DNA from: Bacteroidota bacterium | GTDB taxonomy: Bacteria > Bacteroidota > Bacteroidia > Chitinophagales > Chitinophagaceae | DNA length: 64,000 nucleotides | Reading direction: 5' to 3' | Assembly (NCBI GenBank): GCA_030706605.1 | Contig: JAUZOE010000007.1 | Coordinates: 8,729 to 72,728, forward strand | In this document: positions 1 through 64,000 of the stretch, one piece after another | Position numbering within the stretch: the stretch's first letter is position 1 | Layout: each line of letters opens with the position of its first letter | Made by a program: the position numbers and the translations under genes | Notes under the pieces: generated by a model | Seen by the model: the letters and a program-made list of their open reading frames with translations, nothing else | What the model was told of the DNA's origin: nothing | Database searches by the model: none

Positions 1-233
1 ATTTTTTTAAAATTTGAAATACAAATAAAGTATTTGAAAAGGATATTATATAAATACCATCTGTTAAATAAAATGCAGTTTTAAAAAAATTACAATTGTA
101 TGATTAAGCGCTCCTCAAAAGGTAAAAAACTGATGCCTTTAAATTATTAAAGAAAGATAATTCCGGTTTCTGTTATTCAATGAGGCAATTACATTTATAC
201 GTAATTTGTTCTTCTATATAGCCATTCTTATAT

Positions 234-917
234 TCAGCATCTCTTCAAAACAGTAATTCCTTTTTCCCCTGCAATAATGGCTTTATATGCCATCTCATAA
301 AACAGGGAAGTCTCCACAATTCCGGGAATACTTTTAAATAAAGGGTTTATCCCTGGCAATTCCGGCCAGGTCTTAAAATAAACATCCAGCAAATAATTTC
401 CATTCCCGGTTATCACCGGGCCATCTCTTTTATCATTCATCCGCATTATCATTTTTATTCCCCGGAACAGTTGCCCAATTTTATGAGGAATAAATGTAAC
501 CGCCTGTGGAAGGATTTCGAGTACAAGAGGATATTTTAAATCAAACTTATCTACCAGTTTTGTTTCATCTCCTACCAATATAAATTGCTTCGCCATGGAA
601 GCCAGCAACTTTTCCATCATATGAATACCGCCACCGCTTTTCAGGGCGTTCAGGTTCTGATCAAACTGGTCGCAGCCATCAAAATAAATATCAATTTTTT
701 TGAAAGATGCGATGGGCATCACAGGTATTTTATACTCTTGAAGCAACATCATAGTAGAATAAGAAGAAGTTACCAGCCTAATAGAGAGACCGTTTTCCAT
801 TCTCTCTTTCAGAAACTCGGCCAGGCTGGCCATGGTGGAGCCGGCCCCCAAACCAACGACATAATTATTCTTTACTAAAGTGCTGGCTTTCCTCGCTGCT
901 TCCTGCTTAAAATTCAT
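234..917 (-). CDS. rpiA: ribose-5-phosphate isomerase A
   Basis: 227 aa with RpiA motifs VVGLGAGST, DIYFDGCDQ (DGADE variant), KSGGG..EK and the C-terminal PGIVETSLF. Confidence 0.9.
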   Translation of the reverse strand: MNFKQEAARKASTLVKNNYVVGLGAGSTMASLAEFLKERMENGLSIRLVTSSYSTMMLLQEYKIPVMPIASFKKIDIYFDGCDQFDQNLNALKSGGGIHMMEKLLASMAKQFILVGDETKLVDKFDLKYPLVLEILPQAVTFIPHKIGQLFRGIKMIMRMNDKRDGPVITGNGNYLLDVYFKTWPELPGINPLFKSIPGIVETSLFYEMAYKAIIAGEKGITVLKRC

Positions 918-938
918 AATTACCTTTAAATTACCTGG

Positions 939-2006
939 TTAAGAAAAGGAGAAATCTATGGTTCTTTTCTCCCGCTGGCTTTGCATCGCTAATTCTATAA
1001 TACGAACATTGTTTCTTGCCTGTAAAGGAGTAACGATAAGGGGTTCCTTGCCGATAATTGTGTTGTACAGATTGCGATAATACCCCGCATAATCTCCTTT
1101 CTCACTTTCAATCTTTCCTACAAAATGCTGTCCGTTTAGTTTTGTATTGATAGTTCCCCACATATCGGGAGGCTCCACACCCCAGTTATTTTTTGTAAGC
1201 GGGGTATAGCCGGCTTTGAGCGCTTCTTCCTGTACATCTAAACCATACTTCACAAAGGAGCCATTGCTGCCCGATAGTATGAAACGGGGTAATGGTTCCC
1301 TGACCAACATACCTGCTTTCAGTGAAACTTTTATCCCAGGGTAATGCAATATCAGTTCAAAATTATCTACCGCTTTGCCACCTTCTCTTTGTATGCGTAA
1401 GTCGGCAGTAACAGCATCGGGTAGCCCAAATAAAACCTGTGCCTGGTCAATAAGGTGTGCCCCCAGGTCATATAAGATGCCGGTACCGGGTGCATCTTCT
1501 TCGCGCCACGCACCGGGTTTCAGATAGTTTCTGAAGCGATCGTAACGGCTTTCCATCTCAACAACATCACCCAGCAATCCGTTTTTAATGATTTTTTGAA
1601 CAGTATAAAAATCACTGTCAAACCTCCGGCTTTGAAATACAGACAATACCAGCTTGCGGCTTGCTGCTTCTGCTATTAATTCGTCTGCATTTTTGGTATT
1701 AATGGTAAAAGGTTTATCCACCACTACATTTTTGCCAGCCTGCAAAGCCTGTATGGCCAGTGAGTGATGCGAGGTATTAGGCGTAGTGATGATCACCAGG
1801 TCGATATTAGCATCATTAATTATATCTTCCGATGTAGGTACTATTTCCGCTTTCGGGTACTTTACCTTAGCTATAGCCACCTGCGCTGGTTGGGCTGCTC
1901 TTATTTTTACTAATTCTAATCCTTCTACGGTAGTTAATTGAGGCGCATGAAATGTCTGTCCCCCAGCACCAAATCCAATCAACCCTACTTTGATAATTTT
2001 ATCCAT
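939..2006 (-). CDS. Gfo/Idh/MocA family NAD(P)-dependent oxidoreductase (YdgJ/IolW-like)
   Basis: GLIGFGAGG Rossmann motif, NVVVDKPF motif, FQSRRFDSDF, G.LYDLGAHLIDQ. Confidence 0.9.
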   Translation of the reverse strand: MDKIIKVGLIGFGAGGQTFHAPQLTTVEGLELVKIRAAQPAQVAIAKVKYPKAEIVPTSEDIINDANIDLVIITTPNTSHHSLAIQALQAGKNVVVDKPFTINTKNADELIAEAASRKLVLSVFQSRRFDSDFYTVQKIIKNGLLGDVVEMESRYDRFRNYLKPGAWREEDAPGTGILYDLGAHLIDQAQVLFGLPDAVTADLRIQREGGKAVDNFELILHYPGIKVSLKAGMLVREPLPRFILSGSNGSFVKYGLDVQEEALKAGYTPLTKNNWGVEPPDMWGTINTKLNGQHFVGKIESEKGDYAGYYRNLYNTIIGKEPLIVTPLQARNNVRIIELAMQSQREKRTIDFSFS

Positions 2007-2148
2007 TCATTTATTTTATAGTTAACAATTCCTATATCAACAGTATTTCCACAAATACATTGGCATCGCCGTATAATGAGATACCATGGTTTTTGAATAT
2101 TTTAGTTACAACTATGTGTTCAAAACCAGGGAAGAAACTGTTTTTCTG

Positions 2149-2562
2149 TCATTTGCCATAAACACTTTTTATTGCTGCACTGGCAATTCTTTCATCTTCA
2201 TCCTCAGCAAGGCCGCTTACACCAATGCTGCCAATTACAACTGAATCATGAATAACCGGAACGCCGCCACCAAAACCTGTAATACCTTTATCGCCCCAAA
2301 AAGCAGGCGGACAGTTATGGTCATTCATAAAAGCTCCCATTTCACGGGTTGTCTTTTTATCACGGGCAGCCGTATACGCTTTATTTTGCGCAATCGTTGA
2401 CGCGGCACCACTTGCCTTATCCATCCTGAGAAAAGAAATAAGTTCACCTTCAGGGCCACAAACAGCAATGGCTACGTGCTTATTTATTTTTTTAGATTCA
2501 AGGATGACCGCTTCTATCATCTGAAACGCTTCGTCATAACTGATTTTATTCATTTGATACAT
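2149..2562 (-). CDS. GlcG/HbpS family heme-binding protein
   Basis: 137 aa with AIAVC..G.LI.F.RMD.A, AQNKAYTAA and GGGVPV....VIGSIGVSG motifs. Confidence 0.85.
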   Translation of the reverse strand: MYQMNKISYDEAFQMIEAVILESKKINKHVAIAVCGPEGELISFLRMDKASGAASTIAQNKAYTAARDKKTTREMGAFMNDHNCPPAFWGDKGITGFGGGVPVIHDSVVIGSIGVSGLAEDEDERIASAAIKSVYGK

Positions 2563-2669
2563 ACTTTACTTTTTAGTAGGTTTTAGTTAATCAATTTTTA
2601 TTCATCACCTTTAGCAATTAACGTTGCTATTATTTTTGGCAGAGTAATACCAGCAATAAATTTTTATAG

Positions 2670-2697
2670 CTGTCGCTGGTCTCCCGACCGTCAACAG
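2670..2697. repeat. imperfect GC-rich palindrome, REP-like, upstream of the RAYT remnant
   Basis: CTGTCGCTGGTC-TCCC-GACCGTCAACAG; 9 of 12 arm positions are complementary; lies 80 nt upstream of the transposase start. Confidence 0.4.
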
Positions 2698-2776
2698 ATC
2701 ATTACTCCATTCCTTGGTTAAACATACAAAAATAATTACTTATCTTAACTATTATTAATTGCAATAATGAAAGTTT

Positions 2777-3225
2777 ATGAGCACAAAATGTACGTTCACA
2801 GATATTGAAGGCGTTTATTTTATTACATCAACTGTTGTTGATTGGATAGATATTTTTACAAAAAAATTTACAAGAATATTCCCTTTGACAGTTTTAGGTT
2901 TTGCCCGAAAAAGCAACGATTACAAATTCATGCGTGAGTACTGATGTCTAACCATTTTCACATGATCTCTTCTTTTATCAATAATAATAACTCAGGTGGG
3001 ATAATAAAAAATATTAAATGCTTTACTGCAATTAAGTTGGTGGATGCCGTCATTAATAATCCGCAGGAAAGCAGGAAAAAATGGATGCCTGATTCGTTTG
3101 AGAAAAATGGATTGAGTAATAAAAGCAATTTTCAGGCTCCAATTTCGGGAACATGAAAATCATCAGGTTCTCCTGGATAGCGAGAGTGTCCACTCCTAAA
3201 AAGATAGGCTGCATATCATGCAAGT
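2777..3225 (+). pseudogene. decayed Y1 (IS200-like) REP-associated tyrosine transposase, RAYT type
   Basis: Manual translation: MSTKCTFTDIEGVYFITSTVVDWIDIFTK / frameshift in the A7 run at 2860-2866 / IYKNIPFDSFRFCPKKQRLQIHA*VLMSNHFHMI...NPQESRKKWM / frameshift near 3133 / LQFREHENHQVLLDS. HUH motif is HFH; TGA at 2935-2937 replaces the expected Trp. Confidence 0.8.
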
Positions 3226-3272
3226 GAAGAGGATGTCTCTCCTCCCGTAAATGTTCTCTACAATTATTATCA

Positions 3273-3854
3273 TCAATTTTCCTTGCTTTCCTGGTCTGGT
3301 GCTATCTCTTTATTTTCAGTGACACCTGATACGGTTGCGGGTTTATAATATTCCTTGTCTTTTATTTTACCAAAGTTTACCAGTAGTAAATAAATCGCTG
3401 CAATGAGGCTGATATAAACAGCAAAAGCCATTATATCAAAAACACCGGGAGCCATGTCATTAATGCTGCTCGACATCTGGTTGTACATGTCGCCGTAACC
3501 TTTTGGAGCATCAGGAATATCCGGTTTCATTTTAAAATAAAGACCAATAATGCCTATGATAAAATATAAAGCCGGAACAATATGTGCTGGTTTATAATAT
3601 TTCTCAAACTTCTTGCTTCCGGTAATATTTTGATTTAAAATAACAACTCCGCTCAGGGGAACAAGAATGGCAAGTACCATATAAAAGCGTCCAACTCCAC
3701 TGATGAAATAAGAAAATATTCCCGGGGAAACGCCTTTGGCGGTAAGAGAAAAACCCGAGAGGGTAGTTGCCGTAAGATCTATCCAGGGGAAAAAATAGAA
3801 AAGAACTAATATGGCTGCTGCAATATTGGTTCATGTAAATTTAATTTTGCTCAT
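3273..3854 (-). pseudogene. hypothetical membrane protein with an in-frame TGA at codon 8
   Basis: The 3273..3680 frame stays open upstream to 3830. ATG at 3854 gives MSKIKFT*TNIAAAILVLFYFFPWIDL..., with TGA at 3831-3833. Several hydrophobic segments. Confidence 0.55.
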
Positions 3855-4215
3855 AATATGTAGGTTTTATGTTTATAGAAAATCTATCTAAACAAGCTTG
3901 AAATAAAACTTAAAGCCAGGGAGGTGATACCAGGAAATATAGCAGCATGCTTTTGCTTCAAAAAATTTGTTTTTCCAGAGGGGAAAATTTTATTGAGAAA
4001 AGCAAATAGAATTATAAATATAGAAATTTTTGAATAATATGACAAAAAAATATGAATTAATAATCTAAAATTTACATGGCAAACCGTTCCCTTCCAGGAA
4101 TTAGGCCAGGGTTCCTTTGGCAAGATGTCTCCTGAGTTACTTAAAGAAAAGGCACCTACCGGCAAATTATCATTACAATTTTTTTCACCGAACTTGCGAC
4201 TAAGAAAGTATTTCA

Positions 4216-5457
4216 ATGAAACAAAAGATTTTATTTTTCATGTGCCTGTTGGCCGCTATGTTTACTGAAGCCCAGGTGAGTCCGCAATTGTATAATAACT
4301 GGCGGGTAGTCCTGGAACAAAAGGACGGTAAGCAGGTACCCTTTCAACTGGAGCGAAAGCAGGAACAGGGCCAACCAGTTTTATATGTTATCAATGCCAC
4401 GGAGCGGATACGAATCACCGATGTGAAAATAGCAGGCGACTCCATGTTTTTTACGATGCCTGCTTTCGAATCTTCTTTCAGGGTAAAACTGCAAACCAAT
4501 GGCAACCTTACCGGCACCTATGTAAAAGGTACTGCAGGCGAAACTCAGTATTGGCAGCTTCATGGATATGCCAATAACAAAGATCGTTTTAGCGCCCGGC
4601 TGGGTGATGCAAAAAATAATATTTCTGGCAGGTGGGATGTCAGCATCACAAGGGCCAATGGCACCATCCGCAAAGCTGTCGGCATTTTTGAACAAACGGG
4701 AAATAAACTTACCGGGAGCTTTTTAACACCTTCTGCAGATAACCGCTACCTTGATGGAATTGTAACAGGAGACTCTCTCAAACTATCGGGTTTTGATGGT
4801 GATAATATTCATTTATTTGAAGCAAAAATTGATAATGATAATACCATTTCGGGCGGTGTTTTTTATAACGGTTTTACGAAAAAAGAAACATGGACGGCAA
4901 TAAAAAATGATGCAGTTGCCTTGCCCGAAGTAGATGATCCAACTCATTTAAAGCCAGGAGCAACTCAACTTAATTTCACCTTCAACGACCTGCAAGGCAA
5001 CCCTGTATCGATACATGATAAAAGGTTTAAAAACAAAGTGGTAGTGATACAAATCATGGGAAGCTGGTGTGCTAACTGTCTTGATGAGACGAAATTTCTT
5101 GCCGACTATTATAAGAAGAACCGTTCAAAAGATGTAGAAATCATAGCCCTGGCTTATGAACTGACAACCGATATCAACAGGTCAAGAAAAAGTGTGGCTA
5201 AATTTCAGCAATTATTTGATGTACAATACCCGATGCTGATCACAGGGGTTGCTTCCGGGGATGATAACAAGACCGAAAAAACATTACCGGAACTTACCCC
5301 CATCAGGTCTTTTCCAACAACTATTTTCATTGATAAAAAAGGAAGTGTCAGGGAAATACACACCAATTTTTACGGGCCGGCCAGCGGCAAATATTATATA
5401 GAATCTAAGAATAAGTTTTACCAGGCAGTTGACCAGTTACTTGATGAAAAGCCATAG
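4216..5457 (+). CDS. TlpA-family thiol:disulfide oxidoreductase with a long N-terminal domain (secreted)
   Basis: Signal peptide; C-terminal thioredoxin fold with GSWCANCLDE (CxxC) and FPTTIFIDKKG. Confidence 0.85.
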   Translation: MKQKILFFMCLLAAMFTEAQVSPQLYNNWRVVLEQKDGKQVPFQLERKQEQGQPVLYVINATERIRITDVKIAGDSMFFTMPAFESSFRVKLQTNGNLTGTYVKGTAGETQYWQLHGYANNKDRFSARLGDAKNNISGRWDVSITRANGTIRKAVGIFEQTGNKLTGSFLTPSADNRYLDGIVTGDSLKLSGFDGDNIHLFEAKIDNDNTISGGVFYNGFTKKETWTAIKNDAVALPEVDDPTHLKPGATQLNFTFNDLQGNPVSIHDKRFKNKVVVIQIMGSWCANCLDETKFLADYYKKNRSKDVEIIALAYELTTDINRSRKSVAKFQQLFDVQYPMLITGVASGDDNKTEKTLPELTPIRSFPTTIFIDKKGSVREIHTNFYGPASGKYYIESKNKFYQAVDQLLDEKP

Positions 5458-5548
5458 ACAGGCTTATGAATGAATATATGTATTATCAATCGTTCCCGGA
5501 TTTATTTTGTCACTTCCTTTTTCCATAAAAAGAAAGTGACAAATCGTT

Positions 5549-6205
5549 CTATGCTTTCGACAGTGCTCTAATATCTTTTACATCCAATACATTTTTAGAA
5601 TAGCCTACAGTTAAGGCGTTGATCATAGCCTGCCCCACTTCATGAAGGCTCAACACTCTTCCGGGAGCAACCCATTTAATGACCTTCACCAGGAATTTAA
5701 AGAGCGGCTTCCAGTTCTTCTGACCAGGGAAAGGCTGCATCACACCAGGCCTGAAATTATATTCACCTTTAAACCCCAGCTTTGCCAGATCGTTTTCCGT
5801 TTTGCCTTTTACCCGTGCCCACATCATCCTGCCTTTTTCACTACTGTCTGTATGGGCGCCGGACACATACGTAAACACCATATTGCTGTTAATTGCAAGC
5901 AACGTCTTTGCAAAGGCAAGCGTAGTATCATACGTTATTCGGGTGTACTTGTCTTCTTTCATACCTACGGAGCTTATACCGGCACAGAAAAAACAGCCAT
6001 CATAGCCCTTTAGGTTATCCACAAACTGGTTTAGCTTAAGGAAATCCGGAACAATCAGCTCTTTTAATTTGGGATGCTGCAAGTTGTAATGCCTGCGGTT
6101 AACGATGAGTACCTCACTTACAGTTGGATTTTGCAAACACTCAAACAAGACCCCCTCCCCCACCATACCCGTAGCACCCGTGATGATTACTTTTGTACCC
6201 GTCAT
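5549..6205 (-). CDS. NAD(P)-binding epimerase/dehydratase (TIP30/YraR-like atypical SDR)
   Basis: IITGATGMVG Rossmann motif, FFCAG, YVSGA, WARVKGKTEN, FRPG. Confidence 0.85.
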   Translation of the reverse strand: MTGTKVIITGATGMVGEGVLFECLQNPTVSEVLIVNRRHYNLQHPKLKELIVPDFLKLNQFVDNLKGYDGCFFCAGISSVGMKEDKYTRITYDTTLAFAKTLLAINSNMVFTYVSGAHTDSSEKGRMMWARVKGKTENDLAKLGFKGEYNFRPGVMQPFPGQKNWKPLFKFLVKVIKWVAPGRVLSLHEVGQAMINALTVGYSKNVLDVKDIRALSKA

Positions 6206-6472
6206 TATTTTTTGTTTTTATACAACGAAGATCGTTAGAAAAATGGGATGTAGCTTTGTTTTTGTCATAGAAATCAACGAGATTGATAGGATAACAGTAA
6301 AAATCAATCATAAAAAACAGAGAATAAATGAGGTTTATCATGGGTAGTGTAATTTTTTCTATGTTTAGTGAACTTTAAATCTTTTGTATAATTGAATTGT
6401 AGCACAAAATTTGCCCGGAGTAATTGTCAATAAATAAAATAGCTTACCTCATAGTCAAAAATTTTAGAACTC

Positions 6473-8116
6473 ATGTCTCATAAAAGAATTTTCCTGGCCC
6501 TTGTAATTTTATTTGGCATTTCATGCCAGAAAAAAAGTTCTTTGGGGCAAAATACCTCAGATGGAACTTCACAGAGTGCATGGGTAGCCACCCAACACAA
6601 TAACAATACAAGATCAGGTTACAATGACCGGGAAACAATATTGACCACGAACAATGTCAATAAACAGCAATTTGGCAAACTCTTTTCCCTGAGTGTTGAC
6701 GACCAGGTATATTCGCAACCCTTAATTGCAGGGGACATTACCCTATCCAATAACAAACATAACGTTGTTTACATTGCCACGGTGAATAATACAGTATACG
6801 CTTATGATGGTGATAATGGCCAGCTATATTGGCAAAAAAATTACACTGCCCAGGGAATGAGGCCACCACGAAATACAGATATGACAGGTGCATGCGGAGG
6901 ATATTACAGTGATTTCAGCGGCAATATTGGTATAGTGGGTACTCCTGTTATAGATTCAGCCACACTAACAATTTATTTTGTTGCAAGAAGTACTGATGGC
7001 ACTAATTATGTCCAGTATTTACATGCGGTAAATATTCTAGATGGAAATGAAATGCCCGGAAGCCCGGTAAAGATAACCGCCACTTATAATGGAAACGGGG
7101 GTGGAAGCGTTAATAATGTGATCACATTTGATTCGCAAAAACAAAATCAACGCCAGGCATTAACGTTATTGAACGGTATCGTTTACATAACTTTTTCATC
7201 GCATTGCGATTGGGGACCTTATCACGGATGGATACTGGGATATAATGCAACTACACTGCAACAACAAATTGTTTACAATGATACACCCAATGGGGATGCC
7301 GGTGGTATTTGGGAAAGTGGCTCTGGCATGGCTGCTGACAACCAGGGGAATCTTTATGTTGTAATAGCTAATGGCTCTGTGGGTTATAACAATGATCCAA
7401 CGAACCTTATCAATCGCGGGGAAAGTGCTTTGAAACTGACTCCCACTTCAACATCCCTGAAGGTTAATAGTTATTTTACTCCTTTCAATTATCAATATCT
7501 TGAAAGTAATGACTTTGATTATGGTTGTATGGGAGCATTCTTAATTCCGAATTCTAATTATTATGTTACGGGTGGCAAGGATGGCTCGTTTTACCTGTTA
7601 AATAAAGACAATATGGGTGGTTTTTTACCTTCAACTAACAATGTGCAGCAGACAATAATGCTTACTCAAATTCCTGCAATGCATTGTCAACCTTCCTACT
7701 ATAAAGGATTGTCAGGTGAATACGTTTTTTTGTGGTCAGAAAATGATCAGCTCCGTGCTTTTCCTTTTATTCGCAATACCAACTTGTTTGATATTTCTCA
7801 CGTAATTACATCGTCAGTAATCGGACCTTCCGGCGAAAGTGGTGCTATATTATCTGTTTCTTCTAATGGAACGAAAGATAGTACCGGCATCCTTTGGGCA
7901 TCTTATCCTTCCAACGGCGATGCTAATCAGTCCGTGAGACCTGGCATTTTACGCGCATTTGATGCTAATGATATTACCAAAGAACTTTGGAATAATAATC
8001 AGGATGCAAATGATAATTCTGGTAATTATGCAAAATTTTCGGCTCCCACTATTGCTAATGGTCATGTTTATTTAGCTACATTTTCAAACCAGGTAATTGT
8101 GTATGGACTTAAATAA
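6473..8116 (+). CDS. PQQ-binding-like beta-propeller lipoprotein of unknown function
   Basis: Lipobox FGISC; TQHNNNTRSG..ET.LT..NV...FGKLF...VDDQVYSQPL family start; TVYAYDG/LYWQ propeller repeats; GGIWESGSG. Confidence 0.7.
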   Translation: MSHKRIFLALVILFGISCQKKSSLGQNTSDGTSQSAWVATQHNNNTRSGYNDRETILTTNNVNKQQFGKLFSLSVDDQVYSQPLIAGDITLSNNKHNVVYIATVNNTVYAYDGDNGQLYWQKNYTAQGMRPPRNTDMTGACGGYYSDFSGNIGIVGTPVIDSATLTIYFVARSTDGTNYVQYLHAVNILDGNEMPGSPVKITATYNGNGGGSVNNVITFDSQKQNQRQALTLLNGIVYITFSSHCDWGPYHGWILGYNATTLQQQIVYNDTPNGDAGGIWESGSGMAADNQGNLYVVIANGSVGYNNDPTNLINRGESALKLTPTSTSLKVNSYFTPFNYQYLESNDFDYGCMGAFLIPNSNYYVTGGKDGSFYLLNKDNMGGFLPSTNNVQQTIMLTQIPAMHCQPSYYKGLSGEYVFLWSENDQLRAFPFIRNTNLFDISHVITSSVIGPSGESGAILSVSSNGTKDSTGILWASYPSNGDANQSVRPGILRAFDANDITKELWNNNQDANDNSGNYAKFSAPTIANGHVYLATFSNQVIVYGLK

Positions 8117-8216
8117 TTTTTCATAGATTGCGTTATAAAAATAATTTATCTTTTCTCAACCTGTAAATTATACCTGGCAGGAATCATTAAACTCTAAATT
8201 TTTAGAAATTCATTGT

Positions 8217-9224
8217 ATGTATAAATTTAAATGCTGTTTTTTGTTTGTTGCTTTAATAGCTACCAACATTTTAAAATCTCAAACGGTAACACCAACCTAT
8301 GCTGAAAAATTAGGTTTTCCCAAAGGATCCAAAGTTTTAATAATACATGTAGATGATGCAGGGATGAGTCACGATTCCAATGAAGGAACTATTGAGGCAA
8401 TTACTAAGGGTGCCGCTACTTCTACAAGCGTTATGATGCCTTGTTCATGGGTACCCGAATTTGTTCATTTTTTAAAACAACATCCTGGTATTGATGCAGG
8501 GTTGCATCTTACCTTAACTTCAGAATGGAAAGATTACAGGTGGGGTCCCATTTCAGGAAAATCGGTAACTCCGAGCCTGGTGGACAAAGAAGGAGACTTA
8601 TGGCGTTCTGTTGCAGAAGTAGTACAGTATGCTTCAGCAGATGATGTCGAAAAAGAAATAAGAGCACAACTTGACAGGGCACGTACCATGGGTTTTGAGC
8701 CAACACATCTGGATTCGCATATGGGAACTTTGTTTGCATCACCCGAATTTCTTAAAAGATATATAAAGGTTGGGATAGAAAATCATATCCCCGTTATGTT
8801 ACCTGGCGGCAATGATGTATTAATCCAGGAAGAAGAACACTTTTCGGATATTGTTATCAAACAATTGCAAAGCTTAGGGAATACCTTATGGAATGCGGGT
8901 TTACCTGTATTGGATGATCTGCATAATTTCAGTTATGGCTGGAAAATACCCGAAAACATTGCCAATGATGATGATAAATTGCGTGATTTTAAAACCGAAA
9001 AATATATTGCTGCCTTAAAATTGCTACAACCCGGCGTTACCATGATGATCATGCATTGTACAGATCCTTCTGAAACTTTTAAATACATATCAGACTCCGG
9101 GCCACTTAGAAAATCTGACCTCCTGGCAATGCTCAATCCTAAATTTAAGCAGGCCCTAAAGGATAACGGCATTATAGTTACAACATGGAGGGAACTGATG
9201 GAAAGAAGAAAGAAGGTTAAATGA
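8217..9224 (+). CDS. ChbG/YdjC-family carbohydrate deacetylase (secreted)
   Basis: IIHVDDAGMSH, DAGLHLTLTSEW, PTHLDSHMG motifs; signal peptide. Confidence 0.85.
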   Translation: MYKFKCCFLFVALIATNILKSQTVTPTYAEKLGFPKGSKVLIIHVDDAGMSHDSNEGTIEAITKGAATSTSVMMPCSWVPEFVHFLKQHPGIDAGLHLTLTSEWKDYRWGPISGKSVTPSLVDKEGDLWRSVAEVVQYASADDVEKEIRAQLDRARTMGFEPTHLDSHMGTLFASPEFLKRYIKVGIENHIPVMLPGGNDVLIQEEEHFSDIVIKQLQSLGNTLWNAGLPVLDDLHNFSYGWKIPENIANDDDKLRDFKTEKYIAALKLLQPGVTMMIMHCTDPSETFKYISDSGPLRKSDLLAMLNPKFKQALKDNGIIVTTWRELMERRKKVK

Positions 9225-9324
9225 AATTTGGAATGAAGGATTAAAAAATTTCAAATAATAAATAATTAACTCAAATCGCTGTCTAAAAAAATATATTAAT
9301 TGATTTAAAATAATCAAAAAACTC

Positions 9325-9734
9325 TTAAAGTTGCCTCTTGTTTATACGGCCTTTAAACTTGCTTACTCCGTTCATCAGCACTTCCACCACAATCCTTCCC
9401 TTAGGCAGGTGATACGGTGAATACATGAATGTCCCATTCTGAACACTTTTATACTCATGTTTTTCCCAAATGGTACCATCAACTGTAATCAGCACTTCCA
9501 TGTCACTCAATTTATTTGAGACTACACTTAGTTCTGTTGTGTCCTTTACCAGCCTTGGATACAACGAAAAAGCATATTTAGCATTAGTGGTATCGGTAAC
9601 AAAATCAGGAGAGGCTGTAAAACTCAGATTTTCTCCATCCCCAAAATCACTTTCAAAAGTGTGAATCAGGTTACCTTTTGAGATTAACAATTAACCGATC
9701 CTAAAATAAACACAAGAAATAATAAGCGTATCAT
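9325..9734 (-). pseudogene. remnant of a larger secreted protein: signal peptide joined out of frame to a C-terminal fragment
   Basis: ATG at 9734 reads MIRLLFLVFILGSVNC*SQK. A different frame continues KGNLIHTFESDFGDGE...FSLYPRLVK...LPKGRIVVEV..KGRINK, which resembles a T9SS sorting-type C-terminus. Confidence 0.5.
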
Positions 9735-9843
9735 AAAAAAATATTAAACTATTATCAAAGTTGAAACTTCTTTTAAACTGTTCACTTCGTAAAATTTACC
9801 TGTCAACCTGACCCGGAAAAATTGTATGGAGCAAAACTTATTA

Positions 9844-12138
9844 TTACTCACTCATTACCACATCTTTCCTTCTAGCTTCAGGTGTAACAATTAATTTAGT
9901 CACTTTACCATTCTTATAAACACATTCTACTGTAGTATTATACGGTGCATTCAGTTTGAAACTCACGTCCCAGTTTTTAGGCCAGGCAGGTAGCAATCTT
10001 ATTTCTTTATCATCACATTGCAATAACATCGATTGTGTTGTCTTCAGCAAAACACTTCCATGGTCCTGGTCGGGTACCCAATCATAATTCGGTCCCCAAA
10101 ATGCCGGAAAGCGGTTTTCTTTACTCCAATGTGAAGCCCTGTTAATAATACCATTTTTTGCATCATCGGCTTTGCCGAGCAATGCAGCCCAAAGATCATC
10201 CTGGCGCCAACCTTCATATCCTTTAGGATCCCTGTAATCCCAGGCATTTACAGCCAATTTCATTTCGGGCTTGCCTAATCCATAAAGTCTAAAAGGGAAC
10301 ACTGCATAGAGTTCGGGATTTTCTACATTAGATTTATGCTCAAATTTTTCTGCGGGGGCCAGCATCTTTTTATTTTCAAATTCACGTGTAGGGATATTCG
10401 GTATAATCTTCTCCATCTTAATTACCAGACTTTTTAATCGCTGTGGAACCAATTCCGATGGCAGCTCTTTTATTTTTTTTATAAGATAATGTACTCCTGC
10501 AATTTCAGGTAAAGCATTGGTACAATTCCACCAGGTTTCCAACGCCTGTGACGGCTCAAATTTTAAATGTCCTGTTTCGTCTAAATGATAATGCTGATCA
10601 AAAAATAATAAAATTTGTTCCGTTAACGGCAACAAGGTATCTGTAGCAAATCTTTCTTGTTGCGTGTATTCATAATATTCAAACATTAATGAAGACAACT
10701 CCAGTCCGCTTACCCATTCCCGCTTATGCCAGCCACTTGCCTGCAGCCTGTCTGTTGTTTCATCTAACGGTTTTTCTCCCCATGTTTCAGTAAAAGTGCT
10801 GCCCCAGAAATAAGTACATTCGGGATAATAGGCTCCCTCGTGATGAAAAGAAACTTGCGTCCTGTATTTTTCTAAAGACAATTGTGCAAAATACGTTTTA
10901 AACAAAGGGCGCATCATTTCAAAGTCTCCGGCTGCAGCCATTGTCCAATAAGGCAATCGTGTATTCTGCCACCAGTAACCCGTTCCCCATCTGCGGTAAT
11001 CGGCAAAACCTTCTGTTCCCGGGTAATCCACCGTAAAAATGGAGCCGTTGAATTTAATAGGATACTTTCCCCTTCCTGCACAACCATTAATAAATCTTTG
11101 AAGTGTGTATCCTCGGGTTATGACCATTCCTGTATTTTCTTTTCCCAATGGGGTTTCAACAGAATCATTATTAGAAATAGTAAGCCAACTCCTGTTCCAA
11201 AACTGATGCCACCAGTTTTCATGTTTCTGATAGAAATTGTTGGTATTTACCATTTGCTTTTTACCAATTAAATTTTCTATTGAGGCTACCCATTCGATAG
11301 ACGTGGAAGGATGTTGAGTAAGTACAGCAATCTGCAAATGTCTTTTTCTCCCTGAATTGCTTGCCAAAGTTGAATCATCAATTTTCTTAAAACCATCTCC
11401 CTCCATCATAGCTCCGAAGATTCTATCCTTTAAAGGATTTTGTAATGGAAAATCTTCCAGTCCCTGCATTTTCAAATTCAATCTAAAACCCGAAACATCG
11501 GGATTGTGATGATACCAAACGATCGCACCAGGTTCTTTCATCAGCACATCAGGCTGAATAATCGTAGGGCCATATTCTTCGGGGAAATAATTCAAATCGC
11601 TGATCTCTAATTTTTTCATTGTGTCAACCTTATTTCTCCATATTTGCGTATAGGCAGTAAGGTGAGTTGTATTAGGAACATCTGCATCGAGGTTAATTAC
11701 GGGATGATTCGCATCTACCCAAACATTTATTTGAACTGCCTTTGCACCACTTCCGGCCCGGATACTTATTTTACCATTGTAAATATCCAGTGTTTGAATA
11801 AATGTTTTTTCGTCTTCAAAGGGATTGGGAGATACATTGACGACCACCTTCCCAATTTTTAACAGCCGCCCGTTTTCTCCCCAAGAATCTGTTTTACTAA
11901 TGTAAAAACAAATATTTCCATTTGCCTCCGTCCAAACATTTAAACCAATATCTCCATTTCCTAAAGGCATGCTGGCATGAGAGCTGCCACCAACAGTTTT
12001 CCAAACAATATTATTTTGCTGAATAATCCGGGCAAGCTTTCCATTTTGCGCAGTACAATTTTTTTGCATAAGAACAAAAGCAAGAAAATAAATGCTGGTA
12101 TGCAAAATCAATCGAAACTTATATTTTTTCATAATCAT
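9844..12138 (-). CDS. GH95-like / DUF5703 (alpha/alpha)6 glycoside hydrolase, possibly a 1,2-alpha-L-fucosidase relative
   Basis: MPLGNGDIGLNVW N-terminus, LQRFINGCAGRG.YPIKFNGS, QSMLLQ...IRLLPAWPKNWDVSFKLNAP C-terminus; signal peptide. Confidence 0.75.
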   Translation of the reverse strand: MIMKKYKFRLILHTSIYFLAFVLMQKNCTAQNGKLARIIQQNNIVWKTVGGSSHASMPLGNGDIGLNVWTEANGNICFYISKTDSWGENGRLLKIGKVVVNVSPNPFEDEKTFIQTLDIYNGKISIRAGSGAKAVQINVWVDANHPVINLDADVPNTTHLTAYTQIWRNKVDTMKKLEISDLNYFPEEYGPTIIQPDVLMKEPGAIVWYHHNPDVSGFRLNLKMQGLEDFPLQNPLKDRIFGAMMEGDGFKKIDDSTLASNSGRKRHLQIAVLTQHPSTSIEWVASIENLIGKKQMVNTNNFYQKHENWWHQFWNRSWLTISNNDSVETPLGKENTGMVITRGYTLQRFINGCAGRGKYPIKFNGSIFTVDYPGTEGFADYRRWGTGYWWQNTRLPYWTMAAAGDFEMMRPLFKTYFAQLSLEKYRTQVSFHHEGAYYPECTYFWGSTFTETWGEKPLDETTDRLQASGWHKREWVSGLELSSLMFEYYEYTQQERFATDTLLPLTEQILLFFDQHYHLDETGHLKFEPSQALETWWNCTNALPEIAGVHYLIKKIKELPSELVPQRLKSLVIKMEKIIPNIPTREFENKKMLAPAEKFEHKSNVENPELYAVFPFRLYGLGKPEMKLAVNAWDYRDPKGYEGWRQDDLWAALLGKADDAKNGIINRASHWSKENRFPAFWGPNYDWVPDQDHGSVLLKTTQSMLLQCDDKEIRLLPAWPKNWDVSFKLNAPYNTTVECVYKNGKVTKLIVTPEARRKDVVMSE

Positions 12139-12188
12139 ATTTTAAAACTGATACAGCGATGAGTCATAAAATTTAACCCACAAAAGAT

Positions 12189-14351
12189 TTAGCTGGCAAC
12201 ATTAAACAAAACATTAGTCGGGATCATTTCTTTTTTTCCAGCACTATTTTGCCAGGAAACTTTTAACTCGTTATCCCCGCCTGCGTCAAAGTAAACAACT
12301 TTTATTCTATGGTACCCTTTTTTCAAGGCTGCTCTGCCAGGCCTTTCAATACCGCGATGTTCACCATCGTTGTTCACCACTTCTTCGTCATCTATAAATA
12401 ATTTACTGCCATCATTAGAATAGGTAAAGAAATTATAGATTGCCTCTTTACTTATAGCAATATATCCATCAAATTGTAGGGCATACTTTTCTTTACGCTG
12501 TTTTACTTTTTCAGTTATAATACCTGATATCCCTTGTTTTATTACAGGTGAAGTTTGAATAGATTCCAGACTAATTGTTCCATCAGGCTCATAATATTTC
12601 CATGAAATCCCGGTCTTCAGATTTTTCATTTTAGTTCCCTTTAACCATGGATAACATTTTATTTCAGCAGAAACAATATCACTGGGAAGTAAGTTTGGCA
12701 ACAAAGTAATCGCTTTTACAACAGAAGTTTTATTTATGGAAAATGGGGTCGCGTATAATGATGAATTGCCGTTAGGGGTGCTGCCATCTAATGTATAGCG
12801 TATCTCACCACTATTATTTTTAGAAAAAGCTATAACAGGGTTTACGGAAGCTTCTGGATAAGACACTTTCATAAGGGGTTTATGCGCAAATTTTCCGTAA
12901 TTCAATATTTTTAACACAAAGGCGTAAGGCGCATTTATTTTATTAGGATCATAACCGGGCAAAGAAACCACTACGTCTTTCCCCTGCTGTTGCCATAAAA
13001 GATTTTCTTTTGTTGATAGAAAATTTATAGTGGTTCCTTCGGGTAAGGTAATATCTTTTAAAACTATTTTTTTATCATCCGGGTATTTTGGAAAAATGGC
13101 ATATAATGAATTGGCGGTTGGGTTATATGTATAAAAAATTTCTTTCACGGCATAGCCGGAGTCTGGGTCAACAGTGATTTTCAACAGCAAGTCATTGTCG
13201 CCCTTCTTAGGTTTGTACTCCCTGTTCCCTTCACTCCATTGTGAAGATACCTTCCATCTTTCTGTATTATAGATGGCTTCTGAATTGATGTCCATCCAAC
13301 TACCAATTTGCAATAAACGTTCCTGCATGATGGGTGGAATTTTTCCATGTGCATCAGGACCTATATCTAATAAAAAATTTCCACCACGGCTTACTTTATC
13401 TATTAATTGAAGCACCAATGATTGAGCAGAATTATAATCCCATGCATCTTCCGCACGGTTATATCCATAGCTGGCTCCCATGCCGCGGCTCTCTTCCCAG
13501 GGATGGTTTTCAAAATCAAGATCGGGCTGGTATTCCGGCGTGTACACGCCACCGTGATGAAACCGGACACCGCTTCCCCACCGGTCATACGTTACTACCT
13601 TGTCTTTAACCGGGCTGTCATCATACAGCCATGCAAGGAACTCCTGCGATTTCCAGGTGGATGCCGGCGCATCCCATTCTCCGTCTGTCCAGAATACATC
13701 AGGTTTATACCTATTGATGAGTTCTTTCATTTGCGGCCACATGTGCTGACTCACATACTTGTCCCTGTCACTTAACCATAATGGGTCATACCATTCATAC
13801 AGGGAGTAATACATACCTGCGTGTACGGAGGTTTTACGAAGTGCTTTAAAAAGGTCGCCCAGCAAATCCCTGTGCGGCCCTGCAGATACTGCATTCCATG
13901 GGAAACCCCAATCCCTGTCAGCCTCTTTGCTGGGCCACAAACAAAATCCATCGTGATGCTTTGATGTAAGCACAACATATTTGGCACCAGACTTCTCAAT
14001 TAATTGTGCCCATGCATCCGGGTTAAATAATTCAGCATGAAAGTTTTTCACCAGGTCATAATAAGAACGGTCACCGAAATTTTCGTGCTGGTATTTTATT
14101 CTTACTGAATCACCACTCCTCAAACCATTTTGATACCATTCGGCATATTGGCCCTTTGAAGAATATCCCGGAACAGAATACACTCCCCAATGAATAAATA
14201 TTCCAAACTTCGAATTGGTATACCATTGCGGCACCGGCCTGGTATCAAGAGATTCCCATGAAGCGGTGTATTGTGCAAAGTTGTTGCTATAAAAAAACAG
14301 GAAAATGCATACCAATAAATTTCTGAGAATAATACTTTTTTGAATTTTCAT
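12189..14351 (-). CDS. GH29 alpha-L-fucosidase with Fn3-associated (chitobiase-type) and PA14 domains
   Basis: KFGIFIHWGVYSVP, LTSKHHDGFCLW, VFWTDGEW (nucleophile), LLDIGPDAHG; RYTLDGSTP domain; PA14 (FFTYSNDGSKLFID). Start placed at the second Met (ATG 14351). Confidence 0.9.
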   Translation of the reverse strand: MKIQKSIILRNLLVCIFLFFYSNNFAQYTASWESLDTRPVPQWYTNSKFGIFIHWGVYSVPGYSSKGQYAEWYQNGLRSGDSVRIKYQHENFGDRSYYDLVKNFHAELFNPDAWAQLIEKSGAKYVVLTSKHHDGFCLWPSKEADRDWGFPWNAVSAGPHRDLLGDLFKALRKTSVHAGMYYSLYEWYDPLWLSDRDKYVSQHMWPQMKELINRYKPDVFWTDGEWDAPASTWKSQEFLAWLYDDSPVKDKVVTYDRWGSGVRFHHGGVYTPEYQPDLDFENHPWEESRGMGASYGYNRAEDAWDYNSAQSLVLQLIDKVSRGGNFLLDIGPDAHGKIPPIMQERLLQIGSWMDINSEAIYNTERWKVSSQWSEGNREYKPKKGDNDLLLKITVDPDSGYAVKEIFYTYNPTANSLYAIFPKYPDDKKIVLKDITLPEGTTINFLSTKENLLWQQQGKDVVVSLPGYDPNKINAPYAFVLKILNYGKFAHKPLMKVSYPEASVNPVIAFSKNNSGEIRYTLDGSTPNGNSSLYATPFSINKTSVVKAITLLPNLLPSDIVSAEIKCYPWLKGTKMKNLKTGISWKYYEPDGTISLESIQTSPVIKQGISGIITEKVKQRKEKYALQFDGYIAISKEAIYNFFTYSNDGSKLFIDDEEVVNNDGEHRGIERPGRAALKKGYHRIKVVYFDAGGDNELKVSWQNSAGKKEMIPTNVLFNVAS

Positions 14352-14580
14352 TGTGAATCGTTTAGATGGAAAGAAGTTGATCAAAGTAAAAACAATTTAT
14401 TCAATAAATATCACGCAACGGCGCATGATAATATAAGGTACTAATCAGTTGTTGCTACTGCTGTTGTCGGAGTTTCCGCTAACAAATTTTATTGCGAACA
14501 ATCATTGTCAAAATACAAGTTTTAGATTTGTCAATGTTTCTGAATTATGATTCTGAAATCTTAATGGCTACTATTTTTAT

Positions 14581-14856
14581 CTGGCACAATATCAAAAGGA
14601 ATTATCGGAATTCCCCAACGGGTATCTTCTACAAAATATTTTTGAATGGAATTAATCAATTTTGCAGTTTCCTTATCATTGGACGCTGCCCTGTAGTTAA
14701 GTAATTATCAGAATTTTTCTTTGGGGATCATCCTTGCTATGAGGTCTTTTACTCTTTCTTTTATTGGAAGCTTAGGATTTTTATAGGGCAGTATTGTTTG
14801 AGAAAAAGCTATTCAACTAAACAATATCAGGCTAAAAAAACAAGAACTTTTTTCAT
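14581..14856 (-). pseudogene. GH3 beta-glycosidase N-terminal remnant
   Basis: Manual translation: MKKVLVF / frameshift in T7 / SLILFS*IAFSQTILPYKNPKLPIKERVKDLIARMIPKEKF**LL...AKLINSIQKYFVEDTRWGIPIIPFD; starts 13 nt after the GH31 stop. Confidence 0.75.
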
Positions 14857-14869
14857 AACTTTCCTATTT

Positions 14870-17017
14870 TTATTTCGTCATAAATTTCCACGAAAAATTA
14901 CTGTACGACCATATATGGGCGCCTTTAGGAATACTCACTTCCCCTTTCAACTCTCCCATACTATCTTTTGTAACCGATAATTTGATGCGTGTAAATTTTC
15001 CTTTTTCATAATCGTAACTTATTCCATCATCATCATACAAATTATAGCTGCTTTCCTTATAGCCATAGTATCTTATTTCGACAGGCAATTTTTCTGAATC
15101 TATAGTTGTCACCGGAGGCATCATAGGAATAATGCCGCCATCCCGAACATAAACAGGGATGATATCCAAGCCTGGAGCAACAGTAATTACTTCTCCTTCA
15201 CCGGCATATTTTCCTGTATAAAAATCGAACCATTTGCCTTCCGGCAAAATTACTTTCCTGCTTTTTTGCCCCGCAAATAAAGGAGCTACCAGCAAATTAT
15301 CACCCACCATAAACTGATCTTTTATTTCTTGCTTAACAGCTTTTGCATAAGGGTTATCGGTTGAATTCAATGCCCCGCCAGAAGTTGTGACAGGGGCATT
15401 AAATCCAGGTATAAGATTCATGGCTTTGACAGGTGGCGTACCATAAAATGCATAGTCAGCAAAGCTTGTATAGAGGTAAGGAATTAACTGCATCCTCAGA
15501 TCAGCAATATCCTGCACCTGCTTTTCCACTTCAGGAAAAGACCATGGCTTGGTACCATCAGCCCATGCATTGATCATGGCAAGCGGGGAAAAACAAACCG
15601 TTTGCATCCGCCTTAACCATTCCTCGGCTGTTGGTGAACTGCGTACTTCAGGTGTCCACAATACTCCTATAAAAGAACTGTTGATTAGTGCAGTAATAAA
15701 ATCAGGGTGACTGTAATAATCATTGTAAATAACATAAGGGAAAGATGATGCACCTGCATTGGACGCTCTCACCAATCCATACGTTCGTATATTTTGCTTA
15801 CGGTATAAATCAGTGGCCATCTTCTGCATCATCAGGCCGTAAGTTTGCCGTATTTGTTCCGCTGAATTACCGGAAGGAAACCTGGCAACATCCGGCCACA
15901 GCCATTCATCAAAACCATCGTTCTCATCCATTTTAAAACCACTTACTCCTCTACTTAGTAAATGTTTATACAAATGATCTCCGATAATTTTCTGTGCCTG
16001 GGGCATAGAGTAATCGGGTACTAATCCTGCCCATACCGTAAAAGATGCTGTGTAAGGAAAAATTTTTTTGTATAGTTCTCCATCTGGAGAAATGTAAGGA
16101 TTCATCCACAGGTTAACATGGATGCCCCTTTGTTGTAAGCTATCGATAAATATTGCCGGATGAGGGAAACGATCCTTGTCCCATTCATAGGTGCAGGGGT
16201 ATGATTTGCTTTGCCAGCCAGGCTCCAGCCCGATTACACTTAAAGGAAATTTATGTTCCGCATATTGTTTCACTTCATTCATCACATCTTTATCACTATA
16301 TAAGGTTGGTGTACGATGCCAAAATCCCAAACCCCATTTGGGTGGCAGGCAACCGCCACCGTTATATAAATTATACCGGCGCACCGCGTCTATCATGTCC
16401 GGGCCGCCAAATACAAGGATCTCAGCACCCTCCGCAGGCACCAGCATTTCAATGTTATCTGAGTAGGGATTAGCCTCCCAGTTTTTATCCGTATTTCTGT
16501 CCCGGACAGCAGGCGGATGCTTACTATCCCGTTCCACCGCAGTACCTACCCACACATCAATATACCTGGCAGCATTAATCAAGACTCCATAACCATTCGA
16601 TGAAACGTAAAATGGCACCGGCGCATGGGTGCGACCGTTATCCTGTCCTCCGTAATGATCAACGTGCAGGCGCATAATGCGACCTCGTTGTTCAACGGTT
16701 TTGAAATTTAAACCCAAACCAAAAATCTTTTCTGCGGAATCCAAAGGAAACCGCAGGTAAGTTTTGCCATCTACCAGAGTTACTTTTATTTCATCGTTTG
16801 GTAAAGGGAAATTTACCGGCGGCATAGAACTTAAGGCTGCTATTTTTGGATGTAAACCTGTGACAGTATAGAAATTAAATTTATCCGGCTTACCTACTTT
16901 AGCGCTCCAAACTCCGGGTGCTACAACATTCCATTTTAAATTGGTTTGCGCAATTGCAACTATAGTTGACAAAACAAAAAAGGTAAACAGGTAATATTTC
17001 AATTTTGGAAAGATCAT
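14870..17017 (-). CDS. GH31 family glycoside hydrolase
   Basis: PVPFYVSSNGYG, PPKWGLGFW, GFKMDENDG nucleophile region, LIPYLYTSF, QFMVGDNLLVAP, LYDDDG.S..Y (DUF5110-like C-terminus). Confidence 0.85.
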   Translation of the reverse strand: MIFPKLKYYLFTFFVLSTIVAIAQTNLKWNVVAPGVWSAKVGKPDKFNFYTVTGLHPKIAALSSMPPVNFPLPNDEIKVTLVDGKTYLRFPLDSAEKIFGLGLNFKTVEQRGRIMRLHVDHYGGQDNGRTHAPVPFYVSSNGYGVLINAARYIDVWVGTAVERDSKHPPAVRDRNTDKNWEANPYSDNIEMLVPAEGAEILVFGGPDMIDAVRRYNLYNGGGCLPPKWGLGFWHRTPTLYSDKDVMNEVKQYAEHKFPLSVIGLEPGWQSKSYPCTYEWDKDRFPHPAIFIDSLQQRGIHVNLWMNPYISPDGELYKKIFPYTASFTVWAGLVPDYSMPQAQKIIGDHLYKHLLSRGVSGFKMDENDGFDEWLWPDVARFPSGNSAEQIRQTYGLMMQKMATDLYRKQNIRTYGLVRASNAGASSFPYVIYNDYYSHPDFITALINSSFIGVLWTPEVRSSPTAEEWLRRMQTVCFSPLAMINAWADGTKPWSFPEVEKQVQDIADLRMQLIPYLYTSFADYAFYGTPPVKAMNLIPGFNAPVTTSGGALNSTDNPYAKAVKQEIKDQFMVGDNLLVAPLFAGQKSRKVILPEGKWFDFYTGKYAGEGEVITVAPGLDIIPVYVRDGGIIPMMPPVTTIDSEKLPVEIRYYGYKESSYNLYDDDGISYDYEKGKFTRIKLSVTKDSMGELKGEVSIPKGAHIWSYSNFSWKFMTK

Positions 17018-17090
17018 GCTAAATAATGTTATTTAAAATTTTATGGAATCTTATTATATTAAAGGTAAAATCAAACTTGCGAACAGATCA

Positions 17091-17943
17091 TCAATTATTC
17101 TTCTCTTTGCTTATTTTTTTTACCTCGATTTTCTTTACATCCGTTTTCACTTGCCCTCTTGTCATATTTTCAATATTAACTAAAGGTTGCCAATCTGTAT
17201 TGAATTTATTTTTTTGCATGCTCACATTTTTACAGGCTGTTAGTTGTACTGATATTTTATTTGTGCCCGGTTTCAAAAAGGGGGTTTGATTAATTACACT
17301 GTTACTGAACACCCAACCTTCAGTATTTCTTGCTTTAAGCAAAGGGGTTATTGGTTTTCCATCCTTCGCCATACCATATTAGTTTGTTATGATTATTTTG
17401 TTTTTCAATCGCATACCATGAATCACGATTCACATCGGCAACTACTTCCGTTTTTGTTTTTGAAACTATTTTCATCTCCGACATGGTTGGCCTTTCAAAA
17501 TCAAATTGCAAATCTTTCACTTTAAAATTGCGACACCGATCTATTGCCATCAGCATCATTTTTCCATGATACACCACCAAAGTATTATTTCCTTCCAAAG
17601 TGATATTGGATAAATTTTCGAAAAGCATTCCGATCGTTTTCTCTCTAGATAAAGTGCCATCTTCTGTAGCGTTCGAAATATAAAATTCCCTGCGTTCAGC
17701 GCCGTCCGGCCAGATATCTACTCTCCCGCCGGGAAAACGAATGGTACAGCTATCGGTGCCCCTCGTATCTTTTATAGCCTGGGCAATCGCAGCGGAAGCA
17801 TTTTGGTATGAATTGGAAACGACTCCATAATCTGAAAGGTTGATTATTTTTTGAGAAAAAACCGGAGTCACACTTATCAGTATCACCGTTATGCCTACAA
17901 TTATTTTATTGAAGCGCAGTAACCATTTAATTGTCATTTTCAT
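17091..17943 (-). pseudogene. GH110 alpha-1,3-galactosidase-like gene with a large internal deletion
   Basis: N-terminal 202 aa (INLSDYGV, IRFPGGRVDIWPDGAERREFYISN, NITLEGNNT..YHGKM, FDFERPTMSE) stop at 17335. An overlapping frame gives PLLKARNTEGWVFSNSVI..., like a GH110 C-terminus. The central beta-helix region is absent. Confidence 0.7.
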
Positions 17944-18134
17944 AAAACCTGCTTAATTGATATGAAATTGATTCATGCTAATTCTTATTCCTATTTAAAG
18001 AATTTTATGCCATTTAAAACCGGGATAATCATCTTTGCCAAAAGGCGACTTAAAAAAAGTATGGTTTAATATGTACCATAAACAAGATAATACAATGCAC
18101 ACTAAAAGAAACAATAATGCAGTAGTCTTAACTT

Positions 18135-18710
18135 TCAATCATTATTCTGCCCGAAATGATAGGCTACTCCACCATACAGAATATTTGGAGTTAATGATAA
18201 GTTGGAATAATTAGAGAACGTTCCCCAAACAGAATAGGATACATTTACTTCAAACCTATTACTTATAATAGCTCCAAGACTTGCAGAACCATTCAACCAC
18301 CCTTTTTCAAAAGGATAATAATTATTAAATGTTTGGGTGGTATTGGTAGACGGTGTGGTCTCAACATATTTATTCACACGACAGGAAGCTAAGTTATAGC
18401 AAAGTTTAACCCCGGCATAAACTTTATAAGAGTTCCTTTTCCGTAACAAATTATAGAGAAAAGAAACTGAAGGCGTAATATTATTTAATTTTAAAGAATA
18501 CGTAAGCTCCTTTACCGGGGACATAGAGTTATCTGCTCCGGTTTTATTACCGTAATAATTTAATGAAGAATACGTAAGCTCAAACCTAATCATAAAATCG
18601 TTGAGGTTCCTACCCGAAAAAACATCCATGCCAATACTAATTACAGGGGAAATCTTCTTTGAATAATTCAAATCTGATATATCAGGAATATCCTGTAAAC
18701 TTAATAAAAA
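18135..18710 (-). pseudogene. N-terminally truncated outer-membrane beta-barrel protein
   Basis: Alternating beta-strand pattern (PSVSFLYNL, YKVYAGVKL, LGAIISNRFEVNVSY, YGGVAYHF). No signal peptide or ATG; the frame begins abruptly just downstream of the susD terminator. Confidence 0.55.
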
Positions 18711-18730
18711 AAAAACTCTTTACTGTTTAC

Positions 18731-18772
18731 AAAAAAGAAAGGCTGGCCCATTCGGGCCAGCCTTTCTTTTTT
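18731..18772 (-). terminator. intrinsic terminator downstream of susD (bidirectional shape)
   Basis: Perfect 19-bp inverted repeat AAAAAAGAAAGGCTGGCCC-ATTC-GGGCCAGCCTTTCTTTTTT. Confidence 0.9.
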
Positions 18773-18810
18773 GATATTTTCCTTTTAAAGACTGTCTTTA
18801 AAAATCACTT

Positions 18811-20766
18811 TTAATGTTGAGCCCACCATAGTGGAGTCAGTATTTCATCAGTTCCGCCTAAATCAGTAACAGCCTGGTTGTAACCGGTTACATTGCTGTT
18901 TTTCAATCCGGAAGGATATTTCATGCGTTGAGGGAAAAACGCCACATTGCTGGTCATATAATTTGAAGAAGTTAACGTCGGCAATGTTTGTATCGGTCCT
19001 TCAAGCACTACATTTTCAAAGAAAGGCAATCCAAGCCTTCTGTGATCACTCCATGTTTCTAATGGCAGCCAAGGAGTCTGAGCTATGAATTTTTGAGTTA
19101 TAATTTTTGTTAGATGGTCATTTCTTACTGCACCATTTTCATACAAATTATTTACAGGATAGTTTATTGCAACTGTTCCTGGTGCCCCTGTCAAACCATC
19201 TACAAAATTCATCATGTGAGTATTTCCCGGCTCAGTAGTATTTGTCCAACTTACCGAGGTGCCATCCCTGTTATAATCTGTAGAAGCTAAATAAGTTCCC
19301 AAATAGCTAGAGGTTCCCCAGTATTCAAAGCTTTTAGCAATGCCAGTTTCATAGGCAGTTTGTGCATCTACCGGAGTAGTCCATCCCCTCACAGCTCCTT
19401 CAGCCAAAAGAAAATAAGTTTCCCATGGTCCAAAAAACACTCGTTTGGCGGTTTGTGTCCTGAATTGATTTTTCAAAGATGGAGCCATACTGGTAGTGCT
19501 TCCAATATCTTCTCCTTGAAAAAGTGTATTGTGCCAGTCGCCTTTGGTTCCCCAGTTGCCATCAGGTGTTGGGTTCCAGGTATATTTACCATCAATTGTT
19601 TTTATCACATTATTATTTACATCTTTTACATTGCCTGTTGTAGTAGCGGTAACATAACCTGCACTTGGAAATGAGGCATCCTTACTATTACCGGGCATAT
19701 AAAAAATCTCGTATGCACGTGGATCTATCGTATAGGGCAATCCGTCTAACCAATAACCTGAAAATGGATTGTTTGTTTTGGTAGTTAACTGAACAGGATA
19801 GTATTGGCCGGCATAGTCAGCGGGCTTAAGTCTAATCATTGCGGAGTCCTGCTCTGCCGGGTCGGAAATTACAGAAGGAATCTGCGCCTGTGATGTAACG
19901 CTTCCGAGGTTTACGACCAGGTTATTGAAGGTAACTGCTTCCGGTGCCTGGTACCAGGAACGGGAATACATTCCCGAAAGATCATCCCATCCTTTTTTTT
20001 CCTGTATCTGGAACGTTTGTGATTTATCTGTAAGTAAGCTACCTGTAGCAGCATCTTCAAATTCTGCCTGTGCTTTTGCAGGATCAACTTCTGATAAACG
20101 CATAGCTAACCTAAGCCGTAAAGAATTACCATATGCCTCCCATTTAGTAAAATCAAATGCATAAGCAGGATCTTCTTTTGAAACATCTGACGGAACTGAA
20201 GTGATTGAAAGATCCATTTTAGATGTGGCATCTTTCAACTCATCAAATAAATAATAGTAAACAGATTTTACATCATCAAATTCAGGGTTTTTACCCTGAA
20301 AAGCTGTAGTAGGCATGGGGCCGAAACAATCACTCATTTCGCTTATCAAATAAGCCCGCCAAATGCGTGCAACCTGCATCAGATTATTAGTGTACTCTTT
20401 TTGTGTTCCAGCAGTAATTTGCTGGTTGGCTACATCTATGGCACTATTGATTGTGTTTAAAGCCCCGGATTGATTATCGTAATATTCTCCAATCCATTCA
20501 TCGCTATAGCTACCCCATGAAAATGTGGCACCGTCAGCATCGCTGATCTGATGGCCTGCCGCTGCCCAGTAAAGTATAAACGCCCTTTCTGAAACTCCGG
20601 GATTCATTTGTGCATGAATAATGGAATTATCAATGAAATACTCTACCTGTACCTGGTCAGCACTGGCTGCCGTAGGATTCGTATTTATATCTGTAATTTT
20701 TTTGCAGGCAGAAAATAACAGGATAACTGTTATGTATAAGCCCGATTTTTTTATTATTTGTTTCAT
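18811..20766 (-). CDS. susD: SusD/RagB family glycan-binding lipoprotein
   Basis: Lipobox LFSAC, DINTNP, SDCFGPMP, W..YGNSLRLRLAMRLS, IITQKFIA, ETWSDHRRLG, LWW C-terminus; directly follows susC. Confidence 0.9.
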   Translation of the reverse strand: MKQIIKKSGLYITVILLFSACKKITDINTNPTAASADQVQVEYFIDNSIIHAQMNPGVSERAFILYWAAAGHQISDADGATFSWGSYSDEWIGEYYDNQSGALNTINSAIDVANQQITAGTQKEYTNNLMQVARIWRAYLISEMSDCFGPMPTTAFQGKNPEFDDVKSVYYYLFDELKDATSKMDLSITSVPSDVSKEDPAYAFDFTKWEAYGNSLRLRLAMRLSEVDPAKAQAEFEDAATGSLLTDKSQTFQIQEKKGWDDLSGMYSRSWYQAPEAVTFNNLVVNLGSVTSQAQIPSVISDPAEQDSAMIRLKPADYAGQYYPVQLTTKTNNPFSGYWLDGLPYTIDPRAYEIFYMPGNSKDASFPSAGYVTATTTGNVKDVNNNVIKTIDGKYTWNPTPDGNWGTKGDWHNTLFQGEDIGSTTSMAPSLKNQFRTQTAKRVFFGPWETYFLLAEGAVRGWTTPVDAQTAYETGIAKSFEYWGTSSYLGTYLASTDYNRDGTSVSWTNTTEPGNTHMMNFVDGLTGAPGTVAINYPVNNLYENGAVRNDHLTKIITQKFIAQTPWLPLETWSDHRRLGLPFFENVVLEGPIQTLPTLTSSNYMTSNVAFFPQRMKYPSGLKNSNVTGYNQAVTDLGGTDEILTPLWWAQH

Positions 20767-20791
20767 TTCTTTAAAATTTTATAGTGAATTA

Positions 20792-23700
20792 TTAGAACCC
20801 TAAAGATAAATTGACGTAAAATATACGAGATGTAGGCGGGCTTGCGTTTTCAAAACCTACAGAAGGTGTACCGGTTGCATAAACGGATTCAGGATCCAGC
20901 CCATGCATGTGGCTGCTGATTAGCCATACATTATTGCAGGATACGGATACGATCGCCTTTTGAATAAAAGAACCGTTTAACATCGTCTTAGGGAAATTGT
21001 AACTTAATTGAATATTTCTTATTCTCACATTGGAAGCATCATACAAATTGATTTCTGTGATTCCCGCATTTCCGGAACCTGCAGTGGCTCCCCAATATTG
21101 CTGCGTTGAAATTTTATTGGTGTTTGCTACATATTGATTGGTATTTGGGTCAACAAGCAATACTCCCTTCACTATCATCGAATCTCTTGAACCATTGTTT
21201 ACAGTAATAGCAGCAGTTCCGTTTCGTTCCATATTATCTAAAGTTTGAGAAAATATCTTTCCGCCAAATCTTGCATCAAGTTGTATTGAAAGCCCAAAAC
21301 CCTTATAAGAGAATGAATTGGTAAACCCTAATAATGCAGTTGCCTGCTGGTTTCCTAATCTGGATATATCAGTAGTGGCTTGAGGTAGCCCGTTAGCGGT
21401 TAGAATAAGCTGACCATAATTAGCATCTTTAGGGTCTGTAACTCTGAGTAACTTGGTACCATAAATCTCGCCATATGGTTGCCCTGCAACAGCCAAAATC
21501 TGGATATTATCAAAACCACCACCAGGTAACTGATACTTGTTTACATCAGGATAAATAGTTGGTACAGTAGTTTTATTGTGAGAGAAGTTAACACCGAGCG
21601 TCCAGTTTAAAGATTTCGGATTATCCAGGATTCGGGCATCAGCACTTACTTCTATACCTTTATTCTGAACATCACCAGCGTTAATTATCCTGCCACTGTA
21701 CCCGCTCAGCGGATCCATAGGAAGAGTAATTAATTGCCTGGTTGAATTCGATTTATATAAACTTACATCTATGCCAACCTTGTTTTGAAAAAAACGTAAT
21801 TCAGCGCCTGCTTCATATGATTTAATCAACTGACTTTTTACACTATCGTTATACAGAGTACCGTTTCTTCCTGCAGTGGTATTGCCGTTAGGATCTGTAC
21901 CGATATAATATGTATTATAAAGATTATAGGGATCCAGATCACTTCCTGCAGCAGCATAAGATGCTCTAAGTTTTCCATAACTAAGCCAGGAAGGAAGCCT
22001 TCCGCCCATTTGATCAATCATATCTGTAAACACATAAGAAAGACTTACTGAAGGATAGAAATAAGAATTATTTCGTGGGCTTAATGCAGATGACCAGTCA
22101 TTACGTAAAGTACTGTTCAAAAACAAATAACCATCATAATTTAATTCTACGGATCCATAAAGTGAATTGATTTTCTTTTCGCTAAATGCCTGTGAAACAC
22201 TAGGATTGCCAGCAGAATTATTCACAGAAAACAAGTTCGGAACCTTTAAAGTTCCGGCGCTGCCATTGAGTTGGGAAGATTTCCACTCCATCAAATTTCC
22301 ACCCACCATAACAGAACCTCCCAATTTTCCAAACAGGTTATCTTTTTTTGCAGTTAACAATCCGCTATAATTAGTTTGCTGATATGTTTGCCTTCCTAAA
22401 CCATAACTGCCCGTAGTACTGCTTGGACTTCCTGCATATAATTTCGTTTCTGTGCTTGTAGTATACATATCTGCACCCGCGGTTACTTGCCCCATAAGCC
22501 ACTTCGTAAAATTATGTTTAGCAGAAGCATACATAATAAAACGGTTACGGGTATCTGAATTTAGGTTGTATTTTGCTGTCCAGTAAGGATTTGCACCACT
22601 TCCCTTTTGCCACCAAAACATATTTCCGCTGGCATCTAATGGATTTTCAAAATTGCGAATATCCAGTGTTCGCGGTAAATTATTTATGGTACCAAAAATA
22701 CTATAGTCTTGCCCTTCAATGGATCTGTTATTTGCTGTAGCATCTATAAACTGAACTTTAGTATCCAATGTCCAGTTTTCATTATTGCCAAATTTAGTTA
22801 CTGCCCTGGCAGTAAGGTTATTGCGTGAAAGCTTTTGTCCCGGTATCATGCTTTTATCATCAAAGCGATTGTAAGAAGCATAAACAGAAGTTGAATTTAC
22901 TTGCTGCTGAAATGAAATGTTTTGATTAGAAATAACCCCATTGCGAAAGAAATTGGCAACATTATCATAAGGCTGAAGTTTTACCTGCTTACCTGACCAA
23001 TCTGTTACTGTTTGCCCATTTATTTTTGGTCCCCAACTGGCGGTAGAAACAGAATCGTAAACACCATTGCTTCCTTGTGCATATGAATTTTGCATATCCG
23101 GACTGGTAAAAATGCTTTCAAATCCTACAGATGATGAAAGGGTAATTCCTAAACCGGGTTGCTTTTTACCAGTTTTTGTAGTAATTAAAATAACCCCATT
23201 GCCACCGAGAGAACCATATAAAGCAGCTGCAGCCGGACCTTTCAACACACTAATGGAAGCAATATCATCGGGATTAATATCGCTCAAACCATTACCCATA
23301 TCAAGCGATGTATTATAAAAGCCATTGGAAGCGCCAATGCCCACGCGTCCTGTAGAATTATCCATCGGAATTCCATCTACTACAATAAGAGGTTGCGAAA
23401 GTCCGGTTAAAGAATTATTTCCACGCAATAAAATTTGAGAAGAACCTCCGGGTCCATTACCTGCACGCACAACCTGCAAACCTGCCACCTTTCCGGTAAG
23501 ATCGTTCACAAGATTGGTTTCTCTGGACTCCACAAGTGTTTGTCCTTTTACTTCCTGTATAGCGTACCCCAAAGATTTCTTTTGCCTTTGAATACCCAAA
23601 GCGGTTACTACTATTTCATTCATGCTGTTTACTGAGGGTTCCAATATTACATCCAGAACAGTATTTTGGCCAACCTGAATTTCCTTTGGGCTAAAACCCA

Positions 23701-23929
23701 CTGAGGTAATTTGCAAATCATTCGTAGATTCAGCTTCTATGCTAAACTTTCCTGTTCCATCAGAAGCTACTCCGTTTTTTGTTCCCATAACTTTAATCGT
23801 TGCCCCCGGAATGGGGTTACCGCTATTGTCTTTAACAGAGCCGGTAATCTTTCTTGCCTGTGAATAAGCAAGAGTACTCAACATGCCGAAGAATAAGCAC
23901 AAGAGTAATCGAATTGTCTTTCTTTTCAT
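20792..23929 (-). CDS. susC: SusC/RagA TonB-dependent outer-membrane transporter
   Basis: ITGSVKD..G.PIPGATI N-domain, EIVVTALGI, PLIVVDGIP, DINPDDIASISVLKGPAAAALYG..GGNGVILITTK plug; C-terminal Phe. Confidence 0.95.
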   Translation of the reverse strand: MKRKTIRLLLCLFFGMLSTLAYSQARKITGSVKDNSGNPIPGATIKVMGTKNGVASDGTGKFSIEAESTNDLQITSVGFSPKEIQVGQNTVLDVILEPSVNSMNEIVVTALGIQRQKKSLGYAIQEVKGQTLVESRETNLVNDLTGKVAGLQVVRAGNGPGGSSQILLRGNNSLTGLSQPLIVVDGIPMDNSTGRVGIGASNGFYNTSLDMGNGLSDINPDDIASISVLKGPAAAALYGSLGGNGVILITTKTGKKQPGLGITLSSSVGFESIFTSPDMQNSYAQGSNGVYDSVSTASWGPKINGQTVTDWSGKQVKLQPYDNVANFFRNGVISNQNISFQQQVNSTSVYASYNRFDDKSMIPGQKLSRNNLTARAVTKFGNNENWTLDTKVQFIDATANNRSIEGQDYSIFGTINNLPRTLDIRNFENPLDASGNMFWWQKGSGANPYWTAKYNLNSDTRNRFIMYASAKHNFTKWLMGQVTAGADMYTTSTETKLYAGSPSSTTGSYGLGRQTYQQTNYSGLLTAKKDNLFGKLGGSVMVGGNLMEWKSSQLNGSAGTLKVPNLFSVNNSAGNPSVSQAFSEKKINSLYGSVELNYDGYLFLNSTLRNDWSSALSPRNNSYFYPSVSLSYVFTDMIDQMGGRLPSWLSYGKLRASYAAAGSDLDPYNLYNTYYIGTDPNGNTTAGRNGTLYNDSVKSQLIKSYEAGAELRFFQNKVGIDVSLYKSNSTRQLITLPMDPLSGYSGRIINAGDVQNKGIEVSADARILDNPKSLNWTLGVNFSHNKTTVPTIYPDVNKYQLPGGGFDNIQILAVAGQPYGEIYGTKLLRVTDPKDANYGQLILTANGLPQATTDISRLGNQQATALLGFTNSFSYKGFGLSIQLDARFGGKIFSQTLDNMERNGTAAITVNNGSRDSMIVKGVLLVDPNTNQYVANTNKISTQQYWGATAGSGNAGITEINLYDASNVRIRNIQLSYNFPKTMLNGSFIQKAIVSVSCNNVWLISSHMHGLDPESVYATGTPSVGFENASPPTSRIFYVNLSLGF

Positions 23930-24077
23930 GATAGTTGTTTTGATTTGAAATTTGATATATAACCCTTAAAGATTTTGTACGGTATCGGTTATTTTGGTAC
24001 GTGTTAGTTCTAATTATTTTATCAGGACAGTATATTTGAAAAAAGCTGCTTCGGAAAATTTATTAAAAACAATATGT

Positions 24078-25286
24078 TTATTTTACTGCTAAAAGTTTTT
24101 TGATAAAAGGTTTCCGTTCATAATTTTCCATTACAAGTGCTGCAGCCCCGATCAATTCAGCGTCCATACCCAAAGTTGATATTTCAATATCTGTGCTTTG
24201 ATAAAGCCTGGGAATACAATGCTCACTTAATGCCTGTTGAATTGGTGCCAACCAAATTTGCCCAGCAGACGCCCCTCTGCCACTAAGGATTATCTTTTTA
24301 GGATTAAACAGATGAATCAAAATTGCAATACCCTTCCCGATATTATACCCGGCTTTTGAAAAAAGCTCTGCTGCAAACTGATCGCCTTCCTTAACTGCTT
24401 TTATAATACCATTATAAGCCAGTTCAAGATTTTCGAAGGGTAATGATTTCATTCTTGATAATCTTCCCGACTTAATTCCCTCTCTTGCCTGTTCTATAAT
24501 TAGTAACAGGGAGGTTTCTGTTTCTAGGCAACCTACCTTTCCGCACCAACATAATTTCCCATTTAAAAAAAGTGGAATATGGCTAAATTCTCCTGCAAAG
24601 CCTTCATGCCCCCTGAATAATTCTCCATTAAGAATCATTCCAAGGCCGATTCCCCATCCTATGTTTACTACCATTGCGTCTTTTTCACCCTTTGCACAAC
24701 CAAAATAATACTCAGCCAACGCAGTAAGGCTTGAATCATTATCTATGAAAACCGGCAATCCTGTTTTTTCTGCAATATATTTTGTGATGCTTTTGTTATC
24801 CGGTAATTGTAAATATGAATAATTAATGCCCTTTTTTACATCTACAAAACCCGGCATTCCGATTCCCACTCCAACAAATTTTTCTTTTGGTATGCCTGAT
24901 AAATCAATTACTTCTGCAATTTTTTTCTGCAGCACCTCAATTGCCTGAGCATTATCCGGCAATGGCAAAACAAATTTTTCAATTGGTGATACAAATTTGT
25001 TTTGCATATCCATGATAGCAATTTTGGTCACAAACTGATCCATAGCAACCGAAACCACATACATCTTATCTGTTCGAATTGAGTAGGTTAATGGCCTTCT
25101 TCCTCCCGTGGAAGGAGCATACCCGGTTTCTATAACTAAATTTTCAGCTACCAATTCTTCTATTAAGTTTGAAGTTATAGGAAAACTCTTGTGTATCTTG
25201 CCGCTCAAGTCTACACAAGACAGGTTATCATTAAAATATAACTCTTTCAAAATTTTATTTTTAAACAATAGCTTCTTTTCAGTCAT
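24078..25286 (-). CDS. ROK family transcriptional regulator (XylR/NagC-like)
   Basis: N-terminal HTH with STGGRRP, GVGIGMPG, IDND, GIGLGMILNG, GFAGEFSH, C.CGK.GCLET. Confidence 0.9.
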   Translation of the reverse strand: MTEKKLLFKNKILKELYFNDNLSCVDLSGKIHKSFPITSNLIEELVAENLVIETGYAPSTGGRRPLTYSIRTDKMYVVSVAMDQFVTKIAIMDMQNKFVSPIEKFVLPLPDNAQAIEVLQKKIAEVIDLSGIPKEKFVGVGIGMPGFVDVKKGINYSYLQLPDNKSITKYIAEKTGLPVFIDNDSSLTALAEYYFGCAKGEKDAMVVNIGWGIGLGMILNGELFRGHEGFAGEFSHIPLFLNGKLCWCGKVGCLETETSLLLIIEQAREGIKSGRLSRMKSLPFENLELAYNGIIKAVKEGDQFAAELFSKAGYNIGKGIAILIHLFNPKKIILSGRGASAGQIWLAPIQQALSEHCIPRLYQSTDIEISTLGMDAELIGAAALVMENYERKPFIKKLLAVK

Positions 25287-25642
25287 ATATTCATGATATT
25301 ATGCAATTCCTTCTTCTTAAATTAATGTTACCTTTCTATTAAATAAAAGTTAAAGGTAGGAGAACTTTTTAAATAATTAAATAAGTATCTTCTAATTTTT
25401 AAATTTTTATTTTAATAATGTATACATTATTTAGTTTCCATTTGATGTCACCATCATTATTGGGAACTATTTGAATTTATTTGGGGATAAAAAGGAGAAT
25501 ATTTTAAATTATTGGCCAGGAAAGGAGATTATTTTAAAACATGGTTGTGCCGGGAGTTTACATTTTTGCATGAAACAGCAAATACAGGAACAGCGGAAAT
25601 TAATATTCTGGTCTTTGAAATTATCCGATGGTGAGCTAATTA

Positions 25643-25930
25643 TTAATTTAATACTCCCTGGCCACGGCAAAATTGCAGTGGCTTATCCAGCTTCAATTTA
25701 AACACGGTCATATAGGGATCCTCATTTTGAGTGGGTACATTTATAAAGATTAATCCAGGCACCGGACTCCATGAAATCTTACCGACTATTTTTGGCTTTA
25801 GGTGTTGAGAAGTTCCTAGTGCCTTTATATCCTTGATGGTATTCATTAATCCTTTAAGCATCAAATTTCCCGGAGTTTGGCCAGAAAAAAAATACAACAA
25901 TCCGCGCTATCTTGAAACGATGCATTTTAT
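25643..25930 (-). pseudogene. C-terminal remnant of a second GH29-type alpha-L-fucosidase
   Basis: LYFFSGQTPGNLMLKGL.N.I...KIVGKISWSPVPGLIFINVP..DPYMTVFKLKLDKPL..RGQG resembles the C-terminus of Bacteroidota fucosidases (recalled, not searched). No start or catalytic domain. Confidence 0.6.
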
Positions 25931-26057
25931 AAATTATCAATTCGACACCAGCTACTACCACCAGATTTAATTTATTGGATTTACACTTCTGATTCAACCT
26001 CCCAGCCCAGGAATTATCAAATTTCAGCAAAAAATGTTTAGAAATTACTTGGAAATG

Positions 26058-26094
26058 AAAAAGGGTTCCGAACTTAAATAGCCTGAAACCCTTT
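26058..26094 (-). terminator. probable intrinsic terminator after tRNA-Val
   Basis: Minus strand AAAGGGTT...AACCCTTTTT hairpin with a U-tract, starting about 10 nt after the tRNA 3' end. Confidence 0.6.
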
Positions 26095-26103
26095 GCTGTA
26101 CTG

Positions 26104-26178
26104 TGGGAGCACACGGGTTCGAACCGCGGACCCTCTGCTTGTAAGGCAGATGCTCTAAACCAACTGAGCTATGCTCCC
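26104..26178 (-). tRNA. tRNA-Val (anticodon TAC)
   Basis: GGGAGCATAGCTCAGTTGGTTTAGAGCATCTGCC-TTACAA-GCAGAGGGTCCGCGGTTCGAACCCGTGTGCTCCCA: cloverleaf with GGTTCGAA T-loop; CCA not encoded. Confidence 0.97.
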
Positions 26179-26194
26179 TTTTATTTTGGGATTG

Positions 26195-26202
26195 CAAATA
26201 TA
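26195..26202 (-). promoter_or_regulatory. Bacteroidota housekeeping -7 element for tRNA-Val
   Basis: TATATTTG matches TAnnTTTG, 16 nt upstream of the tRNA 5' end. Confidence 0.65.
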
Positions 26203-26368
26203 AGAGAGTAAGGTTATCCAAAAAAATTTTATATTTAATTCTAACACAAAAATTATTACAGCCCAAAATTCTGGTCTTTACTTTAAATAATATGATCATA
26301 ATCCGGATTCCCCAGATAATATCTCTTTCGTTAATACCAAGAACTCAACTTTTGCGTCGATACAACAA

Positions 26369-28006
26369 TTAATTATAACTATTTCTCGGCCAAAACTTAA
26401 CCGGCTCACCTGTATCATCTTTATATTCTTTCCTGAGATTTTTTAACTGGGTTAAAAGATCCTGAAGCACCTCTTCATAACCGGGCTTTACCTCCATTCC
26501 TTCCTCTACAAAAAGATTGTCCATTTCATCGGGGTCTTTTTGCAAATCAAAAAGTTCCCATTCATTTATGGTGTAATAATATATCAGCTTGTATCTTTCC
26601 GTACGGATTCCATAACACGGCATTGCCCAATGTGGTGGTGCAAATTCATAATAATGATAATACATGGATTTACGCCAGTCGGCCGGTACACTTCCCTTAA
26701 ACAGGGGTACAAGGCTTTTGCCTTGCATATCAGCAGGTATTTTCACATGAGCCATATCCAGAATTGTAGGAGCATTATCAATATTCACCACCCAGGCATC
26801 ACTAACACTGCCAGGTTTTATGACTCCGGGATATCGTATCATCCAGGGAACTTTAAGGGCTTCTTCATACATAAAACGCTTATCAAACCAACCATGTTCA
26901 CCCAGGAAAAATCCATGATCTCCCGTAAATACTACTATGGTATTCTTCGCCAATCCGGATTTATCCAGGTAATCCAATAGCCGCCCCACATTGTCATCCT
27001 GGGCTTTTAATGTAGCCAGGAAGTGCCTCATCAATTGCTGGTAGCTCCATTCTCTTCGCTGACGCGGAGTAAGATCTTTAGGAGGGTTAAAGTCCATCAT
27101 ATCCTGTATCCGTTGATGTGCTTCTCTCGCTGCGGCTGACCTGGTTTTATAATCATCCCAAAAAGTTGCGGGCTCGGGGAAATGTACACTATCATAAATA
27201 TGCTCATATTTATGTGGTGGATTAAAAGGACGGTGATCATTGAAAAATTGTATCGCCATCAGAAATGGGCCATCTTTCATTTCTTTTATCCCTTTTATAG
27301 CCAGGTCTGTCATGTTATCTGTTATATAGCCGGGATAACTTTTTTCAATAATCTCTTTGCTTCCTAAGCTAGGATTTTGAAAATAACCATTCGCGTTATA
27401 ATAAGGCCCCCCTGCGCCATTCTTGAAAACAAAATAATCAAATCCGGCTGTTCCCGGATTGGAGGGAGTTCCATCTTTATTTTCCAAATGCCATTTACCT
27501 ACAATGCCGGTTTTGTATCCGCTTTGCTGCAATATTTTAGCAAAAGTTTCCTGGGTAGCATCAAAACTACTTCTTGTCATTCCACCTGTAGTTCCACCCG
27601 GATTAGATACCATTCCGTTAAGATGGCTATACTTTCCTGTCAGCAAGGTGGCTCTGCTGGGAGCGCAAAGTGCATTGGTACAAAAAGAATTTCGAAATAA
27701 CATTCCTTCTTTTGCAATTCGATCTATATTGGGTGTTTGAATCAAAGTGCCGCCATAGCAGCTTAAAACTTTTAAAGGAAGCCCTTCGGTGGTAATCCAA
27801 ATGATGTTAGGTTTTTCGTTTGGCTTCTCAGGAGTATTACTATTTGAATAAGCTTTTGTTTCTTTGACAAAGGATTTTTGAGTCCAGCCGTTTTGAATTA
27901 TAAATGTAGCAATAAGAACTCCCAGGGACAAAACACTTACCCTTTTTATTATTTTTCTCCTAAAAATTGATTTTTGCTTTTTATCCATAATTACTTGTTT
28001 TTTCAA
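26369..28006 (-). CDS. Cys-type (formylglycine) S1 sulfatase
   Basis: CAPSRATLLTG signature, GKWH, GDHGFFLGEHG.FDKRFMYEE, C-terminal YGIRTERYKLIYY..WELFDL.KDP.E. Confidence 0.9.
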   Translation of the reverse strand: MKKQVIMDKKQKSIFRRKIIKRVSVLSLGVLIATFIIQNGWTQKSFVKETKAYSNSNTPEKPNEKPNIIWITTEGLPLKVLSCYGGTLIQTPNIDRIAKEGMLFRNSFCTNALCAPSRATLLTGKYSHLNGMVSNPGGTTGGMTRSSFDATQETFAKILQQSGYKTGIVGKWHLENKDGTPSNPGTAGFDYFVFKNGAGGPYYNANGYFQNPSLGSKEIIEKSYPGYITDNMTDLAIKGIKEMKDGPFLMAIQFFNDHRPFNPPHKYEHIYDSVHFPEPATFWDDYKTRSAAAREAHQRIQDMMDFNPPKDLTPRQRREWSYQQLMRHFLATLKAQDDNVGRLLDYLDKSGLAKNTIVVFTGDHGFFLGEHGWFDKRFMYEEALKVPWMIRYPGVIKPGSVSDAWVVNIDNAPTILDMAHVKIPADMQGKSLVPLFKGSVPADWRKSMYYHYYEFAPPHWAMPCYGIRTERYKLIYYYTINEWELFDLQKDPDEMDNLFVEEGMEVKPGYEEVLQDLLTQLKNLRKEYKDDTGEPVKFWPRNSYN

Positions 28007-28069
28007 TTTAGTAAAGAATAATATTAATACAAAAATTCATTTCACCCCACCTTTAGAGAATATCAAAAT

Positions 28070-28699
28070 TCATTCCTTTCCCTTATGTCTTTTCTCTAAC
28101 ACCTCAATTACATCATCAAGGGTTTTATTTTTTGCCTGCAACAAAATAAGGTAGTGAAACAATAAATCTGCCGCTTCATTTATAAATAATTTTTGATTAT
28201 TATCTTTGGCTTCTATAACCAATTCTACAGCCTCCTCTCCTACTTTTTGTGCCATTTTATTGATGCCGCTTTTAAATAACGTAGAAGTATAAGAACCCGA
28301 AACAGGGCGTTTTTTTCTGCCTTCAATAATTTTTTCGAGTGCCCGCAGGAAATCCTCAGAAGTGTTTTCCTCATTAAAACAGGTCTCAGCACCAGTATGG
28401 CAAACATTTCCGTCCGGCTTTGCAGTTATCAATAATGTATCAGAATCACAATCCGATTTTATATCTACAACATGTAAATAATGCTTACTGGTTTCACCTT
28501 TCACCCATAAACGATTTTTACTCCGGCTAAAAAAAGTCACTAATCCTGAATCTATTGTATCCAGCAAAGCATCCCTGTTCATGTAGCCAAGCATCAAAAC
28601 AACATTGGTTGATGAATCCTGGATAATAGCAGGAACCGTCTGTGATGATGATTTTGAAAAATCAATTCTTTTTACTAATTCTGAATAATCTTTTTTCAT
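28070..28699 (-). CDS. hisIE: bifunctional phosphoribosyl-AMP cyclohydrolase / phosphoribosyl-ATP pyrophosphatase
   Basis: FFSRSKNRLWVKGETS, DCDSDTLL, CHTG..TCF, KVGEEAVE, EAADLLFH. Confidence 0.95.
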   Translation of the reverse strand: MKKDYSELVKRIDFSKSSSQTVPAIIQDSSTNVVLMLGYMNRDALLDTIDSGLVTFFSRSKNRLWVKGETSKHYLHVVDIKSDCDSDTLLITAKPDGNVCHTGAETCFNEENTSEDFLRALEKIIEGRKKRPVSGSYTSTLFKSGINKMAQKVGEEAVELVIEAKDNNQKLFINEAADLLFHYLILLQAKNKTLDDVIEVLEKRHKGKE

Positions 28700-28752
28700 G
28701 AGTGAATTTTAATATTAAGCAGGGACTAATCCTCCGCTAAAAGTGGCTGATT

Positions 28753-29511
28753 TTACAACCTTACATTTATGTTTTGTTTTAATAAAAAAGTTTTCAATTC
28801 AGGTATTTTAATTTCTCCAAAATGAAAAACACTTGCCGCTAAACCCGCATCAGCATTAGCAATTGAAAACACATCTGCAAAATGCTGCATCGTACCGGCC
28901 CCTCCTGATGCAATTACCGGCACAGATAGTTTTTCGGAAAACAAAGAAGTTATATCTTCTGCAAAACCATTTTTAGTGCCATCGTTATTCATTGAAGTCA
29001 GGAGGATTTCTCCTGCACCAAGACCTATGGCTTTCTTTGCCCAATCGAATGCTAAAATACTTGTTTTTACTCTTCCCCCATTTAAATAAACATACCAATT
29101 TTCATCACTTTCTTTTTTGGTATCAATGGCAAGTACCACACACTGGCTTCCAAATTCATTCGACATAGAAGTGATTAACTCCGGGTTTTTAAAAGCGGCT
29201 GAATTCACCGAAATCTTATCAGCTCCATTTTGCAATAATTCAAATGCATTCTCAACCGAGGTAATGCCGCCGCCGACTGTAAAAGGTATATTAATATTTG
29301 CCGCTATTCTTTTTACGAGTTCTACCAGCGTTTTTCTTTTTTCGATGGTAGCCGTAATATCCAGAAATACTAATTCGTCAGCGCCCTGGCTTGAATAATA
29401 CATTGCCAATTCTACAGGATCGCCGGCATCCCGGATATTTATGAAATTAATTCCTTTAACGGTTCTGCCGTTTTTAATATCAAGGCAGGGAATTATTCTT
29501 TTTGCAAGCAT
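28753..29511 (-). CDS. hisF: imidazole glycerol phosphate synthase cyclase subunit
   Basis: [51 protein letters not shown]. Confidence 0.97.
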
Positions 29512-29514
29512 TTA

Positions 29515-30237
29515 TTAATTTTTTAAAAAGCCTTCAATTTGTTTCATCGTTATTTTTCCTTCATAAAAAGCTTTGCCCACAATAGCACCTTTGCACCCGC
29601 TTTTCTTTAAAATAACCAGGTCATCGAAACAGGCAATTCCTCCGCTGGCAATAAGATGTAATGAAGGAAAATTATTTAAAATCTCTTTGTATAAATCTGT
29701 TGATGGACCCTGCATCATACCATCTTTTGAAATGTCAGTGCAGAAAACCTGCAGGATACCTTTTGCGATCATATTTTTTATAAAATCAAATACACTTATC
29801 CCGGTTTCTTCTTTCCATCCGTGGATTTTAATTTTTTTATCCAGCACATCAGCACCGGGCAAAAACTTTTCAGGGCCAAAATCCATAATCCACTGAGCAA
29901 ATAATTCAGGATTTTTTATGATTACACTTCCTACACTCACCATTGAAGCGCCGGCATTAAAAACAGAAGTAATGTCGCTGGTATTTTTTAACCCGCCTCC
30001 AAAATCAATAACCAGGGAAGTATTTTTTGAAATATTTTCAAGAGTCTTCAGATTCTTTAATCCCTGTCCATTCGCTCCATCTAAATCAACTATATGCAAC
30101 CTCAACAACCCTGCATCTTCAAATTTTTTGGCTGCTTCTAAGGGATCATCATGATAAACCATCTTTTTTGTAAAATCGCCTTTTTGCAACCTCACACATT
30201 TTCCATCAATTATATCAAGAGCGGGGATTATTTCCAT
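29515..30237 (-). CDS. hisA: ProFAR isomerase
   Basis: IIPALDIIDGKCVRL.KGD, LHIVDLDGA, DFGGG, CTDISKDGMMQGP, IASGG. Confidence 0.95.
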   Translation of the reverse strand: MEIIPALDIIDGKCVRLQKGDFTKKMVYHDDPLEAAKKFEDAGLLRLHIVDLDGANGQGLKNLKTLENISKNTSLVIDFGGGLKNTSDITSVFNAGASMVSVGSVIIKNPELFAQWIMDFGPEKFLPGADVLDKKIKIHGWKEETGISVFDFIKNMIAKGILQVFCTDISKDGMMQGPSTDLYKEILNNFPSLHLIASGGIACFDDLVILKKSGCKGAIVGKAFYEGKITMKQIEGFLKN

Positions 30238-30846
30238 TTAAATAATATTTATAAAATTTGAAAGTATTTTTTCTCCTGTAGCAGCAGACTTTTCGGTATG
30301 AAACTGGACTCCATAAAAATTATCTTTATGAATAGCCGCACTAAATGGTATTATATAATCAGTGGTAGCAATAGTTTGAGGAGAAAGCTGTGCATAATAA
30401 CTATGCACAAAATACATAAAAGAATTTTCTTTAATTCCCTGCATCAACGAAGAAGAAAGGTTATAGATATTGTTCCAGCCCATGTGCGGGATTTTAACCG
30501 GGACAGCATTTTTATCCCGCAAAGACTCATCAAATTTTTTAACTTCCACATCAAAAATACCAAGACATTTTGTATTTCCCTCTTCACTAAAATTACAAAG
30601 CAACTGAAGGCCAAGGCAGATGCCCAACACAGGTTGTTGTAAGGAAACAATCAATTCGTCAAGCCCGGTTTTATGCAAATATTCCATAGCGGAAGAAGCG
30701 TGCCCCACACCAGGAAAAATCACTTTATCAGCAGCAGCTATTTCCTTATGATTATCCGTAACCTTTGCGTTTACACCCAAACGTTGCAAAGCATATAATA
30801 CACTTTGCACATTGCCGGCATTGTATTTTATAATGGCTAAGTTCAT
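30238..30846 (-). CDS. hisH: imidazole glycerol phosphate synthase glutaminase subunit
   Basis: [38 protein letters not shown]. Confidence 0.95.
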
Positions 30847-31985
30847 AACAATCCTTTTGTAGTAGGTAACGAATTATTTAACGGGTCTCTTCTTACAGCC
30901 ATTTTTATTGCTTTTGCAAATGCCTTGAAAATGGCTTCAATTTTATGATGCTCGTTGGTTCCTTCTGCTTTAATATTCAGATTACATTTTGAAGCATCAC
31001 TAAATGATTTGAAAAAATGATAAAACATTTCTGTTGGCATTTCTCCTATTTTTTCTCTTTTGAATTCCACATCCCAAACCAGCCAACTTCTTCCACCAAA
31101 GTCAATGGCAACCTGTGCCAGGCAATCATCCATAGGTAATAAATAGCCATATCTTTCTATCCCCCTCTTATCTCCTAATGCCGCTAATACGGTTTCACCC
31201 AAGGCCAAAGCCACATCTTCAATAGTGTGGTGTTCATCAATATGGAGATCACCTTCGCAATGTATTTTAAGATCCATACCGGAATGTTTGGCAACCTGGT
31301 CAAGCATGTGATCAAAAAAACCTAACCCGGTTTTATTATCTGCCTTTCCACTGCCATCGAGATTAATTTCGACCTCTATTTTAGTTTCATTGGTATTTCG
31401 TGAATGAGAAATTTTCCTTGGAGGCAATTTTAAAAAAGTATAAATATCTTCCCAATTTTGCGTTTCAAGCGCTATTACTTCTTTTAAAGCATTTTGGGTA
31501 ACTGTTATTTCATCATTGCCTAATGCATCATGATTATTAATCCAGAAAGCACGACAACCCAGATTTTTAGCCAATTGCACATCAGTAAGCCTGTCACCAA
31601 TCACAAAAGAATTCTCTAAATCATATTTCTCTTTATCAAAATATTCTTCAAGCATTCCTGTGCCGGGTTTGCGGGTATGTTTATTCTCATGAGGAAATGT
31701 CCTATCTATTAATATTTCTGAAAAAATAATGTCTTCATTTTCAAGAGCGCTCAAAATAAAATGCTGTATTGGCCAGAAAGAGTCTTCAGGAAATCCTTCT
31801 GTGCCCAGTCCATCCTGGTTAGTAACCATCACTAATTCGTAATCAAATTCTTTTACAATTTTAGTCAGGTATTTAAAAACCTTAGGATAAAATTCCAGTT
31901 TTGCAAAAGCATCGAGTTGGTATGTTGGAGGCGCTTCTCTAATAATGGTACCATCCCGGTCTATAAATAATACTTTTTTACGCAT
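30843..31985 (-). CDS. hisB: bifunctional histidinol-phosphatase / imidazoleglycerol-phosphate dehydratase
   Basis: HAD motif [36 protein letters not shown]. Confidence 0.97.
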
Positions 31986-33030
31986 AATTCTTTAAAGTTT
32001 TAATTAGTGTTTCATTTTCTGCAGGTGTTCCTATGGTTATTCTTATGCAATTTTCGCACAGCGGCTCTTTAGTCCGGTTGCGGACAATAATCTGATGAGC
32101 CAATAAATATTGGTATAATTTATTCGCATTGTCGGTTTTTACTAAAAAAAAGTTAGAGTCAGAAGGGTAAACTTTTTTTATAAAATCAAATTCTGATAAT
32201 TGTTGCTGAAGAAGGCTTCTTTGCTCTACTATAATTTTTATGTGTTCGTTTACTTCTGCAATATTAGCCAATGCTTTTATTCCCAGTTGTTGTGATGCCT
32301 GGTTAATATTATACGGAGGTTTCACTTTATTAAAAAGATCAATGATTTTTTCTGAAGCAAAACCCAACCCAAGTCTTAAAGCCGCAAGTCCCCATGCCTT
32401 TGAAAGTGTATGCATCACTATCAGATTCTCATATTCTGTAAGTTCCTGTATAAATGGTTTTTGACGCGAATAATTAATATACGCTTCGTCAATAATAACG
32501 ATTCCCGAAAAATTATTCAGCAGGAATTCAACATCCATCCTGTCCATATTATTCCCCGTAGGATTATTAGGAGAACAAATAAAAAGCAACTTGGTTTTTT
32601 CATCCACTGCTGATAAAACACCTTCAACATCCAGTTGAAAATCTCCCGTTAAATTAACTTCCCTTGCTTCAATATTATTAATATCAGCACCTACTTTATA
32701 CATGCCATAAGTAGGTGGGCAAATAATCACATTGTCCATACCGGGTTCACAAAAAATACGATATGCCAAATCAATTACTTCATCACTACCATTGCCAATA
32801 AAAATATTCTGAGGAGGCACTCCCTTTATTTTTGAAAGATCTACTTTCAACTGCCATTGCAAAGGATCAGGATAGCGATGAAAATTTTCATCCAAAGGTG
32901 ACCCAAAAGCGTTTTCATTAGCATCTAAAAATACAGAAGCCTCCCCGGTAAATTCACTCCTGGCTGAAGAATAAGGCTCCAGGTTTTTTATATTTTCTCT
33001 TACGAGTTTATCAATATTAAATTCAGTCAT
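31978..33030 (-). CDS. hisC: histidinol-phosphate aminotransferase
   Basis: [46 protein letters not shown]. Confidence 0.95.
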
Positions 33031-33033
33031 TTT

Positions 33034-34317
33034 TTATTTTTTTTTCAGGCGAATAGTAACTGCATTTTTATGCGCATCAAGCCTTTCTGCAGATGCCATT
33101 AGCTCTATGGCAGGCCCGATATTATTGATCCCTTTTTGAATAATTTTTTGAAAAGTAATTTTCTTTACAAAACTATCTACCGAAACGCCACTGTACGTCT
33201 TTGCAGTTCCGTTAGTGGGCAGCGAATGATTGGTGCCTGAAGCATAATCTCCTGCACTTTCAGGAGAAAGATTGCCGAGAAAAACACTTCCTGCATTTTT
33301 TACAAACGCTGATAGTTGTTCCGCTTTTTGGGATGCAATTATCAAATGCTCAGGAGCATATTCATTTAAAAAATCGAAAGCCTCTTCTTTTTTATTAATC
33401 ACTATAAATCTCCTGTTCAGAAAACTTTGTTCAATAATGTCTTTCCGGGGAAGTGAAGGCAATTGCCTGTGAATTTCATTCACCACATTTTTAATAATAG
33501 TTTCATTTGATGCTACCAGTACTACCTGGCTGTCAGCGCCATGCTCGGCCTGGCTCAAAAGATCTGCAGCAACAAAAGCAGGAATGCAAGTATTATCTGC
33601 ATAAACAGCCAGTTCGCTCGGTCCTGCCAGCATATCAATAGCCACTCCATCCATGTTTACTAATTTTTTTGCACAGGTAACATACTGATTTCCCGGCCCG
33701 AATATTTTATCCACTTTGTCAACAGTTTGCGTACCGTAGGCCATTGCAGCAATTGCCTGTGCACCACCACCTTTATACACGTTTTTAATCCCCAGGATAT
33801 TAGCTACAAATAAAACCGCAGGATCTACATTCCCGCTTTTGTTAGCCGGCGTGGTAACCATAATATTTTTACAACCTGCAATTTTTGCCGGGATAGCGAG
33901 CATCAATAAGGTAGAAAATAAAGGAGCACTCCCACCGGGAATATATAAGCCAATCTTTTCGACAGGCACACTTTTGCGCCAGCAAACCACGCCGGGCGAA
34001 GTTGCAATTTTCTTTATTTTTTCAACCTGTTGCCCGTGAAATTTTTCAATATTTTTCTTAGCAAGTAAAATTGCTTTTTTCAAATATTTATTAATGGTTT
34101 TTGAAGAATCCGCAATCTCCTGGGGAGTTACCCATAAATTATCAGGTGCAAAACCATGAAATTTTAAAGAATAATTCTTTACCGCTTCATCGCCTTGCTG
34201 CTTTACGGTATTAATAATCTCTAAAATAGTTTCTTCCAGGTTCTGGGCATCTATTCGTGGCCTCTGCATTAATTGGGACCATTCTTCTCTTGGCGGTTTT
34301 ACAATAATTGCATTCAT
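33034..34317 (-). CDS. hisD: histidinol dehydrogenase
   Basis: GLYIPGGSAPLFST, GGAQAIAAMAYG, IFGPGNQYV, LSQAEHG, APEHL, GDYASGTNH. Confidence 0.97.
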   Translation of the reverse strand: MNAIIVKPPREEWSQLMQRPRIDAQNLEETILEIINTVKQQGDEAVKNYSLKFHGFAPDNLWVTPQEIADSSKTINKYLKKAILLAKKNIEKFHGQQVEKIKKIATSPGVVCWRKSVPVEKIGLYIPGGSAPLFSTLLMLAIPAKIAGCKNIMVTTPANKSGNVDPAVLFVANILGIKNVYKGGGAQAIAAMAYGTQTVDKVDKIFGPGNQYVTCAKKLVNMDGVAIDMLAGPSELAVYADNTCIPAFVAADLLSQAEHGADSQVVLVASNETIIKNVVNEIHRQLPSLPRKDIIEQSFLNRRFIVINKKEEAFDFLNEYAPEHLIIASQKAEQLSAFVKNAGSVFLGNLSPESAGDYASGTNHSLPTNGTAKTYSGVSVDSFVKKITFQKIIQKGINNIGPAIELMASAERLDAHKNAVTIRLKKK

Positions 34318-34328
34318 GTTTATTCTTT

Positions 34329-35180
34329 TTATAAAATCATTTTTTCAATAGGTACAATCAAAATCCCTTCTGCTTCAAAAGATTTGAGTTTTTCAATCAC
34401 CTGCCAAAAATCACTTTCTTTTACAACACTCTGGATACTGCTCCAGCCGGTTTCTGCCAACGGAACTATTGTAGGACTTTTCATGCCCGGCAATAAGGAA
34501 CAAATATTTTTCAATTGCGAATTGGGGGCATTCATCATAATATACTTATTGTTCTTAGCTGCTTTTACAGCATTTACCCTTAATAAGAGGTTGTCAAGAA
34601 TCTTTGTCTTTTCAGCATCAAGATTTCGATTAGCTACCAGCACGGCTTCTGATTTCAGAATGACTTCCACTTCTTTTAACCCATTTGTAAAGAGCGTGCT
34701 TCCGCTACTTACCAGGTCGCAAATGGCATCAGCAAGACCTATTCCAGGTGCAATTTCCACTGAACCACTTATCTCATGAATTTCGGCTTTTACATTATTT
34801 TCATCCAAATATTTTTGCAAAAGGATGGCATAGGAAGTAGCGATTTTTAATCCCTGCAAATCTTTGGGACCAGAGTAAGCCATATTTTTCGGAACCGCAA
34901 TACTTAATCTACAACGACCAAACCCAAGCTTGCTTACGACCTCAACATCCTTATTTTTTTCAAGCAAAACATTTTCACCAACAATACCTATATCAGCAAC
35001 ATTATCAAAAACATACTGGGGAATATCATCGTCCCGTAAAAAATAGGCTTCCAATGGAAAATCGAGTGCAAAGGCTTTTAATTGCCGGTTCCCATTGTTA
35101 AGTTCAATACCACATTCTTTTAAAAGTTGCAGTGAATGATCATAAAGTCTCCCCGATTTCTGAATAGCTATTTTTAGCAT
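34329..35180 (-). CDS. hisG: ATP phosphoribosyltransferase (long form)
   Basis: IAIQKSGRL, RDDDIP, ADIGIVGEN, GSVEIAPGIGLADAICDLVSSGSTL. Confidence 0.97.
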   Translation of the reverse strand: MLKIAIQKSGRLYDHSLQLLKECGIELNNGNRQLKAFALDFPLEAYFLRDDDIPQYVFDNVADIGIVGENVLLEKNKDVEVVSKLGFGRCRLSIAVPKNMAYSGPKDLQGLKIATSYAILLQKYLDENNVKAEIHEISGSVEIAPGIGLADAICDLVSSGSTLFTNGLKEVEVILKSEAVLVANRNLDAEKTKILDNLLLRVNAVKAAKNNKYIMMNAPNSQLKNICSLLPGMKSPTIVPLAETGWSSIQSVVKESDFWQVIEKLKSFEAEGILIVPIEKMIL

Positions 35181-35204
35181 TGTGTTTTGTTTAGAATTAA
35201 ATTT

Positions 35205-35238
35205 AAAAAATAAAAAAGGCTCACTTTTCAGTAAGCCT
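35205..35238 (-). terminator. his attenuator terminator hairpin
   Basis: Minus strand AGGCTTAC-TGAAAA-GTGAGCCT followed by TTTTTATTTTTT, 24 nt before hisG. Confidence 0.85.
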
Positions 35239-35268
35239 ATTATTTAAATATGTTTCATTACATACAAA

Positions 35269-35328
35269 TCAACACGGCTTACCAATGGGTAATAAATGAT
35301 GATGATGTATGTGAATAGTTTGTTTCAT
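35269..35328 (-). CDS. hisL: his operon leader peptide MKQTIHIHHHHLLPIGKPC (19 aa)
   Basis: Five His codons including four in a row; lies directly upstream of the terminator and hisG; not in the ORF track. Confidence 0.9.
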   Translation of the reverse strand: MKQTIHIHHHHLLPIGKPC

Positions 35329-35384
35329 TTGAGGCACAAAGTAATGAATGAAAATTTATATGAACAAAAATATTTTGCAAAAAT

Positions 35385-36401
35385 TTAAAATGGTGCTACA
35401 GAAATTCCCAATCCATTTCCACTGGCATAAATAATTTTCCCAAAATCAAATTGAACTCCTTTTGCTACATCATCCGCTAACAACAAAGGACCATCCATAT
35501 CTGCATAATCGATTAATGGCAATAGTTGTGCAATAGCACCTGAACCTATTGAACTTTCATTCATAGAACCAACCATTACTTTTAACTCTAATTCACGGGC
35601 TTTTGTAATCATCCGCAATGCAGGAGTGATACCACTGCACTTGGTCAACTTAATATTAATACCATGGAAAAAACCTTTGCATTTTTCCACATCCTGCTCC
35701 GAAACACAACTTTCATCAGCAATGAGTGGCAAAGGCGAATGTTCGTATAAATATTTCATTCCTTCCCAGTCGTCTTTTGCCAATGGCTGCTCAATAAATT
35801 CTACATTTAAGCCCGCAAAAATTTTTATCTTTTCCAATGCCTCCTCAGCCTTCCACGCTGCATTGGCATCTATCCGAAACGCAGTATCTGTATGTTTTCT
35901 CAATTCCTGCATAATCTGGATATCTTCCGTAGTTCCTAATTTAATCTTATAAACAGGCCATGGCGTTTCTTGCATTTTTAAAACCATCTTTTCGATAGAA
36001 TCAATACCGATGGTGATATCAGTAAGAGGATTTTTTGAAATATCAAGATTCCATAAACGGTATAGTTGCTTTCCCCGCATCTTCCCAAAAATATCCCACC
36101 CGGCCATATCAAGTGCACATACTAAAAAAGGGTTTTTAGGAAAAAGATGATGCAAGTAATGCCAGTATCTTTCAGGTTCAGTAAAGGCTGCCTTTTCAAT
36201 TAATTGTTTCTTCGTTTCAATATCTGCAATCATCTGGTCAACAGAAACATTGTAGTAAGGTATGGCGGGTGCTTCTCCATAACCTTTTATCCCAAAAAAA
36301 TCAAGTTCCACTAATAGTGCAGGCTGATGTGTTTTGGTCCCTTTTGAAATAGTAAACGGATGCCTGAACTGCAGGTTAGAGCTTTTATATTTTATATTCA
36401 T
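35385..36401 (-). CDS. dipeptide (L-Ala-D/L-Glu) epimerase, enolase superfamily
   Basis: PFTISKG, GYGEA, YKIKLG, RIDANAAW, FIEQP, IADES, INIKLTKCSG, DMDGPLLL. Confidence 0.9.
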   Translation of the reverse strand: MNIKYKSSNLQFRHPFTISKGTKTHQPALLVELDFFGIKGYGEAPAIPYYNVSVDQMIADIETKKQLIEKAAFTEPERYWHYLHHLFPKNPFLVCALDMAGWDIFGKMRGKQLYRLWNLDISKNPLTDITIGIDSIEKMVLKMQETPWPVYKIKLGTTEDIQIMQELRKHTDTAFRIDANAAWKAEEALEKIKIFAGLNVEFIEQPLAKDDWEGMKYLYEHSPLPLIADESCVSEQDVEKCKGFFHGINIKLTKCSGITPALRMITKARELELKVMVGSMNESSIGSGAIAQLLPLIDYADMDGPLLLADDVAKGVQFDFGKIIYASGNGLGISVAPF

Positions 36402-36523
36402 AAACCCTTGCCCAACAGGAAAACTGTAAAATTTCCTATTTAAGTTTTTTTGATTTAAAAATTTTTAATCAATCCTCATCTTTTTATAACAAAAAATAAA
36501 CCCAGACTATCTTTTAGTAAGTA

Positions 36524-39214
36524 TCACGAATTTCTGTCACTATCTGTAATGTAGTTTAATAATTCTTCATTAAAATCATTTTGTTTCAAAAGATTTTCCA
36601 TATTCAGATGTATCCGATAATGCCAGTAATGGTCAGAATCTGCAGGAATATTAATTCTTTCGTCATGAGGATTTTCCCGCCGAAGTTGTTCGTCCATACC
36701 TAACAGGTCTGATAATTGAAAAATACTCCACATCGCCGGTGAATATAGATGCTGCAATATTATCTCCTTATTGATCCAGCCTTCACATTCATGTGGTGCT
36801 TCGCCATAATGCCCCAGCATATAATTATAAAAATGCTGTGTCTTGTCATAGTCTTCTTCCCACCACCCCCTTATTGTACTCATATCATGGGTAGATGGCG
36901 TAACTATTGATAAATACAAAGCGTCTTTGGGATGAAAGAATTCAGTCCCGGTATCCTTGGGCATTCTTTCTATTTCAAGTCCTAATATTCCCAGATTATT
37001 CATTACCTCCGGCACACAATGAGGTACCATACCAAGATCCTCGCCACAAATCAACATATTGGTGGTACGTTTCAACTGCGGTAGTTTTTTCATGGCTTCT
37101 TTTTTCCAAAAATTATCCTGGCGCCGGTAGAAATAGTTGATATAAAGCTCTTCCAGTTGCCGCTGTGTATGTTGATCAAGATGAGCAAAGGAAGAGGTTC
37201 GGTCCATAGCAATCCTAAAATGAAATTTCTGATCTTTAGAATTTTTCTCTTCCAGCAAAATCACATTACTGATCAAATCAAACAAACCTTGTTTTATGAT
37301 ACTCTTTTTCTGTTTTTCATTTGAAAAATATTCAGCCACTTTGGCCTGGGTATTTACCTCTTCTTTCAAATGGTAATAACCACTGTTAGAAAGATCCAAA
37401 AAAGTATCTTTAACTTCTTCTGCTTTTTCATGAAAAATATTTTGAAGTATTTCGTCTGTGATAAAAGGTTTACAATACCGATCTCTATCAAACCATATAT
37501 GATAGTTATGAAATTCTGAAATATCGACAGGAATGGCCGGAGAAAACCTTCCCAGAATTCCCTCCACCGCATTCATCGGGATACTCCATATCCTAAAAAA
37601 ACCAAGAATATGATCAATACGAAAGGCATCAAAATAATTGCTCATCTGATCAAATCGCCTGCGCCACCATTCAAAATTATCCAGCTTCATTTTTTCCCAA
37701 TTATAGGTAGGGAAGCCCCAGTTCTGGCCCTTTACTGCAAAATCATCCGGCGGTGCACCTGCCTGTTCATCCAGATTATACAATGATGGATTCATCCACG
37801 CATCGCATCCATAACGATAAACTCCAATAGGTATATCTCCTTTCAAAATAATATGTTGCTGATGGGCATAATCAGCTACTTCTTTCATCTGCAAATGCAA
37901 ATGATATTGAACGAAATAAAAAAATGCGATCCCATCATAATACGATTTTGACGGCGCTACAAATTTCTGAATAGCTGATTCATTATATACCTTATGAGTT
38001 TTCCATTTGGTAAAATCAGGCGTCTTATATTTATCGCGTAAATAAGAAAATGCCGCATAAGGCACCAGCCAATGGCGATTTAATTCAAAAAATTCAAAAT
38101 AATTCAGATCATTTTTAAATTCATTTTTGCACGCCAGGTACAATTCTTTCAGAGCAGACAATTTAAATTTCATTACCTGCTCATAATCAAATTCTGCCAG
38201 ATCATTCAATTGCTTTTGTTTCCTTTTCAGAGGCTTTACAATTGAATTGAATTTCTTTCCGGCAACTTTTTCAAGATTGATGTATAAGGGATGCAAAGCA
38301 AAAGCAGAAATTGCTGCATAAGGATAAGAGTCGTGCCAATTATGATGAGCTGTGGTATCATTAACCGGCAATAGCTGAATTAATTGTAACCCTGTTTTTT
38401 TAGCCCAATCAATTAGTAATTTAATATCGCTAAATTCTCCCACTCCAAAACTTTTTCGTGATCGTAAGCCAAAAACAGGAATAGAAACACCTGCACCTTT
38501 CCAAAGTTTTTGGGGATAATTGACAAATCCGTCATGAAGAATGATCAATGCATCTTCATTATCATTTTTTTGTAAAGACCTGTTTTCGCCATCTTCATAC
38601 CGCACTACTTTTTTTTCATTGAGGTTGTATATACCATATTTATAAGTAGCCGGCCATTCATTTTCTTCGAGACAAATATTTGCGACAAACCAGTTATTTT
38701 TTGGGTATAGCAGTACAGGGTTTTCGGTATCCCAGTTTTTTAAATTTTTGGTAGACCCACATAAAAAGATAGTCTCTCCGGGCTGAAGCAAAGGCGCTTT
38801 TACCCTAAACTCGTGTGTAAATTTTTTGAGCTTACTTATTTTTGTTTTGGTTACAGGTGGTAATAAAATTTTACTGAATGCCCGGGTAAAAAAAACATTT
38901 CCGATATTGCCTGCCGAATTCCACGTATCAGTTATAGTAAACGATTTGTTTTTATAAACAGATAAATCAATACTCCGGTTTTCTTCGCCATCAAAGATTT
39001 CCAGGCCGTTTTTATCTTTCAGAATATATTTATAAATAATGGTATCATCAAAATCATCCGGCAATTCTAAAGAACCATGCCAAAATTCTTCATTAAACCA
39101 GGAAAGTGCAACGGCTTTTGAAGAATCGTTATCGCCCAGGTATTGGTTATTCCCGGAAATAAATATATCCTCACCGAATACTGTGCGATATTTTAAATAA
39201 AAATTGATCGTCAT
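36524..39214 (-). CDS. malQ: 4-alpha-glucanotransferase (GH77, DPE2-like with two CBM20 domains)
   Basis: Two N-terminal CBM20-like repeats, GAGVSIPVFGLRS, IQLLPVNDT, LKGDIPIG, RIDHILGFFRIW, CGEDLG, STHDMST. Confidence 0.9.
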   Translation of the reverse strand: MTINFYLKYRTVFGEDIFISGNNQYLGDNDSSKAVALSWFNEEFWHGSLELPDDFDDTIIYKYILKDKNGLEIFDGEENRSIDLSVYKNKSFTITDTWNSAGNIGNVFFTRAFSKILLPPVTKTKISKLKKFTHEFRVKAPLLQPGETIFLCGSTKNLKNWDTENPVLLYPKNNWFVANICLEENEWPATYKYGIYNLNEKKVVRYEDGENRSLQKNDNEDALIILHDGFVNYPQKLWKGAGVSIPVFGLRSRKSFGVGEFSDIKLLIDWAKKTGLQLIQLLPVNDTTAHHNWHDSYPYAAISAFALHPLYINLEKVAGKKFNSIVKPLKRKQKQLNDLAEFDYEQVMKFKLSALKELYLACKNEFKNDLNYFEFFELNRHWLVPYAAFSYLRDKYKTPDFTKWKTHKVYNESAIQKFVAPSKSYYDGIAFFYFVQYHLHLQMKEVADYAHQQHIILKGDIPIGVYRYGCDAWMNPSLYNLDEQAGAPPDDFAVKGQNWGFPTYNWEKMKLDNFEWWRRRFDQMSNYFDAFRIDHILGFFRIWSIPMNAVEGILGRFSPAIPVDISEFHNYHIWFDRDRYCKPFITDEILQNIFHEKAEEVKDTFLDLSNSGYYHLKEEVNTQAKVAEYFSNEKQKKSIIKQGLFDLISNVILLEEKNSKDQKFHFRIAMDRTSSFAHLDQHTQRQLEELYINYFYRRQDNFWKKEAMKKLPQLKRTTNMLICGEDLGMVPHCVPEVMNNLGILGLEIERMPKDTGTEFFHPKDALYLSIVTPSTHDMSTIRGWWEEDYDKTQHFYNYMLGHYGEAPHECEGWINKEIILQHLYSPAMWSIFQLSDLLGMDEQLRRENPHDERINIPADSDHYWHYRIHLNMENLLKQNDFNEELLNYITDSDRNS

Positions 39215-39366
39215 TGTTTACTTATATATAGAACCGGCAATTTAATCTGTTTGCATTAAATTAAAGAAAGGTGCAAATGCAATTAATAAAATGAATATAA
39301 AACAAAAATATATAACCAGGTTATTAAGAGTATTGCAAATGTATTTTTTAAAATTTAACCAGGCAG

Positions 39367-39403
39367 AAAAAAAGAGGTTGAATACTCTTCAACCTCTTTT
39401 TTT
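39367..39403 (-). terminator. intrinsic terminator downstream of dnaK
   Basis: AAAAAAAGAGGTTGAA-TACTC-TTCAACCTCTTTTTTT perfect 16-bp inverted repeat. Confidence 0.9.
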
Positions 39404-39427
39404 ATTAAATCTATCTATTAAACCAAT

Positions 39428-41356
39428 TTATTTTACTTCTTCAAATTCAGCATCAGTTACATTATCATTTGCACTGGCATCTGCACTTTCGGGGCTTGCT
39501 TGCTGCTGTGCACCACTATCAGCTTGACCATTTCCCTGTCCTGCGCCTGCTTCCTGGGTAGCTTTATACATCTCTTCACTTGCCGTAGTCCATGCAGCAT
39601 TTAATTCTGCTACAGAAGTATCAATAGTGGCTACATCCTGGTTTTTGTGTGCTTCTTTCAGTTTTGCCAAAGCTGCTTCAATCGGCCCTTTTTTATCTGC
39701 TGAAATTTTATCCCCAAATTCTTTCAATTGTTTTTCCGTCTGGAAAATCAAACTATCCGCCTGGTTTACTTTATCTACTTTTTCTCTGGCTAATTTATCA
39801 CTTGCTTCATTGGCTTTAGCTTCATTCTTCATTTTCTCAATTTCTTCTTTGCTTAATCCGCTACCTGCCTCAATACGAATATTGTGAGATTTCCCGGTTC
39901 CCTTATCTTTTGCAGAAACATTCAAAATACCATTAGCATCAATATCAAAAGTAACTTCTACCTGTGGAACACCACGTGGTGCCGGTGGAATACCATCAAG
40001 ATTAAATGTTCCTAAACTTTTATTTTGTGAAGCCATCGGACGTTCGCCCTGGAGCACCTGGATTTGTACACCCGGCTGATTATCGCTGGCAGTTGAAAAC
40101 ACTTCTGTTTTCTTTGTTGGTATCGTAGTATTGCTTTCAATAAGCCTTGTCATAACTCCACCCATAGTTTCAATACCTAAAGAAAGCGGGGTAACATCCA
40201 ATAACAATACATCTTTGATTTCACCGGTAAGAACACCTCCCTGAATAGCAGCGCCAATAGCCACTACTTCATCCGGGTTAACCCCTTTATGTGGTTTTTT
40301 CCCGAAGAAATTTTCTACCAGGTCCTGAACTTTTGGAATACGGGTAGAACCGCCCACAAGAATAACTTCGTTGATATCATCTTTTGTTAAACCGGCATCT
40401 TTCAATGCAACTTCACAAGGTTTCAAACAACGTGACAAAAGATCATCGGATAGTTTTTCAAAATGTGCCCGTGTTAATTTTTTTACCAAATGTTTCGGAA
40501 CGCCATCCACTGCAGTAATATAAGGAAGATTAATTTCTGTTTCGGTAGAAGATGACAATTCAATCTTCGCCTTTTCAGATGCTTCTTTCAGGCGCTGCCA
40601 GCTCATCGGATCTTTGTGAAGATCAATAGCTTCATCTTTTTTAAATTCAGCAGCGAGCCAGTCCATAATCACTTTATCAAAATCATCACCACCAAGGTGA
40701 GTGTCACCATTAGTGGATTTTACTTCAAAAACGCCATCGCCTAATTCAAGAATAGAAATATCGAAAGTACCACCACCCAGATCAAACACAGCAATCTTTT
40801 GGTCAACACTTTTTTTGTCAAGTCCGTATGCCAAAGCGGCGGCAGTAGGTTCATTAATGATACGACGAACTTTCAAGCCTGCTATTTCTCCCGCTTCTTT
40901 GGTAGCCTGTCTTTGCGAATCATTAAAATAAGCAGGAACGGTGATCACTGCTTCAGTTACTTCCTGTCCAAGATAATCTTCGGCAGTCTTCTTCATCTTC
41001 TGAAGAATCATTGCAGAAATTTCCTGGGGAGTATATTGCCTGCCATCTATATCAACACGAATGGTATCATTGTCGCCTTTTATTAATTTATAACTCTGGT
41101 GAGTAGCTTCAGTTGTTACTTCATCCCATTTGTGCCCCATAAAGCGTTTCACACTCATAATCGTATTTACGGGATTGGTAATCGCCTGCCTTTTCGCAGG
41201 ATCACCTACTTTTCGTTCGCCGTTTTTCATAAAAGCAACTACCGAAGGTGTGGTGCGGCGGCCTTCATCATTCGCGATTACTACCGGCTCATTTCCTTCC
41301 ATTACTGCCACGCAACTATTTGTAGTTCCGAGGTCAATTCCTATAATTTTTGCCAT
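39428..41356 (-). CDS. dnaK: Hsp70 chaperone DnaK
   Basis: [59 protein letters not shown]-terminus. Confidence 0.99.
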
Positions 41357-41386
41357 AACTTATTTTTTTATAATTAATTACTCATC

Positions 41387-41403
41387 GACAAGGTTTGTGC
41401 CAA
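41387..41403 (-). promoter_or_regulatory. possible sigma54-type -24/-12 element upstream of dnaK
   Basis: Minus strand TTGGCACAAACCTTGTC versus consensus YTGGCACGRNNNTTGCW; correct spacing but GT instead of GC at -12. Confidence 0.35.
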
Positions 41404-41455
41404 TGGATAAAAATGTGCAAAATTGGCAGAAACTATCAACAAAAAGATGTCCCGA

Positions 41456-41977
41456 TTACAGATCACGTACATTCCTTTCAGGCCTTACCTGTGGAGCTAT
41501 TTCTGTAGCAAGCGATCTAAACGTAAAATGCTTTTGGGATAAATAACTAAAAGTGACAATGAATACTGTAGCAATAATTTTGGCAATGGTAGGAAAAAAA
41601 TGCAGGTACTGAACCAATGCATTAATAATGGCATAATTGAGCGAAAGATTCACCGCAACGATTAAAACATACCGGAATAACTGTATATAGCTGCGTAAAT
41701 AGGAAGAATTGAAAACAATGAATTTGTTCAGCAAAAACCCAAGTGGAAATGTTATACAAAATGCCATCCCTAAAGCTGCATTATAAGGTTTTAATGAAAC
41801 AAAACCCAGGTCAAGAATATGCTGATGCAATATATAATTAAAACTTACATAAAAAAGAGTAATGTCCAGCAGCATATTACTTCCACCACAAACAGCATAA
41901 CGAAAAGTTTGCAAAGGCATCAACTTCCTGAAAGGCGGATAGAAATAATCTATAAAGGAGATAATTTTTTGTCGCAT
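41456..41977 (-). CDS. GtrA family membrane protein
   Basis: FRYAVCGG, four hydrophobic helices, QLFRY, TFSYLSQKHFTF. Confidence 0.85.
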   Translation of the reverse strand: MRQKIISFIDYFYPPFRKLMPLQTFRYAVCGGSNMLLDITLFYVSFNYILHQHILDLGFVSLKPYNAALGMAFCITFPLGFLLNKFIVFNSSYLRSYIQLFRYVLIVAVNLSLNYAIINALVQYLHFFPTIAKIIATVFIVTFSYLSQKHFTFRSLATEIAPQVRPERNVRDL

Positions 41978-42015
41978 TACTGCTACTGATCTTTTTACGT
42001 TTGGTTTTCTAAATT

Positions 42016-42043
42016 AAAATTCCCGGCTGTAGCCGGGAATTTT
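42016..42043 (-). terminator. intrinsic terminator downstream of the 42061..42528 gene
   Basis: AAAATTCCCGGCT-GT-AGCCGGGAATTTT inverted repeat. Confidence 0.8.
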
Positions 42044-42060
42044 TTATACAATTCTGTAAT

Positions 42061-42528
42061 TCATTTTAATACATACCGTAATCCAATTCCCAGTGATAAA
42101 TTAGATCCCGTAGAAGGTGCAAGGTAAAAGAAAGGATCAAATGCAAGACTCACATCAATAGGCGCATCTGCAAATTTATAATCCACACCGCCGGTAAGTC
42201 TTAAAGCAAAAGAAGTACTGTTATTATTATATCTGCCTGTGCCGAAGCCCAACATACCACCACCTCCAACAAAATAATTTAAACCTTCAGCTCCTGTTAT
42301 CGGACCCTGGTATTCATATAACCCTTCTATACCCAAACCTCCACTAAAAAAAAGCAATGAACCTTCCAAAGCTGTATTGGAGGAAGCCATATGGCGAATA
42401 TTCAAGCCTCCTATAGAACCATCACCTGTATAAAATTTGGCACCTAATGCAGTCTGGTATGTTTGAGCATTTGCCGCTGTAACCGCGAGGCAAATAAATG
42501 CGAATAATAAAAGGGGTACTTTTTTCAT
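42061..42528 (-). CDS. small outer-membrane beta-barrel protein
   Basis: Signal peptide ending ANAQ, alternating beta strands, C-terminal GIGLRYVL. Confidence 0.7.
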   Translation of the reverse strand: MKKVPLLLFAFICLAVTAANAQTYQTALGAKFYTGDGSIGGLNIRHMASSNTALEGSLLFFSGGLGIEGLYEYQGPITGAEGLNYFVGGGGMLGFGTGRYNNNSTSFALRLTGGVDYKFADAPIDVSLAFDPFFYLAPSTGSNLSLGIGLRYVLK

Positions 42529-42708
42529 AAATAACGTTTTTGATTTTTCTTTTTGACAATATAATTCAGTTGCAAAAGTATTGAATGCAAAATTCTAGCC
42601 AAAAGGTTTTAGCTTTTCATTTACAAAAAATAAATATACAACGAGATGATCTATTTATGATTAAAGTGAAAAGACGCTACTCCGGCAATAGAATTAAAAG
42701 AACCCGGG

Positions 42709-43545
42709 TTACCTATTATCCCTGTTGTCTTCAGACCCGGGTACATGATGAATTACTCTTTGCGGAAAAGGTATATTGATATTATTTGAAGTAAATAATT
42801 CAAAAATACTTGTCCTTATATCACTCTTAATATTTTCTACTCTATATACTTCCTCTGACCAAAAGTGGACTGAAAAATTCAACGATGAATCGCCAAAATC
42901 ATTAAAACGCACAAACGGGGCAGGATTTTTCAAAACACCTTCCTGGTTATCTGCTACTTCTTTTAAAACCTTTTTCACAAGATTGACATCTGAAGAATAA
43001 GAAACCCCTACCGTAACTTCAAACCTGGACGCAACAGCATTGTGTGTCCAGTTGACAAAACGGTTTTTGGTTAATTCTGTATTAGGCAATATGATATATT
43101 TATCATCTCGTGTAAGTACGGTGGTAGTGCGCAGGTTAATTTCCTGCACTTTACATACCAGTTCATTTACCTCGATGATATCATCCACTTTTATTTTTGA
43201 TTCTACCAAAAGAATAATACCTGAAATAAAATCACTGAAAAGATTCTGAAGCCCCAGGCCAATACCAACCAATAGTGCTGCTGAACCAGCCAAAAGCACC
43301 GATAAATTAAAATCCAATATCTGTAGTGCAAACACCGTTGCAAAAACCAATATAAAATACTTGATTAAAGTATAGATGGAATATTTCTTAGCAAAGTCAA
43401 TTTTAGAAGTGCTGTTGATTGCTTTCTTGATAACCCTAAGAATAAGATTTACAACAATGATTAATAAAAGAAGCCCCAGTATGGAAGAAACGGTCAGTTT
43501 AAAATTTTCAAATTCCAGTAAAGTATAATTAAAAAAATCTTTCAT
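42709..43545 (-). CDS. small-conductance mechanosensitive channel (MscS family)
   Basis: LLAGSAALLVGIGLGLQNLFSDFISG, VQEINLRTT, ILPN, VGVSYSSD, FNDFGDSSLNF, IPFPQR. Confidence 0.92.
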   Translation of the reverse strand: MKDFFNYTLLEFENFKLTVSSILGLLLLIIVVNLILRVIKKAINSTSKIDFAKKYSIYTLIKYFILVFATVFALQILDFNLSVLLAGSAALLVGIGLGLQNLFSDFISGIILLVESKIKVDDIIEVNELVCKVQEINLRTTTVLTRDDKYIILPNTELTKNRFVNWTHNAVASRFEVTVGVSYSSDVNLVKKVLKEVADNQEGVLKNPAPFVRFNDFGDSSLNFSVHFWSEEVYRVENIKSDIRTSIFELFTSNNINIPFPQRVIHHVPGSEDNRDNR

Positions 43546-43754
43546 GCAATTTGATTTTATTGGAATTTACCTTTGATTAATTTGAAGTTCACTTCTATTC
43601 ACTTTACTTTTTTGAGAGAAGGGTTAATCAGTGTACAATTAAATATAAGCAATGCCATTCAAATTACTGTAAGAATTTGTTTCCTGTATTTGCATTGTGG
43701 GAAATACCTGGCACACGCTTTCAGTAAACTGCCATCATTGTTTGCAGAATGAAA

Positions 43755-45386
<1,632 letters not shown>

Positions 45387-45405
45387 TCAGTTTTTTTTGA
45401 AGCCG

Positions 45406-45413
45406 CAAAAGTA
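45406..45413 (-). promoter_or_regulatory. housekeeping -7 element for the ABC-F gene
   Basis: TACTTTTG matches TAnnTTTG, 25 nt upstream of the ATG. Confidence 0.55.
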
Positions 45414-45648
45414 AGATTTTAATTTTTTTGATTACAGGGAAAGATGAATTGTTTGGATAATTAATGACTATTAAAAACTAACATGTGAATAACTATTTCA
45501 TAATCATTGCCGGGATTGTTTTTCCGTGTATTAAACCACGACATCATGGGGTATTCCTCAATATCCAATTTAAAGAGTTATTCAAAAGCCTTTTTTATAA
45601 AGAAGTAAAGTTAATTTTGCCATTCATTTTTTTATTTATGTTTTATAT

Positions 45649-47439
45649 ATGCCGTTTACTAATTTTATACAGGAAATAGTTATTAAAAATTTAACCGACT
45701 TATATAGTCAGCAATTCAGTGAAAAAGATTTTCAGATCAATGAAACCAAGCCCGAATTTGAAGGCGACTATACAGTAGTGCTTTTTGCGCTGGTCAAAAC
45801 TTTAAAAAAATCACCTGAAATCCTGGGAAATGAATTGGGCACTCATTTATTAAAAAGCTATCCTGATTTTTTCTTCGGTTATAATGTCATTAAAGGTTTT
45901 TTGAACCTGGAAATTACTGAAAACCAGTTGACCCTGTTTTTGCAGAAGAATTATAATAAAGACAGCTTTGGTAAAAAACCATCGAATCATAAAAAGGTAA
46001 TGGTGGAATATTCTTCGCCTAATACCAACAAACCGCTACACCTCGGGCATCTGAGAAATAATTTCCTAGGATGGAGTATTGCGGAAATTCTAAAAGCCAA
46101 TGGCTATGATGTAATCAAAACTTCAATTGTAAATGACCGGGGGATTCATATTTGCAAAAGCATGATTGCCTGGCAAATGTTTGCCGAAGGCGCCACTCCT
46201 GAATTGACTCATGAAAAAGGAGATCACCTTGTAGGCGATTATTATGTAAAATTTAATGATGAATATAAAAAGGAAGTTGGGCAATTAATACAGGCAGGCA
46301 AACCAAAAGAAGAGGCAGAAAAAGAAGCACCAATAATGAAAAAAACACAGCAGATGCTGCTGGGATGGGAACAAGGCAATCCTGAAGTAAGGGCACTTTG
46401 GGAAAAAATGAATAGCTGGGTCTATAAAGGTTTTGATGAAACTTATAAACGCATCGGAAGCGATTTCGATCATACCTTTTACGAAAGCAATACTTATCTT
46501 TTAGGAAAAGATTTTGTGCAGGAAGGTTTGCAAAAAAATATCTTATTCAAAAAGGAAGATGGCAGCGTATGGGTTGATCTTTCGGACAAGGGACTGGATG
46601 AAAAATTAGTTTTGAGAGGCGATGGCACATCGGTTTATATTACACAGGACATTGGCCTGGCCAAACAAAAATTTAATGAATATAATTTAGATAAGAGCAT
46701 CTATGTTATCGGCGATGAGCAATTGTATCACATGAAAGTGCTGAAAGAAATCTGCAGAAAATTGGGGATGCCTTTTGCTGATGATATTTTTCATTTAAGC
46801 TACGGAATGGTGGAATTAACCACGGGTAAAATGAAAAGCAGGGAAGGTACCGTGGTTGATGCCGACGACCTGGTTGACGAAATGATTGCTACCGCAGAAA
46901 AACATACAGAGGAATTAGGGAAAGTAAAAGACTTTACCCAAGAAGAATTAAAAGACCTGTATGACACTTTAGGTTTGGGAGCCATGAAGTTTTATTTATT
47001 AAGAGTGGATCCCAAAAAACGCATGATCTTTAACCCGGAGGAGAGCATTGATTTTCATGGATTCACCGGTCCTTTTGTGCAATATACTTATGCCAGGATT
47101 CAATCTATTTTAAAGAAAGTGGAAAGTGAGCACCTTGCAATTGATCATATACAATTGACAAGGAATACACTTCTTCCACTTGAGCGGCAATTAATTATTT
47201 TGCTGGAAAAATATGTCAATGCAGTTGCTGATGCAGCCACAGAAATGAATCCATCAATTATTGCCAATTATGTTTTTAACCTGGCCAAACTTTTCAATTC
47301 TTTTTATGCGGAACATTCCGTTGCCAATGCAGAAAATGATCAAAAGAAAGAATTGCGTGTTACCCTAAGTGTAATGACCGCAACAGTTATAAAAAACGGG
47401 TTGCAACTTTTAGGAATAAAAGTTCCGGATCGCATGTAA
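45649..47439 (+). CDS. argS: arginine--tRNA ligase
   Basis: VEYSSPNTNKPLHLGHLRN (HIGH), GKMKSREG (KMSK-like), GPFVQYTYARI, C-terminal PDRM. Confidence 0.98.
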   Translation: MPFTNFIQEIVIKNLTDLYSQQFSEKDFQINETKPEFEGDYTVVLFALVKTLKKSPEILGNELGTHLLKSYPDFFFGYNVIKGFLNLEITENQLTLFLQKNYNKDSFGKKPSNHKKVMVEYSSPNTNKPLHLGHLRNNFLGWSIAEILKANGYDVIKTSIVNDRGIHICKSMIAWQMFAEGATPELTHEKGDHLVGDYYVKFNDEYKKEVGQLIQAGKPKEEAEKEAPIMKKTQQMLLGWEQGNPEVRALWEKMNSWVYKGFDETYKRIGSDFDHTFYESNTYLLGKDFVQEGLQKNILFKKEDGSVWVDLSDKGLDEKLVLRGDGTSVYITQDIGLAKQKFNEYNLDKSIYVIGDEQLYHMKVLKEICRKLGMPFADDIFHLSYGMVELTTGKMKSREGTVVDADDLVDEMIATAEKHTEELGKVKDFTQEELKDLYDTLGLGAMKFYLLRVDPKKRMIFNPEESIDFHGFTGPFVQYTYARIQSILKKVESEHLAIDHIQLTRNTLLPLERQLIILLEKYVNAVADAATEMNPSIIANYVFNLAKLFNSFYAEHSVANAENDQKKELRVTLSVMTATVIKNGLQLLGIKVPDRM

Positions 47440-47521
47440 TATTTTTCTTTCTAATCAATACTGAACATTCAAATAAAATGGACAGAAGGCTACACCTTTC
47501 CCCTGGGTTAGGCTATACACG

Positions 47522-49030
47522 TCATGATTTTTTCTTCCAGGGTATTTTTTTGAGTATCGTTTCCCAAACAGGCAATACATCTGGCGATAAATCAAAATAA
47601 ACGATAGCGCCGCCATACAATGCGACAAACACAATGGTCTTAATCATGATTCCCCCAAAGCCGTGAAATGAAATAAAGGAATAATAACAAATACAAAAAC
47701 TTACAAAAGCCAGGATAATTGCATAAATCGTTTTCCGGCTAAAGGGATGCATATTGAATTTTCGTTTCAGAAAAATGATGCGGATCGTATTATAAACCGA
47801 CAGTGAAATTAAGTTGGAATAACCGGCGCCGATTATTCCGAAATGCTTTACCAGGATATAGTTGAGTGGCACTACCAAAGTCAATAAGATCATGCCACTT
47901 ATAAATTCAAAACGCCAGTAAGTAGAAGTTCCGATTATGGTAGAATTCACTCCTGTTCCCAAATCTACTACCCGTGCTATTCCCAAAAAGAAAAAAATCC
48001 ATTCCGATTCCAGGTAGGCGGGCTTTAATTTGAAAGTGTTTACTGCATCCTGGTAGCTGAGCCAGACTACCAAAAATATCCCCAATGAAGCAATCAATAA
48101 ATTAATACCTGAACGTTGATAAATTACATTAATCTTGTCATAGTCCTTATCTTTCCATGCTTTGGACAGCACAGGAATAGATGCTGCAACAGCGCCCCGC
48201 TGAGGAGCCTGCACTAATCCTGCAACTACATTTCCCAACGCAAATATTCCCGCAGAAGCAGTTCCCAAAAGCGACATGATAATAATAGTATCAATAAATG
48301 AAGCTATCATAAAAATGGTACCTCCAACGTAAACCAACGAAGCCATAGAAACCATTTTCTTATAAAACTTTTTAGTAACGCGGCTAATGGTAAATGTGAT
48401 ATAAAATTCCTTTTTCCATATTAAATAAACAAGCAGCACCAGGGCCACCACGCCATAGCTGAAGGTGTACATCTTTATAAACGTATCAAAACTGTTGATC
48501 AACTTAAAGCTCAATAAAAAAATAAGAAATAGGGTAAGTAACCTGAATAGAAGTTCTCTTAAAAAAGTAGTGAAGATCGATTTACGGATATTCCACGCAA
48601 AAACCTCAAGTATGGAAAAAATAAGAATAGAGAATCCAAAAGGAAATACCCATAAATAGTATTGAACAAATTCTGGCGAATTACCTTCAAATTTCCTCAC
48701 TACCAGGTCCCTGAATACATACCCGGCAAGGATAACAAAGCAAAATCCGACCAAACTAACCAGGAAGGCCCAGGTCAAAAGATCATTTTTCTTTTTTGGC
48801 AGGTTATCATTATAATAAGGATAGAATTTGTAAACCACCGATACCATCCCGAGATTGGCAAAAGCAAACATCAGGTTGCCAACAGCTATAAAAATATTCG
48901 TTAGTCCATATTCTGAAGGAGTAAATGCAGAACCCTGCCTCGTAAAAAGATAAGTATTGATAAAGCCGATAACAAAACCGGAATAAACAAACAATGTGGA
49001 TATAATGCTTTGCCTTCGTACCTGCGACAT
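47522..49030 (-). CDS. polysaccharide biosynthesis flippase (MOP/PST superfamily)
   Basis: About 12-14 hydrophobic helices; RRQSIISTLFVYSGFVIG..Y, EYGL, LNYILV..FGIIGAG C-terminal pattern. Confidence 0.8.
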   Translation of the reverse strand: MSQVRRQSIISTLFVYSGFVIGFINTYLFTRQGSAFTPSEYGLTNIFIAVGNLMFAFANLGMVSVVYKFYPYYNDNLPKKKNDLLTWAFLVSLVGFCFVILAGYVFRDLVVRKFEGNSPEFVQYYLWVFPFGFSILIFSILEVFAWNIRKSIFTTFLRELLFRLLTLFLIFLLSFKLINSFDTFIKMYTFSYGVVALVLLVYLIWKKEFYITFTISRVTKKFYKKMVSMASLVYVGGTIFMIASFIDTIIIMSLLGTASAGIFALGNVVAGLVQAPQRGAVAASIPVLSKAWKDKDYDKINVIYQRSGINLLIASLGIFLVVWLSYQDAVNTFKLKPAYLESEWIFFFLGIARVVDLGTGVNSTIIGTSTYWRFEFISGMILLTLVVPLNYILVKHFGIIGAGYSNLISLSVYNTIRIIFLKRKFNMHPFSRKTIYAIILAFVSFCICYYSFISFHGFGGIMIKTIVFVALYGGAIVYFDLSPDVLPVWETILKKIPWKKKS

Positions 49031-49104
49031 AGATGAGATTAAGGCTCTAAATTAGGAGTAAAATTTTTGTTGGCAATATTTTAAAGATTTTTGAAAGTTC
49101 CACA

Positions 49105-50832
49105 TCATTCTGTACCTGCGCGATTTACTTCTTTAATACCTACGTAAAAATTTTCATCCACTTTTATTTTATTAACTCCTCTTGGCACCTCTTGAAATTG
49201 TTGAGTAGGATGAATGAAAATGAGATTCCCCTTTTCATTATAAATTTTTACAGGCATGTTAAAACCATTTATGCAATTACTCCACCGGTAAAAGAGTTTT
49301 CCGTTTACCGATTTATATTCCAGTTCGGGAATTTCGGTGGTACGTAAATACTGGTCAAACACTTTTGAAAAATCAATCCCCGATTTTTTGCTGATATAAT
49401 CTTCAATTTGTTTTGTGGTAACAGTTTGATGATAAAATGTTTGATTCATCCCTCGCAGAATACTTCTGAACAAGTCATCATTGTTGATAATTTGTCTTAT
49501 GATGTGTATCATATTAGCGCCTTTATAATACATATCTCCACTCCCCTCTTCATTTACCCCATAATGTGCTATTATAGGTTTAGCATTACTGATATTTTTT
49601 CTGATACCCACCACATAATCCGTTGCTGCCTGCCTGCCATAGTAATATTCAGTAAAAAGAACTTCGGCATAATTGGCAAACGATTCATGAATCCACATGT
49701 CTGCCAGATCTTTTGAAGTAATATTATTGCCAAACCATTCATGGGCGCTTTCATGAACAATGATAAAATCCCATTTTAATCCCCACCCGCTTTGGGAAAG
49801 ATCATGTTCGCGATAGCCATTCATATACCCGTTTCCATAAGCAATAGCGCTCTGGTGTTCCATTCCAAGGTAAGGAGCATCTACCAGTTTGTAACCATCT
49901 TCATAAAAAGGATAAGGACCAAACCAATATTCAAATGCCTTCATCATTCGTGGCGCCTCTTTAAATTGTTTTTTTGCCTTTGCAAGGTTTGAGTCCAACA
50001 CCCAATAATCCAGGGTTAAATCACCTTTTTCACCTTTGTATATTTCTCCCCAATGCACATATTTACCAATGTAAAAAGAGATGTCATAATTATTAATCGG
50101 ATCCACTACCGCCCAAGTATAGGTACTATTTCCATCACCATCATCTTTAACACTCCGAAGTCTTCCATTACTTACAGTAATCAAATCCGACGGGGCAGTA
50201 AAATGCATTTCAGCGCTATCCGGTTCATCACCCTGGTAATCTTTGCATGGATACCAAACACTGGCACCCAAACCCTGACATGCAACTGCTACCCACGGAT
50301 TTCCTGCTTTATCTTTGGTCCAGATAAGACCTCCATCCCATGGAGCATTTTTAGCAACTTTAGGTTTACCGTGATAATAAACAGTAAAAGAATATGGAGT
50401 TGATTTTGTTTCTTTCACATTATAAACAAGAGGTCGATTTGATTTTTTTAAACTGACAAACCATACATTACCTTCTTTTATAAAACCAAGTTTTTCCCTG
50501 GAAGGTTTTCTTATTCTACTATCCACATCCATTGAAACCAATCCCGATCCATAATCCGCTATCACAGAATCCATAATCAATGGATCCTGTAAATCGATCT
50601 GAAAATAATCAACATGATTTCTATTCAGTTCTTTATAGCTGATAATATTATAACCACTAATACTGCTATCGGGTAAATTAAATTTTACATATAAATCATA
50701 TTTAGTCACATCCCACCAACTTCTTCCGGGACCATTGCTGCCGCGTAATGTATCCGCATGTGTGAAAGATTGCCCGAAAGAAAAATTAAAACCAATCAGC
50801 AATAAATTTAAAACCACGATTATCTTTTTCAT
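49105..50832 (-). CDS. M1 family zinc aminopeptidase (secreted)
   Basis: LGMEHQS exopeptidase motif, HESAHEWFGN (HEXXH), WIHESFANY third ligand, MYYKGA. Confidence 0.92.
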   Translation of the reverse strand: MKKIIVVLNLLLIGFNFSFGQSFTHADTLRGSNGPGRSWWDVTKYDLYVKFNLPDSSISGYNIISYKELNRNHVDYFQIDLQDPLIMDSVIADYGSGLVSMDVDSRIRKPSREKLGFIKEGNVWFVSLKKSNRPLVYNVKETKSTPYSFTVYYHGKPKVAKNAPWDGGLIWTKDKAGNPWVAVACQGLGASVWYPCKDYQGDEPDSAEMHFTAPSDLITVSNGRLRSVKDDGDGNSTYTWAVVDPINNYDISFYIGKYVHWGEIYKGEKGDLTLDYWVLDSNLAKAKKQFKEAPRMMKAFEYWFGPYPFYEDGYKLVDAPYLGMEHQSAIAYGNGYMNGYREHDLSQSGWGLKWDFIIVHESAHEWFGNNITSKDLADMWIHESFANYAEVLFTEYYYGRQAATDYVVGIRKNISNAKPIIAHYGVNEEGSGDMYYKGANMIHIIRQIINNDDLFRSILRGMNQTFYHQTVTTKQIEDYISKKSGIDFSKVFDQYLRTTEIPELEYKSVNGKLFYRWSNCINGFNMPVKIYNEKGNLIFIHPTQQFQEVPRGVNKIKVDENFYVGIKEVNRAGTE

Positions 50833-50861
50833 TTACTAAATTTATTTTTTTTGAAACAAAT

Positions 50862-52526
50862 ATGAAGTTAAAAATACAATTGATCGTGCCTTCTGTAACA
50901 TATTTAAAAAACGAACTACTTTTTTTACTCTCAGTGATCTTGTTGTTTTTCACCTCATGTAGTCATCATGAAAATGTGAAAAATATTTTTCATTACAATG
51001 AGCAATCCGGCATTGCCACACTTGACCCTGCATTTGCCAAGAATCAATCTATCATGTGGGCAGTGCACCAGATTTATAATACACTTGTGCAGACAGATAA
51101 TCATTTGAATATTGTTCCATCACTTGCAAAAAGCTGGGATGTATCTCCCGATAACCTGACTTTCATTTTTCATTTACGCAACGATGTCTTCTTTCAGGAT
51201 AATGAGACATTTCCCGGCGGGAAAGGAAGAAAAATGACAGCTAAAGATGTGGTATATAGTTTTGAAAGAATTCTTGATAAAAATACTGCCAGCAGCGGGG
51301 CCTGGATTTTTAATGGGAGGGTAGATACCGTACGGCCTTTTACCGCCATTGATGACACTACTTTTCAATTAAAATTATTAAAACCCTTCCACCCGATTAT
51401 CGGGGTTATGAGTATGCAATATTGTTCCATAGTTCCCAAAGAAGTAGTACAAAAATATGGCAAAGATTTTCGCCGGCACCCCTGTGGCACCGGTCCATTT
51501 CAGTTCGTAGCCTGGGAAGAAGGACAAGCCCTTATTCTGAAAAAAAATCCATTGTATTTTGAAAAAGACAGTACAGGCCAAAGACTTCCTTACCTGGATG
51601 GAATTAAAATTTCCTTCCTCGAAAATAAAGCAACCGAATTTTTAGAATTCCAGGAGAAACACCTTGAATTTATTAATGATATTGACCCTTCTTTTAAAGA
51701 TGAAGTGCTTACCAAAAGCGGCACTCTCAGGAAAGACTGGCAGGGGAAAATCGTATTGGTAAAACATCCTTATCTCAATACAGAATACCTCGGTTTTTTA
51801 ATGGATACCAGTTTGAGTATTGTCAATAATTCCCCGCTCCGTTTATTAAAAGTGAGGCAGGCCATTAATTACGGGTTCAACAGGAGAAAGATGATGGTAT
51901 ACATCCGTAATTCTATCGGTACACCTGCAGAAAGTGGCTTCATTCCCGCAGGCTTCCCTTCATTCGATTCAACTGCGGTTATTGGCTACCATTACAATCC
52001 AGCAAAGGCTTTGCAATTATTAAAAGAAGCCGGTTACCCGAATGGAAAAGGGCTGCCCGCTATCAAATTATTAACTGTCCCCATTTACTCAGACCTGGCC
52101 AGTTATATTGCCAACGAACTCGGGCAAATTGGCATTAAGATACAGGTAGAAGCTATTCAAAAAAGCTTGTTGCTTGAACAAACTGCCAAATCAGAAGCTT
52201 TGTTTTTTCGTGGAAGCTGGATTGCCGATTACCCGGATGCAGAAAATTTTTTAAGTGTTTTTTATGGGGGAAATCCTGCTCCTCCCAATTATACCAGATA
52301 TAAAAATTCAAAATATGATAAATTATATGAAGCTGCATTAGCAGAAAAAAATGATTCCATCAGGTATAAAATTTACCAGCAGGCCGACCAATTAATAATC
52401 AAAGATGCGCCCATAGTACCTTTGTGGTACGATATGGTAATTCACCTGGTACAACCATATGTAAAACATTTTCCACCCAACAGCTTAAATTTGCTTGAAT
52501 TAAGAAGAGTAAAACTTGAAAAGTAA
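50862..52526 (+). CDS. ABC transporter substrate-binding lipoprotein, family 5 (peptide/nickel)
   Basis: Lipobox FTSC, TLDPAFA, PSLAKSW.VS.D.LTF.FHLR.DV.F, CGTGPFQF, VRQAINYG, WIADYPD. Confidence 0.9.
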   Translation: MKLKIQLIVPSVTYLKNELLFLLSVILLFFTSCSHHENVKNIFHYNEQSGIATLDPAFAKNQSIMWAVHQIYNTLVQTDNHLNIVPSLAKSWDVSPDNLTFIFHLRNDVFFQDNETFPGGKGRKMTAKDVVYSFERILDKNTASSGAWIFNGRVDTVRPFTAIDDTTFQLKLLKPFHPIIGVMSMQYCSIVPKEVVQKYGKDFRRHPCGTGPFQFVAWEEGQALILKKNPLYFEKDSTGQRLPYLDGIKISFLENKATEFLEFQEKHLEFINDIDPSFKDEVLTKSGTLRKDWQGKIVLVKHPYLNTEYLGFLMDTSLSIVNNSPLRLLKVRQAINYGFNRRKMMVYIRNSIGTPAESGFIPAGFPSFDSTAVIGYHYNPAKALQLLKEAGYPNGKGLPAIKLLTVPIYSDLASYIANELGQIGIKIQVEAIQKSLLLEQTAKSEALFFRGSWIADYPDAENFLSVFYGGNPAPPNYTRYKNSKYDKLYEAALAEKNDSIRYKIYQQADQLIIKDAPIVPLWYDMVIHLVQPYVKHFPPNSLNLLELRRVKLEK

Positions 52527-52619
52527 ATTTTCGTAATAAGTTAAACTGCGAATAAACTACCCTGTTATGGCTAAAAAAACGTACATTACAGCTTTCTATA
52601 TTTTATAATTTTACACATA

Positions 52620-53369
52620 ATGTTGGCTATTCTTTTATTTTTCTTTTTGCACTGGTTTTTTTCTTTGTTTTTTCATTCATTTTTTTTACACAGATTTGCT
52701 TCTCATCAGATGTATACTACCAGCAAACGCTGGGAAAAGACTTTTTATTTTCTAACCTGGTTTTTTCAGGGATCATCTTTTTTAGTACCGAGAGCTTATG
52801 CCGTAATGCATCGTATGCACCATACTTATAGTGACACTGAAAAGGATCCGCATTCACCCCATTTTTTTGAAGATATTTGGCAAATGATGATGCATACTGC
52901 CCGCATTTTTAATGCTTTTGTAACCGGCAAAAATCTTCCTGACCCTGAGTTTACTAAAGAATATCTACCGGTATGGGAGCGGCTTGATAAAATAGGCAAT
53001 CACACAATAACCAGGTTGGCCTTTGGGGCATTTTACATTGCTTTCTATTTCATTTTTGCACCTAATTACTGGTGGTTTTTATTATTACCTATCCATTTTT
53101 TTATAGGCCCTATACAAGGTGCTATTGTAAACTGGTTTGGCCATAAATTGGGATACAGTAATTACGAAAATGGAGACCATTCAAAAAATACAACACCTTT
53201 CGGATTTATTTTAATGGGAGAATTATTTCAAAACAATCACCACTTTGCCAAGCAGGATCCAAATTTTGCTAAAAAATGGTTTGAGTTTGATTTTACTTAC
53301 CAGATAATGAAAGGACTTCATTTCATCAGAATTATTAAATTAAAACCAATACCTGTGCCTGCAGATTAG
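52620..53369 (+). CDS. membrane acyl-CoA/acyl-lipid desaturase, Delta9 type
   Basis: His boxes HRFASH, HRMHH, QNNHH; SDTEKDPHSP. Confidence 0.88.
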   Translation: MLAILLFFFLHWFFSLFFHSFFLHRFASHQMYTTSKRWEKTFYFLTWFFQGSSFLVPRAYAVMHRMHHTYSDTEKDPHSPHFFEDIWQMMMHTARIFNAFVTGKNLPDPEFTKEYLPVWERLDKIGNHTITRLAFGAFYIAFYFIFAPNYWWFLLLPIHFFIGPIQGAIVNWFGHKLGYSNYENGDHSKNTTPFGFILMGELFQNNHHFAKQDPNFAKKWFEFDFTYQIMKGLHFIRIIKLKPIPVPAD

Positions 53370-53465
53370 CTTGATATGGACACTACAGCACTGGCATCAA
53401 CCCAATATATATTTATAACTACCGATATCCACGAATCATTTGTTTGATCGAAAACATGCGTCTAA

Positions 53466-54563
53466 ATGAAAAACAAAATAAAATTTGCAAAAGCAAAAGA
53501 ATTAGATTTTTATTCCACATTAAATAAAAGAGTTGACGACTATTTTATTTTAAATAAAATATCTAAAAATGCCAATTGGGTTATGGTATTTAAAACTTTT
53601 TTTTATTTAAGCATATTTATTGCTACTTACCTGCTACTTATTTTAAATGGAAACAGCATCATTATCCAGTTTTTATTTTGGGGTATTATAGGATTTTTCA
53701 CTGCTTTTATCGGTCTTAATATTTCTCATGATGCCATTCATGGTTCTTTGTCAAAACACAAAAGGGTAAATAAATTTTTAAGTTATACCTTCAATATCAT
53801 AGGTGCCAACGCTTATATATGGAGCATCATGCATAATATTGTTCATCACACTTACACGAATATTGAAGGGCACGATGAAGATATTGAATCAGTTCCATTA
53901 TTAAGATTGTGTCCTCACCAAAAATTAATGAAAGTACATCGCCATCAATATTGGTACGCATTTTTATTTTATGGTTTCGGCTCTCTCTCATGGGTTTTTA
54001 TAAAAGACTACGTAAAGTTTTTTAAAAAGAAAATCGGGAATTATGATAATAAAAAACATCCTAAAATTGAATACTTTAATTTATTCTTTTTTAAAGCAGT
54101 TTATTATACCATCTTCCTGGTGCTACCACTTATCTTAATAAATGCTACCTGGTGGCAAGTACTATTGGGGTTTTTTGTATTGCATTTTTGCGAAGGAATT
54201 ACAATGGCTGTAATATTTATGCTGGCACACGTGGTTGAAGAAACAGATTTCCCTTTACCAACTGAAACCGGGAATATCACCAATTCATGGGCAGTTCACC
54301 AGTTGTACACAACGGCTGATTTTGGCCGGGAAAACAATGTCTTAAATTTCTTATGTGGTGGCTTAAATTTTCAAATAGAGCATCACCTATATCCACGCAT
54401 CTGCCATGTACATTACAAAAAGATATCAGATATTGTTAAAAAAACAGCAGAAGAATACGACCTCCGTTATAATGCGAATCCAACTTTTGCCGGAGCTATC
54501 AGGTCGCACATTCGTTTACTAAAAAAATTAGGCAGGCCCGAATTAGCTATAGTGCCGGCTTAA
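53466..54563 (+). CDS. membrane fatty-acid desaturase, DesA3/front-end-like (no cytochrome b5 fusion)
   Basis: His boxes HDAIH, HNIVHH, QIEHHLYP; GGLNFQ. Confidence 0.88.
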   Translation: MKNKIKFAKAKELDFYSTLNKRVDDYFILNKISKNANWVMVFKTFFYLSIFIATYLLLILNGNSIIIQFLFWGIIGFFTAFIGLNISHDAIHGSLSKHKRVNKFLSYTFNIIGANAYIWSIMHNIVHHTYTNIEGHDEDIESVPLLRLCPHQKLMKVHRHQYWYAFLFYGFGSLSWVFIKDYVKFFKKKIGNYDNKKHPKIEYFNLFFFKAVYYTIFLVLPLILINATWWQVLLGFFVLHFCEGITMAVIFMLAHVVEETDFPLPTETGNITNSWAVHQLYTTADFGRENNVLNFLCGGLNFQIEHHLYPRICHVHYKKISDIVKKTAEEYDLRYNANPTFAGAIRSHIRLLKKLGRPELAIVPA

Positions 54564-54604
54564 TAATTGTCCTTACCTGATTTAAGACTGGTTACTGACT
54601 GGAG

Positions 54605-55507
54605 CTATACCTTTTCAAATACAAGCCTGAAGTGATCCATAGTTTCATTCTCAAAACAAATTTTGTTGGGGCTAATTTTGAAAACTTCTACCTGGTGACG
54701 AAATTCTTTATTAAAAATAAATTTGGGAATAAGCGAAGCGTATAAAAAGTATTTCTTTAAATTAAATTTCCTGAACTTGATTCTCCACCTTTTAATAGTT
54801 TCAATATAATCACTTCTGCCACTGCTTTTTGATATTAATTTAAAATAAGGTGCTGCATTTTTTATTACCTGTGCATCACCATAGGGTAACCAGGATCCCG
54901 GGAATTGTTTTACCATTAAAGCCATCGCATAAGATGGAGAATCTTTGGGCGCGTCTACACTTACTTCTTCCAACGGCATCATATTCTTATCGAATACCAT
55001 CGTCTGCATATAAAACCTACCTCCCTGGGGTAATAAGTCATTTAATTCTTTAAAAAAATTATGATATACCTCATCTTGTTTCCCGGCTTTATATTCTTCT
55101 ATGGAACAAAAATGCTCTAATCCACCAATACATGTTATTGCATCAAAACTACCAAATATGTCCGGGGTAATCCTTCTGCAATCCATCACCTGCACATCCA
55201 GACCATTCTTTACACAGGCAGCAGCCTGCCCGGTAGATAGAGTAACACCAGAGCCTTTAGCGCCCCGTCCTTTAATATAATTAAGAAACGGACCCCATCC
55301 ACAAGCCATATCCAGCACTTTGGAATTATTTTTTATACCCAGGCTATCAGCAATAAACTGATGTTTATTTTTTTGCGCATCTTCCAGCGACATAGTAAAG
55401 TCTCCATTAAACATTGCTCCACTGTAATCAGCCATTTCGCCAATGCTTAACCGAAATATTTCATCAATAGTAGTATAGGTAAAATCAAGATCATTTTTTG
55501 TAGCCAT
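54605..55507 (-). CDS. cyclopropane-fatty-acyl-phospholipid synthase family SAM-dependent methyltransferase
   Basis: YSGAMF, LEDAQKNK, VLDMACGWG, GVTLS..Q, IGGLEHF, FPGSWLP; start placed at the Met at 55507. Confidence 0.8.
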   Translation of the reverse strand: MATKNDLDFTYTTIDEIFRLSIGEMADYSGAMFNGDFTMSLEDAQKNKHQFIADSLGIKNNSKVLDMACGWGPFLNYIKGRGAKGSGVTLSTGQAAACVKNGLDVQVMDCRRITPDIFGSFDAITCIGGLEHFCSIEEYKAGKQDEVYHNFFKELNDLLPQGGRFYMQTMVFDKNMMPLEEVSVDAPKDSPSYAMALMVKQFPGSWLPYGDAQVIKNAAPYFKLISKSSGRSDYIETIKRWRIKFRKFNLKKYFLYASLIPKFIFNKEFRHQVEVFKISPNKICFENETMDHFRLVFEKV

Positions 55508-55585
55508 TATGAAATATTTATATTTTGATTGCAACTTTGTGCTGCCTCTCAATGTAGGCAGATTTTTGCACTTTAAATCATAAAG

Positions 55586-56284
55586 TTACCAGATAGTGAT
55601 CCGGACTCCTGCCTGTGGTATCAGCATAGTTGTTCTCGAATTCTTTTCATCAAAAGAAACGTTCGCATTATTATCAATGTAAGGATTGGTAAGGTAACTG
55701 CTATAAGCGCCTATTAAATAGGCTGCTTTCAATTCAAGCCCGATACCATCGCGCCTGTTCAGGGGAATATCTATTCCACCAGCTAAGCCATAAGCTACAG
55801 CCCAATGCGCTTTGGTAGAATTGGAATAAGAAGAATTATAATCGCTGTAATAGGTGAGACGCTCCACACTTACTGTCGAAAAAAAGGCATTCCAGCCCCC
55901 AATCAAATCAAGAAAGGGTTTTATCTTACCCGGCCTTGAAGATTGTAAACGTGTAACAAACATTAAAGAAAATATATTGCTGGCAGCATCTACTCTAAAG
56001 TCATCATAAAAACCATTGATGTAACCGGAAAAGTATTGGGTAGCCCTGCTCTTTTCCTGCATCCCTAATTCAATACCAAATTTTAATGGTAGATTTTTAC
56101 CAGGCTTGTAAAAAAAATTTGTCCTTAAGCCAAAGCCTGCATCAGGATTTTCATTTCTATAATCCTCCTGGGGCAAGGTCAACTGCGCATCAAATGATAA
56201 TGAAAACTTTTGCGCCAATAAAGATGAATTGATAAAAACAATCAGCAAAAGAGTCAATAAATATTTCATTACTAATTGTATCAT
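55586..56284 (-). CDS. outer-membrane beta-barrel protein of unknown function
   Basis: Signal-like N-terminus, amphipathic strands, KPFLDLIGG, C-terminal QAGVRITIW; start overlaps the msrA stop (ATGA). Confidence 0.65.
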   Translation of the reverse strand: MIQLVMKYLLTLLLIVFINSSLLAQKFSLSFDAQLTLPQEDYRNENPDAGFGLRTNFFYKPGKNLPLKFGIELGMQEKSRATQYFSGYINGFYDDFRVDAASNIFSLMFVTRLQSSRPGKIKPFLDLIGGWNAFFSTVSVERLTYYSDYNSSYSNSTKAHWAVAYGLAGGIDIPLNRRDGIGLELKAAYLIGAYSSYLTNPYIDNNANVSFDEKNSRTTMLIPQAGVRITIW

Positions 56285-56829
56285 TTTTTCAATTTATCAG
56301 CAAACACTTTTTTCAATTTATCCATCTTAGGCTTTATTACAAAATAACAATAAGATTGAGAACTGTGATTTTTATAATAATCGCGATGATAATTCTCTGC
56401 TTCATAAAAATTAGTAAGTGGCTCAATAGCAGTTACAATAGGTGAATCAAAGGCGCCGCTTTTATCTAATTGCTCTTTATATTTTTCCGCTTTTTCTTTC
56501 TGTTCTTCGTTATGATAAAAAATTACGCTCCGGTATTGCGGCCCTTCATCATTTCCCTGCCTGTTGAGTGTGGTAGGGTCGTGGGTACCCCAATACACTT
56601 CTAACAACTCATCAAAAGTAATTTCAGAAGGATCGTATTCTATTCGCAGGCATTCTGCATGGCCGGTATTTTTTTCACACACCTGCTCATAAGTTGGATT
56701 TACAACGTGGCCACCACTGTATCCGCTGGTCACTTTCTTCACTCCTTTCAGTTGCTGAAAAACCGCTTCGGTGCACCAGAAACAGCCATTGGCAAATGTG
56801 GCTATTGCTATATTTTTATTTTCTGACAT
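56281..56829 (-). CDS. msrA: peptide-methionine (S)-S-oxide reductase
   Basis: GCFWCTE active site, SGYSGG, PTYEQVC, HDPTTLNRQGND.GPQYRS, FYEAENYH. Confidence 0.97.
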   Translation of the reverse strand: MSENKNIAIATFANGCFWCTEAVFQQLKGVKKVTSGYSGGHVVNPTYEQVCEKNTGHAECLRIEYDPSEITFDELLEVYWGTHDPTTLNRQGNDEGPQYRSVIFYHNEEQKEKAEKYKEQLDKSGAFDSPIVTAIEPLTNFYEAENYHRDYYKNHSSQSYCYFVIKPKMDKLKKVFADKLKK

Positions 56830-56859
56830 AGATTTCTTGTTGTTTTATCTTCTTATTTC

Positions 56860-56867
56860 CAAAGATA
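56860..56867 (-). promoter_or_regulatory. housekeeping -7 element for msrA
   Basis: TATCTTTG matches TAnnTTTG, 30 nt upstream of the msrA ATG. Confidence 0.6.
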
Positions 56868-57014
56868 AGTTTTGTAGTTTTTTTTATTGATAAAATAATA
56901 TTAACTCGTGCGAACTAAAAAACCAAATTATTACAAAAGCAATGGAGTTTTGAATTAAAAATACGCTCATAACAAATTTGTAACTAAGCAGATTGTATAA
57001 AATAAATAATTCTT

Positions 57015-57043
57015 GTCAGGTTATATAAAACGCTACGACTAAT
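57015..57043 (+). promoter_or_regulatory. putative ECF sigma promoter P1 (upstream of the sigma gene)
   Basis: GTCAGGTT-N13-CGACTAAT; the same motif and spacing recur at 58443. Confidence 0.65.
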
Positions 57044-57302
57044 TATAGAAACACAAAACTTTAGCAAAAGAAAAAAATGATTTTTCCCCTGGCGCTCGTC
57101 ATGAATCTTTCTATTTCTGCAAGTTCCTCCAGGCAAAATCTCTTGATGAGAGAGATGAGAATAATTATATAATCCAGGAAAAATTAACCAGCTTAAAGGA
57201 ATCAAATTTTGAGTAAGTTTGACTACATAAACTTTAAGAGTTTTTCAATTTAATTTATATCGTTTAAACAGGAAGGAAGATAAATCTAAAAAGGAAGTAG
57301 TA

Positions 57303-57890
57303 ATGTATCAAAGTGATCCGGCTATTGTAATTAAATCCTGGGTTGAAAAGTTTTCTGACAAAATGTATTCCTGGGCCTTTTATAAAACCAATAGTAAAGA
57401 AACCGCTGAAGACCTGGTACAGGATACTTTTTTGGCAGCCTATCAATCTTTGGAAAAGTTTGAAGGAAAAAGCAATCCTAAAACATGGCTTTTTGGAATT
57501 CTCAATAATAAAATAGTCGATCATTTTAGGAAGTCTTATCGTAATACTGCCATAAATGAAAGTGACTCAAAACAAAATTCCTCGTCCTCCTTTTTTGAAT
57601 CATTTTTTGATACAGATGGTAAGTGGCTGAAAGAACAGCAACCGCATGATTGGGCAGATGAAGGCGTGAACCTGCTGGATGATGAAGTATTTATTAAAGT
57701 ATTACAGGCTTGTATGAATAATTTACCATCTTCCTGGTTCTCGGCAATCCAGTTAAGATACCTGGAAGAAAAAAAAGGAGACTTGATATGTCAGGAATTA
57801 AAGATCACTAATACTAATTTTTGGCAGATATTACACAGAGCTAAGTTACAGCTTAGAAAATGCCTGGAATTAAATTGGTTTAAAAAGTAG
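57303..57890 (+). CDS. ECF sigma-70 factor (TIGR02943-like, Neisseria sigmaE-like)
   Basis: Region 2 AEDLVQDTFLAA..FEGKS.PKTWLFGILNNKI.D; FFDTDGKW insertion; region 4 ending LHRAKLQLRKCLELNWF. Confidence 0.92.
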   Translation: MYQSDPAIVIKSWVEKFSDKMYSWAFYKTNSKETAEDLVQDTFLAAYQSLEKFEGKSNPKTWLFGILNNKIVDHFRKSYRNTAINESDSKQNSSSSFFESFFDTDGKWLKEQQPHDWADEGVNLLDDEVFIKVLQACMNNLPSSWFSAIQLRYLEEKKGDLICQELKITNTNFWQILHRAKLQLRKCLELNWFKK

Positions 57891-57894
57891 AATA

Positions 57895-58161
57895 ATGAAA
57901 AAAATATTAAACCTGTTAATGCTTTCATGCAAAAAAGCAACGGAGTTGATAGAAAAGGGCTTATTGGTAAGGCTTTCTTTCAGGGAAAAAATACAATTGC
58001 AATTGCATAAGAGCATGTGTAATGCCTGTACAACTTACGAGAAACAAAGCAAAAAAATGGATGAAATCCTTCATAAACATATTCATGATGATAGTACTGA
58101 CTCCTCCGGTATTATTCAAAATGAAGAATTAAAAGAAAAGATCCTAAACAAACTAAAATAG
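57895..58161 (+). CDS. small soluble zinc-binding anti-sigma factor (zf-HC2/ZAS-like)
   Basis: 88 aa; SCKKATELIE...LHKSMCNAC (Hx3Cx2C); 4 nt after the sigma stop; no TM helix. Confidence 0.85.
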   Translation: MKKILNLLMLSCKKATELIEKGLLVRLSFREKIQLQLHKSMCNACTTYEKQSKKMDEILHKHIHDDSTDSSGIIQNEELKEKILNKLK

Positions 58162-58442
58162 CATTAAAATCCTTTAACCATTTCATTGCTGCATACATTA
58201 ATATTAATCACCAGTACTTTTAAAAGAAAATGATTTTTTGCTGACTAAACCATTTTGTAATCTTTGTTCCTGCTACCACCAACTAATTTTATTAGTTCAA
58301 CCCTGATTTTTAAATTCTCACATACTTCTTATGCCTGTTTTTCTTATTTAAAATAATGGCAAAGTTTCTTTTCATGCCCCTGTTCTCCAGGGAACAACAG
58401 TCTTCTTCTTTTTCGATCTGAAAAAATTATTTTCTTCTGTTT

Positions 58443-58468
58443 GTCAGGTTTTATATAATCCTGCGACT
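58443..58468 (+). promoter_or_regulatory. putative ECF sigma promoter P2 (upstream of the DUF302 gene)
   Basis: GTCAGGTT-N13-CGACT, ending 41 nt before the ATG at 58510. Confidence 0.7.
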
Positions 58469-58509
58469 CTTCCTGTATAAAATCATTTATAACAAAAAAC
58501 TTTTCAATC

Positions 58510-58989
58510 ATGAAAACAAAAAAATTAAGATTACCTGCTCTTTTATTTGTAGCAGTAATGATGACAGGGATGTTCAGTTTTACTACCGGCGGACTACAAG
58601 CCCAATCAATTAAACCGGTAACCGTAAAATCTGCAAAAAATTTTGACGAAACTATCAGTGCAATTAAAAAGGCTGTTTCGGGAGGCAGTATGATGGTATT
58701 ATCAGAATTAAACCAGGGAAAAATTCTCTCTATGACAGGGTTGACCATCAATGCACATTCATTTTTTGTTGGCAATCCTAATGTTGGTAAAGAGGCTTTT
58801 TCATCAGACCCTTCTGTTGGACTTGTAATTCCAATTCGAATTAATGTATATGAGCAAAATGGAGCCACCTATATCAATTATTTCAGGCCATCTGATCTTT
58901 TCTCTTCTTTTAGTAGCCCTAAAGTAAAAATGATAGCCGGGAAACTGGATGGGAAACTGGAAATGATGATGAAGATGATCTCTATGTAA
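58510..58989 (+). CDS. DUF302 family protein, secreted/periplasmic
   Basis: Signal peptide; KS.KNFDETISAIK.AV...MMVLSELNQ, FFVGNPNVGKE, P.VGLVIPIRINVYE..G.TYI.Y.RPS pattern. Confidence 0.8.
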   Translation: MKTKKLRLPALLFVAVMMTGMFSFTTGGLQAQSIKPVTVKSAKNFDETISAIKKAVSGGSMMVLSELNQGKILSMTGLTINAHSFFVGNPNVGKEAFSSDPSVGLVIPIRINVYEQNGATYINYFRPSDLFSSFSSPKVKMIAGKLDGKLEMMMKMISM

Positions 58990-58994
58990 ATAAC

Positions 58995-59030
58995 AAGAGA
59001 GGCGGAAAAAAGTATTTTTCCGCCTCTCTT
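58995..59030 (+). terminator. hairpin/terminator between the DUF302 and membrane-protein genes
   Basis: AAGAGAGGCGGAAAAA-AGTA-TTTTTCCGCCTCTCTT perfect 16-bp inverted repeat followed by ATTTTT. Confidence 0.8.
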
Positions 59031-59059
59031 ATTTTTCAGAAATTTTTAAAACATACAAG

Positions 59060-59743
59060 ATGATACAGGATAAAAAAAAATTGGGGATAGTACTGATTGT
59101 TCTTATACTTTCCGGCATTGCACCTAACTTGTTCCCAATTTCTCAAACAGGAACAGCACCCCTTTCTTCTCTTGCAACAAAATTTCTTATTCCTTCGGTA
59201 GTCCTTATTTTTATAATAATCGGCCTTGCTCATTTATTAAAATATACAAACCTGAAAAAACAGATAATCAATTGTATTTTAGCAGGTATGGTGGCCACCA
59301 TTGGATTGGAAATCATCAGGGAGATTGGTTTTAGGCTTGGCGGGATGCCAGGTGATATGCCTAAATTAATGGGAGTTTTATTACTTGACAGGTTTGCTGA
59401 CGGACCTGATTTTTGGTCTAACCTGGCAGGCTGGAGCTATCACTTTTGGAACGGTGCTGCTTTCGGAATAATATTTAGTTTATTATTTGGCAGGGGGAAA
59501 TTGATGACCGGAATATTTTATGGTTTCCTTATTGGTATAGGTTTTATGATAAGCCCCGTAACCAGGACATTAGGAATAGGAACCTTTGGATTGCAATTTA
59601 AAGATGGATACCAGTTTATGATTACGGTTACACTTGCTCATATAGCTTTTGGTGGCATCCTTGGATTCATTATTCATAAAATAAATATCGGGCAACCTAA
59701 TATATTCAAAAGAATCAAAGATGCTTTTATCAATATTAACTAA
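59060..59743 (+). CDS. integral membrane protein with two intramembrane His (DUF1440/DUF2938/DUF6789-like fold suspected)
   Basis: About six hydrophobic helices; GWSYHFWNGAAFG and TLAHIAFGGILG. Confidence 0.6.
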   Translation: MIQDKKKLGIVLIVLILSGIAPNLFPISQTGTAPLSSLATKFLIPSVVLIFIIIGLAHLLKYTNLKKQIINCILAGMVATIGLEIIREIGFRLGGMPGDMPKLMGVLLLDRFADGPDFWSNLAGWSYHFWNGAAFGIIFSLLFGRGKLMTGIFYGFLIGIGFMISPVTRTLGIGTFGLQFKDGYQFMITVTLAHIAFGGILGFIIHKINIGQPNIFKRIKDAFININ

Positions 59744-59903
59744 CCCTATTTACATTCATATTTAAGGAATTACGTTTTCTATACAAAAGTTTCTTTGCTT
59801 AAAGAAAACGTAATTATATTTCGAAGTTTTTATTTATTTCTGGTTCATAAATGATGGTATCCGTACTTTTACTACTACTAAATATTTTCGTAGTACTTAA
59901 TAA

Positions 59904-62009
59904 ATGAAACTTTTTCCACCATCAGCGCCTCATCAGCTTGAACTTGATAAAATTAAAATATTACTCGCAGGACACTGCCGTTCAGAATATGCACGTAAAA
60001 AAGCAGAAGACTTAAGAATACATACCCGCAAAGAATTTATAGAACCGCAATTACTTCAAACGCATGAATACAAATTATTGTTTCAAAATTATTTGTATTT
60101 CCCCGATGATGCCGTTTTAAATCTTTCACGCGAACTGAAACTTTTAAGTATTGATTCTTCCATTCTCACCGGCGAACAGTTTTTACAAATAAAAAAACTC
60201 GCCCTCGCCATACAACAAATTTTCCGCTGGTTTTCTCCCGACCGCAAAGTGGCTTACCCTACCCTGTCATTGATTATTGAAGACACTTATTTTGAAAAAA
60301 ATATCGGGCAGATGGTAGATGAGATATTAGATGAATACGGTATTGTGAAAGACAGCGCATCAGAAAAGCTGGCAACGATAAGAATGTCTTTATATAAAAA
60401 AAGGACAGAACTTAAAAGGCTCTTCGACCGCATTGTAAGCAAATTAAAAAAGCAGGGATACCTGGCAGATATTGAAGAAAGCTTTATCAATGGCAGGCGT
60501 GTGCTGGCTGTATTGGCGGAGCAGAAAAGAATGATAAAAGGAATATTGCATGGAGAAAGCGACAGCCGCCGCACTTCATTTATTGAGCCTGCAGAAACGG
60601 CTCACCTCAATAATGATATTTTTTCTTTGGAAAATGAGGAACGCAGAGAAGTGAATATCATCCTGCAAAAACTTACTACAAAAATGCGGGCTTACCATTC
60701 GCTTCTGAGCATTTATCACCAGGTGATCGGGGAATATGATTTTATAAGAGCCAAAGCAAAACTGGCGCTGGAATACAATGGCAACCTGCCGGCACTGCAT
60801 GACAAAGCATTACTTAAATTATCAAATGCGGTGCATCCACTGCTTTTTATTTATAATGAAAAACTGCAAAAGCCTACCATACCGGTCAATCTTTCGCTGG
60901 ACGACAAGAACCGGATATTGGTAATCAGCGGCCCCAATGCAGGGGGCAAAACGGTTACGTTAAAAACTGCAGGTCTTTTGCAAATGATGTTGCAAAGCGG
61001 GCTATTGGTTTCATGTAGCCCTGACAGTGAGTTTGGCATTTTCAAACAACTGATGATCCATATTGGCGACACACAAAGCCTCGAATTTGAATTGAGTACT
61101 TATTCGTCGCACCTGATCAACATGAAATATTTTATGGAAAATGCCAATGGAAAAACATTATTTTTCATTGATGAACTGGGCAGTGGCAGCGATCCAAACC
61201 TCGGAGGCGCCTTTGCAGAAGTGATTATGGAAGAACTTGCCAAGAAACATTCACTCGGCCTGGTAACTACTCATTACCTCAACCTGAAAGTAATGGCCAA
61301 TAAAGTGAATGGCATCATCAACGGAGCTATGGCTTTTGATGAAAAGAATTTAAAGCCATTGTATAAACTGATTACCGGGAAACCCGGAAGCTCCTATACC
61401 TTTTCCATTGCAGAACGGATAGGCCTGCCGCAACATTTAATCAATAAAGCGAGAAAGCTGGTAGATGAAAATCATTTCAGTCTTGATAAATTATTAAACA
61501 GCACCGAGCAGGACCAACAATTAATACAAGCAGAAAAAAAGAACCTGGCTAAGTTGGTAAACGAAAATGAAAAGTTGCAGAAGGAAATGCAACAGGTGAT
61601 TCATAAAGAAAAGCATCAACAGCAAATAGAATTACTAAAAGAACAAAACCAGGTAAGCGAGGCAAAGATTACTTACCTCAAAGAAATGGACCGAAAACTG
61701 AAGACCATTTTAGCGGAATGGAAAAAAACAGATGATAAAAATAAAGTAATCAAAACGATGCAGGCATTACTTTTTAAACAACCCGAAAAACAAATACTGA
61801 AGAAAAAACAAAAGAAAATCGATAGTAAATATATTGAAATCAATGAGCCGGTAAAGCAGGGAGACAAAGTGATGATGAAAGCCAGCCGGCAGGTAGGTGT
61901 GGTGATTAATATCGTTAGAAAGAAAGCCATAGTGCAGGTGGGTGCTGTACCCATAACAGTGAGTATTGAAGACCTGGTGGTAGTGAAGGAAAAACTTCTG
62001 CCGACATAA
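59904..62009 (+). CDS. mutS2: MutS2 family ATPase lacking the C-terminal Smr domain
   Basis: VISGPNAGGKT Walker A, IGDTQS....LSTYSSHL, FIDELGSGSDP, TTHY, GKPGSSY; coiled coil, then a KOW-like end (GDKV...VGVV...AIVQVG). Confidence 0.9.
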   Translation: MKLFPPSAPHQLELDKIKILLAGHCRSEYARKKAEDLRIHTRKEFIEPQLLQTHEYKLLFQNYLYFPDDAVLNLSRELKLLSIDSSILTGEQFLQIKKLALAIQQIFRWFSPDRKVAYPTLSLIIEDTYFEKNIGQMVDEILDEYGIVKDSASEKLATIRMSLYKKRTELKRLFDRIVSKLKKQGYLADIEESFINGRRVLAVLAEQKRMIKGILHGESDSRRTSFIEPAETAHLNNDIFSLENEERREVNIILQKLTTKMRAYHSLLSIYHQVIGEYDFIRAKAKLALEYNGNLPALHDKALLKLSNAVHPLLFIYNEKLQKPTIPVNLSLDDKNRILVISGPNAGGKTVTLKTAGLLQMMLQSGLLVSCSPDSEFGIFKQLMIHIGDTQSLEFELSTYSSHLINMKYFMENANGKTLFFIDELGSGSDPNLGGAFAEVIMEELAKKHSLGLVTTHYLNLKVMANKVNGIINGAMAFDEKNLKPLYKLITGKPGSSYTFSIAERIGLPQHLINKARKLVDENHFSLDKLLNSTEQDQQLIQAEKKNLAKLVNENEKLQKEMQQVIHKEKHQQQIELLKEQNQVSEAKITYLKEMDRKLKTILAEWKKTDDKNKVIKTMQALLFKQPEKQILKKKQKKIDSKYIEINEPVKQGDKVMMKASRQVGVVINIVRKKAIVQVGAVPITVSIEDLVVVKEKLLPT

Positions 62010-62043
62010 AAGATAGCTATCTGTATACATGAATGGATTGCTT

Positions 62044-62200
62044 GTCACTTTTTCTCTTGAAAGAAAAAGTAACCAAAAAGTTCAAGAACAACCCAATCGC
62101 TCTGCGTGTTTGTTCGGCCTACGCCACCGTACCTCTTCAATGAATAGCAGCCGCGTCCTGCAACCCCACAAAGCCAGGAGAAGACTCGGCCGGGGTGAGA
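62044..62200. ncRNA. structured intergenic element with an H-type pseudoknot (probable dispersed repeat or ncRNA)
   Basis: Stem GTCACTTTTTCT (62044-55) / AGAAAAAGTAAC (62062-73); its loop CTTGAA is complementary to TTCAAG (62081-86); further stem GAACAA (62086-91) / TTGTTC (62110-15); GC-richer than the flanks. Confidence 0.5.
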
Positions 62201-62234
62201 TTTATTTTCAATAATTAAATATTTAGTTTTCTTC

Positions 62235-64000
62235 TTAGAACGGAATCCCAAAATTTACATAGCTCAATACTTTTTTCGAATTACCACTATACATTAAACT
62301 AAATTCCAATGGGCCGATTGGGGTATTATATGCAAAGGTAGCTGCATAGCCAGTGAGCCAATTATCAAATTTTAATTGACGATCTTCACTTATAAAATTA
62401 TTGACCAGCGCATTTGCTTTCGCCATTAAGTACAGGTTTTTCGTTAGCTGGTAGTTGAAGCCAATTAACAGCGAAGCAACGCTCGGCGTACTTACAGTAG
62501 TTTCATTAAGTCCTGCAAATAAAACCTGGTTTCTTATAGTTTTGGTCAAACCTCCGATCTGGAAATTATTTACCAGGTTTTGTTTGTAATTAAAATTGAT
62601 GCCTGATTGAAATAAAGTGAGAAAAGTAAGATTTTTTAGTATTGGAGTATACGCTTCTGCATCCAAAACCATTCGTTGATAATTATCATAATTGATTCCT
62701 ACGGAATCCACATTTGATAAGAGGTTCCCGTTTAAATAAAAATTTACATTAGGATTTTGGTTATATACCATGCCAAATTCTGCATTGATTTTAATTCCTT
62801 TTTTGGGGTATACACTTTTATCTAATGTATTGGCGTTAAAATATACAAATGAAGTTAAAAAATCGTTTCTTCCCTTTGCCTCCAATTGTGATTGAATCAG
62901 GGGGTTGAATCTTATTGATTCATAACGGCTCCCAATACCCGCAGTAAAGCTGCGGCTTCCTGAGTATTCAGATTTTACTTCACCTTCAAAATAATATTGC
63001 CTATATTGACCACTTTTATTAAAATTATCATAGCTGTCTGTCTTATAGCTTTCAAATTGCAATTTAGGTATAAGCGCTATGTTTTTATTATTGCCGAAAT
63101 ATTGCAAATGCTCACCCCTTAATCGAAAATTTTCCCCAATATTTAAAGTGAGCAGGCTTCTTGAATAAGGTGTAAAGAAATCGCGGGTAGTTAAGTTGGT
63201 GATCACACTTATGCCGCCAAATTCATTGTAATGTAGTCCTAACTTGGCGTAGGTAGAGGGATTCTCTTTTACATTGAAAATAATTTTTGAAGAACCATCG
63301 GGTTCTGGTTCTAAAAAGTAATTGATACTACGGTAATAACGGGTACCGAAAACCTTTCGGATGGCTTTTGAAATCTCCGCTTCAGAATAAAATTTGTTGG
63401 TATGAAAGCCCATGGCATGAATAAAATAAGTTTCAGTTGTTTTAACAAGACCTTCAATTTTATAACTACTGATAAAAACAGAATCTCGTTTTGGAAGCCG
63501 GTTTGTATCCGGAATTAACGTTCCATAAATGCTGTTTAAAGAATCGGCAAGATGCTTTAAAGCGGGATATAATTTTCTTCCTTCGTTGTTGCCAATTTCT
63601 ATTATTTTGTCTGCCTTATTAAAACTTCCCATAGAGTAATCTTCTAATGGCTGCGAAACAAATAAATTGCAAAGAGGCACTTCCTTTTTATAATCTTCCG
63701 CTTCTTTTAAAAAAACAAGTTGTAATAAAATATCTACAGGGGTTTTTAATTTTTCTTGTGGGTACAAACCTGCCGTAACACTGCTTCCTATAACAAAATC
63801 AGCGCCCATTTTTTTTGTATCTATTACCGGGAAATTTCGTGTTACACCTCCGTCCACTAATGCATGTCCTTCGTAATCAACTGCAGAGAAAACGGAAGGT
63901 ATTGCCATGCTTGCCCGTACTGCCGTGGTGATTTCTCCCGAATCTAATACAACAGCTTCGCCGTTAGAAATGTCGGAGGCGACACATTTAAAAGGAATGG
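62235..64000 (-). CDS. patatin-like phospholipase with POTRA and beta-barrel C-terminus (PlpD-like); 5' end lies beyond the window
   Basis: IPFKCVASDISNGE.VVL.SG..TTAVRASMAIPSVF, LVDGGVTRNFP (DGG motif), POTRA-like region, barrel ending YVNFGIPF. Confidence 0.88.
   Translation of the reverse strand, partial: IPFKCVASDISNGEAVVLDSGEITTAVRASMAIPSVFSAVDYEGHALVDGGVTRNFPVIDTKKMGADFVIGSSVTAGLYPQEKLKTPVDILLQLVFLKEAEDYKKEVPLCNLFVSQPLEDYSMGSFNKADKIIEIGNNEGRKLYPALKHLADSLNSIYGTLIPDTNRLPKRDSVFISSYKIEGLVKTTETYFIHAMGFHTNKFYSEAEISKAIRKVFGTRYYRSINYFLEPEPDGSSKIIFNVKENPSTYAKLGLHYNEFGGISVITNLTTRDFFTPYSRSLLTLNIGENFRLRGEHLQYFGNNKNIALIPKLQFESYKTDSYDNFNKSGQYRQYYFEGEVKSEYSGSRSFTAGIGSRYESIRFNPLIQSQLEAKGRNDFLTSFVYFNANTLDKSVYPKKGIKINAEFGMVYNQNPNVNFYLNGNLLSNVDSVGINYDNYQRMVLDAEAYTPILKNLTFLTLFQSGINFNYKQNLVNNFQIGGLTKTIRNQVLFAGLNETTVSTPSVASLLIGFNYQLTKNLYLMAKANALVNNFISEDRQLKFDNWLTGYAATFAYNTPIGPLEFSLMYSGNSKKVLSYVNFGIPF

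Follow-up and report, generated by a model that had tools for sequence, protein, structure and literature searches.

Described relatives of the sigma system

The closest described systems are Neisseria meningitidis/N. gonorrhoeae sigmaE (RpoE, NMB2144) with its partner MseR and Haemophilus influenzae RpoE2 with HrsE. Both are ECF13 sigmas accompanied by small ZAS anti-sigmas, the ZAS being defined by the pattern C/H-x23-26-H-x3-C-x2-C (PMC7907618); ECF13 has since been merged into ECF293 (PMC7826278). The Neisseria sigmaE promoter combines a -35 element, GTMAGBWTT, with a -10 element, CGTCTAAH, across a spacer of 12 to 13 nt, is preceded by an A/T tract, and has a conserved A six nt past the -10 element that coincides with the mapped msrAB start (PMC2893595); the initial annotation of the locus described here gave this consensus accurately. 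This promoter heads a six-gene sigmaE operon that includes the sigma gene, an arrangement of true autoregulation (PMC2893595). HrsE is a ZAS anti-sigma of 67 aa, and the HOCl/H2O2-induced RpoE2 system has a regulon that includes msrAB together with the doxX (hvf) operon (PMC7907618), whose product is a copper-binding peptide, oxazolin (PMC11252979). For Neisseria sigmaE and Haemophilus RpoE2 alike, experiments have defined the hvf/doxX genes and msrAB as targets (PMC2893595, PMC7907618, PMC11252979).

Streptomyces coelicolor sigmaR-RsrA (ECF12) is similar in that a thiol-oxidative-stress ECF sigma is paired with a ZAS anti-sigma, but RsrA is larger than the anti-sigma described below and sigmaR belongs to a different ECF group. 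The sigmaR promoter consensus also differs from the motif reported here. Bacteroides EcfO-Reo was rejected as a known homologue, its anti-sigma being dual-membrane-spanning (Dma) and its regulon that of nigD, whereas the anti-sigma of our locus is a soluble ZAS protein of 88 aa.

The sigma/anti-sigma locus

The locus lies in a 64-kb stretch of DNA, all of which was analyzed and which is referred to below as the window. Its features are as follows.

56281 to 56829, minus strand: msrA
56996 to 57011, plus strand: A/T-rich, UP-element-like tract 5' of P1, of putative function
57013 to 57043, plus strand: putative promoter P1, with -35 ttGTCAGGTTA (57015 to 57023), a 12-nt spacer, and -10 CGACTAAT (57036 to 57043); 29.8 bits
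57077 to 57172, plus strand: remnant, 31 codons long, of the signal-peptide end of a gene for a secreted CxxC thioredoxin-like protein, aligning with the 5' end of L003:3414-3815 (133 aa) and of the corresponding L002 gene
57204 to 57239, plus strand: conserved sigma-proximal block (AAATTTTGAGTAAGTTTGA...TAAACTTTAAGA), common to L001, L002, and L003 just 5' of sigma
57303 to 57890, plus strand: ECF sigma factor gene, 195 aa, with Sigma70_r2 (PF04542) and r4_2 (PF08281)
57790 to 57818, plus strand: degenerate promoter-like element within sigma, GTCAGGAA-N13-ATACTAAT; 12.0 bits, the fourth lowest of 73, with ATACT
57895 to 58161, plus strand: small anti-sigma gene, 88 aa, with the ZAS C12-x25-H38-x3-C42-x2-C45 (NF052368)
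58421 to 58433, plus strand: A/T-rich tract 5' of P2
58441 to 58471, plus strand: putative promoter P2, with -35 ttGTCAGGTTT (58443 to 58451), a 12-nt spacer, and -10 CGACTCTT (58464 to 58471); 31.6 bits
58510 to 58989, plus strand: gene for a DUF302 protein (Pfam PF03625) with a signal peptide, the putative direct target of P2
58995 to 59030, plus strand: strong intrinsic-terminator-like hairpin (16 bp, then a T-run) that closes the P2 unit
59060 to 59743, plus strand: gene for a DUF6789-like membrane protein, the conserved partner of DUF302

The sigma factor is of the two-domain type (sigma2 and sigma4 only) and scores 84.7 bits against TIGR02937 (cutoff, 42.9). Its second-best profile is TIGR02943 (Sig70_famx1, a hypothetical equivalog), nearly tied with PRK12520 (151.7 bits; cutoff, 255); at 151.6 bits (cutoff, 162.2), the sigma is a close outlier of TIGR02943 rather than a member. 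The nearest solved relative is SigR (PDB code 1h3l; E = 3e-11). Beginning 4 nt past the sigma stop codon, the anti-sigma gene encodes a protein that reaches 50.7 bits against the NCBIfam model NF052368, "antisigmaE" (cutoff, 50). We saw no obvious hydrophobic membrane-spanning stretch in this protein, and PDB yielded no sequence match for it. The best protein matches come from Chitinophagaceae MAGs (e.g., Ginsengibacter and Hanamia) at ~70% identity.

As judged from sequence, this Bacteroidota (Chitinophagaceae) system is related to Neisseria sigmaE/MseR and to Haemophilus RpoE2/HrsE, and it represents an ordinary regulatory arrangement; the likeness to ECF13/ECF293 is read from the domains, the ZAS anti-sigma, and the -35 element and spacer. 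As in Neisseria, the gene for a small cytoplasmic ZAS anti-sigma comes after the ECF sigma gene. The putative targets of the sigma in the window are the DUF302 gene and a CxxC gene that is now dead, in place of the msrAB and hvf of Neisseria (the 64 kb hold no hvf gene), and these Bacteroidota systems place targets 3' of the sigma pair, whereas in Neisseria the sigma gene comes last in a target operon. The Haemophilus system likewise differs in its phylum and its local gene set.

A duplicated bipartite motif flanks the pair

An exact pattern scan of the 64 kb recovered GTCAGGTT-N13-CGACT only twice, as GTCAGGTT-ATATAAAACGCTA-CGACT at 57015 to 57040 and as GTCAGGTT-TTATATAATCCTG-CGACT at 58443 to 58468. 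Both copies are on the plus strand, i.e., the coding strand of the cassette, and both are intergenic, the first lying between msrA (minus strand) and the sigma gene and the second between the anti-sigma and DUF302 genes. This duplication had been reported in the initial annotation with 13 identical positions and is confirmed; the identity is in fact wider, covering 23 of 28 positions between 57013 to 57040 and 58441 to 58468 (TTGTCAGGTT.TATA.AA..CT.CGACT). The relaxed scan that had been proposed as a check, with up to two mismatches, returned three matches in the window versus 0.41 expected from shuffled sequence. Two of these are the exact sites, and the third (50457, minus strand, two mismatches), which falls within a 575-aa ORF, was dismissed as chance, so that the window's own motif leads to no regulon beyond the two sites in 64 kb.

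Because the pattern was derived from the same two sites, an independent test has to be comparative. To this end, 80 Bacteroidota loci (designated with L numbers) were retrieved via an alignment of 21 homologues, and the sigma gene was parsed in 73 loci, that of the window being one of these. The module is also carried by cultured relatives, namely, Sediminibacterium magnilacihabitans DSM 22423 (L027), Sphingobacterium alkalisoli Y3L14 (L057), and Daejeonella sp. H1SJ63 (L035). The loci were searched first with the strict pattern and then with a two-block weight matrix, sites inside the sigma gene being excluded from the count. We recovered 71 sites that score 20 bits or more, compared to none of at least 18 bits in 572 kb of shuffled sequence. 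The consensus of 66 sites is aAaaawwtttt-N7-tTGTCAGGtTT-N12-C[G/A/T]ACT[a/g]tT, with G, A, and T at the variable -10 position in 44, 19, and 3 sites, respectively, and the -35 form across the family is GTCAGG[T/A]TT. Positions outside the search pattern are conserved as well, namely, T at -1 (65/66), at +8 (58/66), and at +25, after CGAC (62/66), and TT at +27/+28, and the stretch from -19 to -10, upstream of the -35 element, is at least 90% A/T in these related sites. The reading of the two copies as a chance likeness or a functionless dispersed repeat draws on the post hoc definition of the pattern from those very copies; set against this, the comparative data are independent of the window, and the flanks of the two copies are not themselves repeated. 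Conservation in the orthologous loci refutes that reading for practical purposes.

At 73% of the sites, an ORF of at least 50 codons starts 30 to 59 nt past the -10 block, as opposed to 11% of random positions, and this distance to the start codon points to the geometry of a promoter and not to that of an operator or a repeat. The close match to the Neisseria consensus asserted earlier stands for the -35 element (P1, GTCAGGTTA, 8 of 9 positions; P2, GTCAGGTTT, 9 of 9) and for the 12-nt spacing of both sites, and the CG.CT-type -10 element and the upstream A/T tract are also alike. It does not extend to the -10 element in full: P1 and P2 agree with CGTCTAAH at 7 of 8 and 5 of 8 positions, respectively, and the Bacteroidota form is C[G/A]ACT, not CGTCT. 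Of the 66 sites, 63 have A as the third -10 base and the other 3 have T, and across this sample the A is a consistent lineage difference, not noise. Under the rule taken from Neisseria sigmaE, by which transcription starts at an A six nt after the 8-nt -10 element, the predicted P1 start lies near A57049, leaving a leader of ~254 nt before sigma, and the predicted P2 start lies near A58477, 33 nt 5' of the DUF302 ATG. Both fall within the ranges forecast in the initial annotation (57048 to 57052 and 58474 to 58479). A search of sequencing runs with the locus sequence matched metagenome DNA contigs only, and no RNA run; a full-text literature search for GTCAGG/CGAC ECF promoters returned nothing relevant.

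Linkage to the sigma gene and the identity of the reader

Fifty-seven of the 65 sites in sigma-parsed loci are located 3' of sigma and share its strand, and 49 of the 73 parsed loci have such a downstream site of at least 20 bits; in three loci, a divergent site would drive a thioredoxin-like gene. Given that Bacteroidota genomes have many ECF sigmas, the motif might be read by a paralogous ECF sigma encoded elsewhere, or by a DNA-binding regulator, and its linkage to this pair might be incidental. We consider this very improbable: the motif accompanies the sigma/anti-sigma pair in 52 of 73 parsed loci spanning several orders, it is directional, nonpalindromic, and set at a promoter's distance from start codons, and the closest characterized homologues have a matching promoter with experimental support.

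The motif is also unlike the housekeeping type of promoter. Bacteroidota sigmaA recognizes TTTG at -33 and TAnnTTTG at -7. Here, the conserved blocks are instead GTCAGG and C[G/A]ACT. The motif is thus very probably a promoter read by the adjacent ECF sigma, as the initial annotation had proposed, a claim that the 71 related sites, their distance to start codons, and their coherent targets bear out.

The genes found behind the motif form a coherent set. Eleven loci have DUF302 genes orthologous to that of the window, and 13 have an hvfA (KCGExKCG-repeat precursor)-hvfB (MNIO enzyme)-hvfC (DUF2063)-hvfX (DoxX) array. Secreted Cys/His-repeat or Met-rich proteins without a family assignment are encoded there in another 13 loci and secreted CxxC thioredoxin-like proteins in 7. 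Also present are thioredoxin, AhpC/TSA, CMD, DUF547, DUF6789, a pyridine-nucleotide disulfide oxidoreductase, and, in L058, an msrB-msrA pair. Because the hvf and msrB-msrA genes in this set match the defined targets of Neisseria sigmaE and Haemophilus RpoE2 and because the -35 element and the spacing are shared, we take the motif to be the cognate promoter of the sigma family.

Counterparts of P2 precede the DUF302 genes of L009 to L012, L015, L018, L021, L028, and L029, and the window's DUF302 gene is 76 to 82% identical to the likewise motif-bearing genes of L011, L012, and L018. The DUF6789-like gene of the window lacks a motif of its own, which its homologues in L028 and L061 have, and could be reached from P2 by read-through only. 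The neighboring msrA was considered as a target and rejected, there being no motif of at least 12 bits on its strand; its promoter is probably of the housekeeping type, with a TAnnTTTG element 5' of the gene at 56867 to 56860 on the minus strand.

P1 and the sigma gene

The initial annotation took P1 to be the sigma factor's own promoter and named a lack of the motif upstream of orthologues as a finding that would speak against this. For the family at large, that is the finding: in a scan of the 800 nt 5' of sigma, a same-strand site of at least 20 bits was present in just 5 of the 73 parsed loci (the window, L002, L003, L018, and L021), versus the 49 that have one downstream. It speaks against the motif as the sigma's own promoter in the family but not against a cognate promoter. 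Upstream sites also occur in L017, whose sigma gene was not parsed (29.3 bits), and, more weakly, in L001 (17.3 bits). With so few upstream motifs, autoregulation is not a family trait but a minority, lineage-restricted one.

In the window, the P1 motif lies 288 nt 5' of the sigma gene. The corresponding site of L002 and L003 is positioned to drive a secreted CxxC gene of 133 to 151 aa, which is followed by a hairpin (14 bp, then a run of U; free energies of -17.5 and -16.9 kcal/mol, with z scores of about -5 to -6) and only then by sigma. When aligned with these loci, the 262-nt interval of the window comprises the promoter, the first 31 codons of the CxxC gene, and then directly the sigma-proximal block; ~400 nt, the hairpin terminator among them, are missing. 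The remnant's ATG stands 33 nt past the P1 -10 block, which is the modal distance among the sites. The same short form is present in an independently assembled strain (run X3, ~5% diverged), with 14 substitutions in the interval, 9 of them in 57079 to 57154, and with 57079 G>A destroying the remnant's ATG. The deletion is therefore real, and the remnant is not maintained. No change falls in 57015 to 57043 in X3, where ~1.6 would be expected; not being statistically significant alone, this is only suggestive.

From this alignment, P1 looks like the promoter of a now mostly deleted neighbor gene, joined to the sigma operon by the deletion. The stretch between P1 and sigma yielded neither a terminator nor significant structure, and read-through into sigma, giving positive autoregulation, is plausible. 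What survives of the earlier proposal for the window itself is thus that the motif stands upstream of sigma with no terminator between; its spacing, however, suits the ATG of the truncated gene, and it is not sigma-proximal. The predicted leader (57049 to 57302) was also considered as a riboswitch or structured RNA and rejected, its fold being no better than that of shuffles (z = +0.68); it is a gene remnant instead.

P1 could alternatively be a mere relic, with sigma made by the housekeeping sigma from the conserved block at 57204 to 57239, which may be the operon's basal promoter, and with control exerted posttranslationally via the anti-sigma, as in most relatives. The presence of that block agrees with this, as do the want of an upstream motif in most orthologues, the spacing of P1 for the dead gene's start codon, and the terminator hairpin that insulates sigma from the upstream promoter in L002 and L003. 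We nevertheless regard it as unlikely, because P1 has stayed intact (29.8 bits) even as the remnant ORF behind it decays, because the interval between P1 and sigma is free of a terminator, and because L001 and L017 retain the motif ~250 nt 5' of sigma with no gene between.

A promoter-like element inside the sigma gene

Matches to the weight matrix also occur within nearly every sigma gene, ~100 nt before the stop codon. The matching stretch encodes the peptide ICQEL-x-I-x-x-TNF of the sigma4 helix-turn-helix as ttGTCAGGAAtt-N11-CNACTAAT, with the same 13-nt spacing as the intergenic motif. Codon choice in it is strongly skewed, Cys being TGT in 72 of 73 genes (background, 0.66), Gln being CAG in 73 of 73 (0.58), and Thr being ACT in 62 of 69 (0.29), while the adjacent Gln175 and His178 codons are mixed; the Cys, Gln, and Thr columns rank first, second, and fourth among 73 conserved degenerate columns, although other sigma columns (L38-V39-Q40, S57, and L67) are constrained too. 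With a matrix built from non-internal sites only, the element scores 19.0 bits versus 7.3 expected from synonymous resampling of the same peptides, and 64% of the loci fall in their own top 5%, whereas other stretches of the gene give mean z values of -0.75 to +0.59, all of these figures coming from phylogenetically related sequences. The second -10 base is mostly T, which is rare in true sites, and this absence of a G bias had suggested a coding coincidence, an explanation that was dropped after the synonymous-site tests.

The simplest reading of this synonymous constraint is that the element could be a weak sigma-dependent promoter for the anti-sigma gene alone. Such an arrangement has a precedent in Escherichia coli, where the sigmaE-dependent promoter rseA P3 lies within rpoE and transcribes the anti-sigma genes only (PMC8595263); rseA P3 was mapped experimentally and belongs to another ECF group with another motif, whereas the present element is predicted from synonymous constraint and has a degenerate copy in the window and stronger versions in L023 and L056. 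The mean internal score is 15.0 bits in loci that have an upstream promoter, versus 19.3 in the rest, in a small sample with no correction for phylogeny. Quite tentatively, and with more doubt than belief on our part, the intragenic promoter may replace positive autoregulation with negative feedback in this family, the window's lineage having switched to positive feedback after the deletion while its internal element decays.

A model for the locus and its implications

The explanation that we favor, at a probability of about 0.73 for the whole, is that P1 and P2 are read by the ZAS-restrained ECF sigma encoded between them and that P1 reads through into the sigma operon following the deletion. 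Thiol, oxidative, or metal stress would release the sigma from its cytoplasmic zinc-binding anti-sigma; the sigma-RNA polymerase would then bind ttGTCAGGTTt (-35) and CGACTrTT (-10), 12 nt apart, and start transcription ~6 nt past the -10 element. From P2 (58443 to 58471), transcripts would cover the secreted DUF302 gene and end at the strong terminator. P1 (57015 to 57043) would ancestrally have served the secreted CxxC thioredoxin-like gene 5' of sigma, until a ~400-nt deletion in the window's lineage took most of that gene and its terminator. With the terminator deleted, P1 transcripts would now probably cross the leader into the sigma and anti-sigma genes, making positive autoregulation a derived state. 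Weighing against this explanation are the absence of an upstream motif from most loci, the hairpin that stands between the upstream gene and sigma in L002 and L003, the motif-free msrA, the deviating third -10 base, and the chance that a paralogous sigma from elsewhere in the genome reads the motif.

The standard shortcut, in which the region upstream of an ECF sigma gene is searched for that sigma's promoter, would fail for most members of this family; it appears to work in the window only because the deletion put a target's promoter there. The comparative analysis instead provides a usable promoter model, aAaaawwtttt-N7-ttGTCAGGtTT-N12-C[G/A]ACTrTT, for the Bacteroidota branch of the sigmaE/RpoE2 stress sigmas, which allows regulon prediction in any Bacteroidota genome. 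The predicted regulon ties DUF302, DUF6789, secreted Cys/His-rich proteins, and the hvf copper-peptide operons to one thiol/oxidative/metal stress circuit, and poorly known families thereby gain a testable physiological context.

Constraint within the sigma gene

The sigma gene itself contains a promoter-like element, recognized in the DNA coding for ICQEL..xTNF, and copies occur ~465 to 490 nt into each sigma gene of the relatives (e.g., related Bacteroidota loci L023:4479, L056:4464, and L062:4446).

window 57790-57818, promoter-like element inside the sigma gene

Strong synonymous-codon constraint is seen across this element (TGT in 72 of 73 sigma genes, CAG in 73 of 73, and ACT in 62 of 69), which reaches 19.0 bits, the expectation under synonymous resampling being 7.3; in the window it is degenerate. 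The element may act as a sigma-dependent promoter, internal to the sigma gene, from which the anti-sigma gene is transcribed. Comparison of the 73 sigma genes also revealed that synonymous codons are unusually fixed in a second cluster, for which the promoter motif does not account.

window ~57414-57422, codons L38-V39-Q40, fixed as CTG GTG CAG
window ~57471-57473, codon S57, fixed as AGC
window ~57501-57503, codon L67, fixed as CTC

Regions flanking the sigma/anti-sigma pair

window 57077-57172, remnant (31 codons) of a gene for a secreted CxxC thioredoxin-like protein (compared with L003:3414-3815 and L002:3364-3819)
L003:3850-3886, terminator hairpin, within the stretch missing from the window
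window 58162-58442, noncoding gap of 280 nt between the anti-sigma gene and P2 (the motif copy before the DUF302 gene)

Relative to L002 and L003, the window has a deletion of ~400 nt, terminator hairpin included, in the thioredoxin-like gene region, and the remnant's ATG is gone in an independently assembled related strain. At the position of the downstream gap, L012 encodes a disulfide oxidoreductase and has an ORF of 109 aa, and L018 has a split oxidoreductase; a tblastn search of the gap for a gene remnant detected none. Independent assemblies end within this gap, at 58289-58392.

Genes behind the motif

The msrA gene adjoins the sigma gene divergently. The TAnnTTTG sequence is the housekeeping −7 element of Bacteroidota, and a match precedes msrA.

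window 56860-56867, minus strand, TATCTTTG, 31 nt before the msrA ATG

Thus, the window's msrA appears to lie outside the motif-defined regulon; in L058, msrB-msrA is behind the motif.

In 13 related loci (L014, L016, L027, L031, L035, L036, L038, L043, L044, L046, L047, L048, and L053), the motif is directly followed by hvfA, which encodes a KCGExKCG-repeat peptide metallophore precursor. In 8 of these 13 (those with downstream genes listed), the next genes match hvfB and hvfC, and mostly also hvfX, in length, with family assignments checked in L038 and L027.

L038:4985-6967, hvf locus
L027:4938-7335, hvf locus including hvfX

The gene set is the same as that of the RpoE2-dependent doxX (hvf) operon of Haemophilus; as far as the literature was searched, no Bacteroidota hvf operon described together with its regulator was found.

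The motif also directly precedes genes for secreted proteins of 111 to 153 aa, built of HxCTxAC...AHGEKGHxCxEACKK repeats or Met-rich variants, including the following.

L037:2460-2795
L039:3249-3584
L075:4952-5344
L030:5154-5615
L055:5061-5429

A DUF6789 membrane protein follows in L037, and the next ORFs in L055, L066, L075, and L080 (140 to 147 aa) are close to it in size. At promoters of the Cys/His-protein genes and some DUF302 genes, the full ~40-nt 5′ leader after the −10 block, GTTTGTTTGTAAATCAAATTTTATAAACAATTAAAA, is kept across different orders (L037:2420-2460, L039, L055, L056:6650-6687, L075, L080, and L010:5465-5498); the window's P2 retains TGTAtAAAATCA. Pfam and NCBIfam searches with the secreted proteins gave no matches; they are likely to be periplasmic metal- or oxidant-binding proteins.

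Follow-up and report, generated by a model that had tools for sequence, protein, structure and literature searches.

The window, that is the whole 64,000-nucleotide stretch of Chitinophagaceae DNA that was analysed, contains two convergent genes separated by a spacer (61992-62204) that consists throughout of repeat modules arranged as a mosaic (Table 1). The upstream neighbour, mutS2, encodes a MutS_V and MSSS protein and ends with a stop codon at 62007-62009, and the downstream neighbour encodes a patatin and Omp85_2 protein (stop at 62235) whose patatin domain lies past the end of the window. Alignment of MutS2 with its relatives stops at residue 195-196 of 199 and the endings differ beyond this point. 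The last mutS2 codons and the stop are supplied by the repeat, which argues for an insertion and not for a designed 3' UTR. In a BLAST search of 61900-62300 against its own genome, matches to the upstream module in C22, C17 (two) and C45 began at 61992-61996. This module contains AATGGAT at 62033-62039, and the P1 head is preceded by TTGCTT. The GC-rich tail that the initial annotation had assigned to the element is present but belongs to a different repeat after 62147, with matches at C67:73535-73583, C45:63046, C36:4243, C45:181776, C29:226 and C1:215701; one copy of it lies directly upstream of the same patatin gene, beyond the window.

Table 1. Parts of the repeat mosaic between mutS2 and the patatin gene (positions in the window).
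Feature	Position	Strand	Basis
Upstream repeat module	61992..62043	+	Copy similarity starts within the last five mutS2 codons (..CTTCTGCCGACATAA) and reaches the head
P1 foot, 5' strand GTCAC	62044..62048		Partner 62069-62073; contains the conserved C.A (G.U on the minus strand)
P1 pyrimidine arm TTTTTCT	62049..62055		Helix 1 covariation
P1 loop CTTGAA, one strand of the pseudoknot helix	62056..62061		Helix 2 covariation, cross-phylum complementarity
P1 purine arm AGAAAAA and foot 3' strand GTAAC	62062..62073		Helix 1 covariation
Linker C-AAAAA-G, proposed third strand	62074..62080		Three-way covariation
TTCAAG, other strand of the pseudoknot helix	62081..62086		Helix 2 covariation
Hairpin P2, outer stem GAACAA/TTGTTC	62086..62115		Helices 3 and 4 covariation
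Conserved 3' tail of the core module (GGCCnnCGCCACCG...TTCAATGAATAGCA)	62116..62149	+	Own-genome copies reach 62149
Separate G+C-rich repeat module	62147..62204	+	Copies of its own elsewhere in the genome

The P1 stem is formed by GTCACTTTTTCT (62044-62055) and AGAAAAAGTAAC (62062-62073), paired at 11 of 12 positions with C62046.A62071 as the exception. Its loop is the exact complement of the TTCAAG that is located 7 nt past the stem, and a possible seventh pair of this second helix, T62055-A62087, is in competition with the stem. In the P2 hairpin, the outer stem is followed by an inner step (C62094-G62108 and A62095-T62107) and an apical CGC-TCT-GCG at 62098-62106, while the loop consensus across the family is CTCCG. 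The stem, the loop pairing, the second hairpin and the convergent genes had all been described in the initial annotation and were found again base for base.

Comparison of homologous copies supports every one of these helices. In an alignment made with a model that does not contain the pseudoknot, 94.5% of the cells were paired, while shuffles gave 75.5%; double changes affected 23 of 28 pairs, and slid controls paired at 28-60%. Helix 1, corresponding to P1, was paired at 95% with double changes in 11 of its 12 pairs, and helix 2, between the loop and the downstream sequence, at 94% with a last pair that occurs as UA (25), AU (24) or CG (10), giving the word pairs CTTGAA/TTCAAG, CTTGAC/GTCAAG and CTTGAT/ATCAAG. 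In the same way, the P2 helices 3 and 4 were paired at 97.5% and 90%, with double changes in 10 of 10 pairs. Across phyla, the mean longest complement between loop and flank was 3.72, compared with 2.86 +/- 0.08 when partners were shuffled, and 19 different words of at least 5 nt were counted. The foot varies between genomes as TCCAC/GTGGA, GTAC/GTAC, GTTC/GAAC or TTAC/GTAA, and 32 of the 61 copies aligned have its C.A mismatch. Helices 1 and 2 cross each other, each with its own covariation, as in an H-type pseudoknot. The minimum free energy of the 225-nt spacer is ordinary on both strands (z = -0.8), so that the support comes from comparison and not from thermodynamics.

The 90-nt core (62040-62129) belongs to a widely distributed family. 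It is present in at least 16 copies (about 16) in this genome, several of them at contig ends, and metagenome contig depth increases 50-100 fold precisely across 62032-62092. A covariance model (R1) that ends at 62129 and was made from copies of this genome and of its relatives, with the window copy among them, gives the window core 112.5 bits (E = 2e-23). Within the Chitinophagaceae, 124 of the 301 genomes and 80 of the 151 genera contain the core, with per-genome counts reaching at least 14; its distribution is patchy inside the genus, where 13 of 41 close relatives carry it. The 43-nt head (62044-62086) is conserved with hardly any change in Pseudomonadota, Bacteroidota, Bacillota, Myxococcota and Patescibacteria, and a near-identical variant occurs in Ilyobacter (Fusobacteriota). 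A scan of one genome per species for the exact head pattern returned, among the matches listed, at least Pseudomonas, Cupriavidus, Chitinophagaceae, Saprospiraceae, Oscillospiraceae, Cystobacterineae and Patescibacteria, as well as others. A copy is also located on NZ_FQUU01000019.1 of Flavisolibacter ginsengisoli DSM 18119. The similar units that the initial annotation mentioned from other Bacteroidota do exist there, but they are not restricted to this phylum since at least six phyla share the head. When plasmids and phages were searched with the window element, the head was matched only on an Ilyobacter megaplasmid and a Parabacteroides plasmid, and no phage was matched; no plasmid matched the Pseudomonas element and no E. 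coli genome the Pseudomonas-type head. Altogether, the head is under strong structural selection in multiple phyla.

No named family could be attributed to the element. Rfam 15 yielded only chance-level miRNA and snoRNA matches, both in a permissive E-value scan of 61800-62500 and at gathering score in 10 loci of other phyla, and a literature search by sequence string likewise only chance matches. The repeat R178 of P. fluorescens may be the Pseudomonas form of the element: in Silby 2009, it is a 101 bp repeat with an internal 11-bp inverted repeat, found in all three strains. The element was also compared with the orphan motif TwoAYGGAY (Rfam RF01731; Weinberg et al. 2010, PMC2864571), whose distribution in gamma-proteobacteria, Clostridiales and gut metagenomes overlaps that of the head. 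A partial match to this motif, at 30.8 bits and below the 43-bit threshold, lies 70-130 nt from the head of a Pseudomonas reidholzensis copy, but the body of the Chitinophagaceae element is a different module. TwoAYGGAY was detected neither in the window at E <= 10, nor at gathering score in 10 loci, nor at a second Pseudomonas locus. In a 2026 preprint that deals with TwoAYGGAY at length (10.64898/2026.09.22.753630), term counts over the full text show that 'pseudoknot' appears 12 times and 'triplex' or 'triple helix' not once.

This interval represents one copy of a dispersed repeat that is modular, non-coding and non-autonomous and acts like selfish DNA. Many copies are intergenic, often in mosaic clusters of the REP/BIME type with nested small inserts, and heads were also found in tandem arrays. 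When the element was compared with MITEs, which have terminal inverted repeats, a target-site duplication and a related autonomous IS, heads in inverted pairs at a distance of 430-700 bp were seen in Ilyobacter, Pseudomonas and Cupriavidus, and a single head in the window copy. Among 42 copies, 23 lie between tandem genes (14 versus 9 by orientation), 11 between convergent and 8 between divergent genes, so that gene context and orientation look random. From these sequence comparisons, the element is probably mobile or at least duplicative. Neither an empty site nor a target-site duplication was found for the window locus in relatives or metagenome contigs: the element is absent downstream of mutS2 in 17 relatives, in which neither patatin nor element follows the mutS2 orthologue and which consequently offer no orthologous empty site, and metagenome contigs break at the repeat with no visible joint. 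The idea of a non-autonomous repeat and/or a structured nucleic acid, put forward in the initial annotation, fits well with these multiple copies and covarying helices. The two outcomes named there as refuting it, a single copy or a loop pairing that lacks compensatory changes, are both contradicted by these results.

A linked nuclease or transposase gene, which the initial annotation had proposed to look for, was not found. Clustering of all ORFs of at least 100 aa from 120 cross-phylum loci yielded only housekeeping families and spurious repeat ORFs. The Y1_Tnp profile did not track the element and was present in 34 of 41 relatives regardless. The only Y1_Tnp/RAYT-like gene of this genome (C7, ~50950-51500, 34 bits) is flanked by another repeat, unlike a REPtron in which a cognate RAYT is flanked by the same repeat. 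The abundant IS of the genome (~22 contig ends) was also considered as autonomous partner and rejected, its termini being unrelated to the element. REP/BIME/REPIN sequences, associated with RAYT/TnpA-REP, resemble the element in being high-copy, intergenic, hairpin-forming, species-patchy and non-coding and in building mosaic clusters and inverted doublets. They are however short G+C-rich palindromes with a GTAG/CGTC tag, while the element has an A/T-rich 12-bp stem without tag, a core conserved across phyla instead of species-specific, a pseudoknot and a third-strand register.

This register concerns the seven nucleotides between the stem and the downstream pseudoknot strand, which had been given only as a distance and which prove to be more than a passive spacer, being an A-rich linker that keeps register with the stem. 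In it, A62075-79 and G62080 complement T62049-53 and C62054 in parallel direction, and the blocks TTTTTC (62049-54), GAAAAA (62063-68) and AAAAAG (62075-80) follow one another in the order of an intrastrand triplex. With an anchored pattern, 21 informative asymmetric variants were collected, of which 20 were parallel and a single one antiparallel, the latter being an artefact of parsing the wrong strand. Run lengths from 4 to 8 match between linker and arm, as illustrated by the arm/linker variants TTTCTTTT/AAAGAAAA, TTTTCTTT/AAAAGAAA, TTTTTCTT/AAAAAGAA and TTTTTTCT/AAAAAAGA, among others, and a single genome can hold two different linker registers. Where a pair is inverted, with a G in the pyrimidine arm, the linker carries an A, which on the minus strand places a U in front of a C-G inversion. 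A U opposite a C-G inversion is a tolerated triple in pyrimidine-motif triplexes. The linker being always the parallel complement of the T-rich arm, this three-way covariation carries the signature of a triple helix formed within one strand.

Read on the minus strand, the linker C-UUUUU-G runs along the A5G of the hairpin in register for five U.A-U layers and one C+.G-C layer, and the pyrimidine loop 1 is parallel to the purine strand of stem 2 with covariation layer by layer. H-type pseudoknots with a major-groove pyrimidine-motif triplex are found in the telomerase RNA pseudoknot and in the SAM-II and preQ1-II riboswitches. Common to these and to the minus strand are stem 1, a U-rich loop 1 that follows the purine strand of stem 2 in parallel direction, and the U.A-U layers. 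However, the RNAs just named are functional and single-copy and have ligands or protein partners, while the element is a dispersed repeat known from its sequence, with a 12-bp stem 2 that includes a non-triplex foot and, in this subfamily, loops 2 and 3 close to zero.

The reading that we favour, and hold to be somewhat better than an even bet, is that of a selfish, probably mobile non-autonomous repeat whose minus strand, when single-stranded, forms a triplex-locked pseudoknot. The head would fold as an H-type pseudoknot in which CUUGAA (complement of 62086-62081) pairs with the UUCAAG loop of the hairpin GUUACUUUUUCU/AGAAAAAGUGAC, and the major groove of this hairpin would accommodate the connecting C-UUUUU-G, parallel to the purine arm, to give some six base triples, five of them U.A-U and one C+.G-C. 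The foot (GUUAC/GUGAC), 5 bp long and containing one G.U pair, may space the exit of the third strand across the groove. The C+.G-C layer requires protonation. Moreover, all six loop bases are paired in this subfamily, which leaves no connecting loops, so that either one or two pairs at the top of the stem or a portion of the knot must open. Several observations point to the minus strand: it carries two pyrimidine runs and one purine run, the conserved plus-strand C.A reads there as G.U, and the sole sub-threshold TwoAYGGAY match, in the Pseudomonas copy, is on the strand matching it. Nevertheless, a purine-motif arrangement (A.A-T, G.G-C) can also be formed by the same sequence on the plus strand, so that the strand assignment rests on indirect arguments.

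The folded molecule would be a transcript somewhat more probably than single-stranded DNA. As RNA, the triplex knot may act as a compact end module resistant to nucleases or helicases, or as a structure recognised by a trans-acting factor. Pseudomonas copies are found at high depth in RNA-seq assemblies, which consist of unstranded contigs, for a multicopy sequence and in another phylum; no RNA run containing the window was found. Since copies lie in either gene orientation, transcription would depend on read-through or on a promoter of the element itself, neither of which was identified. Apart from the foot, G.U-type mismatches are rare and equal between strands (17 versus 21 of ~1,780 cells), and this symmetry, which does not help to assign the strand, is as compatible with pairing in DNA or with copies in decay as it is with RNA.

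These arguments also bear on a DNA-level element, to which we give a smaller though appreciable chance. Its A/T-rich intrastrand-triplex (mirror-repeat) head would fold in single-stranded or supercoiled DNA, RNA being incidental, and it could be a replication or recombination hot spot or a structure recognised by a single-strand-specific (HUH-type) copying enzyme. The nearly pure Watson-Crick pairing on both strands, the wobble pairs devoid of strand asymmetry and the absence of orientation bias relative to genes are in its favour, as are the copies at contig breaks and in rearranged mosaics and the tandem arrays, which suggest slippage. In addition, the pyrimidine-purine-purine order with mirror purine blocks places the head in the class of TM_ECO (Holder et al. 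2015, PMC4666352). Indeed, the closest described kind is that of the E. coli DNA intrastrand-triplex repeats BoxC/PIT/TM_ECO (Hoyne and Maher, via Holder et al. 2015), which have the same block order and mirror purine blocks and are likewise multicopy, intergenic, patchy between strains and found at rearranged loci. TM_ECO, of consensus CCCTCNCCC-N3-6-GGGNGAGGG-N3-GGGNGAGGG, forms a DNA triplex in vitro and has been linked to genome rearrangement (Holder et al. 2015, NAR, PMC4666352). Yet it is G/C-rich, limited to Proteobacteria and forms a purine-motif triplex without pseudoknot, whereas the head departs from this consensus by its A/T-rich blocks, 4-9 in length, and its other spacer. The element adds to it a covarying paired 5-bp foot GTCAC/GTAAC between the blocks, a covarying loop-flank helix that locks the fold, a conserved second hairpin and a head shared by at least six phyla; neither GTAAC/GTTAC nor 'pseudoknot' occurs in the text of Holder et al., who considered A/T-rich triplex motifs to be near chance level (PMC4666352). 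Further points weigh against folding as DNA. With the foot paired, a plus-strand purine third strand must recross five bp via a single linking base, A-form (RNA) groove geometry would better match the minus-strand arrangement, conservation of a G.T would be more surprising in a DNA hairpin than that of a G.U in RNA, and no co-occurring HUH enzyme was found.

That the element acts locally in cis as an RNA, as a bidirectional terminator or a 3'-end exonuclease block for the convergent mutS2 and patatin transcripts, is improbable. A protective role of this kind had been suggested in the initial annotation, the element is hairpin-rich and lies between two convergent stop codons, REP elements do stabilise upstream mRNA (review PMC6006769) and, at a Pseudomonas copy, the RNA contig of the upstream gene stops at the element with low depth past it. 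However, only 11 of 42 copies occupy convergent spacers while 8 of 42 are in divergent ones, where promoters lie; with spacer types in random proportions and either orientation, tandem spacers included, a locus-specific 3'-end protector of the mutS2/patatin mRNA is unsupported. P1 is A/U-rich, P2 lacks a trailing T run and a G+C-rich stem followed by a U tract, as in Rho-independent terminators, is found on neither strand. Finally, the mutS2 genes of the 17 relatives do without the element, and here it is the repeat that provides the final codons and stop of mutS2. A fortuitous low-complexity palindrome or a small protein-coding gene is effectively refuted. A/T runs easily yield fortuitous stems, the folding z-score is ordinary and ORFs are present on the plus strand (62029-62214, 61 aa) and the minus strand (62045-62251, 68 aa), but chance is at odds with the covariance-model E-value and with compensatory changes in hundreds of homologues. 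The two ORFs were rejected as genes because indels and module insertions between copies break any frame.

In practice, these elements break assemblies, as seen for the several copies located here at contig ends, create spurious small ORFs and can remodel gene ends such as that of mutS2. Non-coding repeats rarely stay near-identical over 40-50 nt in groups as distant as Pseudomonas, Chitinophagaceae, Clostridia, Myxococcota and Patescibacteria, and the three-way covariation is unusual too; together they point to a strong shared constraint, namely a fold, and probably a partner, that figures in no catalogue. If the triplex forms in DNA, a pan-bacterial family, A/T-rich and locked by a pseudoknot, would join the intrastrand-triplex repeats known from E. 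coli, with relevance to genome instability. A triplex formed in RNA would mean that bacteria contribute a class of their own to the natural long RNA triple helices, of which very few are listed, and would provide a compact stability or recognition module usable for engineering. More speculatively, and in our opinion rather doubtfully, the head could be a cross-phylum RNA pseudoknot with a triplex of 5-9 U.A-U/C+.G-C layers whose register is selected for a role as 3' end cap or mobility handle. As a cap, it would stand at the 3' end of the repeat transcript and shield it from 3' exonucleases or helicases, which would make it a bacterial counterpart of ENE/MALAT1-type triplexes in function and not in topology; as a handle, it would serve an unknown RNA-guided or RNA-mediated mobility system. 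In either case, it would rank among the most widespread uncatalogued bacterial RNA folds.

The spacer between the convergent mutS2 and patatin genes (61992-62204) holds a dispersed repeat from a family that is very widespread and absent from catalogues, here in its Chitinophagaceae form, and the finding is real. The stem, the pairing of its loop with a downstream word, the second hairpin and the G+C-rich tail described in the initial annotation are all exactly present in the sequence. With z about -0.8, the 225-nt spacer has an ordinary minimum free energy whichever strand is folded, so that thermodynamics alone would not pick the element out.

Features of the mutS2/patatin spacer and its flanking genes (positions in the window)
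Feature	Position	Description
MutS_V + MSSS (MutS2-type) protein gene	ends 62009	upstream of the spacer
Hairpin 1 (P1) stem	62044-62055 with 62062-62073	GTCACTTTTTCT with AGAAAAAGTAAC, 11/12 positions paired
P1 mismatch	C62046.A62071	sole unpaired stem position
P1 loop	62056-62061	CTTGAA, fully complementary to TTCAAG (62081-62086), with seven bases between that word and the stem
Hairpin 2	62086-62115	second hairpin in the spacer
G+C-rich tail		3' of hairpin 2
Tail module	62147-62204	separate module with own copies elsewhere, one just upstream of the same patatin gene
Patatin/Omp85 protein gene		downstream of the spacer, minus strand; in-window part is the Omp85_2 barrel, N-terminal patatin domain past the window end

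The spacer is a mosaic with 50 matches in its own genome, which BLAST splits into modules. Similarity to the other copies starts at 61992, so that the repeat takes in the mutS2-type gene's final five codons together with its stop (..L L P T *, 61992-62009). MutS2 proteins of relatives can be aligned only as far as VVVKEK, before the repeat-encoded codons, and carry unrelated tails beyond; the natural 3' end of mutS2 seems to have been replaced by an insertion. The core module (about 62030-62149) has some 16 copies, several of them at contig ends, and a 55-nt insert is found in the apical part of hairpin 2 in about half of the copies. Clusters elsewhere mix these modules with others, including small nested hairpin inserts and a second head family (e.g. 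CTTGAT...ATCAAG, then GCT...GCTAAAAAT). Metagenome assemblies show a 50-100 fold jump in contig depth exactly across 62032-62092, and contigs break at the same place.

Several other repeats were observed in this genome. The G+C-rich module at 62147-62204 recurs in the same orientation at C67:73535-73583, about 800 bases past the window end, and the patatin/Omp85 gene is thus bracketed by direct repeats. The AYGGAY word AATGGAT stands a few bases 5' of the head (62033-62039), as in many own-genome copies. At C45:181477-181562 (locus L008/L023), an insert of about 85 bp lies exactly in the P1 loop of one head copy (TTTCAAG / TCCACAG...GTTACTT / AAGAGAAAAAG, with a possible AAG duplication) and looks like another small mobile element targeting the loop. 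Short repeat clusters occur every 2.5 kb or so along C3:82741-107033 and C70:123570-151156, which suggests arrays of paralogous genes with repeat-bearing spacers between them. A 197-aa Y1_Tnp-like (RAYT-like) ORF at C7:49735-51546 has a different repeat on both sides (..GGCGTATCTGTGCC.. / ..GCTGCATATCTGC..), with 4-6 further copies, an arrangement that is REPtron-like, as for Bacteroidetes subclass 2.6 (PMC6006769). Finally, 21-23 copies of a 140-bp sequence ending ..TAGCAACTTGAATTAATTA lie at about 22 contig ends (e.g. C2:1-142, C8, C13, C33 and C47; also C23:925-1061). They presumably mark the ends of an abundant insertion sequence by which the assembly was fragmented, and they are unrelated to the element.

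Among 41 close relatives the element was found in 13. Apart from the window's own genome, 10 of 24 genomes of the genus carried it, with very unequal copy numbers (0 to 20 or more), as did 3 of 16 genomes belonging to the order's other families. A covariance model built on hairpins 1 and 2 gave full-length matches in 124 of 301 Chitinophagaceae genomes and 80 of 151 genera, copy number being at least 14 for genomes with 14 matches listed; the element is therefore far from the single copy that the initial annotation had named as evidence against its reading. Across phyla, the pattern CACTTTTT-N6-14-AAAAAGTAACCAAAAA, scanned in one genome per species, returned at least 120 loci. Among the matches listed, heads occur in Pseudomonadota (Pseudomonas, Stutzerimonas, Cupriavidus, Comamonas, Noviherbaspirillum, Rubrivivax, Gallionellaceae, Psychromonas, Cellvibrionales), Bacteroidota (Chitinophagaceae, Saprospiraceae, Sphingobacteriaceae, Cytophagales, Bacteroidales), Bacillota (Oscillospiraceae and other Clostridia), Myxococcota (Cystobacterineae) and Patescibacteria. 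The Ilyobacter polytropus megaplasmid (Fusobacteriota) carries six copies of a near-identical head variant, one of which is a 430-bp element with inverted heads at either end. The element was absent from the E. coli genomes and phage records searched and almost absent from the plasmid records searched.

Tandem head arrays were seen in uncultured Chitinophagaceae MFD05442 (CAWFYG010000032.1, locus L059, 1598-1990; about nine 44-bp units, CAAGAG in the flank pairing with a CTCTTG made up of stem and loop bases) and in a Patescibacteria locus (L113, 1132-1257; three units of 47 bp). The MFD05442 genome also has an array of whole elements with a 392-bp period (L032/L045). Proteobacterial copies, as in Pseudomonas hunanensis (L092, 3150-4100) and P. 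neuropathica (L091, 5600-5900), carry an extra G+C hairpin directly 5' of GTCAC (e.g. CCGCCCTTACGGCGGG) that, taken with the T run, is terminator-like on the plus strand. ACGGAT occurs near the heads of Pseudomonas copies, inverted pairs of which enclose ordinary Pseudomonas REP sequences.

Covariation was counted in 69 copies aligned to the model, the scored structure adding the loop/downstream helix that the aligning model left out. In these copies 94.5% of cells were paired, versus 75.5% in shuffles, and 23 of 28 pairs changed on both sides, while slid controls paired at only 28-60%. Double changes affected 11 of the 12 pairs of hairpin 1, whose 4-5-bp foot covaries (GTCAC/GTAAC, TCCAC/GTGGA, GTAC/GTAC, GTTC/GAAC), and all three tiers of hairpin 2 covary beneath a conserved CTCCG cap. 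Four pairs of the pseudoknot helix are invariant within the family, and the last varies (UA 25, AU 24, CG 10). Across phyla, the pairing that the initial annotation had proposed to check is maintained by compensatory changes through no fewer than 19 distinct words 5 nt or longer (e.g. TCGCC/GGCGA, GTGGGC/GCCCAC, CGTGC/GCACG, TGCCC/GGGCA), and the mean longest loop/flank complement is 3.72 versus 2.86 +/- 0.08 with partners shuffled. Homologues lacking such changes, which had been named as speaking against the pseudoknot, are thus not what was found.

The A-rich linker (A62075-G62080) is the parallel complement of the T-rich arm (T62049-C62054), never its antiparallel complement or direct repeat, and is therefore a mirror repeat of the purine arm. 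A C interrupting the arm is matched by a G in the linker at equal distance from the foot. The arm/linker pairs comprise TTTCTTTTT/AAAGAAAA, TTTCTTTT/AAAGAAAA, TTTTCTTT/AAAAGAAA, TTTTTCTT/AAAAAGAA, TTTTTTCT/AAAAAAGA, TTTTCT/AAAAGA, T7CT/A7G, T6CT/A6G and, in the window copy, T5CT/A5G; two of the registers are found together in one genome. Arm and linker runs also match in length over the range 4 to 8, and an inverted pair (G in the pyrimidine arm) usually faces A in the linker. When unique heads were counted with an anchored pattern, 30 cases were asymmetric: 20 were parallel and one antiparallel, the latter a palindromic hairpin read on the wrong strand; the others were wrong-strand parses or loop-closing pairs. 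Watson-Crick pairing gives no reason for a mirror repeat to keep register with a duplex; such a repeat is the hallmark of an intrastrand triplex, and the two kinds of head covariation, as read from sequence, would fit a triplex-locked pseudoknot.

On the minus strand the head would have the classical H-type order: CUUGAA (stem 1), C-UUUUU-G (loop 1), GUUACUUUUUCU (stem 2, 5' strand), UUCAAG (stem 1) and AGAAAAAGUGAC (stem 2, 3' strand). The pyrimidine loop 1 would lie along stem 2, parallel to its purine strand, and form five U.A-U triples and one C+.G-C, and an inverted pair would face U, U.C-G being a tolerated triple in triplex chemistry. On indirect arguments we favour the minus strand as the folding strand, and RNA as the molecule, because the conserved plus-strand C.A reads as G.U there, because the constant foot would match the span for a strand leaving the A-form deep groove and joining the 5' end of stem 2 via one or two bases, and because in a plus-strand fold the purine third strand would need to fold back across the paired foot on a single base. 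Against this, other wobble-type mismatches are rare and symmetric between strands (17 versus 21), and copies lie in either orientation and in every gene context at near-random proportions (23 tandem, 11 convergent, 8 divergent). A search of RNA runs found none with this organism, and no promoter was identified. In the window's subfamily, moreover, full pairing of the loop obliges the upper end of stem 2, or a portion of the knot, to breathe. Pseudomonas copies are abundant in RNA-seq assemblies, whose contigs are unstranded, with multicopy sequence and possible DNA carry-over.

Several known identities were considered. No Rfam family matched in scans of 61800-62500 and of 10 loci from other phyla. 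TwoAYGGAY gave one sub-threshold partial match only, in one Pseudomonas copy on the strand equivalent to minus; by full-text term counts, a 2026 preprint treating TwoAYGGAY at length mentions pseudoknots and not triplexes. Judged by its sequence, the element is no terminator. Nor is it a RAYT-type REP: the tag is missing, the local RAYT-like gene goes with a different repeat, and Y1 genes are uncorrelated with the element. The element may also differ from a classical MITE: no duplication, empty site or cognate transposase was found. The linked nuclease or transposase gene that the initial annotation had proposed to look for was not seen in 120 cross-phylum loci. A locus-specific role for mutS2 or patatin, such as protecting the 3' ends of their mRNAs, is unlikely.

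In the literature reached, the nearest known kinds are intrastrand-triplex or REP-like repeats, of which the element is a variant. Holder et al. 2015 (PMC4666352), after Hoyne and Maher, found intrastrand-triplex motifs abundant in bacteria and characterised the proteobacterial Py-Pu-Pu repeat TM_ECO/BoxC, which is G/C-rich, folds into a DNA triplex in vitro and is a marker of unstable loci; A/T-rich motifs were judged near chance, and neither a pseudoknot nor the GTAAC foot is mentioned. The P. fluorescens repeat R178 may be a Pseudomonas representative of the family. On balance, the element is probably a selfish non-autonomous repeat whose minus strand, when single-stranded, forms a triplex-locked pseudoknot, somewhat more likely as RNA than as DNA. 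The reading of the head as an RNA cap would, if true, be of high interest.
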